Assembly (NCBI GenBank): GCA_038153405.1 | Contig: JAYOYH010000045.1 | Location: 1-39,458, forward strand | Length of the DNA stretch: 39,458 nucleotides | Origin: Gemmatimonadota bacterium | GTDB lineage: Bacteria; Latescibacterota; UBA2968; UBA8231 | Reading direction: 5' to 3' | Shown: positions 1 through 39,458 of the stretch, one piece after another | Layout: each line of letters opens with the position of its first letter | Numbering within the stretch: position 1 is the first letter of the stretch | The notes under the pieces: model-generated | What the model was told of the DNA's origin: nothing | The model's database searches: none | Seen by the model: the letters and a program-made list of their open reading frames with translations, nothing else | Program-made: the position numbers and the translations under genes

Positions 1-1557
1 CGCGCCGACGGCACGCCGCTGAGCGACGATATCTTCAAGGCGTTTGAGGTTTCTATCGCCGAGGAGTTCGACCCGGTGCTCAACCAGGAAAACGGCGACG
101 GCGACTACCATCGGTTGGAGCATTTGGTGGCCGACTTTCCGCTCAACTACGAAGCCAATGTGCAGCTTGAATTCCCCAAGCAGTACGTGCGCTTTATTCG
201 CCTGCAGCGCAAACCTTCGATCGACGATGGCGTGCGCGGCGTTATGCAGGGTACGATTGGCGAATTTGAACTCAAGGGAGCGGGCGTGCCGCGCCGCGTG
301 ATCTACGTATCTCAGGTCATGGATTTGGGCCGCATCGTTAACTTTGGCAATATTCACTGGAGCGTGACGCCCATGCGCTACGTCAATGGCGTAGCGGAAG
401 AAGTGGTCGACGCTAACGCCTCGATGAAAGTCGAAGTGCGCTCCGGGCGCGACGGCGATCCCAACGTCTACTACGAATTTACCGATACGGGCGCGGAGCG
501 CGTCGTGACGCGCGGTCGCTACGAGAATGAACTCAAGCAGCCCGACCAGGCGACAGGTGGCGGCATTCAAGAGGGCAAACCCGGCTTGCGCGCCTCTGTG
601 GTCTACGACACGGAAAACTGGACGTTCTGGTCGTTCCCCATCACCCAGCCGGGCGTGCAGGCACCGCTGGAACGGGGTTCGCATATTCAGGCGCGCATTG
701 CGCTGCAGAGCGAGTCGTACTTCGACTTCGTGCGCTTGGACTCGCTGTGGGTGGAAACCTCAGCGCCGCTGGCCCTGCAGGTCGTCGGCGAAATCGCGCG
801 CTCCGATGATACCGATCCCGAACGCGGGTTGACGGAAGTTTCGCTGGGCGAGATGACGGATTTTACCTACGATATCCGCGCCCAATTCGACAACGTTGGC
901 CAGAGCGGTTTTGACGCCCTGCGCATTCGCACTGGCAGCCGCCCGAGTTTTAAGCGTTTAGAAATGGGCGACCCGCTTGTCGAGGTGGAACCGGCAGATA
1001 TCGTCGAGGAGGAAGACCAACTCGTCGTGTACCTGCCGCGGCGCGTCACGCGGCAGAGCAGCGCTCCGCTGCGCATCGTATTTGGTGCCGAAGTATTTGT
1101 CTTTGCCAATACCTTTGCCGGCGAAGTCTTTGATACCCAAAGCGCCAATTTGCCGCAGCAGATAGAGGCGGGCGATGCCACGGAGACCATTGGCACCAAC
1201 ACCCTGCGCGTGCTCGGAGCCGACCAGCAGAACAGTGAAATTATCGAGAACCTGACGTTTGCCTCAGCCGCCGTCACGCCCAATGGCGACGGCATCAACG
1301 ACGCGTTGCGCGTTGACTACACGCTGTACCGCATGCCATCAGCGATCCCCGTCGAGCTCAATATTTACGACCTGCAGGGCCGCCGCGTCGGACGAGTCGA
1401 TCTGGGTATGCAGAGCGCGGGTCCGCAGCGCGTAGAGTGGGATGGCAGCAACGGAGAAGGTTCGCTGCTGCCGCCGGGCATGTACTTGCTCGAAATAGCG
1501 CTGCGCGCGGAGCTAAAGACCTTTCGCCACCTGCGGCCGGTTGGCATTGCCTACTAA
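1..1557 (+). CDS. 5'-truncated large secreted-type protein with C-terminal FlgD-Ig-like domain
   Basis: Frame open from base 1 to TAA at 1555-1557; C-terminus VTPNGDGINDAL...NIYDLQGRRV...WDG...LPPGMYL matches FlgD_ig/CHU_C-like tails. Confidence 0.8.
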   Translation, partial: RADGTPLSDDIFKAFEVSIAEEFDPVLNQENGDGDYHRLEHLVADFPLNYEANVQLEFPKQYVRFIRLQRKPSIDDGVRGVMQGTIGEFELKGAGVPRRVIYVSQVMDLGRIVNFGNIHWSVTPMRYVNGVAEEVVDANASMKVEVRSGRDGDPNVYYEFTDTGAERVVTRGRYENELKQPDQATGGGIQEGKPGLRASVVYDTENWTFWSFPITQPGVQAPLERGSHIQARIALQSESYFDFVRLDSLWVETSAPLALQVVGEIARSDDTDPERGLTEVSLGEMTDFTYDIRAQFDNVGQSGFDALRIRTGSRPSFKRLEMGDPLVEVEPADIVEEEDQLVVYLPRRVTRQSSAPLRIVFGAEVFVFANTFAGEVFDTQSANLPQQIEAGDATETIGTNTLRVLGADQQNSEIIENLTFASAAVTPNGDGINDALRVDYTLYRMPSAIPVELNIYDLQGRRVGRVDLGMQSAGPQRVEWDGSNGEGSLLPPGMYLLEIALRAELKTFRHLRPVGIAY

Positions 1558-1573
1558 AGGTAGGGTAGCACAC

Positions 1574-1614
1574 AAAAGGGAGCTCGGTGCCAAGAGGCCG
1601 GGCTCCTTTTTTTT
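1574..1614 (+). terminator. Rho-independent terminator
   Basis: GGAGCTCGG...CCGGGCTCC stem followed by T8, just after the stop codon. Confidence 0.85.
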
Positions 1615-1692
1615 CAGGCATTGGGTGCCGTTACGGTCGCTGCCGATGGGCCCTGCTGCCTTTCGATGCACGCTGCGTTGGAGCGAGGGGAT

Positions 1693-2766
1693 GTGAGCAC
1701 GCTGCAGATAGTGGTTGTATGCGCGGATAGCCAGTGTTTAGCAGCGCTGACGCGCACGCTGAGCGACCTGCCGGGCGTGCGCGTTGTGGGCTCGGCTACC
1801 AGCGGCAAAGCCGCCTTGGAAAGGGTTGCCGAACTCAAGCCCGACATTGCGCTGCTCGATGTGGAATTGCCAGACGACGGCGGCATTGCTGCGCTACATC
1901 AGATGCTGCAATATCATCCTCAAACCAGCGCCGTCATGGTGTGTCCAGTTAAGCCGCTAGCGGTGGAAAAGACGATGAAGGCACTGGAGGCTGGTGCGTT
2001 CGACTTCGTCAGCAAGCCCTCCGACTGCGGCGAGTCCGTTCAACAGGATAAGTTAAAAGCCGATCTAAGGCGCGTGGTGCAGGCCTTTTTTACGCATCAG
2101 TCGGTGAGTGCGCTGTCCCACGCGCACCGGCCGCAAACGCCTGCCGCGCCCGCTGTACACAGTGTGTCGCCGCGCCAAGCGCCCCCATCGGCGATTGATG
2201 TAGTGGCCATTGGCGTTTCCACGGGTGGTCCAAATGCCCTCGGCGAAATGGTGCCGAACTTGCCCGGTGACCTGAGCGTGCCGGTGCTAATCGTGCAGCA
2301 CATGCCGTCCGCGTTTACGGCGCTACTGGCGACGATGCTCAACACTAAAAGTGCGCTGCGGGTGGTGGAAGGGCATAATGGGGAACGGGTGGAAAGCGGC
2401 ACCGCGTATATTGCGCCGGGCGGTTTGCATATGCGCGTCAGGCGCCATGCCGGAGGCGTCGTATTGGAAACGACGCTCGATCCACCCGAACACCACTGTC
2501 GGCCATCGGTCGACTATCTCTTTCGCTCCGTCGCCGACGTCTATGGCCCGGAAGCGCTTGGCGTTATTATGACGGGTATGGGCTCGGACGGGAGTAAGGG
2601 TCTCGCGGCGATGAAAGCGCGCGGTTCGTACGTGCTGGCCCAGAACGAAGCCAGTAGCATCGTATTTGGCATGCCGGGAGAAGCGGTCAAAGCGGGGTTG
2701 GCCGACGAGCAGGTGCCGTTGGACAAGATGGCATCGCGCATTGCTCGGTTGGTCGGCGGTCGTTGA
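1693..2766 (+). CDS. cheB: Chemotaxis protein-glutamate methylesterase (REC + CheB domain)
   Basis: Catalytic motifs GVSTGGP, VQHMP, TGMGSDG; N-terminal REC with LLDVELP; start moved to GTG 1693 after GAGGGG. Confidence 0.92.
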   Translation: MSTLQIVVVCADSQCLAALTRTLSDLPGVRVVGSATSGKAALERVAELKPDIALLDVELPDDGGIAALHQMLQYHPQTSAVMVCPVKPLAVEKTMKALEAGAFDFVSKPSDCGESVQQDKLKADLRRVVQAFFTHQSVSALSHAHRPQTPAAPAVHSVSPRQAPPSAIDVVAIGVSTGGPNALGEMVPNLPGDLSVPVLIVQHMPSAFTALLATMLNTKSALRVVEGHNGERVESGTAYIAPGGLHMRVRRHAGGVVLETTLDPPEHHCRPSVDYLFRSVADVYGPEALGVIMTGMGSDGSKGLAAMKARGSYVLAQNEASSIVFGMPGEAVKAGLADEQVPLDKMASRIARLVGGR

Positions 2767-2778
2767 GTCGGATGCAGC

Positions 2779-2819
2779 AAAAAAAGCCGGAGTGGCCTGA
2801 CGGCGCCCCGACTTTTTTC
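2779..2819 (-). terminator. Terminator between convergent cheB and small ORF, probably bidirectional
   Basis: A-tract, GC stem, T-tract; on the minus strand GUCGGGG/CUCCGGC pairs with G-U wobbles and is followed by a U run. Confidence 0.65.
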
Positions 2820-2829
2820 TTGTAGTGGC

Positions 2830-3060
2830 TCAATCGTCGTCTTCGACCCGGTACTTCTTACTCAGTCCGGGGTTGGGCGATGCGCCCTTCTGGTTTTTCT
2901 GGTTTTTTTTGCCATTCCCCCCCCCGCCATCGTCGTCATCGGCCCAACTCTCGCCCACTTTGTATGTGACCATGGCCGGCGCCACATAGGTCATCTTCTT
3001 AATAAAGGCGCGTCGGCTCTGAGCTTCTTCTTCCGGGGTGCTACCGCTTTTGTCTTCCAT
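2830..3060 (-). CDS. 76-aa small protein with twin-arginine-like motif and acidic/Gly-rich tail
   Basis: SRRAFIKK then YVAPAM; AAGG upstream, TATAAT -10 at 3080-3085 and a downstream terminator. Confidence 0.75.
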   Translation of the reverse strand: MEDKSGSTPEEEAQSRRAFIKKMTYVAPAMVTYKVGESWADDDDGGGGNGKKNQKNQKGASPNPGLSKKYRVEDDD

Positions 3061-3079
3061 AATGCCTTTTTTCGCTGGA

Positions 3080-3085
3080 ATTATA
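3080..3085 (-). promoter_or_regulatory. Consensus -10 element (TATAAT) for the small ORF
   Basis: ATTATA on + strand in an AT-rich spacer about 20 nt from the ATG; no matching -35 seen. Confidence 0.5.
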
Positions 3086-3201
3086 CTACATAAAATAGCT
3101 CTAAGGCGCTTGATAACACAAGAATTTCACAGATCGTGCCATCTATGAGCGATTTGCGCTCGGCGCTGCGGCGCTGCCGCTGCTCGAGGCATACTGAGCG
3201 G

Positions 3202-4563
3202 TTACGGCCGGTGCGTTCCGGCGCGCGAGGTTGGCAGCGGCAGGATCCATTCGGCCCGGGCTAGGCCGTAGTCCACTTGGGCCAGGTCGCGGGTGGGATC
3301 GATCAGTGGGAAATAGGGGCGGCCGTTGAGCGAGCATTCGACGCGCGCGTATACGGCTATCGCCGCGTCGCTTGGTCGCCGCTCGACATTGGAGAGAAAG
3401 CGCGCGAACTGGGCGATCATGTGGGGGCGTCCACCCATTTTTTCGGATTGGCGCTCGGTCAGGTACTTGCGCGGATGAACGCGCCAGCGCTGACCGGTAG
3501 TCGATTCTTCCAAAAGGAAAGACGATCGACAGGTCTTGTCGCGCAGCTTCATATGCCAGGCGAAGCGATGGCCTTCCTCGCTCCAGCTAGGATTGCCCGG
3601 GTAGAGCCAGTGGCGCAGCGGCAGCACCACCTGCAGCGCGAGGTAGGCCATGAGCAAGGCGGTGACGACCGAGCGGGAGCGCGGCGCAGTCATCTCCCGC
3701 GCCGGCTGGTCGAGCGGCACCGGCCAACGCAGCAGCGCGCGCGGCCAAGAGGGCGATAAGAACAGCAGGCTCAGGGCCGCGCCCAAATAGGGGAAAGAGC
3801 CAATGGAAAAGATCTGGCTGTTGATGAGGTGAAATGCCAGCAAAGCCGCTAGCATACCAGCGCGCGTTCGCTGCCACAGCAGCAGCGGAACGGCGCATAG
3901 GTCGATCAGCAGTCCAGCGTAGCTGAAGGCGTAGGCCGCCGCCGCGCTGTCGAGCAGCCCGGAAAGAGGGGGCAGGTAGAGGCTGTCCGGCAGCCACTGC
4001 CGCATGGGCCAGCCGCGCAGCCAGTCGGCGTTGAGCTTGGCGATGGCGCCGTAGAAATAGACTAGCCCGATCTGGGCGCGCAAGATCCACAGCGACCAGC
4101 TGGGAACGCACGGCGAGCGGATGCTCGGGAAGAGGCGCGCGTCGAGCGAGAACGCGCGGTGAGCCGGAATCCATACGAGCAGGATGCTGACGAGACATAT
4201 CAGGTAGTAGTGGTTTTGATATTGCGCTTGGTCGAGCAGAAATACGTAGGTGTAGCCGAGCGCGAAGAGCGCTGCGGCAAGCCGGTATAACAGACCAACG
4301 GCAATGCAGATGGCCAGCGCGCCCAGCGCGTAAAAATGCAGGTATATCCACGGCTGCGGCCACGGCTCGATCCAGGAAAAGCCGAGGTATTTAAAGTAAA
4401 AAACGGGTTCTACAAAGTGGAAGTCGACTTTGCCGTGGCTCAGAAAGCCATACATATCCCAGGCCATAACAAGGCCAAAGACGATGCGAAAAGAGACCAG
4501 CGAGGCCGCGTCGATAGGGGCAAAGAGGCGCTGCTGTAGCGAGCGGATCGAATGCGTCGGCAT
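3202..4563 (-). CDS. HTTM-domain / vitamin K-dependent gamma-carboxylase-like membrane protein
   Basis: Motifs YQNHYYL, YFYGAIAKLNADWL, WSEEGHRFAWHMKL, SLNGRP..LIDP; multiple TM helices. Confidence 0.88.
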   Translation of the reverse strand: MPTHSIRSLQQRLFAPIDAASLVSFRIVFGLVMAWDMYGFLSHGKVDFHFVEPVFYFKYLGFSWIEPWPQPWIYLHFYALGALAICIAVGLLYRLAAALFALGYTYVFLLDQAQYQNHYYLICLVSILLVWIPAHRAFSLDARLFPSIRSPCVPSWSLWILRAQIGLVYFYGAIAKLNADWLRGWPMRQWLPDSLYLPPLSGLLDSAAAAYAFSYAGLLIDLCAVPLLLWQRTRAGMLAALLAFHLINSQIFSIGSFPYLGAALSLLFLSPSWPRALLRWPVPLDQPAREMTAPRSRSVVTALLMAYLALQVVLPLRHWLYPGNPSWSEEGHRFAWHMKLRDKTCRSSFLLEESTTGQRWRVHPRKYLTERQSEKMGGRPHMIAQFARFLSNVERRPSDAAIAVYARVECSLNGRPYFPLIDPTRDLAQVDYGLARAEWILPLPTSRAGTHRP

Positions 4564-4665
4564 AGGTATTTGAAAAGAGCGCTGCTCGGTTGAGAATGGA
4601 CACCGCTCTGGTTAAATTAAGTAAATGCGATATGCTTTGCGTAGGCCAATAGAAAGAAGGAATAC

Positions 4666-5463
4666 ATGCTCAACGACGATCAGGTAGTATTCTACCACGA
4701 ACATGGCTATGTGCACATCCCCGAAGTGTTTACCCAGCAGGAAACCGATGAACTAGAGCGAGAACTAGAACGCTTGGTAGTGGACTGGTCGACCACCGAC
4801 AAGGGGTGGACAGGCCCGTGGCGCAAGCAGTATATGGACGAAGAGACGGAAAAGGCCTCCAAGCTAACGGCGATGCACGATCTCTACTTTTACTCAAATG
4901 CCTGGTGTCGCGCCGTGACCAACCCGCGCCTCACAGCGGCCGTTAGCCAACTTATTGGACCGGACGTAGAGCTACACCACTCGACGATGCACATCAAGCC
5001 GCCGGAGGCCGGTCATCCCTTTCCAATGCACCAGGATTGGGCGTTTTATCAGCACGTCGACGGGCGCTACGTCGACGTATTGGTTCACCTCGACGATACC
5101 TGCCACGAGAACGGCGAAATTCGCTTCCTCGACGGCAGCCACAAGCAGGGGGCATTGGAACACATCACCCAGACGGAAGAAGGTCCATGCACGCCGCATC
5201 TTCCCACCGATCAGTACATGCTGGCCGATACCGTCGCCGTGCCGGCCAAGCGCGGCGACGTGGTGTGCTTCTGTATCCACACGGTGCACGGATCACATAT
5301 AAACCAGACGGCCAAAGAGCGGCGCCTAGTGCGCGTGGGCTATCGCGCCCCGGACAACGTGCAAACCGGCGGCCAGAGCCGGGGTCGACCGGGCATGATG
5401 GTGGCCGGCTACCGGACGCCGGCTGAGGGGCAGGGCGTTTTTAGCAACGCTGGTCCAGCCTGA
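4666..5463 (+). CDS. Phytanoyl-CoA dioxygenase (PhyH) family Fe(II)/2OG dioxygenase
   Basis: HQD motif, distal HGS..N and RR; GSH motif; AAGGA RBS. Confidence 0.9.
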   Translation: MLNDDQVVFYHEHGYVHIPEVFTQQETDELERELERLVVDWSTTDKGWTGPWRKQYMDEETEKASKLTAMHDLYFYSNAWCRAVTNPRLTAAVSQLIGPDVELHHSTMHIKPPEAGHPFPMHQDWAFYQHVDGRYVDVLVHLDDTCHENGEIRFLDGSHKQGALEHITQTEEGPCTPHLPTDQYMLADTVAVPAKRGDVVCFCIHTVHGSHINQTAKERRLVRVGYRAPDNVQTGGQSRGRPGMMVAGYRTPAEGQGVFSNAGPA

Positions 5464-5484
5464 GCAGGTCATTGGCAGCGCGCG

Positions 5485-5516
5485 GTCCCCGTCGGCTCCA
5501 GTCGGCGGGGACTTTT
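5485..5516 (+). terminator. Rho-independent terminator
   Basis: GTCCCCGTCGGC-TCCA-GTCGGCGGGGAC followed by TTTT. Confidence 0.8.
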
Positions 5517-5624
5517 CTGTTGAGCAGACGCGAATTAGCCACCGTTCTCGCTCTTTGCTATACTTATTAGCCTATAACCCAAGGCGAAAGACTTTTTTGA
5601 AACCGCGTAGCAAAGGATCTACCC

Positions 5625-7211
5625 ATGGCTGAAGTGCAACCCGTACTCATCGCTGGAACGTGGCGTGCCGCCGACGCAGAGAGCACGTTTGAACCAGACA
5701 ATCCAACGACCAAAGCGAAAACGGGCGAAGTCTATCCCGTCAGCACCGTTGCCGACGTCGAAGAGGCAGTGGTCGCGGCGGCCGTTGCCGCCGAACAAAT
5801 TGCCGAGATCGGCGACGAGATCGTCGCCCAATTTCTCGAGCACTTTGCCGAGCGCATTGAGGCGCGCGGTGACGAAATCTGCCAGATGGCTTTTAGCGAA
5901 TCCGGTTTGCCCATTTCGCCGCGCCTAAAAGACGTCGAGCTGCCGCGCACTACGTCCCAGCTGCGCCAGGCGGCCAAGGCCGTGCGCGCGCGCTCGTGGA
6001 CGCATCCGGTCATCGACACGGCCAGCGGCATCCGCTCGAAGTTTGGCGCGCTGGGCGGCGGCGTGGCCGTCTTTGGCCCCAACAACTTTCCGCTGGCCTT
6101 TAACAGCGTGGCCGGCGGCGACTTTGCCGCGGCTATTGCCGCCGGCAATCCCGTGATCGGCAAGGGCAATTCTTCGCATCCGGGCACGACGCGCCTGCTG
6201 GCTGAAGAGGCGCTGGCTGCGGCTCGAGACACGGGCATGCCGGATGCTACTGTGCAGCTGATCTATCGTACCAACCACGACGTGGGCAAGCGTCTGGTCT
6301 CGCATCCCAAGATAGCCGCGACGGGCTATACGGGTTCGCGCGGCGCCGGTTTGGTCCTCAAGGAAGCCGCCGACAAGGCGGGCAAGCCGGTCTACATGGA
6401 GCTGAGTAGCATCAATCCGGTCTACGTCTTGCCCGGCGCGCTCAAGGAGCGCGGCGAGGCCATCGTCGAGGAATTTCTCACCTCGTGCCTGATGGGCACC
6501 GGTCAGTTCTGCACCAATCCGGGCATTGTCGTGCTGGTCGATGGGCCGGAGGCCGCCGCCTTTGTCGCGCAGGCCCGCGACAAGTTTGGCAGCGCGCCGG
6601 TGGGCACGCTACTGACGGGCAGCGTCGAGCGCAATATGGTCGAGAGCGTCGCAACGCTGCAAAGGGCCGGTGCCGAGATCGTCATCGGCGGACAGCCCGG
6701 CGGCGGCAATGGATACAGTTTCAATAACACCTTGCTGAAGGTGTCCGGCGCCGCTTTTCTAGCCGATCCCGAGGCGCTGCAGACGGAGGCCTTTGGCAAT
6801 GGGAGCCTGCTAGTCGTCGCCAACGATGACGATCAGGCCGTGGAGATTGCGCGCCATTTTGAGGGCAACCTGACCGGCTGCATCTACAGCGACAGTGCGG
6901 GGGCCGATGAATCGCTCTACGTGCGGATAGCGCCCATACTGCGCAAAAAGGTTGGTCGACTGCTCAACGACAAGATGCCGACGGGCGTGGCCGTCGTACC
7001 CTCGATGAACCACGGCGGTCCCTACCCCTCGACGGGCCACCCCGGCTTCACGGCCGTGGGCATACCCGCCTCTATCGTGCGCTTTGCCATGCTGGAAAGC
7101 TACGACAACGTGCGCGAACACCGCCTGCCGCCCGAACTGCGCAACCAGAATCCGTCGGCCATATGGCGGCTGATCGACGGCGCGTGGACCCAGAGCGACG
7201 TGGCTAGTTAG
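5625..7211 (+). CDS. NADP-dependent aldehyde dehydrogenase, alpha-ketoglutaric semialdehyde dehydrogenase-like
   Basis: FGPNNFPLAF.SVAGGDFAAA, YTGS, MELSSINP, GQFCTNPG, PTGVAV..MNHGGPYPST motifs. Confidence 0.88.
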   Translation: MAEVQPVLIAGTWRAADAESTFEPDNPTTKAKTGEVYPVSTVADVEEAVVAAAVAAEQIAEIGDEIVAQFLEHFAERIEARGDEICQMAFSESGLPISPRLKDVELPRTTSQLRQAAKAVRARSWTHPVIDTASGIRSKFGALGGGVAVFGPNNFPLAFNSVAGGDFAAAIAAGNPVIGKGNSSHPGTTRLLAEEALAAARDTGMPDATVQLIYRTNHDVGKRLVSHPKIAATGYTGSRGAGLVLKEAADKAGKPVYMELSSINPVYVLPGALKERGEAIVEEFLTSCLMGTGQFCTNPGIVVLVDGPEAAAFVAQARDKFGSAPVGTLLTGSVERNMVESVATLQRAGAEIVIGGQPGGGNGYSFNNTLLKVSGAAFLADPEALQTEAFGNGSLLVVANDDDQAVEIARHFEGNLTGCIYSDSAGADESLYVRIAPILRKKVGRLLNDKMPTGVAVVPSMNHGGPYPSTGHPGFTAVGIPASIVRFAMLESYDNVREHRLPPELRNQNPSAIWRLIDGAWTQSDVAS

Positions 7212-7225
7212 AGGGCATACGGCTC

Positions 7226-7507
7226 GTGGCACGCGTGGAAATTTATCTCAGTCGCCTCTGCATATACTGCTGGCAGGCGCGCAGAATGCTCGACGAGTTA
7301 GGGGTTTCCTATCGGATCAAGGGCGTGCCGATGGTGTTGGGTTGGAAGCTGCCAACGCGCGCCTACCGCGAGATGGTCACGCGTTCCGGCGGCCGCACGA
7401 CCGTGCCGCAGATTTTTGTCGACGGCGTGCATTTGGGTGACGAAGAGACGCTGCAGGCCTTATCCCAAGAGGGCTCGCTGCGGCGCGCGCTGAAAATCGA
7501 CGCGTAA
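7226..7507 (+). CDS. Glutaredoxin-like protein
   Basis: CIYC active site and GRTTVPQIFVDG motif. Confidence 0.85.
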   Translation: MARVEIYLSRLCIYCWQARRMLDELGVSYRIKGVPMVLGWKLPTRAYREMVTRSGGRTTVPQIFVDGVHLGDEETLQALSQEGSLRRALKIDA

Positions 7508-7541
7508 CAATCGGTCATAGCAAAGAAGTTAGGAGAGAGTT

Positions 7542-8765
7542 ATGGCATTTGATATGGTCTTGAAGGGCGGTCATGTGATCGACCCGAAAAACGGCATTGA
7601 CGCGCCGCTTGACGTCGCGCTGAGCGACGGCAAAGTAGCCGCCGTAGCGGCGGGCCTGCCCACCGAAGACGTGGGGCGGTGCATCGACGTGAGCGGACTC
7701 TATGTGGTGCCGGGACTGGTCGACATTCACATGCACGCCTACGCCACGCCCGGTCATCGCGATGCATGGGCCGGCGACAACAGCATCTTGCCCGACGGTT
7801 TTTCCTTCCGCACTGGCGTGACGACGATGGTCGACACGGGCAGCGCCGGTTGGCGCAACTTCGAGGATTTTCGCTACCGCGTTATCGATCGCGTGCAAAC
7901 GCGCCTCTTTGCACTGGTCAATATCTGCGGAGTCGGCATGACGGACACCGATCACGAGCAAAACCCCTACGATATGGACGCCGAGCGGACGGCCGCCTGC
8001 GCGCGCGCGCACGAGGACGTGGTCGTCGGCATTAAGACGGCCCACTACTACGGCCCCGAATGGATTTCGGTCGATCGCTGCTTAGAAGCGGCCGTCGGAG
8101 CCGATACGCGCGTGATGATCGACTTTGGCTTTTTTAAACGCGAGCGGCCCTACTACCAACTGCTGGGGGAAAAGCTGCGTCCCGGCGATATCAGCACGCA
8201 CGTGTTTCGCGGACCCACGCCGTGGTTTGATGCCGATGGCAAGGTATTGCCCTATCTGCACGAAGCGAGGGCGCGCGGCATCATCCTCGACGTGGGGCAC
8301 GGCGGCGGCTCGTTTTGCTTTCGCAACGCGGTGCCGGCCATTGCCCAGGGCTTCTATCCCGATTCTATCTCGACTGACCTACACGTATTGTGCATGAATA
8401 TGGGCATGTTGGATATGGCGACGACTATGTCCAAGTTTCTGGTAATGGGCATGTCGCTGCAGGACGTTATTCGCTGTTCTACCATCAACCCGGCCAGCGA
8501 AATCGGCCATCCGGAGCTGGGCCATCTCAGCGTCGGCGCCGTCGGCGATGTGGCCGTTCTCAACAAGATGAGCGGCCAATTCGGCTACGCCGATTCGTTC
8601 GGCGGCCGACTCGACGGCAGCGAACGCCTGCTGTGCGAACTGACGCTCAAAGACGGCCGCGTCGTCTGGGATTGGAACGGGCGCGCCGGCGTCGATTATC
8701 GGGCGATGGATCCCAGCTACGGAATCAGGCCGGGCGAGTATCTCATCATGCCGCCCGGGGCTTGA
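7542..8765 (+). CDS. Amidohydrolase/deacetylase family metallohydrolase (dihydroorotase-like)
   Basis: PGLVDIHMH, GVTTMVDTGSAG, DVGHGGGSF, SISTDLH motifs. Confidence 0.88.
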   Translation: MAFDMVLKGGHVIDPKNGIDAPLDVALSDGKVAAVAAGLPTEDVGRCIDVSGLYVVPGLVDIHMHAYATPGHRDAWAGDNSILPDGFSFRTGVTTMVDTGSAGWRNFEDFRYRVIDRVQTRLFALVNICGVGMTDTDHEQNPYDMDAERTAACARAHEDVVVGIKTAHYYGPEWISVDRCLEAAVGADTRVMIDFGFFKRERPYYQLLGEKLRPGDISTHVFRGPTPWFDADGKVLPYLHEARARGIILDVGHGGGSFCFRNAVPAIAQGFYPDSISTDLHVLCMNMGMLDMATTMSKFLVMGMSLQDVIRCSTINPASEIGHPELGHLSVGAVGDVAVLNKMSGQFGYADSFGGRLDGSERLLCELTLKDGRVVWDWNGRAGVDYRAMDPSYGIRPGEYLIMPPGA

Positions 8766-8766
8766 G

Positions 8767-9213
8767 ATGATGCGCAGCAAGCTTCTGTGTAGCGCGCTGA
8801 CTTGGCTGATGTGGACTTCTTGCACCGGTCGAGACGGTGCGCCGGTAACGGTGCGCGACGCGTGGGTGCGCGAGCCGCCGGGTGGTCATCCGATCGCCGC
8901 GGCATATATGGTGTTGGAAAATGCTTCGGACCAAGCCGTAGCCCTGGTCGACGCCCAATCGCCCGTAGCCGAGCGGGTTGAGATTCATACTATGTCTCAT
9001 GAAAACGGGACGATGAGCATGCGACAGGTCGAACAGGTGTTGGTGCCGGCCCGCGGCAGCGCAGCGCTGCAGTCGGGCGGCTTACACCTGATGCTGATCG
9101 GCATGGAAAAGGCGCCTCGTCACGGCGACCAGGTCGAGTTGACACTGCGCTTTGGCGATGGGACCGAGCGCAGCGTGCAGGCGGCGGTGCGCAGGGGGGG
9201 CTATGGCGACTGA
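8767..9213 (+). CDS. Copper chaperone PCu(A)C
   Basis: DAWVR, AAYM, VEIHTM...MSM, GGLHLMLIG metal motif; N-terminal signal. Confidence 0.92.
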   Translation: MMRSKLLCSALTWLMWTSCTGRDGAPVTVRDAWVREPPGGHPIAAAYMVLENASDQAVALVDAQSPVAERVEIHTMSHENGTMSMRQVEQVLVPARGSAALQSGGLHLMLIGMEKAPRHGDQVELTLRFGDGTERSVQAAVRRGGYGD

Positions 9214-9844
9214 GCGTGCCCGTTTGCACCGAGTCTATCGATGTGTGCGCCTGCTGCTTATGGGGTGCGCCACGCTGGCGGCCTGTGCGCAAGAGCCGGT
9301 CGATGAGACGCCGCGCGATACGCCGGTCGCCCTGCCGCAGAATGTGCCGCCGCTGAACGACTACGGCGGTATCGGCGGCGCGTTTGCGCTGCAGGACCAG
9401 CGCGGTGAGACCTTTCAACTCGCGCAGCTAGAGGGGCGTCCGGCCATGCTCTTTTTCGGCTATACCTACTGCCCCGATATTTGTCCGGTCACCCTGTCGA
9501 AGATGGTGCGTGTCTACGAACTGTTGGAGATTGAGCCGCAGGATTTGCAGACGATTTTTATTACGGTTGATCCCGAGCGCGATACGCGAGAAAAGCTGGC
9601 CGAGTACCTGTCGTACTTTCAGGTAGATGCCGTCGGCCTAACCGGCACGCGCGAAGAGATTGATGCCGTGGTGCGTCAGTACGGCGGGCATTACGCGCTA
9701 AATAAAGAAGACGGTAAGAGCGAGTATTTTGTCGATCATTCGACCTATACCTACCTCATCGATGGGCAGGGTCGCGTGTGTTTTCTCTTTCGCCACGACG
9801 ACGAGCCCGAGTATATGGCTGCTGTGGCGCGCCAGCTCTTTTAA
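9203..9844 (+). CDS. SCO family copper chaperone, probable lipoprotein
   Basis: FFGYTYCPDICP, TVDPERD, VDHS; LAAC lipobox; start placed at ATG 9203 after a G-rich RBS. Confidence 0.92.
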   Translation: MATERARLHRVYRCVRLLLMGCATLAACAQEPVDETPRDTPVALPQNVPPLNDYGGIGGAFALQDQRGETFQLAQLEGRPAMLFFGYTYCPDICPVTLSKMVRVYELLEIEPQDLQTIFITVDPERDTREKLAEYLSYFQVDAVGLTGTREEIDAVVRQYGGHYALNKEDGKSEYFVDHSTYTYLIDGQGRVCFLFRHDDEPEYMAAVARQLF

Positions 9845-9973
9845 ATGCGTGCACTATCGATGAAAAACGCATTGCTCGCCGTGCTCAAGCTCGTCCATGC
9901 GCTCGCGTGGTTTCCGCTCAATCTGACTTTCCGCGATGCCCTGCTGCGCCTCTTCCGCAAAAAGCGCTCCTGA
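9845..9973 (+). CDS. Unannotated 42-aa small protein (37 aa if started at ATG 9860)
   Basis: ATG directly follows the SCO stop (TAAATG); MRALSMKNALLAVLKLVHALAWFPLNLTFRDALLRLFRKKRS; GC-ending codons like the neighbouring genes. Confidence 0.5.
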   Translation: MRALSMKNALLAVLKLVHALAWFPLNLTFRDALLRLFRKKRS

Positions 9974-10082
9974 GGCGTACCAAAGGCGCATTTTACGCGC
10001 TCAGTTCTTCGCGTTAAAAATTTTTCAAATGCCGGCATTGAGGGGTAGTAAATGAGGTTCGAGGCAAATATATTCCTCACAT

Positions 10083-10228
10083 GGGGTCTGCCCCGGTGCC
10101 GTCTCATGCCCGCGCGTCGCGTAACTCGATGGAATGCGCAAATGCGACTCGGTTTCACCCTTCGATGGGTTGGGCAGAGCTGAAATCTAGCACCTCGGTG
10201 TCGGAAATCACTCCGGGACAGACCGCTA
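10083..10228 (+). ncRNA. Unidentified structured non-coding RNA
   Basis: Closing helix 10085-10096/10213-10224, several internal helices and a pseudoknot; TATATT at 10069-10074 upstream and a terminator downstream; lies between convergent genes. Confidence 0.6.
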
Positions 10229-10237
10229 CTATTTAAT

Positions 10238-10287
10238 AGAACGCCGCGTCGATGAAATAGGTTGTTTTCATCGACGCGGCGTTTTGT
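10238..10287 (+). terminator. 18-bp perfect hairpin terminator overlapping the 3' end of the convergent PhyH gene
   Basis: AACGCCGCGTCGATGAAA (10240-10257) pairs with TTTCATCGACGCGGCGTT (10266-10283); T-rich sequence follows. Confidence 0.75.
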
Positions 10288-11035
10288 CTATGTAGCCGGT
10301 TTTGAGTACGCGCCGCGCTGCATCCGACCAGTCGGCTTTGTGTTCGGTCGGCAGCGGCAGGCGCTCGTGCGCGTGCGGAAAAACGCGCGTGTAGCCCAGA
10401 GAGAGCATGGCGCGCGTCTCGTCGGTGGCGTTGGGCATGGCCCCGTGCCACAGGCGCATGTCGCGCAGACACAGCGATCCGATCGGCATGGTCATGCGCA
10501 CGGCGGACATGTGCTGACTGCGCTCGTCTAGGTGGCCTATCTCGGACGCCGGGTTATCGACCAGCAAGTGCGTGCCCGGCCACAGGCGCGTGGCCCCGTT
10601 CTCTTCGGTGAAAGCGCCCAGCGGTATGTCTACGGACAGGCCGGAAACGGGCAGGGCAAAAGGCAGTTCGGGGAAGAGGGGATTGCCGTCGCGGTGTGGC
10701 GGTGCCTCATGCCCGGACTGCGGCGATACGGCGTTAATGTAGTAAAGTCCCCAGGCGATCTTATCGCCCAGCGCCGCGCGCATGATTTGCAGGGCAAACG
10801 CGTTGGCAACCAGGCGAGGGTCGACAAAGGGCATGGCGAGCGGTGGGCTCTTGAATGGCTTGCTGTGTTGGCAGGCTTGCTCGTACAGTGCGCGCACCGG
10901 ATCAATGGCCGCGCGTGGCACGGCCTCTTCGACGATGACAAAGCCGAGGTCGCGCAGCATGCGCAGGGCTTGCTGCAGGGAAGCGTCCTTTAGCTCGCCG
11001 GCTGCCTGCTCTGCGCTTGAGACCGTCAGTCGCAT
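10268..11035 (-). CDS. PhyH family dioxygenase
   Basis: PHRD, NGATRLWPGTH, RLWHGAMPN...R motifs. Confidence 0.88.
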   Translation of the reverse strand: MRLTVSSAEQAAGELKDASLQQALRMLRDLGFVIVEEAVPRAAIDPVRALYEQACQHSKPFKSPPLAMPFVDPRLVANAFALQIMRAALGDKIAWGLYYINAVSPQSGHEAPPHRDGNPLFPELPFALPVSGLSVDIPLGAFTEENGATRLWPGTHLLVDNPASEIGHLDERSQHMSAVRMTMPIGSLCLRDMRLWHGAMPNATDETRAMLSLGYTRVFPHAHERLPLPTEHKADWSDAARRVLKTGYIDKTPRR

Positions 11036-11089
11036 GCGCGTGTTGCTCTGACTATATGCGCACTGATTGGCACGCCGTGCGTCCTCTCT

Positions 11090-11971
11090 TTACCAGGTGC
11101 GATTTTTCAACAGCTCTTGAATGGCGTCTTTGGGAACCGGTAGCTCGTCGATGTGGTCTTCGAGCCAGCGCGAAAAATCGGCTTCGATATCGTCTGACCA
11201 GCGTCGGTCGATTTGCCCCGGCGTATAGGTGCCTTCGTTCAGGCGTAGTTTGCCGAACATATCGCGCAGGCGAATCACCTCGGAGGTTGTGACAACCTTT
11301 TCGGCTAGGTGCGGTGGAATAAAGAGGACGCCTTCGCGCTTGCCCAGCACAATGTCGCCCGGCATGCAGGTGGCGCGGCCAATGCGCACTGGGCAGTTCA
11401 TGCCGGCTAGCATAATGGTCGGCGAGGCGAAAGAGGGGTCCCAACCGCGCACAAAGCTGGTAAAGCCCTCTAACTCCTCGATACCCTCCAAATCGCGCAC
11501 GGCCGCGTCGTGTACCACGCCGTTGCCGGAGTTAGCGTAGATGGCCGTGGCCAGATTGTCGCCGATCACCGGTCCCTGGGCAATCTTGCCAAAGACGTCG
11601 GCCACGTAGACGTCGCCCTGTACAAGCGCGTCGATGGGCCAGGAGATCTGGTCGCCGACCTGTCCCGTGCGCTCGCCCTTTTCTTCCATGATACGGCGCA
11701 TAACGGGGCGGCGCGGCATATACATGGCGGTTATGGCGCGCCCGCATAGCGTGCCGCCGGGATGCGTGCACTGCCAGTCGCCTTCGAATTGGTGTTCGTA
11801 GCCGTCGCCGCGAACTACGCCCCAGGCCTGTGTAATGGTGACCTGACGCATGCGCTCGATGATAGCGTCGGACACTTTGGGTCGGCCATCGTCAAAGCGC
11901 TCGCCCTGCCATTCGGGCGTGTATTCGACGAGTTCTTCCGGGCTCATATTGAGCGGTGCGAATTTCTCCAT
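11090..11971 (-). CDS. RraA family protein (HMG aldolase-like fold)
   Basis: GRAITA, IGDNLAT, AVRDL, MPGDIVLG..EGVLFIP. Confidence 0.85.
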   Translation of the reverse strand: MEKFAPLNMSPEELVEYTPEWQGERFDDGRPKVSDAIIERMRQVTITQAWGVVRGDGYEHQFEGDWQCTHPGGTLCGRAITAMYMPRRPVMRRIMEEKGERTGQVGDQISWPIDALVQGDVYVADVFGKIAQGPVIGDNLATAIYANSGNGVVHDAAVRDLEGIEELEGFTSFVRGWDPSFASPTIMLAGMNCPVRIGRATCMPGDIVLGKREGVLFIPPHLAEKVVTTSEVIRLRDMFGKLRLNEGTYTPGQIDRRWSDDIEADFSRWLEDHIDELPVPKDAIQELLKNRTW

Positions 11972-12151
11972 TGCATCCCTTTCTCGACGTTCCCGTCCTG
12001 TTCAGTAGAGAGGAGAAGGTAATATATCGGGTGGTAGAGCGTCTCTCAAATCACCTGCGTATCGAAGTAATATGATGGATTGGGTTGACCGCGCATGGAC
12101 TGCGCGTACATTTCCTTGCGTATGTTGGATCTTTTGCGCGAAAGGTATGTT

Positions 12152-12721
12152 ATGATCACAGTAACGGAAGCAGCGGAAAAGAAAATTGCCGAGCTTGTCG
12201 CTAAAAACGACAGGCCGATCAAGGGACTGCGCATTGGAGCGCGTTCGGAGTCGCCGCTCAAAGTGGACTACAAACTGGCCTTTGTATCCGAGGAACAAGT
12301 CGAAGCGTCCGACGAAAGAGTATCCTTTGACGGTTTTGACGTCTTTATGGATCCCGACAGCATCGACCTGCTCGAAGATGCAACCGTCGACTACGTCGAC
12401 GGGCTAATGGGCAGCGGTTTTAAAATCGAACGCCCGCGCAAACTGCCCAAGCATTTAGAAGGCGACCTAGCCCAGCGCGTGCACGAGGTAATTGAAAAGC
12501 AGATTAATCCGGGCGTTGCTGCCCACGGCGGTACAGTAAATCTGGTCGATGTCAAGAATAGCACCGTCTACGTGCAGTTGGGTGGTGGCTGCCAGGGCTG
12601 TGGCATGGCCAGCGTGACGCTTCGCGATGGCGTGGTGCGCATGATTAAGGAAGGCGTGCCAGAGGTAGAAGAGGTTGTCGATGTGACCGATCACGACTCG
12701 GGAGAAAATCCCTACTACTAA
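12152..12721 (+). CDS. nfuA: Fe-S biogenesis protein NfuA-like (degenerate A-type carrier + NifU-C)
   Basis: ITVTEAA start, INPGVAAHGG, GGGCQGCGMA, DVTDH..GENPYY; start at ATG 12152 after AAAGGT. Confidence 0.88.
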   Translation: MITVTEAAEKKIAELVAKNDRPIKGLRIGARSESPLKVDYKLAFVSEEQVEASDERVSFDGFDVFMDPDSIDLLEDATVDYVDGLMGSGFKIERPRKLPKHLEGDLAQRVHEVIEKQINPGVAAHGGTVNLVDVKNSTVYVQLGGGCQGCGMASVTLRDGVVRMIKEGVPEVEEVVDVTDHDSGENPYY

Positions 12722-12741
12722 AGGGCGATTAACAGAGACGG

Positions 12742-12778
12742 AACGGCGCGAGCGCGATCGAGCGTTTCGCGCCGTTTG
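12742..12778 (+). terminator. Hairpin terminator after nfuA
   Basis: AACGGCGCGAGCGC / GCGTTTCGCGCCGTT inverted repeat with a short T run. Confidence 0.65.
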
Positions 12779-12783
12779 CGTTG

Positions 12784-12812
12784 TTGACATCTGGCAGGCG
12801 ATTGCATAACGT
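12784..12812 (+). promoter_or_regulatory. sigma70-type promoter
   Basis: TTGACA (12784-12789), 17 bp spacer, TAACGT (12807-12812); predicted start near 12819. Confidence 0.75.
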
Positions 12813-12832
12813 ACTCTCACAGGCGACAAGAG

Positions 12833-12947
12833 GGCGCCACCAAGTCCGCGGGAAAGGCCGAGCCTACCTCACCTCGCAGCATGCACATAGCAACTTCTTT
12901 CTACCAGTCGAGGGCGGACAGCTGGTGCCATAACGGAAAGAGGTTGT
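12833..12947 (+). promoter_or_regulatory. Structured 5' leader RNA with anti-RBS pseudoknot (riboswitch-like)
   Basis: Helices 12833-39/12923-29, 12844-49/12914-19, 12855-58/12862-65, 12872-76/12909-13; loop 12890-12901 is complementary to the RBS region 12936-12947. Confidence 0.7.
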
Positions 12948-12950
12948 ACG

Positions 12951-13916
12951 ATGGCTGAGACCCTACCTCCAAGGCCCAACCTTGAGCAGCTCAAGAAACA
13001 GGCCAAAGACCTCCAGAAAGAGTACAAAAGCGGCCGCGTAGAAGTCTATGCGCGCATTCGCCTGCACCTGCCGCGCCTGGCGAAAAAGTCCGACGAAGAA
13101 ATGCCCAAAGAGCGCTTTGTGCTGCAGGATGCACAGCACGTCATCGCGCGCCTGTACGGTTTTTCCAATTGGGACATGCTGTGTTCAGCCGTAAAAACGC
13201 CCTTTGCCGCGCTGGTGGATTTTACCGACCGCGAAATCCAGGTTCTACTGCGCCAGGTCGATCAGCGGGACCTCGTCATCGCGCTAAGCGGAGCTGGCAA
13301 AGCGGTGTGCGATAAGATTCTCGGCAATATGTCCGAACGCGTGCGGCAATTCATAAAAGATGAGATAAGCTTTTTGGGACCACTGCGCGACGAGAAGGTT
13401 GACGAGATACAGTATCGCATCGTCAAGCAGTCCGTCCAGCTAGGTGAAAAGGGGCTGGTGGTGTGGCCGCCCAAGCCCTCGAATAGGCGTACGGCCAAGC
13501 AGAAAGAGGCCGACAAGCCCAGCGGTGTCGAGCGCGAAGAGGACGAGGCGCTGCTGCGCCTGGCGCGGAAAACGCTGGGCGAGCTGAGCTACGACGAACT
13601 CCATCAGCTCTTTGTTGGCATGGCCGAAAGGGCGAGAAAGCGGGGGATCTTATCGCTGGAGAGCGTGGGCAACGCAGCGGTCGACCCCTTCATAAAGATG
13701 GCCATTCATCTCGTCGTAGACGGCACCGAACCGGGGTTGATTATGGATATCTTGGAGACGTGGACCAAGTCGCTGATGCACGAGCACGAGCGAAGATATC
13801 AAGATAGGCTACATGAGAACGGAGTGAGATACAGCAAAGTGATTGAAGCGATGATGGCGATGCAGGCTGGCGACAATCCGCGCGTTGTCGAACACAAATT
13901 GTCCGTTATTTATTGA
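12951..13916 (+). CDS. Soluble fusion: N-terminal LPxRPNL helical domain + FliG C-terminal domain + MotA cytoplasmic domain
   Basis: aa 85-172 resemble FliG_C (DREIQVLLRQVD..DLVIAL, NMSER..KDEISFLGPLR); aa 213-321 resemble MotA (ARKRGILSLE, DPFIK..LVVDGTEP..ILE, IEAMMAMQAGDNPRVVEHKL); no TM segment. Confidence 0.82.
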   Translation: MAETLPPRPNLEQLKKQAKDLQKEYKSGRVEVYARIRLHLPRLAKKSDEEMPKERFVLQDAQHVIARLYGFSNWDMLCSAVKTPFAALVDFTDREIQVLLRQVDQRDLVIALSGAGKAVCDKILGNMSERVRQFIKDEISFLGPLRDEKVDEIQYRIVKQSVQLGEKGLVVWPPKPSNRRTAKQKEADKPSGVEREEDEALLRLARKTLGELSYDELHQLFVGMAERARKRGILSLESVGNAAVDPFIKMAIHLVVDGTEPGLIMDILETWTKSLMHEHERRYQDRLHENGVRYSKVIEAMMAMQAGDNPRVVEHKLSVIY

Positions 13917-13950
13917 TGGCGTAAATGGCCTACGCGCAAAGCCCAACGGC

Positions 13951-14349
13951 CTACTCTATATCTGGCGGGCTTTGCCGTATGGCATCGATATGCTTTTCTA
14001 GCCGATCCCGTAAATTGCTGAGGGTATCGGTTTTCAACAGGTAGTCATTTGCACCTTGTGCAATGGCTTGGCGGACTATTATCGTATTTGCTTCGCCAGT
14101 AAGGACGACGATCTTGGTTTGCTTAAACTGCGGATTGGCGCGCAGTATCTGCAGTACTTCGATGCCGTCTTTTTTAGGCATGTACAGGTCCAATACGATA
14201 AGTTCGGGTTTAAAGCTCTCACAGTGAGAAATGGTCGTTTCCCCATCTTCCGCTTCCGCTATTTCGCAGTCGAGCTTTTCGAGTATGGCTATGATCTTGC
14301 GTCGACTGATTGTTGCGTCCTCGGCAACAAGCACGCGAGGTTTACTCAT
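13951..14349 (-). CDS. Single-domain response regulator (CheY-like)
   Basis: VLVAED, VLDLYMP, LTG, conserved K; GGAG RBS. Confidence 0.9.
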   Translation of the reverse strand: MSKPRVLVAEDATISRRKIIAILEKLDCEIAEAEDGETTISHCESFKPELIVLDLYMPKKDGIEVLQILRANPQFKQTKIVVLTGEANTIIVRQAIAQGANDYLLKTDTLSNLRDRLEKHIDAIRQSPPDIE

Positions 14350-14529
14350 TGAGCTGCTCCAAGTTGTTATAGAACTGCGCGAGTGCGTTTCGCACGCGCT
14401 TACGCGGTTACCAAGATCGTTGATTTAGCTATTGTATTGTTAATTAATTTCTGCATCGTGCAGGAATTTTATATAGAACGTATCGGCCAGTCAAGGTTTG
14501 TAAACCATTGCCTTTATGTAGGTGAATCA

Positions 14530-16854
14530 ATGCCACGTTCTGCCATCGTCGCATTCCATAAGTCGCAGTTAAACTTCACGCGGGTATACACGGTGTTTGG
14601 GATTGGATTTGGGTTCAGTTTTCCCATTATTGCAACCCTGCTAGACGTCTACATATCCGACTATCCAATGAGTATTCACGGTGCTATAGCAGCACAGCGA
14701 GCTCAACCGCTGCATTGGATTATCAACACAGCGCCCATTTTTCTCGGTTTGGCCTTTGGGATTGCCGGTCGGCGACACCAGCAAATGGCACATACGATAA
14801 ATCAGCTGGAAGAGCGAGAACAAGCACTTCGCAATGCCTCCGTTGCTCTATCTAGAAATAATGCGGTGCTGGTTAAATCAAAGCAGTTGGCGGAAAAAGC
14901 CAATATTGCCAAAAGTGAATTTTTGGCCAATATGAGTCACGAGATTCGCACCCCGATGAACGGTATCATCGGCATGAACGAACTGCTGAAGAACACGCAG
15001 AAGACGCCGCTGCAAACCGAATATGTCAATGCGATCGGTGCGTCGGCCGATGATCTACTCGAGATAATAAATAGCATTCTCGATGTATCGAAGATAGAAG
15101 CGGGCAGGTTCACTCTTGAACATATCGATTTTTCGGTTGGTTCTATCGTGCAGAGCGCGATCCGTCCCATTTCCGTTCGCGCTCACAACAAGGGCTTGGA
15201 ATTGCTCTGCGAAATAGATGGCGATGTACCTCAAATGCTCAAGGGTGACCCCGTGCGCCTCCGCCAATTGTTGATCAACTTGTTGGGCAATGCAATAAAG
15301 TTCACCGAACAGGGCGAAGTGCGTGTGCGCATAGGCGTTGAATCTTCTGACGATGAGGGCATCGTTCTACGCGCTAGTGTGAGCGATACGGGCATCGGCA
15401 TGGCCAAGCAGCAGCAGCAACACATATTCGATGCTTTTTCACAGGCAGATGCATCTACCACCCGGCGTTTTGGTGGCACGGGATTGGGCTTGACCATTTG
15501 CAGCTATATCGTGGATATGATGGACGGTTCCATCTGGGTTGATAGCGAAGAGGGCAAGGGGAGCACATTTCACTTTACGGCGCGTTTTGCAGCGTCAACG
15601 GAGGCGGAAGTCGAGAGTCTGCCATCGCTGGAGTCTTTGCACGGTCTGCGTGTCTTGGTGTTGGACGACAACCTGACAAACCGCAAAATTCTCGATGGTC
15701 TGTTAAGGCGTTGGCATATGGTACCGGTATTGGTTGAATCGGCTATAGAAGGGTTGGATGCCATCGCCAGAGCGAAGGAGCAAGGCAAACCGTTTCAGCT
15801 GATTCTATTAGACGGTATGATGCCCGAAATGAATGGGTTGGACTTTCTGCTGGAACTGCCCGCTTCGCGCGACGTAGTTGCCTCCACGGTTATGATGCTG
15901 TCTTCGGTTGATGATGTAGAATTAGTCCAGCGCGTGCGTGACCGAGGAGTGCGAGTGTACCTGCGCAAGCCCGTTTTACACGCAGATCTACTGGATGCCA
16001 TTTTTTCGATCATAGGGTCTGATTCCTCGTTGGTAGATCCGCTGGCGGCGGCTAGCATTGAGCACTTCGATCTATTGGGTAAACGCATCTTGCTGGTAGA
16101 GGATAACGCAATCAACCAAAAAGTTGCGCTGGGTTTACTCGCAGAGACGAACTGCACCTGCCAAACCGCTGCCAACGGAGAGGAAGCAGTCCAGCGCGTG
16201 CGGGAAGAACCTTTTGACTTGGTTCTCATGGACTTGCAAATGCCGGTGATGGGAGGAATAGAAGCGACGCAGCGCATTCGCGCGTTGGAAGCATCGCAGG
16301 AAAAACATGTGCCCATCGTCGGCTTGACCGCCAATGCGATGCAAGGCACGCGCGAGCAGTGTCTGGCTGCGGGTATGGACGAATACTTGGCCAAGCCGAT
16401 TAAGCGTGCGTCTTTGCATAGACTATTGGGGCAGTTTTTCGATGCCGAATCCCCGGTGTTAGAAGAGGTCAGCGCACCGGCAGATACCGACGCGCAGTCG
16501 CTGGCAATCCTCGACGAAGAGACCTTGGACGAGCTCCATACGTTGGACGCACCGGGCGGCTTTTCGCTGCGCGAGGTCATGGAGCTATTTATCGACGAGT
16601 CGGACCATTTTGTCGAAGAGATGCGCCAGCTGTTGGCCGATAAACAGGGACCCGAATTGCAGCGCTCGGCACACACCTTTAAAGCCAACGGTCGCGATCT
16701 GGGGGCTCAGCGTTTGGCCGCCTTGTGTCAGCAGATTGAAGACCGGGGTCGCGAAGGTCAGTTCGATGGAATCGACGCCCTGATTGACGAAGCCGAACGC
16801 GAGGCCGCGCTCGTCTGCGATGCACTCAAACAGCACAAATACATGGACTCGTGA
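14530..16854 (+). CDS. Hybrid sensor histidine kinase (2 TM, HisKA, HATPase, REC, REC, Hpt)
   Basis: [37 protein letters not shown], two REC domains, RSAHTFK Hpt; start at ATG 14530 is uncertain. Confidence 0.92.
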
Positions 16855-16926
16855 CAACGCAATGGCATAGCACCCGCCCGCTTTTAGACCGATTGTGCAG
16901 AGTGTAGGCTTCGCTACATTAGAGCA

Positions 16927-18087
16927 ATGCCTCTTATCGCGATATTTCGACGTTCTATGCTACTGATCCGCTTCGCCATTCCCCACGCATTGGTGGCGCT
17001 GTGCGCCGCATCGCTATACGCCGGTTATTGGTGGCCGTGGGTCTTTTTTATCGGCCTATCTGCGCTGGTCACGCTCGGCGATCGACTCTGTCCCCAAGAT
17101 CGGGCCGACCTGCGCGAAGCCGATCCGCGCGTTGCCGACGCGCTGCTATGGATCGTGCTTCCCGCCCTGATTATCCTGCTGCTGCTGGCGGTATTCAGCA
17201 TCGCCATTGGAGCGCAGCACGCGCCGGAGTGGATACTGCGCAATTGGACTGCCTATGCGCATCGCTGGGACTATGCGTCGCTGCAGTTGCTCGGCGTCGT
17301 GCTCAGCGTCGGTCTGCTCATTGGCGGCGTGGGCACTAGTGCGGCACATGAGTGCATGCACCGTCCGCGTGCCCACTGGCTCCGCACTGTGGGCGACTGG
17401 CTCATGGCGCTGAGCATGGACAGCGTTTTTCCCATCGAGCATAACCACGGGCATCACAGGCACGTGGGCACGCTAGACGACGCGGCGACCGCGCGCCGCG
17501 GCGAGAGCGTCTACCGCTTTATCGTGCGATCGACGTGGGGCGAGTACGGCAATGCCTGGCGCATTGAGAGGCAGCGGCTGGACAAGCTGAACCGATCGCC
17601 TTGGTCGCCGCATAATCGCTATCTTCGCGCGCTTGCGCGCTCGGCCGTCTTTCCTTTGCTGGCGGCCAGCGTCGGCGGTGCGCTGTGTGCAGTCGTCGTG
17701 CTGCTGGCCATGCTGTGGGCCAAAGTGCTGCTAGAGACGGTCAACTACATCGAACACTACGGCCTAGTGCGCGTGCCCAATGCGCCCATTGAACCGCGCC
17801 ACTCGTGGAATTCCAGCGCTTGGATGAGCGGCACGATCACCTTTTTATTGACCCGCCACAGCCACCACCACCAGCAGGGTTCGCTGCCCTTTTGGCGGCT
17901 TCGGGATATGCCAGATGCTCCGCTCCTGCCCTGGGGTTATTTGAGCGCAATTTATAGGGCGCTACTGCAACCGACGCGCTATCGCGACGATATGGAACCG
18001 CACCTGTGCGACTGGTTTGATCGCTATGCCAGCCCACAAGAGCGCCAGATGGCGGCTTGGGCAGATGCAGGTAGACAAGCTCATTGA
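16927..18087 (+). CDS. Alkane 1-monooxygenase (AlkB)-like membrane di-iron hydroxylase
   Basis: His boxes HECMH, EHNHGHH, NYIEHYG, RHSHHH; TM helices. Confidence 0.88.
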   Translation: MPLIAIFRRSMLLIRFAIPHALVALCAASLYAGYWWPWVFFIGLSALVTLGDRLCPQDRADLREADPRVADALLWIVLPALIILLLLAVFSIAIGAQHAPEWILRNWTAYAHRWDYASLQLLGVVLSVGLLIGGVGTSAAHECMHRPRAHWLRTVGDWLMALSMDSVFPIEHNHGHHRHVGTLDDAATARRGESVYRFIVRSTWGEYGNAWRIERQRLDKLNRSPWSPHNRYLRALARSAVFPLLAASVGGALCAVVVLLAMLWAKVLLETVNYIEHYGLVRVPNAPIEPRHSWNSSAWMSGTITFLLTRHSHHHQQGSLPFWRLRDMPDAPLLPWGYLSAIYRALLQPTRYRDDMEPHLCDWFDRYASPQERQMAAWADAGRQAH

Positions 18088-18155
18088 TTTACAAAAGAAC
18101 ACTGTCGCCGCGCATTGCCGTTTATTGGGCGCGTCCCACGTGGGGAGGCACGTAG

Positions 18156-19325
18156 ATGGAATTCAGAATACGCCTGCAGCTTTCGAGCATGATGTTTCTG
18201 CAATTCTTTGCCTGGGGTATCTGGTATGTGACGCTGGGTACTTATCTGGCGAGCATCGGCTTTAGCGGCACGGATATTGGCGATGCCTATAGTGCAGCGG
18301 CTTGGGCGGCGTTGGTATCGCCCTTTTTTGTCGGCTTGGTCGCCGACCGCTTCTTCGCTGCACAGCGCGTGCTCGGCGTCCTGCATCTGCTGGCGGCCGG
18401 CTTTTTGCTCCTGGCCTCCACGATTAAAGACCCCAACGCTTTCTTTTATGCTCTCCTGCTGATGATGCTCTGCTACATGCCCACGCTCGCCTTAGTCAAC
18501 GCCGTGTGCTTTCACCAGATGGACGACGCGGGCGAAGAATTTCCCAAGGTGCGCGTATTGGGCACTATGGGCTGGATTGTCGCCGGTTGGCTGGTTGGCA
18601 CGCTGCAAATTGAATCGACCGTACAGCCCATGCAGATGGCGGCCATGGCATCTGTGCTGACCGGAGTCTGCGCCTTTTTTCTGCCGCGTACTCCACCGCG
18701 CGCTGCCGGGCAGAAAGTGGGCGTAGCCGACGTGCTGGGCTTCGAGGCGCTGGCCTTATTGCGCGACCGATCCTTCGCCGTCTTTGCCGTAGGCTCTCTG
18801 CTGGTGTCTGTTCCGCTGGCCTTTTACTACAATTTTGCCAATCTGTTTTTAAATGAAATTGGCGTGCAAAACGCCGCCGGCAAAATGACGTTTGGTCAGA
18901 TGTCGGAAATTTTCTTTATGTTGCTCATGCCTTTTTTCTTTCGCCATCTAGGTACAAAAAAGATGCTGCTGATTGCCATGGCTGCGTGGGCCCTGCGCTA
19001 CGTGCTCTTTGCCGATGGTGCGATTTGGATGATTTACGGGGGTATTTTGCTGCACGGAATCTGCTTTGACTTCTTCTTTGTCACCGGCCAGGTCTACGTC
19101 GACCGCCGCGCCGGTCCGCAGATTCGCGCCCGTGCGCAGGGTTTTATCGCGCTGCTGACCTATGGCGTAGGAGCGCTGATTGGCGCCAAGATTTCGGGCC
19201 GCATAGTCGAGCATTTCAGCACAGACGGCGGCCATAGCTGGGGGCACATATGGCCCGTACCGGCGCTCATGGCCGCTGTCGTGTTTGCGCTATTTGCCCT
19301 GCTCTTTAAGGAGCGCACGACATGA
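18156..19325 (+). CDS. MFS nucleoside:H+ symporter family permease (NupG/YegT-like)
   Basis: MMFLQFFAWGIWYVTLG, ADRFF, YMPTLAL, GQMSEIFFM, LLHGICFDFFFV. Confidence 0.9.
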   Translation: MEFRIRLQLSSMMFLQFFAWGIWYVTLGTYLASIGFSGTDIGDAYSAAAWAALVSPFFVGLVADRFFAAQRVLGVLHLLAAGFLLLASTIKDPNAFFYALLLMMLCYMPTLALVNAVCFHQMDDAGEEFPKVRVLGTMGWIVAGWLVGTLQIESTVQPMQMAAMASVLTGVCAFFLPRTPPRAAGQKVGVADVLGFEALALLRDRSFAVFAVGSLLVSVPLAFYYNFANLFLNEIGVQNAAGKMTFGQMSEIFFMLLMPFFFRHLGTKKMLLIAMAAWALRYVLFADGAIWMIYGGILLHGICFDFFFVTGQVYVDRRAGPQIRARAQGFIALLTYGVGALIGAKISGRIVEHFSTDGGHSWGHIWPVPALMAAVVFALFALLFKERTT

Positions 19326-20125
19326 GCACGCCTTTGCCCTTAGTGGCTCAAGAAGATTTGGCCGGCTATGTGCGCGCTATGCGCGATGACGGCTTTGCCT
19401 ATTTTCCCGCGGCGCTCAGCGCCGGTGAGGTCGCCGCTATGCGCCGTGCGATGGATGCACTGACGGCAAATCCGGCCAGCTACGACGGGTACTCCAATCC
19501 GGCTGAGGACGGCTTTTTAAACAAGAGCACGAACAACGCGTTTAACCGCGATCCGCTCTTTGCCCGATATCTCGATCGCGAAGGCATCATTGAAGTCGTC
19601 GAGGCCATACACGGAGGCGACTGCCACTGCATTGGCATGACGGCTTGGATTACCGGCCCGGGACGGCCGGATCAGTCGCTGCACGCCGATTGGCAGCCGC
19701 TGACGTTGCCCGAAGACATCATGCTCGACGAGCGCGTGCAGATTCCGATCTTTATTTCTACGCTGCACTTCTATCTCGACGATATCTACCCCGAACTGGG
19801 ACCGACCAACTTCGTGCCCGGTAGCCATCGAGCCGGCCGGCCACCGCGCAGCGGCGAGCGATCCTGGCAGGGCGTTGGGGAGCAGAGCATTTTATGCAAG
19901 GCAGGCGATGCTGTGCTCTTTCGCTCGGAGGTATGGCATCGCGGCACCGCTAATACCGGCCAACAGACGCGCTACCTGCTGCAGGTGCACTATGCACAGC
20001 GCATGATAACGCAGAAATTCCCGCCGTACCTGAATCGCTTTCAATTCGACGAGGCGCTGCTTGCGCAGGCGACGCCGCGCCAGCTGCGGCTATTGGGAGA
20101 CCACAAAAGGGGGAGCTACGACTAA
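19322..20125 (+). CDS. PhyH family dioxygenase
   Basis: LHAD, GPT.FVPGSH, WHRG..N...R; ATGA overlap with the permease. Confidence 0.88.
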   Translation: MSTPLPLVAQEDLAGYVRAMRDDGFAYFPAALSAGEVAAMRRAMDALTANPASYDGYSNPAEDGFLNKSTNNAFNRDPLFARYLDREGIIEVVEAIHGGDCHCIGMTAWITGPGRPDQSLHADWQPLTLPEDIMLDERVQIPIFISTLHFYLDDIYPELGPTNFVPGSHRAGRPPRSGERSWQGVGEQSILCKAGDAVLFRSEVWHRGTANTGQQTRYLLQVHYAQRMITQKFPPYLNRFQFDEALLAQATPRQLRLLGDHKRGSYD

Positions 20126-20740
20126 ATGTTTTATCGACCGCAAGACGGCCATGGCCTGCCGCGCAATCCGTTCAACGCGCTCGTGGTGCCGCGTCCGATC
20201 GGTTGGATTTCCACGCTGAATGCCGAGGGAGGCGTCAACTTGGCGCCGTACTCATTTTTCAACGCCGTAGCGTATACGCCGCCGCAGGTAATGTTTTCGG
20301 GAACGGGCAACCATGCCTTTGGCGGTCTAAAAGATTCGATCAAAAACGCGATAGAGACGGGTGAGTTCGTGGTCAATTTGGCGACGTGGGCGCTGCGCGA
20401 AGCGATGAACGCATCGGCGGTGCCGGCACCGCGCGCCATCGATGAGTTCGAGTACGCCGGTTTGCACAAGGCGCCCTCGCAGGTCGTACGGCCACCGCGC
20501 GTGGCCGAGAGTCCGGCCCATCTAGAATGCGTCTTCACCCAGTCTGTGCAGCTAGAGACTGACGACGACGAACCCAACACGGCTGTTTTTGGTCGGGTCG
20601 TCGGCGTGCATATCGACGATGGTTATTTGAAAGACGGCTTTGTCGATACAGTCGCCATGCGGCCGCTGGGACGCTTGGGCTATCTCGACTACGTCGTCGT
20701 ATCCGAGACATTTAGCATGGAACGGCCGAAATGGCCATAG
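20126..20740 (+). CDS. Flavin reductase (DIM6/NTAB) family protein
   Basis: VVPRPIGWIST, NLAPYSFFN, KDS..N..ETGEFVVN, LGRLG. Confidence 0.9.
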   Translation: MFYRPQDGHGLPRNPFNALVVPRPIGWISTLNAEGGVNLAPYSFFNAVAYTPPQVMFSGTGNHAFGGLKDSIKNAIETGEFVVNLATWALREAMNASAVPAPRAIDEFEYAGLHKAPSQVVRPPRVAESPAHLECVFTQSVQLETDDDEPNTAVFGRVVGVHIDDGYLKDGFVDTVAMRPLGRLGYLDYVVVSETFSMERPKWP

Positions 20741-20756
20741 CGCGGAGCACCTTCTT

Positions 20757-22193
20757 CTGAACATTATCTATGTAAACCCCGACGAAATGCGCGCAGACGT
20801 GCTGGGTTGCTATGGCCATCCGCTGGCGCAGACGCCGAACTTCGACCGCCTAGCAGCCGAGGGCACGCGCTTTGACCAGTGCCACGTGCAGCACACGGTG
20901 TGCACGCCTTCGCGCTGTTCTTTCATGACGGGATGGTATCCGCACGTGAGCGGGCACCGCACCCTGTGGAATCCGCTGCAGCCGCACGAGCCCAATACCA
21001 TGCGCTATCTGAAGGAGAGCGGCTACGATGTGCACTGGTTTGGCAAAAACGATTGCTTGGCCCCCGGCGCTTTTGCATCGTCCGTCACCGCTGTATACGG
21101 CACGCAGAAACCGGTCGGGCAATCGCCGGCCCTTTTCGAGCGCGGCGAACCGGGGTACTACAGCTTTTTGCGCGGCCCGATGAATGGGCCCTCGCGCGAT
21201 GAGCAATTGTACGAACGCGCTGTGGACGTCATACGCCAACGCCGGGCGGACGATCCGCCGTTCGTTATGTTTCTGGCCACCAGCTTTCCCCACCCAACGT
21301 ACCACGCACCGCAGCCGTGGCACGATATGTACCATCCGGACGATCTGCCGGCGCTGCGTCCGGTGCGGGGGGAAGGTGCGCCCGACTTTCACGCCCTCAT
21401 ACGCCGCTACCGCGACATTGAACACACCGACGAAGCGGTGCTGCGCAAAATCATGGCTGTCTACCTAGGGATGACGTCCTATGTTGACTACCTGTTGGGC
21501 GGGCTGATGGATGCGCTCGAAGAAACTGGACTGGCCGACGAAACAGCCATTGTCGCTTTTTCCGACCACGGCGATTGGGCTGGCGACTACGGCCTGGTGG
21601 AAAAGTGGCCAAGCGGGCTCGACGATGCGTTGACGCGCGTGCCGCTTATCATGCGCGTGCCGGGCATGGAAAAAGGCCATGTGGTCGATGCACCAGTAGA
21701 GCTTTTTGATATTGTTCCAACAACGCTGGAGCTAGCGGATATCGAAGCCGCGCACACGCACTTTGCCCGCTCGCAGGTCGCTTCACTGCGCGGAGCTAGT
21801 GCCGATCCCGACCGCGCGGTCTTTGCCGAGGGTGGCTACGATCTGCACGAACCGCACTGCTTTGAAGGAAAACCCTCGGACGGGGTAGCTGGTGATCCCG
21901 ACGGCATCTACTATCCCAAGGGCCTGCAGCAGCAGGAACATCCCGAAAGCGTCTGCCGGGCGCAGATGGTGCGCACGGCCACCCACAAGCTGGTGCGGCG
22001 CTCGAGCGGCAGCCACGAGCTCTATGATTTGTCTGCCGATCCGCACGAACTGGACAACGCATATGGGCGCGCAGAACACGACGCGGCACAGCGCTCATTA
22101 GAACAGGCGTTGCTCGACTGGCAGTTGGGCACGAGCGATGTGACGCCGCACGTGGCCGATCCGCGCGGATTTCCCACGGACCTGGTGCGCTAA
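20757..22193 (+). CDS. Formylglycine-dependent sulfatase
   Basis: CTPSR signature, SDHGD, VPLIMR; start probably CTG 20757 after GGAG. Confidence 0.9.
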   Translation: MNIIYVNPDEMRADVLGCYGHPLAQTPNFDRLAAEGTRFDQCHVQHTVCTPSRCSFMTGWYPHVSGHRTLWNPLQPHEPNTMRYLKESGYDVHWFGKNDCLAPGAFASSVTAVYGTQKPVGQSPALFERGEPGYYSFLRGPMNGPSRDEQLYERAVDVIRQRRADDPPFVMFLATSFPHPTYHAPQPWHDMYHPDDLPALRPVRGEGAPDFHALIRRYRDIEHTDEAVLRKIMAVYLGMTSYVDYLLGGLMDALEETGLADETAIVAFSDHGDWAGDYGLVEKWPSGLDDALTRVPLIMRVPGMEKGHVVDAPVELFDIVPTTLELADIEAAHTHFARSQVASLRGASADPDRAVFAEGGYDLHEPHCFEGKPSDGVAGDPDGIYYPKGLQQQEHPESVCRAQMVRTATHKLVRRSSGSHELYDLSADPHELDNAYGRAEHDAAQRSLEQALLDWQLGTSDVTPHVADPRGFPTDLVR

Positions 22194-22311
22194 AGCGTCG
22201 ACGAGGTCTTGTATGCAATCCGCAGTTATCTACATTAGATAGCTAGCGCGTCGTGCGTGCCTATAGCAACAGCGCGATTGGCCGATCTCAGTTCAATAGG
22301 AGAATGACACC

Positions 22312-22662
22312 GTGGACCGAATTACCGTATACCACAACCCCAACTGAAGCAAGTCCAACGGCGCGCTAAACATATTGCGCGACCGCAACGTCGAGTTCGA
22401 CGTTGTTAAATACATAGATAGTCCGCTCAGCGAAGAGAAGCTCAGGCACGTAGTGGAGCTTCTCGACGTCGAATCCAAAGAGATGCTGCACCCGGGCTCT
22501 TTTGGCAAGCTGGGTTTAAATATCGATGACTACGGCGATCGAGAAGCGCTTATCGGTTTGCTCGTTGCTCATCCCGAAGTGATGAATCGGCCGATTGTCG
22601 TGCGCGGCGAACGCGCCGTTATCGCTCGTCCTTCCGAGCGCGTCGAGGAATTGCTGGACTGA
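22312..22662 (+). CDS. arsC: ArsC/Spx-family arsenate reductase-like protein, probable selenoprotein (in-frame TGA 22345-22347)
   Basis: AGGAGA RBS, GTG start, MDRITVYHNPN-(TGA)-SKS matches HNPxCSKS; the frame continues to HPEVMNRPIVV...IARPSE. Confidence 0.85.
22359..22385 (+). promoter_or_regulatory. Candidate bacterial SECIS hairpin
   Basis: CGG-CGCGC/GCGCG-A-CCG stem starting 11 nt after the TGA; loop lacks the usual G. Confidence 0.4.
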
Positions 22663-22811
22663 GCTGAGCGCCTGCGCTCGGCAGGGGCGCCCAGAGGGGC
22701 GTCGGCAGGCGCGGGGTCCTCTGAGATTCCGCGCCGCTGCCTTGCCTGCGCGAAGGCAAGCGGGTGCAGCTGCGGCGCCGTTAAAAAGCACATAGCGTTT
22801 GGAGATTTTTT

Positions 22812-23711
22812 ATGTCGCATTCCACTCACTTCGCTCGCCTAGAGTCCGAAGCGATCCATATTATGCGCGAGGTCGTGGCGGAAGCCGAAAATCCAGTGAT
22901 GCTCTACTCCGTCGGCAAAGACAGTGCCGTAATGCTTCACCTGGCCAAAAAGGCGTTCTATCCGGCGCCTCCGCCCTTTCCGCTCCTGCACGTGGACACC
23001 ACGTGGAAATTTCAGGATATGTACAGGCTCAGAGATAAAGCCGCTAACGATGCGGGAATGGAGCTCTTGGTCTATCACAATCCCGAGGCCATGGAGAAAG
23101 GTATTAACCCCTTTGATCACGGTGCGCTGCACACCGATCTGTGGAAAACAGAAGGCCTGAAGCAGGCGCTGGACAAGTGGGCATTCGACGCGGCCTTCGG
23201 CGGTGCGCGACGGGACGAAGAAAAGTCACGCGCCAAAGAACGCGTGTTTAGCTTCCGCACGGCACAGCATCGGTGGGAGCCCAAATCACAGCGCCCTGAA
23301 CTTTGGTCGCTCTACAATGCTAGAAAGGCCAAAGGAGAGAGCATTCGCGTCTTTCCACTGTCCAATTGGACCGAGCTTGACATTTGGCAGTACATCCACT
23401 TAGAGGGCATCGAAATTGTGCCGCTCTACTTTTCGGCGCCGCGCCCGACGGTGGTGCGCGATGGTTTGATTCTGATGGTCGACGACGAGCGTTTTCCCCT
23501 CGCGCCAGGAGAACAGCCGGTCACGCGCTCCATCCGATTCAGGACGCTGGGCTGCTACCCGTTAACGGGTGCCGTAGAGAGCGATGCCAGCACGCTGCCC
23601 GATATTATCCGAGAAATGCTTCTGACCACGACCTCTGAACGCCAGGGGCGCGCCATCGACAACGAACAGAGCGCGTCCATGGAAGTGAAGAAACAGCAAG
23701 GCTACTTCTAA
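22812..23711 (+). CDS. cysD: Sulfate adenylyltransferase subunit 2
   Basis: [51 protein letters not shown]. Confidence 0.97.
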
Positions 23712-23728
23712 GAGCGGTGCACTAGTAC

Positions 23729-25630
23729 ATGGACGATTCAGTATACAAAGCAGACGCGCTGATTGCCGAAGACATCAACGCCTATCTCGAGGCGCATCAG
23801 CGCAAGTCGCTGCTGCGCTTTATTACCTGTGGCTCAGTAGACGACGGGAAGTCCACCTTGATCGGGCGCCTGCTCTACGACAGCAAAATGATCTTCGAGG
23901 ATCAGCTGGCCCAGCTTGAGGCCGACAGCAAAACGCAGGGTACGCAGGGACAGGAAATCGATTTCGCGCTGTTGGTAGACGGTCTCTCGGCGGAACGCGA
24001 ACAGGGCATTACCATCGACGTGGCCTATCGCTTTTTCGCGACGGAGAAGCGGAAGTTCATCGTCGCCGACACCCCGGGCCACGAGCAGTACACCCGCAAT
24101 ATGGTTACCGGCGCTTCCATGGCCGAGCTCGCCGTTATTTTAATCGATGCGAGAAAAGGCGTCCTGACCCAGACGCGGCGCCACAGCTACTTGGTCCATC
24201 TCCTCGGCATCCGCAATATCGCGCTGGCCGTAAACAAAATGGACTTGGTCGCCTACGCGCGCGAAACCTTCGAAGCGATTGTAGCCGACTACGCGGCCTT
24301 TGCGCAGTCGATTGGCGTTGAGGGGTTTACCGCTATTCCTATCTCCGGCTTCAAGGGAGACAATATAACCGCGCTCTCCACCCATACGCCCTGGTACCAG
24401 GGCCCGACGCTGATGCAGCACTTAGAAGAGGTCGAGCTCGATCAGCAGATAGAGCAACGCGCGGCCTTTCGCATGCCGGTGCAGTGGGTCAACCGGCCCA
24501 ATCTCGACTTTCGAGGCTTTGCGGGTAAGGTGGCCAGCGGCGCGGTAAAGCCGGGCGATGAAGTGCGTATCTTGCCCTCTGGAAAGACGTCGCGCGTCGA
24601 CCGCATCGTTACCTTTGACGGCGACCTAGAGATGGCCATCGCCGGACAATCCGTAACGCTGACTTTGAAAGACGAGATCGACTGCTCTAGGGGGCAGGTC
24701 ATTGCGGCGGCCAAGGATCCGCTCGAAGTGGCCGACCAGTTCGAAGCTACGCTCATCTGGATGGACGAAGAGCACCTCATACCGGGCCGCTCCTACTACA
24801 TGAAAATCGGCGCGCAAACGGTCTCTGCGACGATGTCCCAGCCCAAGTACCAGATCAACGTCAACACCTTAGAGCACGCGGCGGCCAAGACCTTGGAACT
24901 CAATGACATCGGCGTGGTTACCGTGACGACCGATCGCGCCATACCGTTTGTCCCCTACGCTGAGAACAGAGAGCTCGGCGGTTTTATCCTCATCGACAAA
25001 ATGACCAACGGCACTGCTGGTGCGGGACTCATACACTTTGCGCTGAGGCGGTCGCAAAATATCCACTGGCAGGCCATGGACGTCGATCGCGCGCACCGGG
25101 CCCGCCTCAAAAATCAAAAGCCGGTCGTTCTGTGGATGACCGGCCTGTCCGGCGCGGGCAAATCGGCCATTGCCAATGCCGTGGAGAAGCGGCTTGCCCG
25201 CATGAACCGCCACACGTTTCTGCTCGACGGAGATAACGTCCGGCACGGCCTGAACAAAGATTTGGGTTTTACCGAGGCCGACCGCATTGAGAACATTCGC
25301 CGCGTCGGCGAGGTGGCAAAGCTGATGACCGACGCGGGCCTCATCGTCATCACGGCTTTTATCTCGCCGTTTCGCTCCGAGCGCGAAATGGTGCGTCAGA
25401 TGATGGAGCCGGGTGAATTTATAGAGGTCTTCGTCGACACGCCGCTGCAGGTGGCCGAAGAGCGCGACGTAAAGGGTCTCTACGCGAAGGCGCGCTCTGG
25501 AGAGCTAAAAAACTTCACTGGAATTGACAGTCCCTACGAGCCGCCAGAAATGCCGGAGATCCGCATTGATACAACGGCAATGTCGATCGATGAGGCTGCC
25601 GAGCGCATCGTCGACAGAATCATCGATTAG
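23729..25630 (+). CDS. cysNC: Bifunctional sulfate adenylyltransferase subunit 1 / APS kinase
   Basis: [23 protein letters not shown]-terminal [28 protein letters not shown]. Confidence 0.97.
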
Positions 25631-25670
25631 CGCCCGCAGTCTTGCCGCGCTGCGTCCGGAGCGGTTTCAC

Positions 25671-26279
25671 CTAGTGGCGGTGCTGTTCTTTGAGCCACCC
25701 CCAACTAGTGGTCGCTACGGCCGAGGGCAGCGCCGTTGGCGCATAGCGCGTGTAGTTGAGGAAGGCGGCATCGGGTGGGAAGGAGAGTAGTTGGTCGACA
25801 AAGGGCACGACCAGCACTACGGGTTCGGAGAGCGATAGCGAGTGATCGACCTCGGAGAGGGAAAAGCGCCGATAGACGGGTATGAAGCTGCCGCGCATGC
25901 GGCGGTACTCGCGCGTGCCGGCGACCCGCGAATGGGCTTCATAAGGCGCGATGCGGATGACGCGATAGGTGCCCTGAATCGGATCTGGGTCGGTGTATTC
26001 GCCGGCGCTCCATCGCGAGAATAGGCGCTCTGCAGGGATCGAATCGGCCGTAGACGGATCGGTGTAAAAGTAGTCGTGCACCATTTCGCCGTCGGTGCGA
26101 ATTTCAACCCGCTGCCACAGCGGCACGCCCTCTTCGCCGTCGTGCGCGTATAGCGACCTGCTGAACCACGTGCCGACGAGCGGTGCGTTGTGTTGATCGG
26201 CATCCGCTGCGTAGCCGGCCGGTTGTTGGGCGCAGACCGGTGCGCAGAGCAGGGCGATGAGGACGAACAGGGCGGCCAT
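25671..26279 (-). CDS. Hypothetical secreted protein with C-terminal AV-x-x-x-SWG-x-x-K motif
   Basis: Start at ATG 26279 (AAGGA RBS) gives signal peptide MAALFVLIALLCAPVCA; ends SAVATTSWGWLKEQHRH. Confidence 0.75.
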   Translation of the reverse strand: MAALFVLIALLCAPVCAQQPAGYAADADQHNAPLVGTWFSRSLYAHDGEEGVPLWQRVEIRTDGEMVHDYFYTDPSTADSIPAERLFSRWSAGEYTDPDPIQGTYRVIRIAPYEAHSRVAGTREYRRMRGSFIPVYRRFSLSEVDHSLSLSEPVVLVVPFVDQLLSFPPDAAFLNYTRYAPTALPSAVATTSWGWLKEQHRH

Positions 26280-26352
26280 GGGCGCGGTCCTTTCCCGAGA
26301 ACATCGTGTAAGGTGAGTATACCCCTGCGAGACTAAAGCACAATCTTTGGTC

Positions 26353-27603
26353 TCAGCGCGTGGGCTGCTGCGGTTTGCGCGCCATCCACAAAAAGCCCGA
26401 TCCCAGCGCGGCCAGTCCCGCCAAAATGACAAAGGCCTGCCTGTAGTTTCCCAGCGCATCGTGCAAAAAGCCGGCAAATAGCGGCCCCGTCGTCATGCCA
26501 ATCATGATGATAAGCGAGGCAAATCCCGAAATCGTCGCAAACGATGCGCGTCCGAAATAGTCGGCGCGGATGGCGTTGATTAGCGTGCCGCGCACCCCCC
26601 ATGCCGTGCCGTGCAGCGCGGCAAACAAGACGGTGTCGGAGCGCGAGTCGGCATAGGCGAACAGCACTAGGGCCACGGCGTGCATCCACATGCAGGCGAT
26701 CATGGTCCAGCGCTTGTCTATGCGATCGCCAATCCAGCCTCCAGCCAGCTGGCCGGCGATGGAAAAACCCAGCAACAGCGTGACGTTTGCCGCCGCCTGT
26801 TCGGCCGTCAGACCGATGTGCTCGATCATGTGCGGTATCTGGTGCACTAGCACCGTGCCGACGACGAAGAGCGCAGCGCCGTGTCCTGCCGATAGAAACC
26901 AGAACGCCGGCGTGCGCAGCGCTTGGCGCGTGCTGAACTGCACCTCGTCCTCGCCGTGCTCCAACGCCACCCCGTCAGCGCGTGCACTGTCGCCGTCGGG
27001 GCGCAGGCCATACTGTTCGGGACGGTGGCGCATAAACTGGGTGCAGGGCAGGCCGACCAGCCAGATGAGCAAGCCGGAGTAAAAGGCGGTTTCGCGCCAG
27101 CCGTAGTCGTCGAGACTCCAGACGATAATCGGCACCAGCAGACCGCCGACGCCCATGCCGGTCATCGTCGCTCCGAGCACGGTGGCGCGTTTGCGGACAA
27201 ACCAGTGCGTGATGGTCGTGGCAATGGGTATAAAGCCGCCGAGGCTTGAGCCGAGGGCAATCAGCGCAAAAGCCAGGTAGAATTGGGCGATGGAATCGAT
27301 GCGGCTAAAGGCGATATAGCCCATTCCAAACAGCACGATGCCGACGCGCATCATGAGGCGCGGGCCGTAGCGGTCGACGAGCCACCCCTGCAGGGGACCG
27401 AGTATGCCGCTCTCGGCGCGCACCATGGAAAAAACGCCGGATACCGCGGCGCGGCTCCAGCCAAATTCGGCTTGCAGTGGCAGGATGTAAGCGCTGAAGG
27501 CGTGAAAGAGCAGGCCGCCGTTGAGCACGTGGATGACATAGGCGGCCAGCGCGATATACCAGCCGAAAAAGAGGCGCGGGCGCGCGGCGGCAGTGGGTGG
27601 CAT
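26353..27603 (-). CDS. MFS transporter
   Basis: About 12 TM helices, GWLVDRYGPR and GWIGDRIDKR motifs, ADYFGR. Confidence 0.9.
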   Translation of the reverse strand: MPPTAAARPRLFFGWYIALAAYVIHVLNGGLLFHAFSAYILPLQAEFGWSRAAVSGVFSMVRAESGILGPLQGWLVDRYGPRLMMRVGIVLFGMGYIAFSRIDSIAQFYLAFALIALGSSLGGFIPIATTITHWFVRKRATVLGATMTGMGVGGLLVPIIVWSLDDYGWRETAFYSGLLIWLVGLPCTQFMRHRPEQYGLRPDGDSARADGVALEHGEDEVQFSTRQALRTPAFWFLSAGHGAALFVVGTVLVHQIPHMIEHIGLTAEQAAANVTLLLGFSIAGQLAGGWIGDRIDKRWTMIACMWMHAVALVLFAYADSRSDTVLFAALHGTAWGVRGTLINAIRADYFGRASFATISGFASLIIMIGMTTGPLFAGFLHDALGNYRQAFVILAGLAALGSGFLWMARKPQQPTR

Positions 27604-27612
27604 GAGCGCTAT

Positions 27613-27641
27613 AGGCTAAGTAGAGGCCTTTGGCGTGTCAA
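27613..27641 (-). promoter_or_regulatory. sigma70-type promoter for the MFS gene
   Basis: TTGACA (27641-27636), 17 bp spacer, TAGCCT (27618-27613), then 9 nt to the ATG. Confidence 0.6.
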
Positions 27642-27718
27642 AGCAGCAATTAGCAATTGTGCTGTGAACGCCGTCGCGCCATATTTGGTCGAACGATACG
27701 CGGTGATCACAGGTGATA

Positions 27719-28129
27719 ATGCCCAACCCCATTTCCGTACTGCTCATCGAAGACAATCCCATGCACATCTACCTGCTGCAGACTTTTTTGCAGCGGGCAG
27801 AGGGGCCGTGCTTTAGCGTATCGGTCGCCAACGACCTGGCCTCGGGTATAGCGCGCGCGCGCCAGGTCGCGTTTGACGTGCTGCTACTCGATCTCATCCT
27901 GCCCGATAGCCAGGACTTGGCTACGCTCGAACGCCTGCAGGCGGCTATTCCGGATATCCCCGTTATCGTCCTGACGGGACTAGATGACAACGATTGGGTG
28001 GAACGGGCCATTGCGGCTGGTGCACACAGCTATTTGGTTAAGACGGACGTCAACGCCGAGCGCCTGTCGCTGGCCGTCTGTGCGGCGGTGGACTCCGCGT
28101 TGGACAAGGGCCAGATTGGCGCGGGATAA
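27719..28129 (+). CDS. Single-domain response regulator
   Basis: VLLIEDNP, LLDLILPD, VLTG, YLVK. Confidence 0.88.
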   Translation: MPNPISVLLIEDNPMHIYLLQTFLQRAEGPCFSVSVANDLASGIARARQVAFDVLLLDLILPDSQDLATLERLQAAIPDIPVIVLTGLDDNDWVERAIAAGAHSYLVKTDVNAERLSLAVCAAVDSALDKGQIGAG

Positions 28130-28201
28130 CCGAGTCGCAGCCACCGGCCGGGGCGAGGTATGGGCCGATAGCACGAGCCGGTGGGATCATTTTTTCGCGC
28201 G

Positions 28202-28522
28202 ATGAAACGTCTGTACACTACGCAAGACCTGGCGCTGATAAGCCATTTAGAGAACGCTCTCAAGGCCTGTGGCATAGACTGCGAGCTGCGCGGTCAACAC
28301 CTTGCCATGGGCATGGGTGAGCTGCCGCCCATCGAATGCTGGCCCGAGCTCTGGGTGCTTCGCCCAGAGCAATATGCCGAGGCGGAAAACCTGCTCAGCA
28401 AGTTGCTCTACATAACGGGCCCAACCAGCCGCCCGTGGATTTGCACTGGATGCGGCGAAGAGATACAGGGCCAGTTCACCGACTGCTGGCAGTGCAGTGC
28501 TCCCCGTCCTACAGCGGACTAA
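28202..28522 (+). CDS. DUF2007-like putative signal-transducing protein with C-terminal zinc ribbon
   Basis: GELPPIECWPELWV; WICTGCGEEIQGQFTDCWQC. Confidence 0.8.
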   Translation: MKRLYTTQDLALISHLENALKACGIDCELRGQHLAMGMGELPPIECWPELWVLRPEQYAEAENLLSKLLYITGPTSRPWICTGCGEEIQGQFTDCWQCSAPRPTAD

Positions 28523-28610
28523 CCGCTGCAACTCTTTTCCCACTGCATGTTGCATTCGCCTAGCAGCGCGCGCTCGAAGCTAAACGAATCGCTATCGCAT
28601 ATGAGGTATT

Positions 28611-29642
28611 ATGCCACACCACTTGTTGGAACACGCCCAGCGCGTGCAGCGAAACCGCACGGGCATTGTCATACCGGTCTACTTTCCCGCTGGCGCAGAT
28701 GCTGGTCCGGGCGAAGAGCTGCTGCGCGATACGGCGCGCGCCTATACCGCGCTGGTAGACGATCCGCGCAGTGTATGTCTGAGCGTCGACGGAGCGGCCC
28801 ATGGGTGGGAAATTGCGCGGTCGATAGCCGAAGAGTGCGGTGCCAGCACGGCGTGCTCGGAGGAGAATAAGGGCAAGCTCAACGGCGTTCGAAACGGCGT
28901 CGCCGCGCTGTGGGAGCGAGAGGGTTTGGACTACTTTGTCCAGGTCGATTCCGACGGCGACCACTTTGCCAACGAGCTGCTCAATCTACTGCGCGCCGCT
29001 CTGCACGCGCGCGATGCCGAAGGGGGCGAGGTGCTGGTATTGGGTCGGCGCATGTCCAAGCATCGCCCCATGGGCTTTTTGCGCGGCGAGCTAGAAGAGC
29101 TGGCCGATCGCGTGCTGCTCGATGCGCTTTATTATCACGCCGCCCAAAGCGGCGCACCGCTGCGCTTGGAATATGCGACGGCACTCGAGGAATATCCGGA
29201 CTTTCACTCGGGCTTCAAGCTGTTCAGCCGCGCGACGGCAGGGACCGTATTTCTCGGCAAACCGCTGATGTGCGATGTGGGTGAAGACGCCTATTTCCGC
29301 CACGCCTGCGAAGCCGTTATGACGGTCGAGGCACTGCTGGCGGGTGCGCGGTTGGTGCTGGTCAATCGCAGCACCTTTAACGAGCAGCCGGTGACGGCGT
29401 TTGGCCTGCTCAATCGCGAGCGCATGGTTGCCGACAAGATTATCTGGCCCTGTCTGCGCTTGGAGGCACCGCCCGCTTTTGTCGAGCAGTGGCTGGCCAA
29501 CCACCTGCCGCGCCTGCTGCTCAATACGCTAGTGCCGCAGGGCAAGGATGAGCTACTCGGGATTCGTCGCCTCGTCCTCGAGGCGCTGGGCAGCGATCCC
29601 GGTCAAGACCAGGCCGTCAACTGGGGCCCGCTCTTCGTATAG
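28611..29642 (+). CDS. Glycosyltransferase family 2-like protein
   Basis: IVIPVY, VDG, NKGK..VRNG, DSDGDH, D..SGFKLF. Confidence 0.75.
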   Translation: MPHHLLEHAQRVQRNRTGIVIPVYFPAGADAGPGEELLRDTARAYTALVDDPRSVCLSVDGAAHGWEIARSIAEECGASTACSEENKGKLNGVRNGVAALWEREGLDYFVQVDSDGDHFANELLNLLRAALHARDAEGGEVLVLGRRMSKHRPMGFLRGELEELADRVLLDALYYHAAQSGAPLRLEYATALEEYPDFHSGFKLFSRATAGTVFLGKPLMCDVGEDAYFRHACEAVMTVEALLAGARLVLVNRSTFNEQPVTAFGLLNRERMVADKIIWPCLRLEAPPAFVEQWLANHLPRLLLNTLVPQGKDELLGIRRLVLEALGSDPGQDQAVNWGPLFV

Positions 29643-29647
29643 ATTGC

Positions 29648-30424
29648 TCATTCGACTTTCCAGGGTTTGTTCCACATCGCCTCTAGCTGGTAGCGCGGTT
29701 GCCAGCCGAGGATTTGTCGCGTCTTGTCGTTGCGAAAGCGGCGGTGCGGCAGATCGGCAAAGACGAAAAAGGTCTCGCAGCGCGAGGGCAGCTTGGCCGA
29801 TTCGACTTCGATGGCGCAGCGTATGGCCTCGCCGCCGTCGGGCCAGGCCACGGTGAAGGGCGTGAAGTCGCTGTGCGGACCAACGTCGCGGCGGGGTCCG
29901 GCATCGCGGCGCACGCGCAGCGTATCGGGATGGCGCATATTGTAAAACAGCATGGTCAGCACTTCAATTCCGTACTGATCGCTGAATACGCGGCAAATTT
30001 CCCCGCCGAGCGACTTGGACAGTGCGTAGAGGCGCGTGCCGGGCGCAGGGGGCATATCTGGATTCAGATCGTAATCCCAGTACTCGTACTGCGGGCCGAC
30101 CAGTTGGAAGTGCGGTCCCGTCGTTATAACGCGCGCGATGCCATGCTCGCGGGCGGCCAGCATCATGTTGTAGTTGCCGCGCGTGTTGACGTCAAAGGCG
30201 ATCTTGCGGTCCTGGCGCAGCACCGAGAGGTTGACGATCAGGTCCATACCTTCGGCGGCGTGCAGCACGCCGTCTAGATCGGATGCGTCGAGCTGGATAT
30301 AGTCGTGGCGAAAACCGGGCGGTGCCTCGTTTACGTCGGTGACGCGCAGCGCGTGGCGGTCTTCTAGTGCCTTGACCACCCACGGTCCCAGCGCGCCGTT
30401 GCCCCCTAGCAGTAGAATCTTCAC
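29648..30424 (-). CDS. NAD-dependent epimerase/dehydratase family protein (uronate dehydrogenase-like)
   Basis: GGNGALG Rossmann motif, YALSK catalytic motif. Confidence 0.85.
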   Translation of the reverse strand: MKILLLGGNGALGPWVVKALEDRHALRVTDVNEAPPGFRHDYIQLDASDLDGVLHAAEGMDLIVNLSVLRQDRKIAFDVNTRGNYNMMLAAREHGIARVITTGPHFQLVGPQYEYWDYDLNPDMPPAPGTRLYALSKSLGGEICRVFSDQYGIEVLTMLFYNMRHPDTLRVRRDAGPRRDVGPHSDFTPFTVAWPDGGEAIRCAIEVESAKLPSRCETFFVFADLPHRRFRNDKTRQILGWQPRYQLEAMWNKPWKVE

Positions 30425-31110
30425 GCGGCCACCTCCTCTCCCAGCAAGCCCATAGACGTCGCTCTCTGTGTGATAAAGCGCTGCTCGTCAACCGGCGATT
30501 GGATATGGACACACTGCCAGTAGTCGAGTTCGCAGCGCAGCGCGCGCGCCACCGAATGCGTTATATCGGCCGTAGAGACGGCGGCAGTTTGATCGCCGGC
30601 GTTGGCCGCGGCCGTATTGCCCGCTACAAAGGGAAAACCCAAGCGTAGGTTGAGCACGCGCAGCAGGCGGTCGCGTGCAAACTCTTTGGCCACGATTTCA
30701 CCCAAGTGACAGGCCAGCAGCTGCGGCTCGCTGGCAACGGGCAGCGGCCGCCAGTTTTCCGTGACGGTGAGATTCTCTTCGTAGCGCTCGTACAGGCGCA
30801 GCGTGCTGATATTGACCACGCGCTGCACGCCGGCGCTGGCCGCCGCATACAGCAGGTTGTAGGTGCGGCGCGTATGGTAGTCGACAAGCGCCGTCTCACC
30901 GCCGTCTTGTCCCTCATAGCCGACGTGCACGATGGCGTCGATGCCGGAGACGATGATATCTGTCGCTTCGTCGTGTTCCAGATTGCACGCGGTGATATTG
31001 CCGCTAGCCCGGCCGTGCAGATCGGTGCTGTGCACGGCGTATTCGCCCTGCAGAGCGGCCACTAGTAGTGCACCCGTAGGCGAAGCAGCTGAGGTTATTA
31101 GTACGTTCAC
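30421..31110 (-). CDS. Degenerate extended-SDR paralogue
   Basis: Same fold pattern (TYNLLYAA..GVQRVV.IST, LRLG) without GxxGxxG or YxxxK; GTGA overlap with the next gene. Confidence 0.75.
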   Translation of the reverse strand: MNVLITSAASPTGALLVAALQGEYAVHSTDLHGRASGNITACNLEHDEATDIIVSGIDAIVHVGYEGQDGGETALVDYHTRRTYNLLYAAASAGVQRVVNISTLRLYERYEENLTVTENWRPLPVASEPQLLACHLGEIVAKEFARDRLLRVLNLRLGFPFVAGNTAAANAGDQTAAVSTADITHSVARALRCELDYWQCVHIQSPVDEQRFITQRATSMGLLGEEVAA

Positions 31111-31215
31111 GTAGGTCTCCCCATCGGTAGGTGGATAGCTATGCGCGCAGGAGCGAAAGAGATGTGGTCGTTATTACGGGATGTGGCTACACGGTAGGTT
31201 GTAGGGTGCGCCTTG

Positions 31216-32262
31216 TCAATTCGGGTAGCGCGCCGCCAGGTGCTGCTGGCGCAGGCCGAGCAGCGTCAGCAGCACGAGACACGGCGCCGTAGTGGTGCGA
31301 GCGACATCGGCCAGCGCCGGTGCGCCGTTCAACGCGCCGACAATCCAAGCCAGCAGCGCCGCATAGAGTAGCAGTAACGCGGTCAGTGCCAGATAGCTAT
31401 TGAGGTGGAAGCGAGCTAGCAGCAGCGAGAAAGCAAATCCCACGAAAAAGGCGTGTACGATGGCTTGGTAGAGCGGACCGGCGAGGATCTCTCCCGTATA
31501 GAGCGCCAGGCCACCGGCCAAGGCAAGGAAAAAGCTGCCGCCCAGTGTGCACAGGCGCTGCCAGCCATCGCTGCTGTCGCGCACAAAAAGCCATGCTGCC
31601 GCTGCGCACATCACCAGTCCGAGCAGCCGATCGCCGCCCCATCGCATGCCGGGTGTAACGCTGTAGGGATCGATAAACTCGGATCCCAGCGCGTAGTTTT
31701 TCAGTAGGGCACCCAGCAGCGCGGGCACGATCAGCGCGTAGAACAGCAGTCGATCGCCCGCCGTAAGGACGGTTGTGCGGCCCTCTAGGTGCAGGCCCAT
31801 CAGGTAGAACAGTGCTGCCCCTAGCCACCAGCTCGTCACCACGTGCGAAGGCATGTCGGGGAAGAGCAGTGCGTTGCCAACCAGTAAGAAGGCGCTTCCT
31901 GCAATGCGGCAGGTCGAAACCTCGGGTGGGCGCCCGCGCGCGCCGACGATATTGAACACCAGTAGGAGCAGAGTGGCCAGCAGCAGCAGGACAAAGGGTC
32001 CGCGTGCAAAGGGCGCTGTAATCATCCAGATGCCGCTCAGCGCCAAGGCGAGCGGACACAGTGCGTACAGCGCCCCCCGTCGGTGCGCCCGCTCCAGTCC
32101 GGCCAGCGCCGTTAGCCAGATGCACAGCAACACCCCGTGGCGAAATGCCAGGCCGGCGCTGGGCAGAAAAGACGCATCCCAACCGGCGCGCGCTAGGCCC
32201 GCGGCTAGGCCGACGACCAACGGCGGGGCAAAGAGCAGAATAGCTATAATGCGGATAACCAT
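31216..32262 (-). CDS. Multi-pass membrane protein, possibly NnrS-like
   Basis: About 10-12 TM helices; GLARAGW, HGVL...LERA, HAFFVGF motifs with intramembrane His. Confidence 0.6.
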   Translation of the reverse strand: MVIRIIAILLFAPPLVVGLAAGLARAGWDASFLPSAGLAFRHGVLLCIWLTALAGLERAHRRGALYALCPLALALSGIWMITAPFARGPFVLLLLATLLLLVFNIVGARGRPPEVSTCRIAGSAFLLVGNALLFPDMPSHVVTSWWLGAALFYLMGLHLEGRTTVLTAGDRLLFYALIVPALLGALLKNYALGSEFIDPYSVTPGMRWGGDRLLGLVMCAAAAWLFVRDSSDGWQRLCTLGGSFFLALAGGLALYTGEILAGPLYQAIVHAFFVGFAFSLLLARFHLNSYLALTALLLLYAALLAWIVGALNGAPALADVARTTTAPCLVLLTLLGLRQQHLAARYPN

Positions 32263-32417
32263 AGAGCAAAGATAAGCAAAGCGCCCCCTGTGTGCGTTTA
32301 CAACAGCCGCATGAGCGCGATCTCTCCTGTTGCACAGGGCGACGGTCCGCCCTTTTTTAAGAGCAAATGACGCTGTAGCTCATGTATATGCGATGCAGTA
32401 AAGGGAGTGATCTAACT

Positions 32418-32870
32418 ATGTCGGAACACGCGGTGAAAATAGCTTGGCAGCGCACCACAGACGACTTTAAATACGAGACCTATACGCGCAACCATAGTTG
32501 GACTTTTGTCGAGAAAGGCGTAAGCGTCTCCGCATCGGCGGCGCCGGCCTTCTTGGGCGAGAGCGGGCACGTCGATCCAGAAGAAGCGCTGGTGGCCTCG
32601 CTATCGAGTTGCCACATGCTGACCTTTCTTGCCGTGGCGGCCAAAAAGCGCTTTGTCGTCGATCGATACGAGGACGATGCCGTGGGCCAGTTGGCAAAAG
32701 ACGAAAGCGGTAAATGGGCCATTACGCGCGTGGTGCTCAGACCGCAGATTGTCTTTGGCGGCGACGGGCAGCCCACGTCCGAGCAGCTCGAGCAGATGCA
32801 CCACCTGGCCCACCAAGAGTGCTTTATCGCCAATTCAGTGCGCACGGAAGTCGTCGTCGAGTCGCCCTGA
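32418..32870 (+). CDS. OsmC family peroxiredoxin-like protein
   Basis: DPEE.LVASLSSCHML and AHQECFIANSV; start at ATG 32418 after AAGGGAG. Confidence 0.9.
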   Translation: MSEHAVKIAWQRTTDDFKYETYTRNHSWTFVEKGVSVSASAAPAFLGESGHVDPEEALVASLSSCHMLTFLAVAAKKRFVVDRYEDDAVGQLAKDESGKWAITRVVLRPQIVFGGDGQPTSEQLEQMHHLAHQECFIANSVRTEVVVESP

Positions 32871-32928
32871 ACGATACGTGTGCACACCGTAACCCGCCCG
32901 CGTGGGCCGTTTCTACCGAGGAGATCTC

Positions 32929-34158
32929 GTGCGAGCTAGCGTCGTTTCCCGCGAAGTATTTGTCCCCTCCCCAGCGCGCGGCGTTGGCGTAACGGGCGGC
33001 AGCTACTACACCACCCGCGACGGATTGGAATTAATCGGCATACACAGTCTGACTAGCCGCAGCGACACGACGGACATGGCCTATGTGCGCCGCTCGCCCG
33101 ATAACGGCCAGACCTGGAGCGAGGCGCAGGCTTGGCCCATGCATTTTGAGGCCGAGGGAGGCACCGGCCGGCGCCACGTGCGCGGCGGCTACGTCGATCC
33201 GCCGACGGGGCGCTACATACAGGTGTGGACGGAGGGCGTGCTGCCGACGGACGAGCCGCTGGAGGGCATGCGCCAGTGGAAGCTGCACTACGCCGTTTCT
33301 GAAGACGGCGGTTATAAGCAAATCGTCGATGAGCAGATTATTTGCGCAGGAGAGGCATTCGACGCGCAGCACCCGCTGCCCGGCGTGCACATCGGCAAGA
33401 ACTGCGTGATGATCGGCGATCTGGGCGAGGTGCCGCTGACGCGCCGCGACGGAGCCATTCTCGTGCCGGTGCAAAGCAGCCCGGTCGACGAAAGTGGTGA
33501 GTACCACAATCCCGGTGCTGGCTTTACCTACACCGATTGCCTGCTGCTGATCGGGCACTGGCAGCCCGACGGCCGCTTGGCGTGGAGCTGCTCCGAGCGC
33601 GTGTGCGGCGATTCCGAGCGCACGACGCGCGGGCTGATCGAGCCGACGATCGCCGAGCTCGATGACGGCCGCCTGCTGATGATCATGCGCGGCAGCAACG
33701 ACGCGCGGCCCGAGTGGCCCGGCTACAAGTGGATGGCCCTGTCGGCCGATGGCGGCCAAACGTGGGATGCGCCGCGCCCGTGGACCTATACCGACGGCGA
33801 AGTGCCGTTCTCGCCGTCGGCCTGCTCGCAGCTGGTGCCTTGGTCGGACGGCCGCCTGCTGTGGATTGGCAATATCTGCGGCGAAAACCCTCGGGGCAAT
33901 CGCCCGCGTTACCCGCTGGTGTTGGTCGAAGTGGACCGCCAGAGCGGTCTGCTGCTGCGCGAGTCGCTGCAGCCGATCGATGCGCGAAACAGTGGGGAGC
34001 ACGAGATGCTGACGCTGTCCAATTTCTACGCGCGCCCCGATCGCCAGACCGGCGAGTTGCTGGTGTTTCTGCCGCGCTTTTTTGCCAAGACATTCGACGA
34101 GAGCGACCGCTGGACGACGGATTTGTCGCTGATTCGTGTCGCAATAGCGCCCCCATAG
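32929..34158 (+). CDS. Sialidase-like / BNR Asp-box beta-propeller protein
   Basis: Asp boxes SPDNGQTW, SEDGG, SADGGQTW; EPTIAELDDGRLLMIMR; GAGGAG RBS before GTG 32929. Confidence 0.8.
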   Translation: MRASVVSREVFVPSPARGVGVTGGSYYTTRDGLELIGIHSLTSRSDTTDMAYVRRSPDNGQTWSEAQAWPMHFEAEGGTGRRHVRGGYVDPPTGRYIQVWTEGVLPTDEPLEGMRQWKLHYAVSEDGGYKQIVDEQIICAGEAFDAQHPLPGVHIGKNCVMIGDLGEVPLTRRDGAILVPVQSSPVDESGEYHNPGAGFTYTDCLLLIGHWQPDGRLAWSCSERVCGDSERTTRGLIEPTIAELDDGRLLMIMRGSNDARPEWPGYKWMALSADGGQTWDAPRPWTYTDGEVPFSPSACSQLVPWSDGRLLWIGNICGENPRGNRPRYPLVLVEVDRQSGLLLRESLQPIDARNSGEHEMLTLSNFYARPDRQTGELLVFLPRFFAKTFDESDRWTTDLSLIRVAIAPP

Positions 34159-34177
34159 AGGGGAGCAGAGGTCTACC

Positions 34178-35056
34178 ATGCAGGATATACGCGTGGCATG
34201 CGTTAGCATGAATGGTTTTTTGGGTGAACCGGCGCGCTCGTTGGCGACGATCGAAACGTTCTGTCGTCGGGCCGCCGAGCAGGGCGTCGAGCTGATCCTC
34301 TTTCCCGAGTTGGTAATCCACGGGCACAACGCGCCGAATACGCAGGCACTAGCCGAAGCGGTGCCGGACGGACCCAGCTGTCGACGCTTGGCCGAACTGA
34401 GCAAGACATTTGGCCTGTTCCTGTCAGCGGGTCTTAGCGAGCGCGACGGCGATGCTGTTTATAACGCGCAGGTGCTTTTTGGCCCGGATGGGTTTATTGG
34501 CAAGCAGCGCAAGATCCATTTATCGCGCGACGAGAAAAACCACTACACCGGCGGCGATGCGATAGAAGCATTTGATATCGGCAAGTGCGTGGTTGGCACA
34601 ACGATCTGCTACGACAGCCAGTTTCCCGAGCTATCGCGCTTGCTGCTCGTCAAGGGCGTCGAAGTGCAGCTAATGCCGCACGCCATGCGCGAGTGCCACT
34701 GGCAGGACGGCGATCGCACCTCTGAGCGCCACGCGCGCCAGCATCTGCACAAGCTGCTGATGCGCTATACCATGCGCGCGTGGGAAAACTACGGCTTTGT
34801 GCTGGCCACCGATCAGGCTGGCAAGGCGGGCGTCGTCCAATCGCTGCCTCCAGACCACGTCAACCAGCCCTACCATCCCGGTGGTGCGATTATCATTGCA
34901 CCCAACGCCGAGGTGCTCTGCCACACGCAGGTCGAGGAAATACGCGACGAAATGATCGTGCAGGATCTGGTCGCTGCCGACCTGCACGCGATGCGCAGCC
35001 ACGAGAATTTTCAGCTCAAGACGCGGAATCGCTCGCTCTTTGGCGATCTACTTTAA
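34178..35056 (+). CDS. Nitrilase-related carbon-nitrogen hydrolase
   Basis: Catalytic triad motifs FPE, QRKIH, ICYD. Confidence 0.9.
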   Translation: MQDIRVACVSMNGFLGEPARSLATIETFCRRAAEQGVELILFPELVIHGHNAPNTQALAEAVPDGPSCRRLAELSKTFGLFLSAGLSERDGDAVYNAQVLFGPDGFIGKQRKIHLSRDEKNHYTGGDAIEAFDIGKCVVGTTICYDSQFPELSRLLLVKGVEVQLMPHAMRECHWQDGDRTSERHARQHLHKLLMRYTMRAWENYGFVLATDQAGKAGVVQSLPPDHVNQPYHPGGAIIIAPNAEVLCHTQVEEIRDEMIVQDLVAADLHAMRSHENFQLKTRNRSLFGDLL

Positions 35057-35073
35057 TCCGAACCAGCCAGAAC

Positions 35074-35112
35074 AAAAAAACGGGCGGCGCGCTCAGAGCG
35101 CCGCCCGTTTTC
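35074..35112. terminator. Bidirectional Rho-independent terminator
   Basis: A7-CGGGCGGCGC-loop-GCGCCGCCCG-TTTT between convergent genes. Confidence 0.9.
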
Positions 35113-35132
35113 TATGCATAGAGCGCGAACGT

Positions 35133-35945
35133 CTAGCCGATATCGTCCGGCACGTAGTGTCCGTTGGCCCGCTGCCAGGCGGCTGCTTCGGCCCAGCGGC
35201 GCTCCGGCATCGGATAGCAGTCGGTCAGGTGACCTCCTTCCATCAGGAAGTGACGTGCGGCCGGTTCCCACCAGTGCTTGTTACATCCGTCGAGCACGTC
35301 TTCGATTTTATCGCCCGGGAAATAGCACACGCCGTCGTCGTCGGCGCGGATCCAGTCGCCGGGCATTACGGTATGGCCGGCCACGGAAATGCGCACGTTG
35401 ACGGCTAGGGGCGCCAAGTCGTGCTGCGCGTCGTAGTCGGTGGTCGTGCGCGCGTCCTGCGTCCAGATGGGAAAGTTCTGCTGAGAAATTTCGCCGTAGT
35501 CGCGGACCACACCGTGCACGACGAGTCCGGCCGCTTTGCGGTTGTGCTGCAGGGCCAGCATCATATTGCCGCCCAGCACGCCGCTGCGCGTATTGCCGTC
35601 GGCCTGGACGACGAGCACGTAGCCCTCTTGGGTGATATTGACCGCAATGCGGTGGTTCTGGTCTTCGACCTTGGCGTACTCGCCGGTGGGCATTAGATCG
35701 GGGCGCTGTGGGGCGTACTGCAGCGTAATGGCCGGTCCCAGAATATCGTGGCCTTTGCCGCGGAAAAGGGGCGCGACGCCGTTAAAGAAGGTGCTCGGCG
35801 TGCCCACGACGTTGCGGGCTACCACGGCAACGGTGGCCGCCGAGTACTTAATTAACTCGGGCACTAGGTCCATATTGGGGCGGGGAAATTCCCACACATC
35901 TTCGCGCGCCATGCGGAAAATGGGGGGACGGGCTTCGCTGCTCAT
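35133..35945 (-). CDS. RraA family protein (HMG aldolase-like)
   Basis: GPAITLQY, GVLGGNM, GLVVHGVVRD, VMPGDWIRADDDGV. Confidence 0.85.
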   Translation of the reverse strand: MSSEARPPIFRMAREDVWEFPRPNMDLVPELIKYSAATVAVVARNVVGTPSTFFNGVAPLFRGKGHDILGPAITLQYAPQRPDLMPTGEYAKVEDQNHRIAVNITQEGYVLVVQADGNTRSGVLGGNMMLALQHNRKAAGLVVHGVVRDYGEISQQNFPIWTQDARTTTDYDAQHDLAPLAVNVRISVAGHTVMPGDWIRADDDGVCYFPGDKIEDVLDGCNKHWWEPAARHFLMEGGHLTDCYPMPERRWAEAAAWQRANGHYVPDDIG

Positions 35946-36106
35946 AGCGTCCGGCTTTCTCTAAAATTGACGGTGGTTTTTTTCGTGAACGGGTCGTGCT
36001 CGCTCGCTCGCGTCTCGTTAGGGGAAGTATAAAGCGCCTTTTTGCACGTGCGGTCAAGCGCGCGCAAAAAGCGGTTATCAATCTGATGTTCGCGCATTAG
36101 TTCACT

Positions 36107-38734
36107 CTAACGAAGCAGGACCATTTTGTGCGATAGCTGCTTGCGCGCGCCCTCATCGCTGAGGTAGCTGAGTCGGTAAAAATAGATGCCCGATGCTGCT
36201 GGCTGACCAAAATCATTTACACCTTGCCAGCGCACTACGTGCTGTCCGGCTGCGCGGACTCCATCCACTAGTGTCGTAATTCGTTGTCCGGTGGCATCGT
36301 ACACGCCTAACGTCACATCAGATGTTGTGGCTAAGTCAAACGCGATGACTGTTTCCGGATTAAATGGGTTGGGGTAGTTCTGAGCCAGAGCAAAGTTGGA
36401 AGTCACGGCTTTGCTCTTCTCGTTTTCTACGGCCGTGGGTACATTTTCCTCGCTGCCAATAAAAATCGTTCCTTCGGCTAGGCCACCGCGGTTGTCCGTA
36501 ATGCGATAGGTTATTGTATCCATGCCCGTAAAAGATCTTCTATTGGGTTCGTAGTATATAACGGGTCTATCATACTGTTCTCTAAGGGAAACCTCTGCCA
36601 TTGGGGAAGAATCCACAGAAACAATCTGCAGTATGTCACCGTCTGCATCCGTATCGTTTGCTAGCGGTTCCACGAGATAATTGGTGGAATAATTAATCCG
36701 AGCAATATAATCGTCGACGGCGACCGGTTGCGCGTTTATCCACACGTGGCGCTGTGCTACGGCCCGCTGCGAGCGCAGGTTGCCGTCTGCGCTCACAGCG
36801 CGCACCGAAAACCAGGATTCGCGCTGGTTTAGATCGTCATAAGATAGGGTGGTGTTGGTCTCGGTCGTTTTTGCAAGGACTCGCCAGCTATCGTTGCTGA
36901 CTAAGTGCAGTACTTCATATCGATCGGCTCCATCAATACCGTTCCATGTGAGGCTGATCTCACTCGTGCCCGTGGTCTGTATGGCTAGCGTTATGGGTTG
37001 CGATATAGTGAGGGACTGGCTTACCGAGATGCGTCCATTCTTGCTCAAACGCACCATGGCGCTCGTTAGTGGCAGAGAGGGGATTTGCCATACGCGATGC
37101 GTGGTCGCACTCTGATATACGCGCGTCCTATCAAATTCTAACGCGGTCCACGTCGCTCCGTTGTCTGTGGAATATTCGGCATCAACCGACAGTCGGTTGG
37201 GATATCGCCGCGCGGAGTCCCAGAGGATATGCCTCGTTTGACCCGAAAACCACTTCTCGCCGCCCACCGGGAAGGTCAGCTGCAACTCGTCGAGCACAAA
37301 TGAATAGACCAAGTAGTAGGCAATGGGGCCATCCTGCACATTGTTGGCCGTCACGGCGGCCTCGTATACGCCTGCTGCGGGCGCGTCGATAGCTACCTGT
37401 TCGGCGTTATTCAAGTCGTCAATACCGCGGGTTGCCGGCTGGTTCACGTTGGCCGGCGTTGAGTCCAAGACCCAAGGCAGGTGCTGTGCGCCGCCGCCGT
37501 CTATCGTTAGGTCTAGGTTGTTGACGAGTGCAGAGGCTGCATAGGGCTCGGAAGGAGCGTCGTGCCAGTAGAGCATGACCTTGAGCTGGGCGATGTTCTT
37601 GCCATTGATATTCTCTGGGACGGTGATCTGCAGCATCTTGCGCTGACCTTGGGTGATGCGCCCAGCATAGAACTGTCGCTCCGCCACGATTTCGGCTGCT
37701 CGCCGCGCGTTGACGGCGCCAAACCCACTGGCAAACGTCGGCCCTGGAGAGCCTAGGTAGTCGGCTGAGTTCATGAGGATGGCCTTTAACAGCCCTGCAT
37801 CTGGATGTTCACCGCCGTTGTTGTTTCTGTAATGCTGTGCAATCAGCGCGGCCACGCCCGAAACTAGCGGAGTCGACATGCTGGATCCTTGTTTGTACTC
37901 ATACACGTGATTGTCTACCGGTGCAATGATGTCGTGTGAAGCGACGAGGTCGGGCTTGATCCTGCCGTCGCGTGTTGGTCCGAACGGGGAGGCTGTCGCA
38001 TAGTACGCTGGCGTGCCAAGTCGGCCGACGACCAGCGTATTCTTTGCTGAGCCATACGAAGGGTTGAGCATTAGGTAGTCTTCAGGATAGCCCTCCTGCG
38101 TGCCGCCCGAGTTGCCAACAGAAAAGACGAAGAGTTTGTCGGGATGGTCGAGGCAGAGCGCATCGATTTCTTGGCTGTTGCTGTTATAGCGTCCTTTCTG
38201 CTCGTACCAATCAGTATACACGGGGTCAGAACTGTTAAATGAATTGCTCAGAATACGGGGTGGTTTGGCCAGCGTTAGACCCATTTCCCAGATGTTATTC
38301 GTATTGGCTGAGTATATCGTAGCGCCGGGAGCGACGCCGGCAAAGCGCGGATGGCGGTTGCCGTTGCCGCCGATGGTTCCGGAAGTGTGGTTCCCATGAT
38401 TCGTCGGGGGCCAAGTGAGGGTGCTCCATCCTATGTCGCGATCTATTACCGTGTGCCGTCCCCGCATGTCAATATGCGTTTCGCCTATATATCGCGTGTC
38501 GCCAATGCCGACGATGATGCCTGCGCCGTCGAGTCCGAGATGGCCGGGAATGCGCGCTTGGATGTAGTTGGCCTTGCTTTGCGAGAGGAGGTGGTCTGAC
38601 ACTCTCCCTCCTCCGTCTTGGCCTGTTTCCTTTGCATAAGCCTCGGCTAGCTGTGCGCTGCTGTATTGGCATACGCAGAGCACTATCCCGACGACTAGTA
38701 CGGATATTTGTTGGAGGCGCGCTAGAGGTTTCAT
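36107..38734 (-). CDS. Secreted S8 subtilase with Ig-like domains and C-terminal FlgD-Ig domain
   Basis: Triad GIGDT / NHGNHTSG / GSSMSTP, DGRIKPDL; NDTDADGD Ig-like repeat; AQNYPNPFNPET..ASGIYFY tail; start ATG 38734. Confidence 0.92.
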   Translation of the reverse strand: MKPLARLQQISVLVVGIVLCVCQYSSAQLAEAYAKETGQDGGGRVSDHLLSQSKANYIQARIPGHLGLDGAGIIVGIGDTRYIGETHIDMRGRHTVIDRDIGWSTLTWPPTNHGNHTSGTIGGNGNRHPRFAGVAPGATIYSANTNNIWEMGLTLAKPPRILSNSFNSSDPVYTDWYEQKGRYNSNSQEIDALCLDHPDKLFVFSVGNSGGTQEGYPEDYLMLNPSYGSAKNTLVVGRLGTPAYYATASPFGPTRDGRIKPDLVASHDIIAPVDNHVYEYKQGSSMSTPLVSGVAALIAQHYRNNNGGEHPDAGLLKAILMNSADYLGSPGPTFASGFGAVNARRAAEIVAERQFYAGRITQGQRKMLQITVPENINGKNIAQLKVMLYWHDAPSEPYAASALVNNLDLTIDGGGAQHLPWVLDSTPANVNQPATRGIDDLNNAEQVAIDAPAAGVYEAAVTANNVQDGPIAYYLVYSFVLDELQLTFPVGGEKWFSGQTRHILWDSARRYPNRLSVDAEYSTDNGATWTALEFDRTRVYQSATTHRVWQIPSLPLTSAMVRLSKNGRISVSQSLTISQPITLAIQTTGTSEISLTWNGIDGADRYEVLHLVSNDSWRVLAKTTETNTTLSYDDLNQRESWFSVRAVSADGNLRSQRAVAQRHVWINAQPVAVDDYIARINYSTNYLVEPLANDTDADGDILQIVSVDSSPMAEVSLREQYDRPVIYYEPNRRSFTGMDTITYRITDNRGGLAEGTIFIGSEENVPTAVENEKSKAVTSNFALAQNYPNPFNPETVIAFDLATTSDVTLGVYDATGQRITTLVDGVRAAGQHVVRWQGVNDFGQPAASGIYFYRLSYLSDEGARKQLSHKMVLLR

Positions 38735-38999
38735 GGTAGTACAGTCCTTCCGTAAGACGGCCATACCAAGGCCTTGGTGTATTTTTTTGGCAACGTCCTG
38801 TATCGTATAACTAGAGGCGACGAGTTCAGGGGTAAAAAAAAATACATGTGGTCGTGAGACAAGTCATATGAGGGCCTACTGCTTAGCTGCTGCGTGCGGT
38901 AAGTTGCTCCCCGTTCCACCGCATCCTATTTTGAGCCAACGCCGATAGCGCACGTCGCATAGCGGGTGTGCGTTTTTACTCCACCGCAGAAAGCCGTGC

Positions 39000-39458
39000 A
39001 TGGACCAGCCCCATATCGTCCTCATTATGACCGACCAGCAGCGCTGGGACACGCTGGGATGCTATGGCTACGAACACATGCAGACGCCGCACATCGACGC
39101 GCTGGCCGCGCGCGGCGTCGCCTTTAACCACGCCTTTGCCCAAGGGGCCGTGTGTGGTCCGTCGCGCAATAGCATTGTTTCGGGCCAGTACGTGCATACG
39201 CACGGCATTGAGCGCAACGAGGCATGGCTGGCGCCCGACCAGCCCAACTGGATTGAGCGGCTGCGCGCCGGCGGTTATCGCACGGCTAATATCGGCAAGA
39301 TGCACACCGCGCCTATTCGCCTGCCGTGCGGCTTTGACTACCGCCTCGTCGTCGAGAATAAAAACTACCAGCAGGGTCACCACGGTCCCGATCCGGACGA
39401 CTACGATCACTTTCTCGCCCATCACGGCCTGCAGCGGCCGGCGCTGACCTACTACCGC
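39000..39458 (+). CDS. 3'-truncated sulfatase, absent from the ORF track
   Basis: MDQPHIVLIMTDQQRWDTLGCYG...TPHIDALA...VCGPSR...IGKMH; frame runs off the window end. Confidence 0.92.
   Translation, partial: MDQPHIVLIMTDQQRWDTLGCYGYEHMQTPHIDALAARGVAFNHAFAQGAVCGPSRNSIVSGQYVHTHGIERNEAWLAPDQPNWIERLRAGGYRTANIGKMHTAPIRLPCGFDYRLVVENKNYQQGHHGPDPDDYDHFLAHHGLQRPALTYYR

Follow-up and report, generated by a model that had tools for sequence, protein, structure and literature searches.

The window, by which we mean the whole stretch of DNA analysed (39,458 nt of contig JAYOYH010000045.1, assembly GCA_038153405.1, from a Gemmatimonadota bacterium placed by GTDB in the Latescibacterota), carries a small element in the gap between convergent genes, an arrangement that the preliminary description of this DNA had noted and that the ORF list and the Pfam assignments of the neighbours bear out. 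Seven copies of the element are compared below, five of them distinct, and they fall into three lineages: that of the window's own genome (G000), that of a genome of the same genus (G002), and a G006 type comprising a third genome of the genus (G006) and the metagenome contigs L014 to L017. The features of the locus, upstream to downstream, are as follows.

8767–9213, + strand: ORF for a PCu(A)C copper chaperone, upstream of the element
9152–9844, + strand: ORF for a SCO1/SenC protein, upstream of the element
9845–9973, + strand: 42-aa ORF directly after SCO1, its product hydrophobic and basic, with no Pfam family
10046–10051, + strand: –35-like box TAGTAA, in the conserved block GGGT(A/G)GT(A/C)AA; 7 of 7 copies
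10069–10074, + strand: –10 box TATATT, in the conserved block ATATATTCC; 6 of 7 copies, TATGTT in L016
10085–10098, + strand: 5' strand of the closing helix P1, pairing with 10211–10224; GGUCUG invariant
10099–10102, + strand: J1/2, CCGU; YCGU in all copies of the alignment
10103–10111, + strand: 5' strand of P2, CUC-A-UGCCC, pairing with 10172–10179
10116–10122, + strand: 5' strand of the tentative helix P3, GUCGCGU, pairing with 10142–10148
10123–10141, + strand: loop L3, AAnUnnAUrGAAyGCGCAA, containing the palindrome GCGC; conserved more than any other unpaired stretch, with invariant alignment columns
10142–10148, + strand: 3' strand of the tentative P3, AUGCGAC; the alternative is a small hairpin, YGC-GCAAA(U)-GCG
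10157–10170, + strand: P4 hairpin ACCC-UUCGAU-GGGU; each lineage has a hairpin here, of different sequence
10172–10179, + strand: 3' strand of P2, GGGCAGAG, partner of 10103–10111
10186–10205, + strand: P5 hairpin UCU-A-GCAC CUCG GUGU-C-GGA; covaries, loops vary
10206–10210, + strand: J5/1, AAUCA; the same in G002, AAUGUCU in the G006 type
10211–10224, + strand: 3' strand of P1; ACAGACC invariant
10225–10239, + strand: 3' tail GYUAC, invariant in 7 of 7 copies, then an A/U-rich linker
10240–10287, + strand: intrinsic terminator with an 18-bp stem and an 8-nt loop, then UUUUG; hairpin and T-run in 7 of 7 copies
Downstream of the element, – strand: ORF of 255 aa for a PhyH-family dioxygenase, its stop codon (10268–10270) inside the terminator hairpin
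Downstream of the element with PhyH, – strand: gene for an RraA-like protein (Pfam)

If each is taken from its earliest possible start, the ORFs for PCu(A)C and SCO1 overlap by 62 nt, and the true SCO1 start probably lies further downstream than the ORF listing gives. The 42-aa ORF is conserved in G002, in the G006 type and in G005, another genome of the genus, and absent in two more (G003 and G007); it may encode a small membrane protein linked to copper delivery or oxidase assembly. On the other side of the element, the 3' half of the terminator overlaps the stop codon of the convergent PhyH ORF. The ORF list holds no + strand ORF downstream of the element, nor is any ORF within it conserved, the 43- and 51-aa ORFs of the window being absent from the other lineages.

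Rereading the sequence recovered every feature that had been reported at first, each in its place. The closing helix, in its earlier outline (10085–10096 with 10213–10224), makes 11 of 12 pairs with a single C·A mismatch; inside it lie CUC-A-UGCCC/GGGCAGAG (10103–10111/10172–10179), GUCGCGU/AUGCGAC (10116–10122/10142–10148), CCC/GGG and GCAC-CUCG-GUGU; GGUUUCA at 10151–10157 is complementary to UGAAAUC at 10181–10187; and the 18-bp hairpin occupies 10240–10257 and 10266–10283. We propose that these features make up a small RNA, ~205 nt long and transcribed as a unit of its own on the + strand. Transcription would run from a sigma-70-like promoter (–10 box at 10069–10074) through a structured core of ~147 nt (10083–10229) to a strong intrinsic terminator (10240–10287). 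In the core, the long closing helix P1 would open into a three-way junction, whose branches would be P2, enclosing a conserved interior of ~60 nt, and the hairpin P5.

The element matched no known RNA family. Comparison with 4227 Rfam families gave no match at gathering score over the whole window, and relaxing the cutoff to E ≤ 10 over 9800–10350 added only three eukaryotic miRNA-family matches on the hairpin and one 13.9-bit match at 9970–10019. The original assertion that hallmarks of tRNA, tmRNA, SRP RNA and RNase P RNA are lacking was upheld: ARAGORN found 0 genes in 9800–10500, Rfam matched neither SRP nor RNase P RNA here, and SRP RNA lies elsewhere in the same genome (G000:C88). Canonical RNase P RNA lies elsewhere in G002 and G006 (299–303 bits), with further canonical copies in G009 and G015. 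As observations apart from the element, a search for RNase P RNA (RF00010) at E ≤ 0.001 came up empty in the 93%-complete assembly of G000, none was seen in G003 either, and tmRNA (RF00023) gave only sub-threshold matches in G000, most of them short; assembly gaps are the most likely reason. The 6S model (RF00013) gave no match in G000 at E ≤ 10, which is uninformative on its own because the same model finds nothing at E ≤ 0.01 in 41 genomes of the class (G000 and 40 relatives); it may be blind to this group, whose 6S RNA, if there is one, would then go unrecognised.

Homologues are few and closely related. BLAST over 61 relatives returned two weak matches, both in the same genus, at 70% identity in G002 and 71% in G006. 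A covariance model built from the three sequences and run over 76 genomes of the family found only G000, G002 and G006, and searching 151 genomes of the phylum with a second model yielded the same three and no others, all of one genus; the element is present in 3 of the 8 genomes of the genus that were searched. A pattern search with the conserved blocks added the four marine metagenome contigs L014 to L017, which the model confirmed at 114–147.5 bits, while in a collection of species genomes the pattern found only G002 and G006 plus two chance matches (L020 and L021), which were rejected, the model giving no score at the pattern site. In viral contigs there were seven pattern matches, none supported by the model, and plasmids and phages gave no BLAST match. 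Weak model matches in G096, G001, G004, G028 and G062 and at a second site in G002 (E 0.018–0.37) were also rejected, as they shared no features with the element. The G062 match (L012, G062:C63 at ~3790–3940) is a long near-perfect hairpin with ~20-bp arms beginning GGTCTGCCCGAGGG. It sits shortly before a gatB-like ORF in a genome from a different genus of the family and is unrelated to the element.

By BLAST and covariance model alike, G000, G002 and G006 have a single copy each, and all copies occupy the same site, downstream of the operon of SCO1 and the small ORF, in genomes whose SCO1 proteins are only 72–73% identical. The site is without the element in G005, G007 and G003, which have orthologous SCO1 genes (62–68% identity): in G005 the small ORF runs straight to a terminator, and in G007 and G003 SCO1 is directly convergent with the RraA-like gene. 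Since these three congeners lack it, the RNA is dispensable for the genus. On these sequence comparisons it is most likely a lineage-specific structured sRNA of a few closely related uncultured marine bacteria.

Comparison of the copies supports much, though not all, of the fold first described. P1 extends to ~14 bp, its outer pairs GGUCUG/CAGACC being invariant, as is the tail GYUAC. Every lineage has its own P2 sequence (window CUC-A-UGCCC/GGGCAGAG, G002 CCUGUC/GACAGG, G006 GUUUCAU/AUGAGAU), P4 has the equivalents CCC-AUAA-GGG in G002 and GAC-G-CU...AGGUC in G006, and P5 is an 8-bp hairpin with the loops CUCG, CAUG, CUUG and AUCCGC. In an alignment made by hand, two-sided compensatory changes occurred at 11 of 42 helix positions, two in P1, four in P2, five in P5 and none in P3; the helix table was made by hand because the model-based alignment mis-registers P2 of the window's copy. 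In the model-fitted alignment 89.1% of helix cells pair (35.5–42.0% in slid controls), the covariation score of 0.194 (0.118 when shuffled) was reached by 0 of 500 shuffles, and the count of 10 pairs with double changes was reached by 6 of 500; in both alignments pairing is favoured by the way in which P2 and P5 were registered across lineages, manually or through a structure-fitted model, and of the seven rows three are nearly identical, leaving only five distinct sequences. Read on the + strand, the hand alignment has 24 G·U cells to 4 A·C cells, so that the wobble pairs do favour the + strand as had been claimed, and the folding energies agree, since all 5 distinct copies fold into a more stable structure on the + strand than on the – strand. 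The expectation of conserved structure in relatives was thereby confirmed through the BLAST and covariance-model homologues, in which P1, P2 and P5 are kept by compensatory changes.

Thermodynamic folding gave a more uneven picture of the interior. The core of the window's copy is no more stable than chance against shuffles (z of –1.7 to –1.81 on the + strand and –2.03 on the – strand), and the whole stretch with the terminator hairpin included (–6.39) owes its value to that hairpin; the cores of the four remaining distinct copies reach –3.27 to –4.28. Mean pairing probability was 0.72–0.96 for P1 and 0.86–1.00 for P5 in 5 of 5 distinct copies, high for P2 in G000, G006 and L016 and low in G002 and L014, high for P4 only in G000 and L014, and 0.22 or less for P3, which was supported in no copy; the model fold lies 8–24 kcal/mol above each copy's minimum-energy fold. 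Among the inner helices originally listed, P2 and P5 thus stand through their covariation, while P3 shows neither covariation nor appreciable pairing probability, and the interior is less certain than was stated. P3 is best regarded as a tentative helix that may compete with the small hairpin YGC-GCAAA(U)-GCG; what speaks for it is a paired deletion in G002, where one residue is missing from each strand so that one pair is lost and the register kept, and the G006 type has mismatches there.

Two tertiary contacts were considered and rejected. The pseudoknot put forward between GGUUUCA and UGAAAUC is found only in the window's own lineage and is not conserved in the two others: 41.7% of its cells pair, within the range of slid controls (14.6–47.9%), and no compensatory change occurs, the 5' half having changed in G002 with the 3' half the same and both halves differing, non-complementary, in the G006 type. 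A 3-bp contact between L3 (GAU/CAU) and J5/1 (AUC/AUG) covaries between G000 and the G006 type, and it is broken in G002 and too short.

The putative promoter and terminator are shared by all copies. Both promoter boxes are conserved in 7 of 7, the –10 TATATT lying within ATATATTC in six (L016 carries TATGTT) and the block GGGT(A/G)GT(A/C)AA lying 16–17 nt upstream of the –10 box in all seven; DNA upstream of the –35 box does not align between copies. Against the sigma-70 consensus the –10 hexamer TATATT agrees at 5 of 6 positions and the –35 hexamer TAGTAA at 3 of 6 (TTGACA), with a spacer of 17, which is below the threshold of our consensus scan; that scan listed neither the promoter nor the terminator hairpin. 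From the end of the –10 box to the invariant GGUCUG of P1 there are 10 nt in the window (10075–10084) and 8–9 nt in the other copies, and because of this distance the RNA should begin with P1, with a transcription start predicted at ~10081–10083. The terminator stem differs in sequence between lineages, and all seven copies keep a long hairpin that, as in intrinsic terminators, is G+C-rich and followed directly by a U-run on the transcribed strand. In G002 the T-run is present only on the + strand, so the hairpin serves the + strand transcript.

Public sequencing runs provide a weak hint of expression. At least half of the sampled words were held by 17 DNA runs (marine, estuary and similar; 10 studies, with eight rows possibly the source itself). 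A relative ~95% identical to the window's copy appeared as contigs of 154, 163 and 233 nt in three metatranscriptome runs from salt marsh, which belong to three studies of the same year and possibly to one campaign. Changes in this relative include two in the P4 and P5 loops, 10175 C>G, which breaks a P2 pair, and two adjacent changes that shift the P5 mismatch by one position. Coverage by the contigs starts at 10093/10100 and extends to 10228, or in one run as far as 10328. Two of the runs have contigs that end ~7–8 nt after 10228 in letters that we take to be Illumina adapter, and one of these contigs also begins at ~10098 with what are presumably Illumina adapter letters; adapter letters at contig ends would therefore mark short inserts that end just before the terminator hairpin. 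Metatranscriptome run X23 held nothing. Four RNA runs had no contig over 9636–10037 or 10373–11100, which is uninformative by the tool's own caution, and pieces of 36–74 nt at 9445–9621 belong to the SCO1 genes of other organisms. The metatranscriptome check proposed at the outset thus yielded contigs of a close relative in three RNA libraries, a weak hint in that such contigs give neither strand, level nor true ends and RNA libraries can hold DNA.

We judge the element real on comparative evidence (seven copies, conserved promoter boxes and terminator, and covarying P1, P2 and P5), and it is very probably a selected RNA gene. The central proposal of the preliminary description, a standalone + strand non-coding RNA with a candidate promoter and a terminator of its own, is supported. 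The element belongs to no Rfam family, is no tRNA or tmRNA, contains no conserved ORF and has no same-strand gene downstream. It is most likely a previously undescribed bacterial small RNA. Judged by titles and abstracts, the papers retrieved on Latescibacter small RNAs and riboswitches have nothing about such an RNA, and within that view no non-coding RNA seems to have been described for this uncultured marine lineage.

How the RNA might act is best explained, with a probability that we put at roughly 0.4, by an independent, trans-acting structured sRNA that is recognised by a partner, most likely a protein. The invariant P1 base and tail and the conserved L3, alongside other helices and loops that drift freely, are what a protein-recognised RNA fits best. 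The variable helices would then be a rigid scaffold, and the constant parts, namely the 6-bp base of P1 with the 3' tail GYUAC and the loop L3 (AUrGAAyGCGCAAA), would be the surface that the partner recognises. L3 is accordingly named here as a candidate functional surface from its conservation, and action in trans and the kind of partner are likewise suggestions. That the RNA works through a protein rather than through base pairing or ligand binding is a tentative preference, held at clearly less than even odds. CsrA is present in 5 of 5 genomes, and a role as CsrA sponge is unlikely, GGA motifs being few and none of them conserved in loops: each core has three or four, only that in L3 lies in a loop, and it reads AGA in the five G006-type copies. 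L3 as a mimic of promoter DNA was also considered and rejected: G000 has ATRGAAYGCGC at 35 places, but each of the 12 ATAGAATGCGC sites is inside an ORF of at least 200 aa. The motif's 35 occurrences exceed the ~9 expected at equal base frequencies, and the ATAGAATGCGC sites are mostly on the opposite strand of the ORFs, a coding-sequence bias.

Base pairing in trans is the rival that survives best, and we hold it to be rather unlikely. An antisense sRNA of this kind would use L3 as seed for mRNAs encoded elsewhere, without Hfq; its own promoter and intrinsic terminator are the usual build of trans-encoded sRNAs, and L3 is conserved over 14–19 nt and would be unpaired if P3 forms. A protein partner is nonetheless favoured over antisense action because Hfq is found in 0 of 5 genomes (no match to PF17209, in assemblies 83–98% complete), because no L3 target rises above shuffles, and because the base of P1 is invariant. 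The best non-self L3 duplex over 11,723 start regions had –30.6 kcal/mol, with shuffled queries at –28.9 to –31.9, in a scan of guessed ORF starts with one loop in one genome and five shuffled queries run on a quarter of the regions; the neighbouring genes gave –13.1 to –19.5 against a background of –18.3 (sd 2.8). A selected 147-nt scaffold of several helices also exceeds what a seed needs.

Less likely again, a doubtful possibility, is that the element opens a new class of structured RNAs whose role is not antisense regulation, be they standalone ligand sensors, self-assembling RNAs or subunits of an unknown ribonucleoprotein. All that the covarying P1, P2 and P5 would do there is to hold in place the palindromic loop L3, the invariant base of P1 and the likewise invariant 3' tail.

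An improbable reading makes the element act in cis, either as a ligand-sensing leader controlling read-through antisense into PhyH and the RraA-like gene or as the processed 3' UTR of the SCO1 operon. In its favour, the structured core immediately precedes a terminator in which the PhyH stop codon is embedded, a transcript that read through would be antisense to PhyH, and the stretch from the small ORF to the RNA shows no obvious strong terminator. However, no pairing of the 3' part of the core with the 5' half of the terminator was seen by eye that could serve as an alternative fold, the terminator stem, long in every copy, has 18 bp without a mismatch in the window, the promoter boxes are conserved, and no riboswitch family matches in Rfam. 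The G006-type contig L017 weighs in the same direction, as its PhyH has decayed to a 51-aa remnant (1288–1443, + strand) that resembles the N-terminus of the window's PhyH, while the RNA, its promoter boxes and terminator and the RraA-like gene beside the remnant are intact. The earlier statement that a cis role is unlikely, which had been argued from the lack of downstream genes, thus stands in part only: no + strand gene follows, and PhyH has decayed in one lineage, but read-through would be antisense to PhyH.

More improbable still is an RNA that acts on itself, either as a small ribozyme or by self-assembly through the palindrome GCGC of L3. It would be suited by the nesting of two three-way junctions, by nucleotides that do not vary at the helix base and in the junctions, and by the conserved self-complementary GCGC (within UGCGCA in G000 and G002); against these stand the lack of any Rfam ribozyme match even at E ≤ 10, the lack of a conserved pseudoknot, and RNA-library contigs that are unbroken from 10093/10100 to at least 10228, which are uninformative on the 5' strand of P1, where their 5' ends fall.

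The patchy presence of the element at the SCO1 site (present in G000, G002 and G006, absent in G005, G007 and G003) and the inverted repeats at its ends (GGTCTG.../...CAGACC) would suit a reading in which it is no RNA gene at all: DNA in decay, left by a miniature inverted-repeat element or an insertion, with terminal inverted repeats that merely look like a closing helix. This is highly improbable. Such repeats come in many dispersed copies, whereas here there is one copy per genome and none in viral contigs, plasmids or phages; the compensatory changes of the interior helices and the 24 to 4 strand bias of G·U cells are unlike neutral decay; and between genomes whose SCO1 proteins have diverged this far, unselected DNA should no longer align. 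Finally, a very divergent housekeeping RNA (6S, Y RNA, RNase P or SRP) is hardly credible: the silence of the Rfam 6S model in G000 and across the class leaves room for it, but the element is in only 3 of 151 genomes, its 5' junction side is 4 nt with no large bubble, P2 and P5 covary into a branched fold, TROVE/Ro is in 0 of 5 genomes, and SRP RNA (in G000) and RNase P RNA (in G002 and G006) lie elsewhere.

On the evidence at hand the element is one more orphan sRNA with few representatives, of moderate interest and no surprise. A selected structured RNA in only some species of a genus is nevertheless a clean case of a young or dispensable regulatory RNA, and with its promoter, ends and fold defined it lends itself to synthesis and probing. 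It would gain in significance should it prove to sense a ligand, act as a ribozyme, assemble with itself or form the core of an unknown ribonucleoprotein.

Among known systems, 6S RNA shares with the element its size class, a long closing helix formed from the 5' and 3' ends, and an independent gene; 6S RNA is, however, rod-like, with a large central bubble open on both strands, and is present in nearly all related genomes, whereas the element has a 4-nt 5' junction strand, branches through covarying helices and is restricted to its three genomes of 151. The YrlA-type Y RNAs, which are bound by Ro/Rsr, have a long helix made of both ends, a sequence-invariant segment and a branched cap, in all of which the element would resemble them, and this is how an RNA gripped by a protein at the base of its helix is built; it differs in having no Rfam Y RNA match and no tRNA-like domain, and none of the five genomes G000, G002, G006, G005 and G003 has a TROVE/Ro protein (PF05731). 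Riboswitches and other cis leaders are set apart by a known aptamer, an ORF that follows on the same strand and an alternative pairing, and Rfam, the ORF list and inspection by eye, respectively, gave none of these. Riboswitch-controlled antisense RNAs, such as the B12-controlled one in Listeria, have a promoter, a structured core and a terminator facing a convergent gene, and the element is built alike, without a downstream ORF on its own strand; it differs in that it has no known aptamer, no antiterminator was seen, and the convergent gene has decayed in one lineage. Trans-encoded sRNAs are, like the element, intergenic, with a sigma-70-like –10 box, a structured body, a terminator with U-run, a length of ~200 nt and a narrow range, but the genomes here are without Hfq, no target stands above background, and more of the body is structurally constrained than a seed plus hairpin needs. 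The orphan RNA motifs of metagenomes of the type curated in Rfam differ in that the element matches no Rfam family and has far fewer representatives (7 copies, 5 distinct); they are of unknown function, occur only in uncultured or environmental sequences and are defined by covariation, and in these respects the element is like them.

Follow-up and report, generated by a model that had tools for sequence, protein, structure and literature searches.

Several described RNA elements in bacteria and their phages place translation under the control of a structured 5′ leader. In the SAM-II, preQ1-II and preQ1-III riboswitches the Shine-Dalgarno (SD) sequence is sequestered by a pseudoknot, the SD itself forming part of the ligand-binding pseudoknot. 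The ZTP riboswitch (pfl motif, RF01750) is built of two sub-domains that a variable linker separates and a long-range pseudoknot connects, and is associated with genes of purine and folate metabolism. Ribosomal-protein leaders and the operator of T4 gene 32 are autoregulatory, being bound by the product of their own gene. The leader described here precedes an open reading frame (ORF) of 321 aa in a stretch of 39,458 nt that was analysed as a whole and is referred to below as the window. The segment 12822-12953 is one copy of a widespread and uncatalogued family of 5′-leader RNAs, and very likely a new translational control element.

The locus and the predicted 5′ end of the transcript

In the list of ORFs, the leader region (12819-12950) sits between an nfuA-like gene (12095-12721; Pfam NifU and Fe-S_biosyn) and the 321-aa ORF. 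Reading of the sequence 3′ of the nfuA-like gene revealed a 9-bp GC-rich hairpin (12743-12751/12767-12775) followed by a T-rich run, the whole spanning 12743-12785. A simple terminator scan did not call it; it is nevertheless probably the terminator of the nfuA-like gene, and as such would isolate the promoter of the leader. On the other side of the 321-aa ORF, and directly downstream of it, lies a stand-alone response-regulator receiver gene on the reverse strand (13951-14349; the Pfam run in this region covered the receiver only). The translation of a divergent 823-aa ORF within 13951-16854 resembles a hybrid sensor histidine kinase.

An earlier note on this DNA had proposed a promoter of the form TTGACA-17-TAACGT. 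The site is present (Table 1) and predicts a transcript that starts a few nucleotides before 12822. It was not called by a generic promoter scan, since TAACGT matches TATAAT at only three of six positions. With promoter-like sites defined as a TTGACA-like -35 element (at least 5/6 matches), a spacer of 16-18 nt and a TANNNT -10 element, 38 of the 104 copies of the motif with 300 nt of upstream sequence have such a site ending 2-9 nt before the first base of the motif, and only one further site occurs elsewhere in those upstream stretches. This spacing predicts that the motif forms the very 5′ end of the message. At its other end the motif closes with a start codon, from which the homologous ORF is read. 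In the window sequence no U-run follows the downstream strand of the SD-sequestering helix (helix G, below), which would place any control at the level of translation. Two stretches of the window, 12857-13015 and 12868-13017, are matched identically by metatranscriptome contigs, which bridge leader and coding sequence; they come from two runs of one study and indicate presence only, DNA carry-over being possible, and none extends over 12735-12856, where the predicted 5′ end lies.

Copies of the leader and their common fold

The 321-aa protein, used as query against 41 related genomes, returned full-length homologues in other genera, and the regions upstream of these have the leader in common, almost base for base in blocks. 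A covariance model built from seven copies (R1) gave 66 full-length matches in 17 of the 41 genomes, as many as 11 of them in a single genome; the family is about 125-135 nt in length. The window leader scores 122.6 bits (E 7e-29) with R1 and 102.1 bits with a second model, R2, which is restricted to helices A, F, G and H, all of them nested. Its own genome (G000) carries two copies, the one in the window (contig C45) and another at C59:2780-2903. A degenerate pattern derived from the alignment was scanned over one genome per species of 185,579 species, with at least 120 matching stretches. Among the matches listed, 78 of the 80 stretches with flanks and titles hold a full-length match to the model, the two misses being L155 and L159. 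The record titles of the listed matches are mostly Acidobacteriota; the others name Gemmatimonadota, Actinomycetota (Actinopolymorpha), Planctomycetota (Tepidisphaeraceae, Isosphaerales), Chthonomonadales, Deinococcales, Tepidiformaceae, Baltobacteraceae and Proteobacteria (three Inquilinus, Nevskia, Steroidobacteraceae, Parvularculaceae), which we take to represent at least about nine phyla in all, with both MAGs and isolates.

Shortened copies were also seen. Upstream of the closest orthologue in genome G020 (L003; G020:C88, upstream of 1501) only the last ~45 nt of the leader are left, from the loop of helix H onward and without the anti-SD strand. At L223 (G021:C1:1765540-1765588) the half of the motif formed by helices G and H stands alone before another gene of the same N-terminal type (model positions 74-123, 30 bits).

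The leader belongs, as judged from sequence and model comparisons, to no catalogued RNA family, in agreement with the earlier observation that it does not match familiar riboswitch consensus sequences. When the whole window was compared by cmscan with Rfam 15 (4227 families), no match reached the gathering threshold; at E values up to 10, the segment 12700-13000 gave only a partial raiA-hairpin (14.1 bits against a cut-off of 43.7, E 4.1). Twenty family representatives from other phyla, searched against Rfam at E up to 0.1, returned a single unrelated tRNA. In searches of the main text of papers no description of the leader family was found, and in the text of PMC11109978 the strings ankyrin, Acidobacter, Planctomyc, Gemmatimon and FliG do not occur.

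Two alignments were used to derive and score the fold: A5, the 66 copies from relatives, and A6, 78 copies from other phyla among the matches listed.

Table 1. Features of the leader locus, all in window coordinates; paired, percentage of cells paired in the alignment named.
Feature	Position	Strand	Details
Promoter-like site	12784..12812	+	TTGACA 12784-12789, 17 nt, TAACGT 12807-12812
Full conserved leader RNA motif	12822..12953	+	covariance-model positions 1-132, the last being those of the AUG
Helix A, 5′ hairpin	12822-12825 / 12835-12838	+	GGCG / CGCC; paired A5 84.0%, A6 88.5%
Helix B, pseudoknot	12830-12833 / 12867-12870	+	GAGG / CCUC; paired A5 80.1%, A6 77.5%
Helix D, long-range loop contact	12844-12849 / 12914-12919	+	GUCCGC / GCGGAC; paired A5 96.9%, A6 99.8%
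Unpaired junction between D and F	12850-12854	+	GGGAA; family consensus G-g-n-A-A from A5 and A6
Helix F	12855-12858 / 12862-12865	+	AGGC / GCCU, loop CGA; paired A5 98.1%, A6 99.7%
Linker, 5′ domain to 3′ hairpin	12871..12889	+	variable in length and sequence, roughly 20 nt, unconserved
Helix G, anti-SD/SD	12890-12902 / 12935-12947	+	GCAACUUCUUUCU / GGAAAGAGGUUGU; 13 uninterrupted pairs; paired A5 89.7%, A6 90.8%
Helix H	12903-12907 / 12922-12926	+	ACCAG / CUGGU; 5 bp; paired A5 98.2%, A6 99.0%
Putatively regulated gene, 321 aa	12951..13916	+	N-domain residues 1-84; FliG_C-like 85-171; MotA/PomA cytoplasmic-loop-like ~210-290

Covariation supports six helices, A, B, D, F, G and H. On A5, 91.3% of cells are paired, as against 81.3% in column shuffles (none of 500 reaching the observed value) and 43-53% when the 3′ partner is slid by 1-3 columns; 35 of the 36 pairs are changed on both sides in some copies, and the covariation score is 0.368, compared with 0.192 in shuffles. 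The corresponding values on A6 are 92.8% paired, 88.1% in shuffles (0/500) and 37-50% after sliding, with 17 of the 36 pairs changed on both sides; the search pattern fixes the cores of D and G, so that they cannot vary on A6. Helices B and D are absent from both R1 and R2, and their pair counts were therefore not fitted to a model. An RNAalifold prediction on a structure-blind MAFFT alignment also returned helices G, H and F.

The 5′ part of the leader opens with hairpin A, in which all four pairs show changes on both sides and whose loop carries the 5′ strand of helix B. By pairing out of this loop with a strand further downstream, B forms an H-type pseudoknot and is found as GAAGG/CCUUC, GGGG/CCCC, CCGG/CCGG, GCGGG/CCCGC and GCAGG/CCUGC in different copies; differing loop lengths and imperfect alignment leave A and B with ragged outer pairs. 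Helix F occurs as GGCC/GGCC, GGGU/ACCC, GGAC/GUCC and GAAC/GUUC, and the unpaired bases between D and F are near-invariant in the consensus of A5 and A6. After the linker, which in one copy (G005:C64) contains an additional hairpin, the 3′ part consists of helix H (variants GCCUG/CAGGC, GCCCG/CGGGC, GCUUG/CAAGC and GCUCG/CGAGC) stacked on helix G. The 14-nt loop of H is divided into 6 nt, the 3′ strand of D and 2 nt. On A5 all six pairs of D are changed on both sides in some sequences, the variants including GCCCGC/GCGGGC, GCUCGC/GCGAGC, AUCCGC/GCGGAU, GUCUGC/GCAGAC and GUCCAC/GUGGAC. An extension of D by the flanking CC/GG, close in idea to the P1 of the earlier note, involves invariant bases only and was set aside as unsupported.

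The six helices are topologically compatible with one another, and since the loop of H pairs with the upstream strand of D, the 5′ domain is physically tied to the hairpin that sequesters the SD. The real fold is a double pseudoknot and not the three-way junction proposed earlier. Two of the earlier helices survive within it, P2 (GUCCGC/GCGGAC) as the long-range contact D into the loop of H and P3 (AGGC/GCCU) as helix F, both with support from covariation. P1 (GGCGCCA/UGGUGCC) and P4 (CCUCG/CGAGG) do not: over 66 homologues they are paired in 41.6% of cells as against 43.3% in shuffled alignments, 474 of 500 shuffles doing as well, and their bases form instead hairpin A (GGCG/CGCC) and pseudoknot B (GAGG/CCUC). 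Helix D may in addition stack on H and G in a geometry resembling a hairpin-loop pseudoknot, with the 6-nt loop crossing the deep groove.

The pairing of an anti-SD loop over the SD, on which the earlier note was centred, is present and is one pair longer than the 12 bp claimed. Its last pair lies 3 nt before the AUG at 12951, and it covers the SD AAGAGG (12938-12943). Among 1000 dinucleotide-preserving shuffles of the leader, none contained a 13-bp helix and eight a 12-bp helix. On A5, 12 of 12 pairs of helix G are changed on both sides, for example as CCUUCAUGC/GUAUGGAGG in L090, its upstream strand being a pyrimidine tract. As the proposal of upstream conservation would predict, then, the leader is kept before homologous genes and several of its helices, that between anti-SD and SD among them, covary.

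For the G/H hairpin folded alone, the predicted energies have a median of -19.5 kcal/mol. The folding energy of the whole single leader is ordinary (z = +0.71), and its centroid structure is exactly the hairpin of the anti-SD/SD pairing. Nested minimum-free-energy folds of 144 sequences retain at least 80% of the G/H pairs in 71 cases and less than 30% in 47, and are uninformative, as D competes with G/H in a model that allows no pseudoknot. Two pairings that might free the SD were considered, that of the anti-SD tract with GGNAAGGG (the D/F junction and the 5′ strand of F) and that of the same tract with GAAGG, the 5′ strand of helix B. Both can form in the common sequence but are lost where either side varies, as judged by eye from few informative copies (L090, L074, L070 and many A6 copies with GGG/CCC). 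No conserved alternative pairing that would release the SD was found.

The proteins read from the leader

Nearly all proteins read from the AUG of the motif share their first 70-85 residues, with a consensus of LPxxPSLEQLKKQAKxLLKA ... LxDAQxVIAREYGFxSWxxL. A profile HMM of this N-terminal domain (N-domain), built from the same ORFs and hence a measure of shared homology rather than of an independent family, matches within 900 nt downstream and in forward frame in 131 of 144 copies of the leader. In 125 of those 131 the domain begins within ~30 nt of the end of the motif. Two of the 13 copies with no match are at contig ends, and most of the others lack a start codon or are followed by nothing longer than short ORFs. 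Seen from the protein side, N-domain genes number 28 in five genomes at E < 1e-15, and 20 of these have the motif directly upstream; an unfiltered search before the remaining eight showed the 3′ half of the motif alone in one case and no match in seven. The RNA thus almost always comes with the N-domain (131/144), and the N-domain can exist without the RNA (20/28). Both N-domain loci of the window's genome carry the motif.

What follows the N-domain differs widely. Among 113 proteins of at least 90 aa, Pfam assigned ankyrin repeats to the C-terminal part of the majority and FliG_C to the window protein and its close paralogues; further fusion partners were FliM, sigma-54 AAA, BFN nuclease, TPR, HEAT, LRR, APH, acyltransferase and Clp_N. 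As far as these sequences go, the constant partner of the leader RNA is the basic N-domain of ~80 residues and not the ankyrin repeats.

The window protein matches the N-domain HMM at E 1.3e-33 and Pfam FliG_C at E 1.4e-20, with partial matches to the NCBIfam fliG and MotA/PomA models, whose scores are far below the curated cut-offs. The C-terminal domain of FliG and the cytoplasmic loop of MotA/PomA are parts of the flagellar motor that contact each other. In the window protein the C-terminal (torque-helix) domain of FliG and a MotA/PomA-like stretch are found in one soluble chain without membrane segments. FliG_C-containing frames of ~350 aa are abundant, with nine matches to the window protein in its own genome and up to 21 in relatives; no match to it was obtained in twelve genomes that belong to a single genus within the same class.

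At four loci (L056, L066, L076 and L091) the frame that comes first behind the motif is short (64-96 aa) and encodes FliG_C alone, that of L066 being too short for the Pfam scan and assigned by eye. The N-domain gene comes second at L056, L066 and L076, and at L091 the HMM detects no N-domain downstream. L056 is the second copy of the window's genome (G000:C59:2780-3999), where the leader precedes a FliG_C-only ORF of 96 aa; the next ORF contains two N-domains in tandem (3202-3468 and 3478-3777), and a protein search showed a TGA inside the second match. Elsewhere, well-scoring leaders stand before ORFs of 3-29 aa or have no start codon (L036/L144, L041, L075, L083, L109, L143 and others), and at some of these loci the N-domain is still detectable in another frame, which suggests frameshifted or decaying genes, or assembly errors.

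AlphaFold2, given an alignment of 56 sequences, predicted a confident four-helix structure for the N-domain (pLDDT 85.7). The domain is basic, with a median pI of 9.4 and a net charge of +3, in contrast to the acidic remainder of the same proteins (median pI 5.5; n=101). Compared with the PDB, the predicted structure had no meaningful match, and no RNA-binding fold was recognised (Foldseek best E 5.4; VIA (wide) best Z 3.8); the score in the ESM Atlas, 0.80, was at chance level, and no Pfam or NCBIfam family reached its cut-off. The only similarities to named families were a sub-threshold N-terminal one to Pfam Glyoxalase_8, in 5 of 113 proteins, and a weak N-terminal one to NCBIfam PRK05973.

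Possible modes of control and comparison with known leaders

The earlier note had read the locus as a translational switch. A structured, riboswitch-like leader that occludes the ribosome-binding site has stood up; that it switches is still inferred. Our preferred reading, to which we give slightly less than an even chance, is that the leader represents a new orphan class of riboswitch acting on translation, with a small molecule or an ion as the most likely trigger. The RNA is predicted to begin at, or within a few bases of, the promoter-like site. Its 5′ domain comprises hairpin A, the pseudoknot B formed from the loop of A, hairpin F and the conserved junction bases, and beyond the variable linker the 3′ stack of G and H pairs the SD region with the upstream pyrimidine tract. 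Given the predicted stability of the G/H hairpin (median -19.5 kcal/mol), the default state would be OFF. The pseudoknotted 5′ junction would then serve as the sensor, the signal being read at the near-invariant unpaired bases, and its occupancy would tighten or loosen the grip of the D contact and the coaxial stack on the ribosome-binding site.

A small ligand is favoured by the complexity of the fold, by the conservation of the junction and by the multiplicity of copies within genomes, and the leader does have what riboswitches in general have, a conserved, structured and covarying aptamer-like domain at the 5′ end of a message. Against this reading, no alternative (ON) pairing was found, and with 12-13 + 5 pairs the sequestering helix far exceeds in strength what is common among translational riboswitches. 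What lies downstream, furthermore, encodes scaffold-type proteins rather than enzymes or transporters, united only by one N-domain, which is atypical of a metabolite riboswitch and fits a protein partner; among the 113 downstream proteins no gene-context clue to a ligand was seen.

Such a partner may be the N-domain itself. Feedback of this kind, in which the basic N-domain of the gene's own product or of a paralogue binds the 5′ domain and stabilises the SD-sequestered state, is a serious rival in view of the strict link to one N-terminal protein domain, a link that the earlier note had not foreseen, though we think it less likely than not. The N-domain could even act in cis, on the message of the nascent chain, as in autoregulation of the ribosomal-protein or T4 gene 32 type. 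Consistent with this are the presence of the N-domain after 131 of 144 copies, starting within ~30 nt in 125 whatever the C-terminal domain, its basic character (pI 9.4) next to an acidic remainder (pI 5.5), its confidently predicted four-helix fold (pLDDT 85.7), the motif at both N-domain loci of G000 and the non-metabolic nature of the downstream genes. However, neither the structure comparisons (Foldseek E 5.4, VIA Z 3.8) nor Pfam and NCBIfam recognised an RNA-binding fold or family; 8 of the 28 strong N-domain genes in the five genomes do not have the full motif; the FliG_C-only ORF comes first at L056, L066, L076 and L091; and co-inheritance of leader and gene would yield the same association without any binding. 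A bolder form of the idea, which we regard as unlikely, would make promoter, leader and basic N-domain a portable self-limiting cassette: after limited rounds of translation the nascent N-domain would lock the ribosome-binding site of its own message, and evolution would have grafted the module onto unrelated effectors (ankyrin, FliG_C/MotA-like, FliM, AAA+, nuclease, kinase) across about nine phyla.

The leader might also not switch at all. As a constitutive, cap-like 5′ structure it would protect the message from 5′-end-dependent decay and permanently damp the translation of proteins needed at low level, initiation then relying on standby binding of the ribosome at the unstructured linker. 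The failure to find a conserved alternative pairing, the very stable G/H stack (median -19.5 kcal/mol), the start of the motif right at the predicted 5′ end and, immediately 5′ of the sequestering helix, an unstructured linker of variable make-up (roughly 20 nt) are all in keeping with this. We nonetheless think it improbable, since damping or protection needs a hairpin only and leaves the double pseudoknot, the near-invariant junction bases and the covarying helix D across about nine phyla unexplained. Very improbable, finally, is a processing switch in which the G-H-D stack would be cut by a double-strand-specific RNase (e.g. RNase III, which needs roughly two helical turns), freeing the ribosome-binding site or destroying the message: its geometry would suit, with ~23 stacked pairs (12+5+6) when D docks on H, but the helices are interrupted by bulges and by the loop strand, and nothing in the data singles this mechanism out.

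To our knowledge, few orphan structured leaders combine so wide a distribution with such strong support from covariation, and we know of no solved orphan of such a kind that did not bring to light a new signalling molecule or a previously undescribed form of gene control. The present family combines a spread over about nine phyla, by record title, and up to 11 copies per genome with six covarying helices and two pseudoknots, and it marks an uncharacterised domain of ~80 residues that heads many scaffold-type proteins of soil and aquatic bacteria, many of uncultured lineages. The link between RNA and domain offers a handle on both unknowns at once, and carriers that are culturable by record title (Inquilinus, Actinopolymorpha, Nevskia) make reporter and binding tests feasible. 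For the window locus itself the comparison has yielded the N-domain as the invariant partner, a corrected set of helices and a promoter placement that holds generally. Were the cassette idea true, it would amount to a self-limiting RNA-protein module spread over unrelated effector domains.

Whether the preferred riboswitch reading or feedback by protein is considered, the leader both resembles and departs from the described systems. With SAM-II (RF00521), preQ1-II (RF01054) and preQ1-III it shares a position in cis in the 5′ leader, H-type pseudoknots, conserved junction bases and a ribosome-binding site buried in a helix, with control expected at translation and no terminator. Unlike SAM-II and preQ1-II, whose models it does not match (RF00521, RF01054), it is ~130 nt long with six helices and two crossing interactions; its SD lies in a separate helix of 12-13 bp, G, outside pseudoknots B and D and tied to the candidate sensor domain by a loop contact, and the associated genes are non-metabolic. 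The arrangement of two sub-domains, joined by a linker of variable length and held by a long-range pseudoknot, recalls the ZTP riboswitch; however, neither the window nor the 20 representatives match RF01750, helices and conserved bases differ, and in place of purine or folate genes the leader precedes N-domain fusions (ankyrin, FliG_C, TPR and others). It differs from ribosomal-protein and T4 gene 32 leaders in that its partner domain has no recognised RNA-binding fold and a single genome may hold as many as 11 paralogous copies of the RNA. Like them, it is structured, with pseudoknots of the sort that such leaders often have, it masks the ribosome-binding site, and it keeps strictly to one protein family, as seen in 131 of 144 copies and 20 of 28 genes.

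Follow-up and report, generated by a model that had tools for sequence, protein, structure and literature searches.

A double-pseudoknot leader RNA tied to an N-terminal protein module points to a portable RNA–protein control unit in bacteria

Introduction

Does the DNA in front of the reading frame at 12951..13916, which encodes a protein of 321 amino acids starting MAETLPPRPNLEQLKKQAKDL, belong with the N-terminal part of that protein, and if so what might the two do together? The question arises from a stretch of 39,458 nucleotides of a Gemmatimonadota bacterium (contig JAYOYH010000045.1; the window in what follows), for which a preliminary description had put forward that the first 82 residues of the protein bind the leader of their own gene. 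The features from which it started can all be found: the two leader motifs, GUCCGCGGGAA at 12844-12854 and GCGGAC at 12914-12919, are readable upstream of the frame, and the protein begins as described. On its own the 11-mer GTCCGCGGGAA occurs at chance level, with 2 matches in the window when up to one mismatch is allowed and an expected number of 1.38, and the folding of the leader as a single sequence is unremarkable (z of -0.15 and +0.30 relative to shuffles), the P4–P5 hairpin alone being visible. The significance of the leader derives from comparative data.

Results

Distribution and fold of the leader

The structured 5′ leader of ~133 nt (12819-12950) constitutes the 5′ UTR of the reading frame (Table 1). 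A covariance model that ends at the start codon, and from which helix P2 was left out, has one match in the whole 39-kb window, at 12819-12954. A second copy, with 77% mean column identity, is present on another contig of the same genome (C59), and a degenerate 26-nt leader pattern was found at 27 places in 15 of 41 related genomes, the same pattern written backwards being found at none. With the covariance model ~196 full-length copies were identified in 60 of 151 genomes of the phylum, with up to 16 seen in one genome, and the conserved nucleotides are near-identical among the paralogues within a genome. The model end coincides with an ATG, GTG or TTG start codon in 150 of the 152 leader matches. 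Going by the record titles of loci picked through the protein module, the leader ranges over about a dozen phyla, and its carriers include the cultured genera Bradyrhizobium, Variovorax, Acidovorax, Methylosinus and Burkholderia. Remnants of the leader at three loci (L311, L306 and L014) have the look of ordinary decay by descent.

Table 1. Positions of the leader helices, the promoter-like pair and the parts of the protein in the window.
Feature	Position	Strand	Description
Promoter-like pair	TTGACA 12784-12789; TAACGT 12807-12812	+	17-nt spacer; read from sequence
Leader RNA	12819..12950	+	Covariance-model match (R1) 12819-12954, 99.5 bits, E 2e-25
P1 hairpin	GGCG 12822-12825 / CGCC 12835-12838	+	Loop contains the 5′ strand of PKa
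PKa pseudoknot helix	GAGG 12830-12833 / CCUC 12867-12870	+	96.9% of cells paired; 4/4 pairs change on both sides
P2 long-range helix	GUCCGC 12844-12849 / GCGGAC 12914-12919 (in P5 loop)	+	99.7% paired; 5/6 pairs compensatory
P3 hairpin	AGGC/GCCU, loop CGA, 12855..12865	+	99.1% paired; 4/4 pairs compensatory
P4	AACUUCUUUC 12892-12901 / GAAAGAGGUU 12936-12945	+	92.5% paired; 8/9 pairs compensatory
P5	UACCAG 12902-12907 / CUGGUG 12922-12927	+	87.7% paired; 6/6 pairs change on both sides
N-terminal module	12951..13196	+	aa 1-82; consensus MxxxLPxxPxLxxLKKQAKxLL ... LxDAQxVxAREYGFxxWxxL
Remainder of reading frame	13197..13916	+	FliG_C, aa 85-169; MotA/PomA cytoplasmic-loop-like stretch, aa ~210-290

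The fold consists of six helices (P1, PKa, P2, P3, P4 and P5), with two of the pairings forming pseudoknots. P1 and PKa make up an H-type pseudoknot within which P3 forms a small hairpin. A variable linker of 20-62 nt separates this 5′ subdomain from the long P4–P5 hairpin, and P2, whose 3′ strand lies in the P5 loop, links that loop back to the 5′ domain. Covariation was evaluated for 34 pairs in 58 leaders from diverse records, using 500 shuffles. In the aligned leaders 91.3% of the cells are paired, compared with 78.1% in the shuffles, none of which reached the observed value; both sides have changed in a compensatory manner in 30 of the 34 pairs, the covariation score is 0.429 compared with 0.190, and controls in which the strands were slid pair at 39-47%. 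P1 has at least four contiguous pairs abutting PKa in 51 of the 58 leaders, as against 29% of the shuffles. P2, the pair that had already been noticed in the preliminary description, is almost always paired despite its absence from the search model. The nucleotides left unpaired are nearly invariant. G-U pairs are frequent in P4 and P5 (at one pair UG is found in 38 of 58 rows), and these fit the sense strand only, which argues for an RNA rather than a DNA element.

The Shine-Dalgarno sequence of the reading frame, GGAAAGAGG (12935-12943), falls in the 3′ strand of P4. Throughout the set this strand has GGAG(G), ending 2-8 nt upstream of the start codon with a median of 6. Covariation shows a conserved fold in which the ribosome-binding site is hidden in P4, so that the leader would act on the initiation of translation. 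A search of Rfam 15 gave no match to the leader of the window at E ≤10, and none at the gathering score in the whole window. For eight diverse loci there was no match to the leader at E ≤1, the single match being to a microRNA model, by chance, on the opposite strand. An RNA thermometer of the ROSE or fourU kind would have a hairpin around the Shine-Dalgarno sequence, and such a hairpin is present here; however, the 5′ pseudoknot domain and P2, for which a thermometer has no need, also covary strongly, and no Rfam thermometer model is matched.

Start of the transcript

A promoter-like pair precedes the leader (Table 1), from which we infer that the transcript would start a few bases upstream of helix P1. 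A strict scan of 12650-13000 for promoters and terminators found nothing; the pair was missed because its -10 element matches at only three of six positions. With a looser rule the pair is present in 126 of 210 leader rows, compared with 5.9% of shuffles, and in 124 of these 126 the end of the -10 element lies in the interval from 8 nt upstream of the model start to 1 nt within the model. Contigs assembled from RNA libraries (two runs of one study) span 12857-13015 and 12868-13017 with no differences, bridging the junction of leader and reading frame, and no cover was seen in them for 12735-12856; as such contigs may contain DNA and show no ends, they are a weak hint of transcription and do not bear on its start. 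A sigma-54 promoter at 12792-12806 was set aside, its spacing being one base off the consensus, as were CsrA-type GGA sites and a proline stall at LPxxP, where the conserved prolines are just two and non-adjacent.

It is highly improbable that the similarity between these loci reflects a DNA-level repeat, a recombination site or chance. Such an origin would sit well with the chance frequency of the 11-mer in the window and with a folding energy no better than that of shuffles. Against it, covariation already speaks through compensatory changes and strand-specific G-U pairs, and the element has a fixed position between the promoter-like pair and the start codon. The reversed pattern is never matched, none of 19 control loci has the element and, as a weak hint, the RNA-library contigs span 12857-13017.

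The N-terminal module

The protein matches Pfam FliG_C (PF01706) with 74 bits, the gathering cut-off being 23.3, and aa 1-82 lie outside the match. Since FliG_C is confined to aa 85-169 and the MotA/PomA-like stretch to aa ~210-290, the first 82 residues form a separate part, in agreement with the earlier statement that they are unrelated to the FliG and MotA parts. They had further been called a basic helical module. Helical they are, the AF2 model having five helices with a mean pLDDT of 83.9, but basic only mildly so: the median pI of the modules is 8.4, against 5.07 for the remainder of the proteins, and the net charge averages +3 over the first 30 residues, while for 39% of modules the net charge is zero or negative.

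There is no Pfam or NCBIfam family for the module, and PADLOC likewise has none. At aa 1-82 Pfam gives Glyoxalase_8 (PF20066) alone, at 12.2 bits and so under its gathering cut-off of 23.7. There is a weak alignment of the module with the first ~55-62 positions of this profile (E 0.19 for the protein of the window, 3e-4 to 5e-4 for two relatives), all scores lying at 12.2-21.2 bits against the same cut-off of 23.7, and the protein of the window is without a glyoxalase part. A copy of the module, followed by a glyoxalase-like domain, is probably part of the profile. No likeness to an RNA-binding fold was found for the module with Foldseek against the PDB (best E 6.3), and no RNA-binding relative in a wide VIA-align search (best Z 3.5). 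Sequence searches of the PDB, with a single sequence and with a profile, gave nothing below E 0.19. These negative results are compatible with binding of RNA by the module. The ESM Atlas returned unnamed clusters only, with a score of 0.92. The module is nonetheless common: at least 2588 sequence clusters contain it, one genome was seen to have as many as 17 module genes, and a word-indexed search for longer proteins containing it gave 72 matches, few of them named.

Leader and module occur together

Of 152 leader matches examined, 141 precede the module, which is in the first ORF in 123 cases and further downstream or in a shifted frame in 18. Another ORF comes first and the module gene second in 12 of the 152, the first ORF encoding FliG_C only (64-96 aa) or being of 336-339 aa. 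The 11 matches without a module include one that is a truncated duplicate match. Looking from the module to the leader in five genomes, 34 of 40 module genes have a leader and 34 of 36 leaders have a module. Six of the 40 module genes are without a full leader, and in five of these six the KKQAK motif is degenerate, which may merely reflect overall divergence. Module loci were also picked independently of the RNA, outside the RNA model, by means of a degenerate DNA pattern for the peptide LKKQAKDL. A leader was found at 60 of these 61 loci; the last has no upstream DNA, so that all 60 testable loci have one. None of 19 non-module control loci does. Among 151 genomes, 57 have both leader and module, 85 have neither, three have the RNA only and six the module only, so that 142 are concordant. 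The same can be seen within genera, where both are present in 12 of 22 genomes in one (g14) and in one of five in another (g13).

The proteins themselves vary greatly behind the module. A scan of 122 leader-associated ORFs gave Ank in 33, FliG_C in 17, FliM in 7, Sigma54_activat and PcfJ in 5 each, BFN_dom and Clp_N in 4 each, APH in 3, and methyltransferase, AhpC, Glyoxalase and PhyH in 1 each, with no family in 40; at least 12 different Pfam families thus follow the module. The statement in the preliminary description that the module caps ankyrin-repeat and other unrelated proteins, with similar leaders upstream, is borne out by this list (Ank in 33/122). The N-terminal module is the only feature that the genes downstream of the leader have in common, their C-termini including Ank, FliG_C, FliM, sigma-54 AAA+, nuclease and kinase domains. 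Homologues of the protein of the window that are without the module exist (225-263 aa), and a leader was found at none of 23 such module-less FliG_C-type loci; the idea that the leader tracks FliG_C instead of the module was rejected on this ground.

It had been anticipated that the RNA motif would accompany the domain whatever its C-terminal partner, and the counts agree (141/152 leader matches, 34/40 module genes, 60/60 testable loci and 142/151 genomes, over at least 12 Pfam families). The motif tracks the domain in every direction examined; the uncoupling that had been named as the outcome to speak against the proposal was therefore not seen. At the level of sequence, then, the leader and the first ~80 residues are shown to behave as one evolutionary unit, which in many phyla precedes C-terminal domains of many unrelated kinds. 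The association points to what may be a portable RNA–protein control unit.

The leader could instead be read by something else, be it a dedicated trans-acting protein, a small RNA or a physical cue, for instance temperature, and have stayed with the module mainly because the unit has spread through duplication and recombination, the latter downstream of the module. The P4–P5 hairpin, which is seen in the single-sequence fold, suffices by itself to hide the ribosome-binding site, the conserved nucleotides are near-identical among the paralogues of a genome, as expected with one common regulator, and the remnant leaders fit decay by descent. We consider such a reader rather improbable: descent alone fails to explain that leader and module are kept or lost jointly within a genus (12 of 22 and one of five genomes, as above), and the pairing survives fusion to at least 12 Pfam families.

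Discussion

Our leading reading, held tentatively with its chances put somewhat short of even, is feedback, in which the module represses translation through its own leader. The module of the protein encoded at 12951..13916, and those of its paralogues, would bind the folded leader; this would stabilise the closed P2/P4/P5 state and so repress translation, and each module-bearing protein would limit its own synthesis together with that of the other carriers. We infer the direction of the regulation and the role of the module as effector, the latter from the 85 module-free genomes that are without a leader, from the module being the sole common feature of the regulated genes, from its pI, which is higher than that of the remainder of the proteins, and from the degenerate KKQAK in five of the six module genes that are without a full leader. 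Counted against feedback are that no likeness to RNA-binding folds was found, the mild charge, the leaders in front of other ORFs and the module genes without a full leader. Conservation of a double-pseudoknot RNA over many phyla, with unpaired nucleotides that hardly vary, would be expected of a metabolite riboswitch sooner than of a protein-binding leader, whose range is usually narrower.

Taken further, feedback would make the two parts a self-contained portable cassette, the module being a new RNA-binding domain for its own double-pseudoknot leader, so that any domain placed behind it becomes translationally self-limiting and all carriers in a cell form one cross-regulated pool. Such a plug-in would have been reused before motor-switch parts, ankyrin repeats, AAA+ activators, nucleases and kinases in about a dozen phyla. 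This wider proposal we regard as possible, with more doubt than confidence.

The main rival, which we think unlikely as matters stand, is an orphan riboswitch. A small molecule or ion bound in a pocket made by P1, PKa, P3 and the invariant joining nucleotides would set the contact between P2 and the P5 loop, opening or closing P4, and the module proteins would be the sole regulon because the module works with, or senses, the same ligand. Such a riboswitch accounts for the anatomy of the RNA as well as feedback does: the 5′ UTR has a covarying structure of the aptamer kind with two pseudoknots and near-invariant unpaired nucleotides, transcription seems to start at P1, the two subdomains are set apart by a linker of variable length (20-62 nt), and the expression platform is coupled to, and includes, the ribosome-binding site. 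The RNA is conserved in about a dozen phyla, by record titles, and the module is located where sensory domains usually are, before the sigma-54 AAA+ core and FliM. Against this, 141 of 152 matches precede the one module and 85 module-free genomes have no leader, whereas known riboswitch regulons are, to our knowledge, united by a pathway or transporter and never by one domain fused to unrelated enzymes. The leader matches none of the riboswitch classes in Rfam, and the platform that sequesters the Shine-Dalgarno sequence is identical in all phyla; riboswitch platforms usually differ between phyla.

How does such a unit compare with known systems? Autogenous translational operators are found in the leaders of genes for ribosomal and other RNA-binding proteins (L10, S15, thrS, rne, pnp). 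As with these, a structured leader overlaps the translation-initiation region and lies over the ribosome-binding site, accompanies no gene other than that of the proposed binder and is kept or lost jointly with it. The proteins of autogenous operators, however, are known RNA binders, with one gene family per leader and limited taxa. Here, by contrast, the candidate binder is an 80-residue module of unassigned fold that occurs in fusions with 12 or more unrelated domain families, and the leader is present in up to 16 copies per genome and in about a dozen phyla. Orphan riboswitch candidates that go with a single gene family, such as the yjdF motif, and pseudoknotted riboswitches of two subdomains, such as ZTP (pfl motif), resemble the leader in having a 5′-terminal aptamer-like fold with pseudoknots, a variable linker between two subdomains joined by a long-range helix, and a sequestered ribosome-binding site. 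Unlike these, the leader has no Rfam match, and its regulon is set by a protein domain and not by a pathway. A third comparison is with the CAT/PRD antiterminators (BglG, SacY, LicT) and their RAT targets, where likewise a small N-terminal domain of about 55-80 residues recognises leader RNA structure, as the module would. CAT/PRD proteins act on the terminators of sugar operons and always contain PRD domains; here, on the other hand, the C-terminus is free, the target would be the ribosome-binding region of the gene itself, and no likeness of sequence or fold was found. In the literature searched nothing relevant was found on such a leader or on its exclusive tie to one module; PMC5105140, which deals with Rickettsia small RNAs, is unrelated to it.

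For an exclusive tie of a leader to one module regardless of the fusion partner, we know of no described parallel, and none was found in the literature searched. If confirmed, the RNA would add to the cis-regulatory RNAs of bacteria a class that is both new and widespread, and its presence in cultured genera opens it to immediate bench work. One possible outcome is a new type of RNA-binding domain whose feedback operator is portable; the alternative is a new riboswitch, the ligand of which would then reveal the function of the nameless module. The finding also offers a handle on the odd proteins of this phylum, the soluble FliG_C/MotA-like, the FliM-like and the receiver-less sigma-54 activator proteins.

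A structured RNA leader precedes the ORF

The preliminary description had drawn attention to an 11-mer and a downstream GCGGAC as parts of a leader. In the window the 11-mer alone occurs at chance level, and the single-sequence fold of the leader is no better than that of shuffles (z -0.15 and +0.30). A second leader in the same genome, on contig C59, shows 77% mean column identity when the two are aligned. A 26-nt degenerate pattern taken from these two copies has 27 hits, spread over 15 of 41 related genomes, and no hits when read backwards; two of the 27 (L008 and L009) lie in coding-looking DNA without the remaining motif. R1, a covariance model built from 24 aligned leaders (135 positions, 23 pairs, ending one base after the start codon), has matches in 60 of 151 genomes of the phylum at a threshold of E 1e-3, with 150 matches listed, all of them full-length, 46 further matches, and up to 16 copies in one genome. 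The 39-kb window holds a single match. No family in Rfam 15 matched the leader, and a literature search gave nothing relevant to the leader-module unit.

Features of the leader, its ORF and their surroundings in the window
Feature	Position	Strand	Remarks
NfuA/NifU-type iron-sulfur protein gene	12095-12721		upstream; assigned by eye; end ...GGGCQGCGMASVTL...
GC-rich hairpin	12738-12778		no T run; 3′ of the NfuA/NifU-type gene; uncalled by strict terminator scan
-35-like element	12784-12789		TTGACA
-10-like element	12807-12812		TAACGT, poor
R1 match	12819-12954		99.5 bits
P1	12822-12825 with 12835-12838
PKa	12830-12833 with 12867-12870
11-mer	12844-12854		GUCCGCGGGAA
P2	12844-12849 with 12914-12919		3′ strand GCGGAC
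P3	12855-12858 with 12862-12865
RNA-library contigs	12857-13017		across leader-ORF junction
P4	12892-12901 with 12936-12945
P5	12902-12907 with 12922-12927
Shine-Dalgarno	12935-12943		GGAAAGAGG
ORF	12951..13916	+	321 aa; start MAETLPPRPNLEQLKKQAKDL
FliG_C	aa 85-169 of ORF		Pfam, E 1.4e-20
FliG_C/MotA-like part	13197-13916		aa 83-321
Response-regulator-like ORF	13951-14349	-	directly downstream; single-domain; by eye from translation
Hybrid histidine-kinase-like ORF	14383-16854	+	downstream; large; by eye from translation

Structure was analysed on 58 leaders from diverse public records (alignment A7), with window coordinates checked. Across the 34 pairs of the six helices (P1-P5 and PKa), the share of paired cells is 91.3%, reached by none of 500 shuffles, in which it is 78.1%; both partners vary in 30 of the pairs. 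The leaders score 0.429 for covariation and the shuffles 0.190, and sliding the partners by 1-3 columns leaves 39-47% paired. G-U pairs are numerous and compatible with the sense strand only. That the signal is due to chance, or is not one of RNA, is nearly excluded. The GUCCGC/GCGGAC pairing put forward earlier proved real: P2 is 99.7% paired with five of its six pairs compensatory (e.g. GUCUGC/GCAGAC, ACCCGC/GCGGGU and GUGUGC/GCACAC), although it is absent from the search model, so the alignment was not fitted to it. P1 is likewise unmodelled in R1 and misaligned in places; counted without an alignment, at least four contiguous pairs abut PKa in 51 of the 58 leaders against 29% of shuffles. 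As the PKa 5′ strand lies inside the P1 loop, adjoining the P1 3′ strand, P1 and PKa make a classical H-type pseudoknot. Since its 3′ strand sits within the P5 loop, 3-8 nt before and a median of 2 nt after, P2 may be a second pseudoknot or may form in place of P5.

The Shine-Dalgarno sequence lies within the P4 3′ strand (GCACGGAGG in proteobacterial copies), which ends 2-8 nt from the start codon. The conserved fold thus hides the ribosome-binding site, from which we infer that the leader would control translation initiation. The covariation of all six helices makes the closed form a selected state.

Upstream of 126 of 210 leader rows lies a sigma-70-like -35/-10 pair, as happens in 5.9% of shuffles. 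In 124 of them the end of the -10 falls at most 8 nt before or 1 nt inside the model start, which would place P1 at the extreme 5′ end of the transcript. The pair in the window was not called by a strict promoter scan. The RNA-library contigs over the junction give a faint hint of co-transcription. Decayed leaders were also seen: L311 (1180-1262), before an intact orthologue of the window protein, keeps only the P2 3′ strand, the Shine-Dalgarno and what lies between them; L306 (341-389) retains the P4-P5 half; and L014 retains the 5′ half with no gene behind.

The N-terminal module

Residues 1-82 of the ORF (the module) match no family, the sole Pfam hit being to Glyoxalase_8, whose cut-off of 23.7 bits lies above the 12.2 bits scored. 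Searched against the full library, they matched 2588 cluster representatives with an E-value of 1e-3 or lower, 334 of them with 1e-10 or lower. Among those listed, the match starts within the first 20 residues in 141 of 150, and some proteins carry two or three tandem copies. The consensus is MxxxLPxxPxLxxLKKQAKxLL ... LxDAQxVxAREYGFxxWxxL; some leader-associated copies have no middle helices. The AlphaFold2 model has five helices (mean pLDDT 83.9) and resembles no fold among solved structures. The module had been called basic, which holds relative to the rest of the proteins (pI 8.4 versus 5.07), but it is only mildly so; this is weakly compatible with RNA binding.

Behind the module, residues ~210-290 align in NCBIfam with the stator proteins MotA, PomA and MotP, in their cytoplasmic loop. 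A FliG C-terminal (torque-helix) domain and a stator-like loop, the two surfaces in contact in the flagellar motor, are combined here in a single soluble protein. Related genomes encode 225-263-aa versions without the module. FliG-like ORFs of ~350 aa are numerous in genomes of this family (e.g. G150, G123, G021 and G015), with up to 11 matches per genome and four in the window's own; a standard motor has a single FliG, far fewer.

The leader follows the module

Modules were detected with an HMM built from the full-library representatives and the window's own module, leaving out leader-associated loci. Behind the 152 R1 matches in fetched loci (one a truncated duplicate), the first ORF carries the module in 123; in 18 it lies further downstream or in a shifted frame (five after a 64-96-aa FliG_C-only ORF, seven after a 336-339-aa ORF, six frameshifts or other starts), and in 11 there is none. 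Conversely, a leader precedes 34 of the 40 module genes of five genomes (5/5, 4/8, 5/6, 16/17 and 4/4), and a module goes with 34 of their 36 leaders. One of the six leaderless genes retains the leader 3′ half, and the KKQAK motif is degenerate in five. By genome (n=151), 57 have both, 85 neither, three the RNA only (G023, G122 and G139) and six the module only (G002, G133, G088, G124, G129 and G137), as far as detectable. Behind the two leaders of G122 lie a stub of 21 aa and a protein of 354 aa that retains only the module's first residues.

The second leader of the window's genome (L002, 1084-2277) precedes a 96-aa FliG_C-only ORF; a 290-aa ORF with two tandem modules and another FliG_C domain comes next and overlaps it slightly. 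At least four other genomes share this layout (L064, L067, L097 and L141). At seven loci (L133, L134, L136, L154, L158, L159 and L160) the module gene comes only after a 336-339-aa ORF, the sole recurrent non-module gene under the leader. It begins MQRY(P/S)RIHPAA, has a hydrophobic stretch and, in the one copy checked, matches no NCBIfam family.

Outside the phylum, loci were chosen through the peptide LKKQAKDL, encoded ~45 nt into the ORF and so beyond R1, by means of a degenerate pattern. The pattern gave at least 120 stretches, 80 with DNA, of which 61 encode the module. R1 matches just upstream in 60 of these (E 9e-29 to 3e-5) and the last stretch lacks upstream DNA; no match in the 19 non-module stretches falls below E 0.39. 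Record titles include Bradyrhizobium, Variovorax, Acidovorax, Paraburkholderia, Dokdonella, Hyphomicrobium, Nisaea, Labedaea and Fimbriimonas, and MAGs labelled Verrucomicrobiota, Acidobacteriota, Gemmatimonadota, Armatimonadota, Planctomycetota, Chloroflexi, Myxococcales, Fibrobacterota and others, so the phylum count is approximate, MAG labels being the submitters' own and possibly wrong. In Burkholderia cenocepacia and Methylosinus sp. C49 the R1 match ends three bases into a module-plus-ankyrin ORF, annotated in the latter as a 555-aa hypothetical protein; the former stretch carries no annotation.

The C-terminal parts vary. Among 122 leader-associated ORFs, Pfam finds Ank in 33, FliG_C in 17, FliM in 7, Sigma54_activat and PcfJ in 5 each, BFN_dom and Clp_N in 4 each, APH in 3, and methyltransferase, AhpC, Glyoxalase and PhyH in one each; 40 have no family. 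The preliminary description had the module capping ankyrin-repeat and unrelated proteins, as it does, and had asked whether the RNA co-occurs with it regardless of C-terminus; it does so at 141 of 152 leaders and at all 60 peptide-selected module loci with upstream DNA. Thirty loci encoding homologues of the FliG_C/MotA part were examined. The module is present in seven, accompanied by a leader in six and by a remnant in one, while the 23 module-less loci, including 225-263-aa versions lacking only the module, have no leader at E up to 0.1. Varied C-termini and these 23 rule out that the leader follows the C-terminus rather than the module. At L039, L090, L093 and L152 (and L047, cut short) the module stands in for the usual receiver or sensor before the AAA+ core of a sigma-54 activator; the ORFs are 338-345 aa long and stop past the AAA+ lid, with no DNA-binding domain detected.

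A possible feedback unit

We tentatively favour, at a little under an even chance, feedback repression in which the module itself would stabilise the closed leader fold, because the module is the sole feature common to the regulated genes, because no leader was found in module-free genomes and because the two are gained and lost together, even within genera. An orphan riboswitch, which leader anatomy and breadth across phyla fit well, is the main rival and somewhat less probable; another trans factor or a physical signal, combined with common descent, seems unlikely. The nearest known kinds are autogenous leaders of RNA-binding proteins and orphan riboswitches. Compared with both, the leader-module unit would be new in its tie to a domain, its interchangeable C-termini and its many copies per genome.

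Follow-up and report, generated by a model that had tools for sequence, protein, structure and literature searches.

The cytoplasmic proteins YcgR (PilZ), MotI/DgrA and EpsE are thought to slow or disengage the flagellar motor at the rotor-stator interface. Their folds are unrelated to that interface (PilZ, glycosyltransferase), and they bind it from outside. The way in which the stator grips FliG for torque was resolved only recently, by means of an engineered MotA-FliG fusion. According to the excerpt of the source (PMC11302681), the MotAB-FliGc complex (PDB 8ucs) was solved with an engineered MotA-FliGc fusion carrying a flexible linker, and FliG_C is held between the cytoplasmic domains of two adjacent MotA chains. 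FlgX of Campylobacter jejuni is a soluble stator chaperone of 165 aa, which occurs in association with MotA and influences the availability of stators; the excerpt describing it (PMC6686046) mentions neither a FliG nor a MotA domain, and by this description FlgX is set apart from the protein considered here. The literature searched offers no account of a natural fusion between FliG and MotA, and the sole "MotA-FliG fusion" is the engineered construct, and in PMC8789113 the family PF01706 serves only for FliG retrieval.

Here, we observe a gene that encodes domains of both partners in one soluble chain. It is located at 12951..13916 on the forward strand of the window, which is the whole stretch of 39,458 nucleotides that was analysed, and starts with ATG (321 aa plus stop). 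The product has three domains: an N-terminal helical domain, a FliG C-terminal domain (FliG_C), and a MotA cytoplasmic domain without the TM3-TM4 hairpin. The AF2 model of the whole chain reaches a pLDDT of 86.6 and a pTM of 0.71.

The FliG torque domain comprises aa 85-175 (13203..13475, forward strand). An earlier note, made by reading the sequence, had seen a resemblance to FliG_C at aa 85-172, and profile, sequence and fold comparisons all bear this out. Residues 85-169 match Pfam FliG_C (PF01706) with an E-value of 1.4e-20 and 74 bits (cut-off 23.3), the sequence search against PDB FliG chains yields 1lkv at E 6.5e-16, and the AF2 model aligns to 3usy_A with Z 16.5 and an rmsd of 1.0 A over 94 residues (VIA). 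Three FliG paralogues of the same genome share 54-56% identity with aa 84-171.

The MotA cytoplasmic domain follows at aa 200-321 (13548..13913, forward strand); the earlier note had placed it at aa 213-321. Residues 210-290 match the NCBIfam models of MotP/MotA/PomA with E-values from 5e-15 to 1e-10, scores that lie far under the full-length cut-offs. The C-terminal 131 aa alone give a split match to MotA 8ucs_C (E 2.9e-12): their residues 10-89 align with MotA 61-142, and residues 105-127 with MotA 222-244. Since this match skips MotA residues 143-221, TM3-TM4 is absent and the two cytoplasmic segments are directly joined, as had been proposed. In the alignment with the MotA of the same genome, a short connector, aa 282-295 (13794..13835, forward strand), takes the place of the TM3-TM4 hairpin; two aligned stretches, of 79 and 67 aa, are 48% and 37% identical to this MotA, respectively. 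The fold comparison (VIA) is in good agreement: model residues 210-321 align to 8ucs_C residues 73-248 with Z 14.8 and an rmsd of 1.5 A over 112 residues, and to PomA 8brd_D with Z 15.6 and 1.5 A over 110-112 residues. The fusion has no membrane helix, the highest 19-residue Kyte-Doolittle mean being 1.2, which agrees with the earlier reading. As all four TM helices are missing, the fusion holds no ion channel.

Both domains are connected by a partly disordered linker, aa 176-199 (13476..13547, forward strand), whose pLDDT falls below 50 at aa 179-187. It is opened by a conserved W-P-P motif at aa 171-173, and P173 is invariant among 36 sequences. The N-terminal domain, aa 1-84 (12951..13202, forward strand), is modelled with a pLDDT of about 90 as four helices (aa 11-27, 30-39, 58-68 and 74-82). 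It is specific to this family and has no match to any known one: Pfam gives weak hints only (Glyoxalase_8, E 0.19), the PDB sequences contain no match, and the Atlas provided no lead. VIA alignments that stretch FliG over this domain were rejected as unconvincing (rmsd 4-7 A). Within the same genome, the domain occurs only in the fusion and, in two copies, in a FliG_C protein on another contig (C59). A Pfam scan with E-values up to 10 detected neither FliG_N (PF14842) nor FliG_M (PF14841) nor a PilZ or other ligand-binding domain in the fusion. The FliGs of the same genome do match FliG_N, unlike the fusion, which also remains below the cut-off of the FliG equivalog TIGR00207 (68.6 bits, cut-off 226.7).

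Compared with FliG (PDB 1lkv, 1qc7, 3usy, 8umd), the protein thus has the FliG_C fold and the torque-helix motif with the equivalents of R281, D288 and D289. It differs in that it lacks FliG_N and FliG_M, has another sequence in place of the MFXF hinge, and carries the W-P-P linker leading into the MotA domain instead of the C-terminal tail; nor does the fusion family conserve the equivalent of R297. In terms of MotA, PomA and MotP (6ysf, 8ucs, 8brd, 6ykm), aa 200-321 represent the cytoplasmic domain that the TM2-TM3 loop builds together with the C-terminal tail, and they include both the VDGTEP motif and the equivalents of R90 and E98. The TM1-TM2 and TM3-TM4 regions are absent, no MotB gene lies near the fusion, and the soluble domains form a separate clade on the tree. 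The engineered 8ucs construct likewise tethers FliG_C and MotA in one chain, but, as far as the excerpt of PMC11302681 describes it, it is man-made, contains the full membrane MotA together with MotB, and carries FliG_C at its C-terminus. The fusion is natural and soluble, and its FliG_C precedes the MotA domain.

The charged residues of the interface were counted over 142 FliG_C and 174 MotA cytoplasmic domain instances. R130, D137, E138, R146, R229 and E237 are all present in the fusion with the motor spacings that the earlier note had pointed out; we take E. coli FliG R281/D288/D289/R297 and MotA R90/E98 to be their counterparts. R130, D137 and E138 belong to the torque-helix equivalent, aa 129-142 (13335..13376, forward strand), which is a helix in the AF2 model. 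R130 is kept in 140 of the 142 instances and E138 in 138, and the position of D137 is acidic in 100. R146, just past the torque helix, is not conserved (7/142), and relatives with 85% identity have a proline here. On the MotA face, the charged pair R229 to E237 spans 13635..13661 (forward strand). R229 is kept in 161 of 174 instances, and E237 in 89 of 118 single or first copies of the domain. Second copies hold the R90 equivalent in 52 of 56 cases and the E98 equivalent in only 5, as would be expected if the two halves of a clamp had unequal roles. Conservation across the family therefore holds for five of the six residues named and fails for R146; the main charged residues of both interface faces, FliG and MotA, are retained.

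The fusion is by no means a single case. There are 300 homologues inside the length limits used and 79 representative clusters at E <= 1e-30. Among 120 homologues, 42 show the order N-domain, FliG_C, MotA cytoplasmic domain, 35 have a second MotA domain, 20 are of a 2:2 form and 18 consist of the core only; a purpose-built HMM finds the N-domain in 100 of them. Both domains occur in 15 of 15 architecture representatives. The family core is FliG_C and the MotA cytoplasmic domain in a stoichiometry of 1:1, 1:2 or 2:2, and the window's protein is the 1:1 form with N-domain. In a tree of MotA cytoplasmic domains, 288 soluble instances form a group apart from 48 of the 49 membrane MotAs (support 0.998); six soluble instances are placed on the membrane side. 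A metagenome scan for MotA-type motifs, counting the frames with a MotA cytoplasmic or FliG_C domain within 80 loci, gave 70 ordinary membrane MotAs, six soluble fusions and two membrane MotA::FliG_C proteins, so natural membrane fusions exist too. When the genome contigs were searched with this protein alone, the one locus obtained (L027) was marginal, a stretch of 28 residues at the end of a contig. In all, the soluble fusion appears to be a widespread and as yet undescribed design.

The distribution within the phylum links the fusion to flagella. The genome of the window encodes, on other contigs, a complete flagellar set including FlhA, two FliM, one MotA and nine flagellin-N matches, in keeping with the idea that a motor is encoded elsewhere. 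It further contains four full-length FliG genes, all of them orphans in metabolic surroundings like the fusion. FliG and FliM paralogues are numerous in these genomes, with four to seven FliG genes each, a multiplication of rotor and switch paralogues that has so far escaped study in this little-known phylum. Flagellar genes occur in 13 of the 14 fusion-bearing genomes of the phylum, the window's genome included, as compared to FlhA in 63 of 168 genomes overall. In one genus (g12), FlhA is found in four of 31 genomes, and both fusion-bearing genomes are among these four. These co-occurrence counts come from related genomes, which are not independent samples. The survey of homologues suggested by the earlier note thus agrees with a flagellar association in all genomes except one (G032), which carries a 1:2 fusion and in which FlhA, FliM, flagellin, FliG_N and MotA were all not found, this genome being 75% complete. 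The fusion is absent from 52 of the 63 FlhA-bearing genomes, among them six of the eight in the window's own genus, and is therefore dispensable for flagellar function.

According to the reading that we favour, if tentatively, since we put it somewhat short of an even chance, the protein is a copy of the torque interface, soluble and docked on itself, that would act in this flagellated lineage as an accessory modulator of the motor or of the extra FliG/FliM paralogue sets, be it as a brake, a clutch or a parking factor. FliG_C and the MotA cytoplasmic domain would bind one another in the way they do in the motor, with FliG_C gripped by two MotA domains. In the 1:2 and 2:2 forms this grip could be formed within one chain, and the position of FliG_C in 8ucs provides a structural reason for such natural forms, as far as the excerpt of that work describes it (PMC11302681). 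The window's 1:1 form, which alone is unable to build a two-MotA clamp, would need a dimer or a ring oligomer. In this way, the torque interface would be reproduced in a closed and soluble form. When opened, the protein could expose its FliG_C as a decoy for stators, or use its MotA-like part to cap the FliG of the rotor, and the N-domain would be the likely handle for control or targeting.

For a docking of the two domain types on each other, model confidence gives indirect signs at most. In the prediction for P0172, a natural 1:2 member, the whole chain forms a single rigid body without any disordered linker (pLDDT 94.5, pTM 0.88, as compared to a pTM of 0.71 for the window's protein), and this favours faces docked on each other over faces free for the motor. 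A complex prediction of FliG_C (aa 83-176) with a single MotA domain (aa 195-321), run without controls, scored 0.00, a value that counts neither way as to binding. A single MotA domain may not suffice in such a prediction if a two-domain clamp is required.

The proposed role resembles in type that of YcgR, MotI/DgrA and EpsE, with the difference that the fusion consists of the interface domains themselves. It would be a candidate for motor control by self-mimicry, unlike outside binders such as YcgR or EpsE. A natural soluble protein with both faces, conserved in many lineages, would offer a tractable, membrane-free system for the stator-FliG contact and an example of flagellar parts put to use outside the flagellum. 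A wider version, which we consider possible yet rather doubtful, regards the family as a soluble, switchable latch in which the FliG torque domain is clamped by MotA cytoplasmic domains. This latch would be an old clade of more than 100 sequence clusters, existing alongside membrane stators with tethered FliG_C; in flagellated cells it might serve to park stators and rotors or to cap them, and it would have been carried into flagellum-less bacteria for another purpose. On this version, the family would supply a natural, soluble model of the rotor-stator interface that can be crystallised, and would add a new class to the motor regulators.

Several facts count against a modulator of the motor: besides the limits of the 1:1 form, the gene context is mostly non-flagellar, most FlhA-bearing genomes manage without the fusion, and in one carrier none of five flagellar markers was found. 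Of the 14 genome loci annotated, 13 lie in non-flagellar surroundings, a count that leaves out two further loci (L062, L064) where an overlapping frame was picked. In the window itself, Pfam scans of 34 ORFs found no flagellar structural gene, and the genome searches found no FlhA, FliM, flagellin or MotA on the contig of the fusion, which confirms the earlier remark that no flagellar operon lies here. The non-flagellar context and the carrier without these markers speak for a self-contained, non-flagellar module, whose FliG_C/MotA contact would be an internal core or a conformational switch while the outer surfaces and the N-domain serve another pathway, e.g., signalling or scaffolding. Such a module is in agreement with the closed, rigid 1:2 prediction, in which the faces would occupy each other, and with the old, separate clade of the soluble MotA domains. 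Yet the fusion tracks flagellated genomes in the phylum even inside genera, the torque residues are conserved, the motifs are close to those of FliG and MotA of the same genome, one locus is situated within a FliM-FliG-FliN cluster, and the genome without the five markers is merely 75% complete. We regard this module as a possible explanation, though on the doubtful side.

A role as a chaperone of stators or rotors seems unlikely. In this case, FliG_C would hold the MotA face of unincorporated stators, or the MotA domain would cover FliG paralogues until assembly. Both faces are kept, and four orphan full-length FliG genes stand against one flagellar-type MotA, which leaves FliG_C domains unpaired. 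The precedent is FlgX, a soluble stator stabiliser that probably acts via direct MotA contact according to the excerpt of PMC6686046. However, most flagellated relatives lack the fusion, and the closed, rigid 1:2 prediction argues against free binding faces.

Quite unlikely, too, is a role as a building block of an alternative rotor or switch, put together with the extra FliG, FliM and FliN paralogues. It is suggested by the one flagellar cluster (L067), where a core fusion is followed on the same strand by FliM, an FGE-sulfatase::FliG, FliN and a MotA-like gene (mini-MotA), by a second locus (L119), where a gene for a membrane MotA::FliG_C protein has FliN and a FliG paralogue close by, and by the abundance of FliG and FliM paralogues in each genome. 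But such a cluster occurs at only one of the 14 annotated loci, in the window's genome both the fusion and all four FliG paralogues are orphans among metabolic genes, and the mini-MotA was found in four of 168 genomes and not in this one. A split stator, considered because of the mini-MotA of 155 aa and four TM helices beside the fusion at L067, was dropped as a general explanation for the same distribution. A chance chimera, an assembly artefact or a decaying gene without function is highly improbable: the oddity of the architecture and nothing more speaks for it, while the dN/dS of 0.168 (321 codons, against an 84%-identical orthologue, L088) indicates purifying selection, the homologues are many, the same architecture recurs on many independent contigs, the predicted folds are confident, and RNA libraries of two studies contain identical short contigs inside the gene (Logan), a weak point as DNA carry-over is possible.

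With respect to the immediate neighbourhood, the fusion gene is convergent with a single-domain response regulator at 13951..14349 on the reverse strand (Pfam Response_reg, E 6.6e-24), beyond which a hybrid histidine kinase (HisKA, HATPase, two receivers and HPt by Pfam) is encoded at 14383..16854 on the forward strand. Their GC contents of 0.48 (regulator) and 0.52 (kinase) are atypical for the genome (0.595). The arrangement of fusion and regulator is shared with the 84%-identical orthologue and absent in a 58%-identical one (L060), where the regulator is two genes off; in another locus (L070) it lies directly upstream, and at the other loci it is missing. A response-regulator link was therefore dropped as functional evidence, and the atypical GC of both neighbours and the lack of synteny in the 58%-identical orthologue also weigh against the motor modulator. 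No motB or pomB adjoins the fusion gene, and promoter and terminator sites around it are no more numerous than in shuffled sequences. The other neighbour of the fusion is an NfuA-like gene, and a CheB gene is present on the same contig at 1621-2766.

The fusion gene (12951..13916, forward strand) encodes a protein of 321 aa. Its FliG_C domain was located at aa 85-169 by Pfam (E 1.4e-20, 74 bits, cut-off 23.3), and aa 210-290 match the MotP, MotA and PomA models of NCBIfam with E-values of 5e-15 to 1e-10, far under the full-length cut-offs. Sequence matches in the PDB are FliG 1lkv (E 6.5e-16) as well as MotA 8ucs_C and 6ysf_E (both E about 1e-10). The C-terminal 131 aa correspond to MotA in two pieces, chain residues 61-142 and 222-244; in an alignment to the genome's own MotA, the TM3-TM4 hairpin is absent and a short connector links both cytoplasmic parts. 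No membrane helix was found in the fusion, the top 19-residue hydrophobicity mean being 1.2. In the AF2 model (36 sequences; mean pLDDT 86.6, pTM 0.71), aa 77-173 superpose on FliG_C 3usy_A (VIA: Z 16.5, rmsd 1.0 Å, 94 residues) and aa 210-321 on the MotA/PomA cytoplasmic domain, namely 8brd_D (VIA: Z 15.6) and 8ucs_C (VIA: Z 14.8, rmsd 1.5 Å, 112 residues, chain range 73-248). Foldseek is in accord with these assignments. The profile, fold and hydrophobicity results bear out the earlier note, which had likened aa 85-172 to FliG_C and aa 213-321 to the MotA cytoplasmic domain (MotA-cyt), with both cytoplasmic MotA segments joined and no TM helices. The N-terminal 84 residues form a four-helix domain, for which no recognisable relatives were found in Pfam, PDB sequences or the Atlas. 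Judged by the features that define FliG and MotA, the protein is neither of them, but a new design from known parts.

A word-indexed search returned 300 homologues within the length window, while an exhaustive search of 50%-identity representatives yielded 4816 proteins at E <= 0.001 (ordinary FliG and MotA included), 626 at E <= 1e-10 and 79 at E <= 1e-30. Architectures were assigned with purpose-built HMMs for the three domains among the 120 homologues listed: N-FliGC-MotAcyt (42), N-FliGC-MotAcyt-MotAcyt (35), N-FliGC-FliGC-MotAcyt-MotAcyt (20), FliGC-MotAcyt (18) and others (5). Pfam and NCBIfam find both domains in 15 out of 15 architecture representatives, and 117 of the 120 have no hydrophobic window above 1.6. 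The homologues come from MAGs labelled Latescibacterota, Gemmatimonadota and Handelsmanbacteria, and, where named at all, are called "hypothetical protein", "FliG C-terminal domain-containing protein" or "flagellar motor component MotA". Against the 84%-identical orthologue L088, dN/dS is 0.168 over 321 codons. The gene is real and a member of a large family. The literature searched, which takes in a minority of subscription journals, yielded no account of a FliG-MotA fusion in nature.

The origin of the soluble MotA-like domain was addressed with an unrooted FastTree phylogeny of 343 MotA-cyt instances (111 match columns; supports are FastTree local values), for which membrane MotAs had been gathered by their similarity to the fusion query. 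One split (support 0.998) separates 48 of 49 membrane MotAs, together with 6 soluble instances, from 288 soluble instances. The soluble domain thus has an essentially single, ancient origin and was not excised recently from the MotA of this genome, even though its key motifs are still nearly identical to those there. Among the second MotA-cyt copies, 82 of 91 cluster together (support 0.64).

The protein has all six charged residues highlighted in the earlier note (R130, D137, E138, R146, R229 and E237), spaced as described there; their E. coli counterparts are R281, D288, D289 and R297 of FliG and R90 and E98 of MotA. Conservation was counted over 142 FliG_C and 174 MotA-cyt instances out of 120 homologues. 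Conservation holds for R130 (140/142), E138 (138/142) and R229 (161/174). It largely holds for D137, a position acidic in 100 of 142 instances and occupied by S in 20 of the 22 second copies of FliG_C, and for E237, kept in 89 of 118 single or first copies versus 5 of 56 second copies. It fails for R146, which is retained in only 7 of 142 instances and replaced even in 85%-identical relatives, and is thus a peculiarity of the window sequence. The fusion carries S at the position aligned with a lysine of T. maritima FliG, the equivalent of E. coli K264.

The earlier note had seen no flagellar operon in the window and had considered a motor encoded elsewhere. Indeed, no flagellar structural gene lies in the window, only an orphan CheB (receiver and methylesterase; 1621-2766, forward strand) some 10 kb upstream of the fusion gene; further chemotaxis genes were not seen in its vicinity. 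Elsewhere, the genome (93% complete) holds FlhA, two FliM, one flagellar-type MotA, 9 flagellin-N and 8 FliG_C matches. Four of the latter are full-length FliG genes with N, M and C domains (C5:43566-44675, C29:42098-43147, C43:30023-31048 and C69:9140-10213), solitary in metabolic surroundings and with neither FliF nor other flagellar genes beside them. In relatives, FliG paralogues number as many as about 7, and several of FliM occur as well.

Matches spanning both fusion domains occur in 14 of 168 genomes of the phylum. FlhA is encoded in eleven of these, and another two have FliM together with flagellin, so that the survey of flagella proposed earlier came out positive in 13; in the remaining one, G032 (75% complete), FlhA, FliM, flagellin, FliG_N and MotA were searched and none was found. 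FlhA is present in 63 of the 168 genomes overall and in 4 of 31 in genus g12, both fusion-bearing ones being among those four; since related genomes are non-independent samples, all these counts are descriptive. Fifty-two FlhA-bearing genomes lack the fusion, including 6 of 8 in the window's own genus. In this lineage, then, the fusion is an accessory gene product that goes with flagella but is dispensable for them.

As to its working, the MotAB-FliGc complex was solved by tethering FliG_C to MotA, and in it FliG_C is docked between two neighbouring MotA cytoplasmic domains (PMC11302681). The natural architectures with one or two FliG_C and two MotA-cyt copies fit this docking, as does the unequal decay of second MotA-cyt copies, which keep the R and lose the E. 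For P0172, a natural member of 357 aa with one FliG_C and two MotA-cyt copies, a model based on an alignment of 50 predicts a single rigid body without a disordered linker (pLDDT 94.5, pTM 0.88), an indirect sign of such docking; the three parts were assigned to FliG_C and MotA. The window form, with one copy of each, would need a dimer, equal to the two-plus-two architecture, or a ring for the same clamp. The reading that we tentatively favour is that the fusion is a soluble replica of the torque interface that docks on itself and, in this flagellated lineage, acts as an accessory motor modulator. Its chief rival, in which the module has come to function independently of the flagellum, draws on G032 and on the non-flagellar gene contexts, and seems to us somewhat less likely.

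These contexts were surveyed at 14 genome loci (L062 and L064 left out), where 108 ORFs around the fusion were annotated; they are mostly metabolic, with exceptions at L067, L069 and L070. At locus L067 (G039, contig C8), a 221-aa core fusion heads a five-gene run on the reverse strand (3209-8216), followed by FliM, an FGE-sulfatase::FliG protein (a single 714-aa open frame with FliG N/M/C), FliN and a 155-aa MotA-like protein with four hydrophobic TM helices and almost no cytoplasmic loop, a type that just 4 of 168 genomes were seen to encode. The run lies among three SpoIIE phosphatases, whose sensor domains are of the Y_Y_Y or Reg_prop kind. A SpoIIE/Y_Y_Y phosphatase also adjoins the fusion at L069, and a receiver domain lies immediately upstream of it at L070. 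The window order PhyH, RraA, NfuA, fusion, response regulator, hybrid kinase recurs in L088. The two-component pair is not retained in the 58% orthologue L060, and its GC content (0.48 and 0.52; fusion gene 0.56) is below that of the genome (0.595); we do not regard it as an established partner of the fusion. The pair, which mainly bears the GC dip at 12000-16000 (0.55 and 0.50 in 2-kb windows versus about 0.60), may be a later insertion.

Other arrangements of the same parts were encountered. Membrane MotA::FliG_C fusions that occur in nature, about 430-500 aa long (L095:2673-3965 and L119:552-1928, both forward strand; P0169, P0179, P0195, P0196, P0199, P0202 and others) consist of MotA with hydrophobic TM windows, a linker of ~110 aa and a C-terminal FliG_C, and so share the topology of the construct engineered for cryo-EM. 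With this domain order, 16 of 17 representative clusters have 2-5 hydrophobic windows. No MotB gene lies beside the L095 fusion; that of L119 is near FliN and a FliG paralogue. In the window's genome, two adjacent FliG_C-bearing frames occur at C59:2763-3990 (L074), one with the N-domain twice, then FliG_C, and without a MotA part; the N-domain thus also travels with FliG_C alone, and six homologues combine it with MotA-cyt without FliG_C. A 520-aa protein with a central FliG_C domain (C3:16754-18331; L075:6755-8314) has as neighbours a sigma-70-type factor and an FGE-sulfatase encoded by a gene of its own, which recalls the FGE-sulfatase::FliG frame of L067. The window also holds a gene for a bacterial HTTM/vitamin-K-dependent gamma-carboxylase-like protein (3202-4563, reverse strand). 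GH113 glycoside-hydrolase genes in two different genomes (L058:14733-15785 and L065:4740-7028) adjoin a FliG paralogue in one and a fusion gene in the other, which may be chance.
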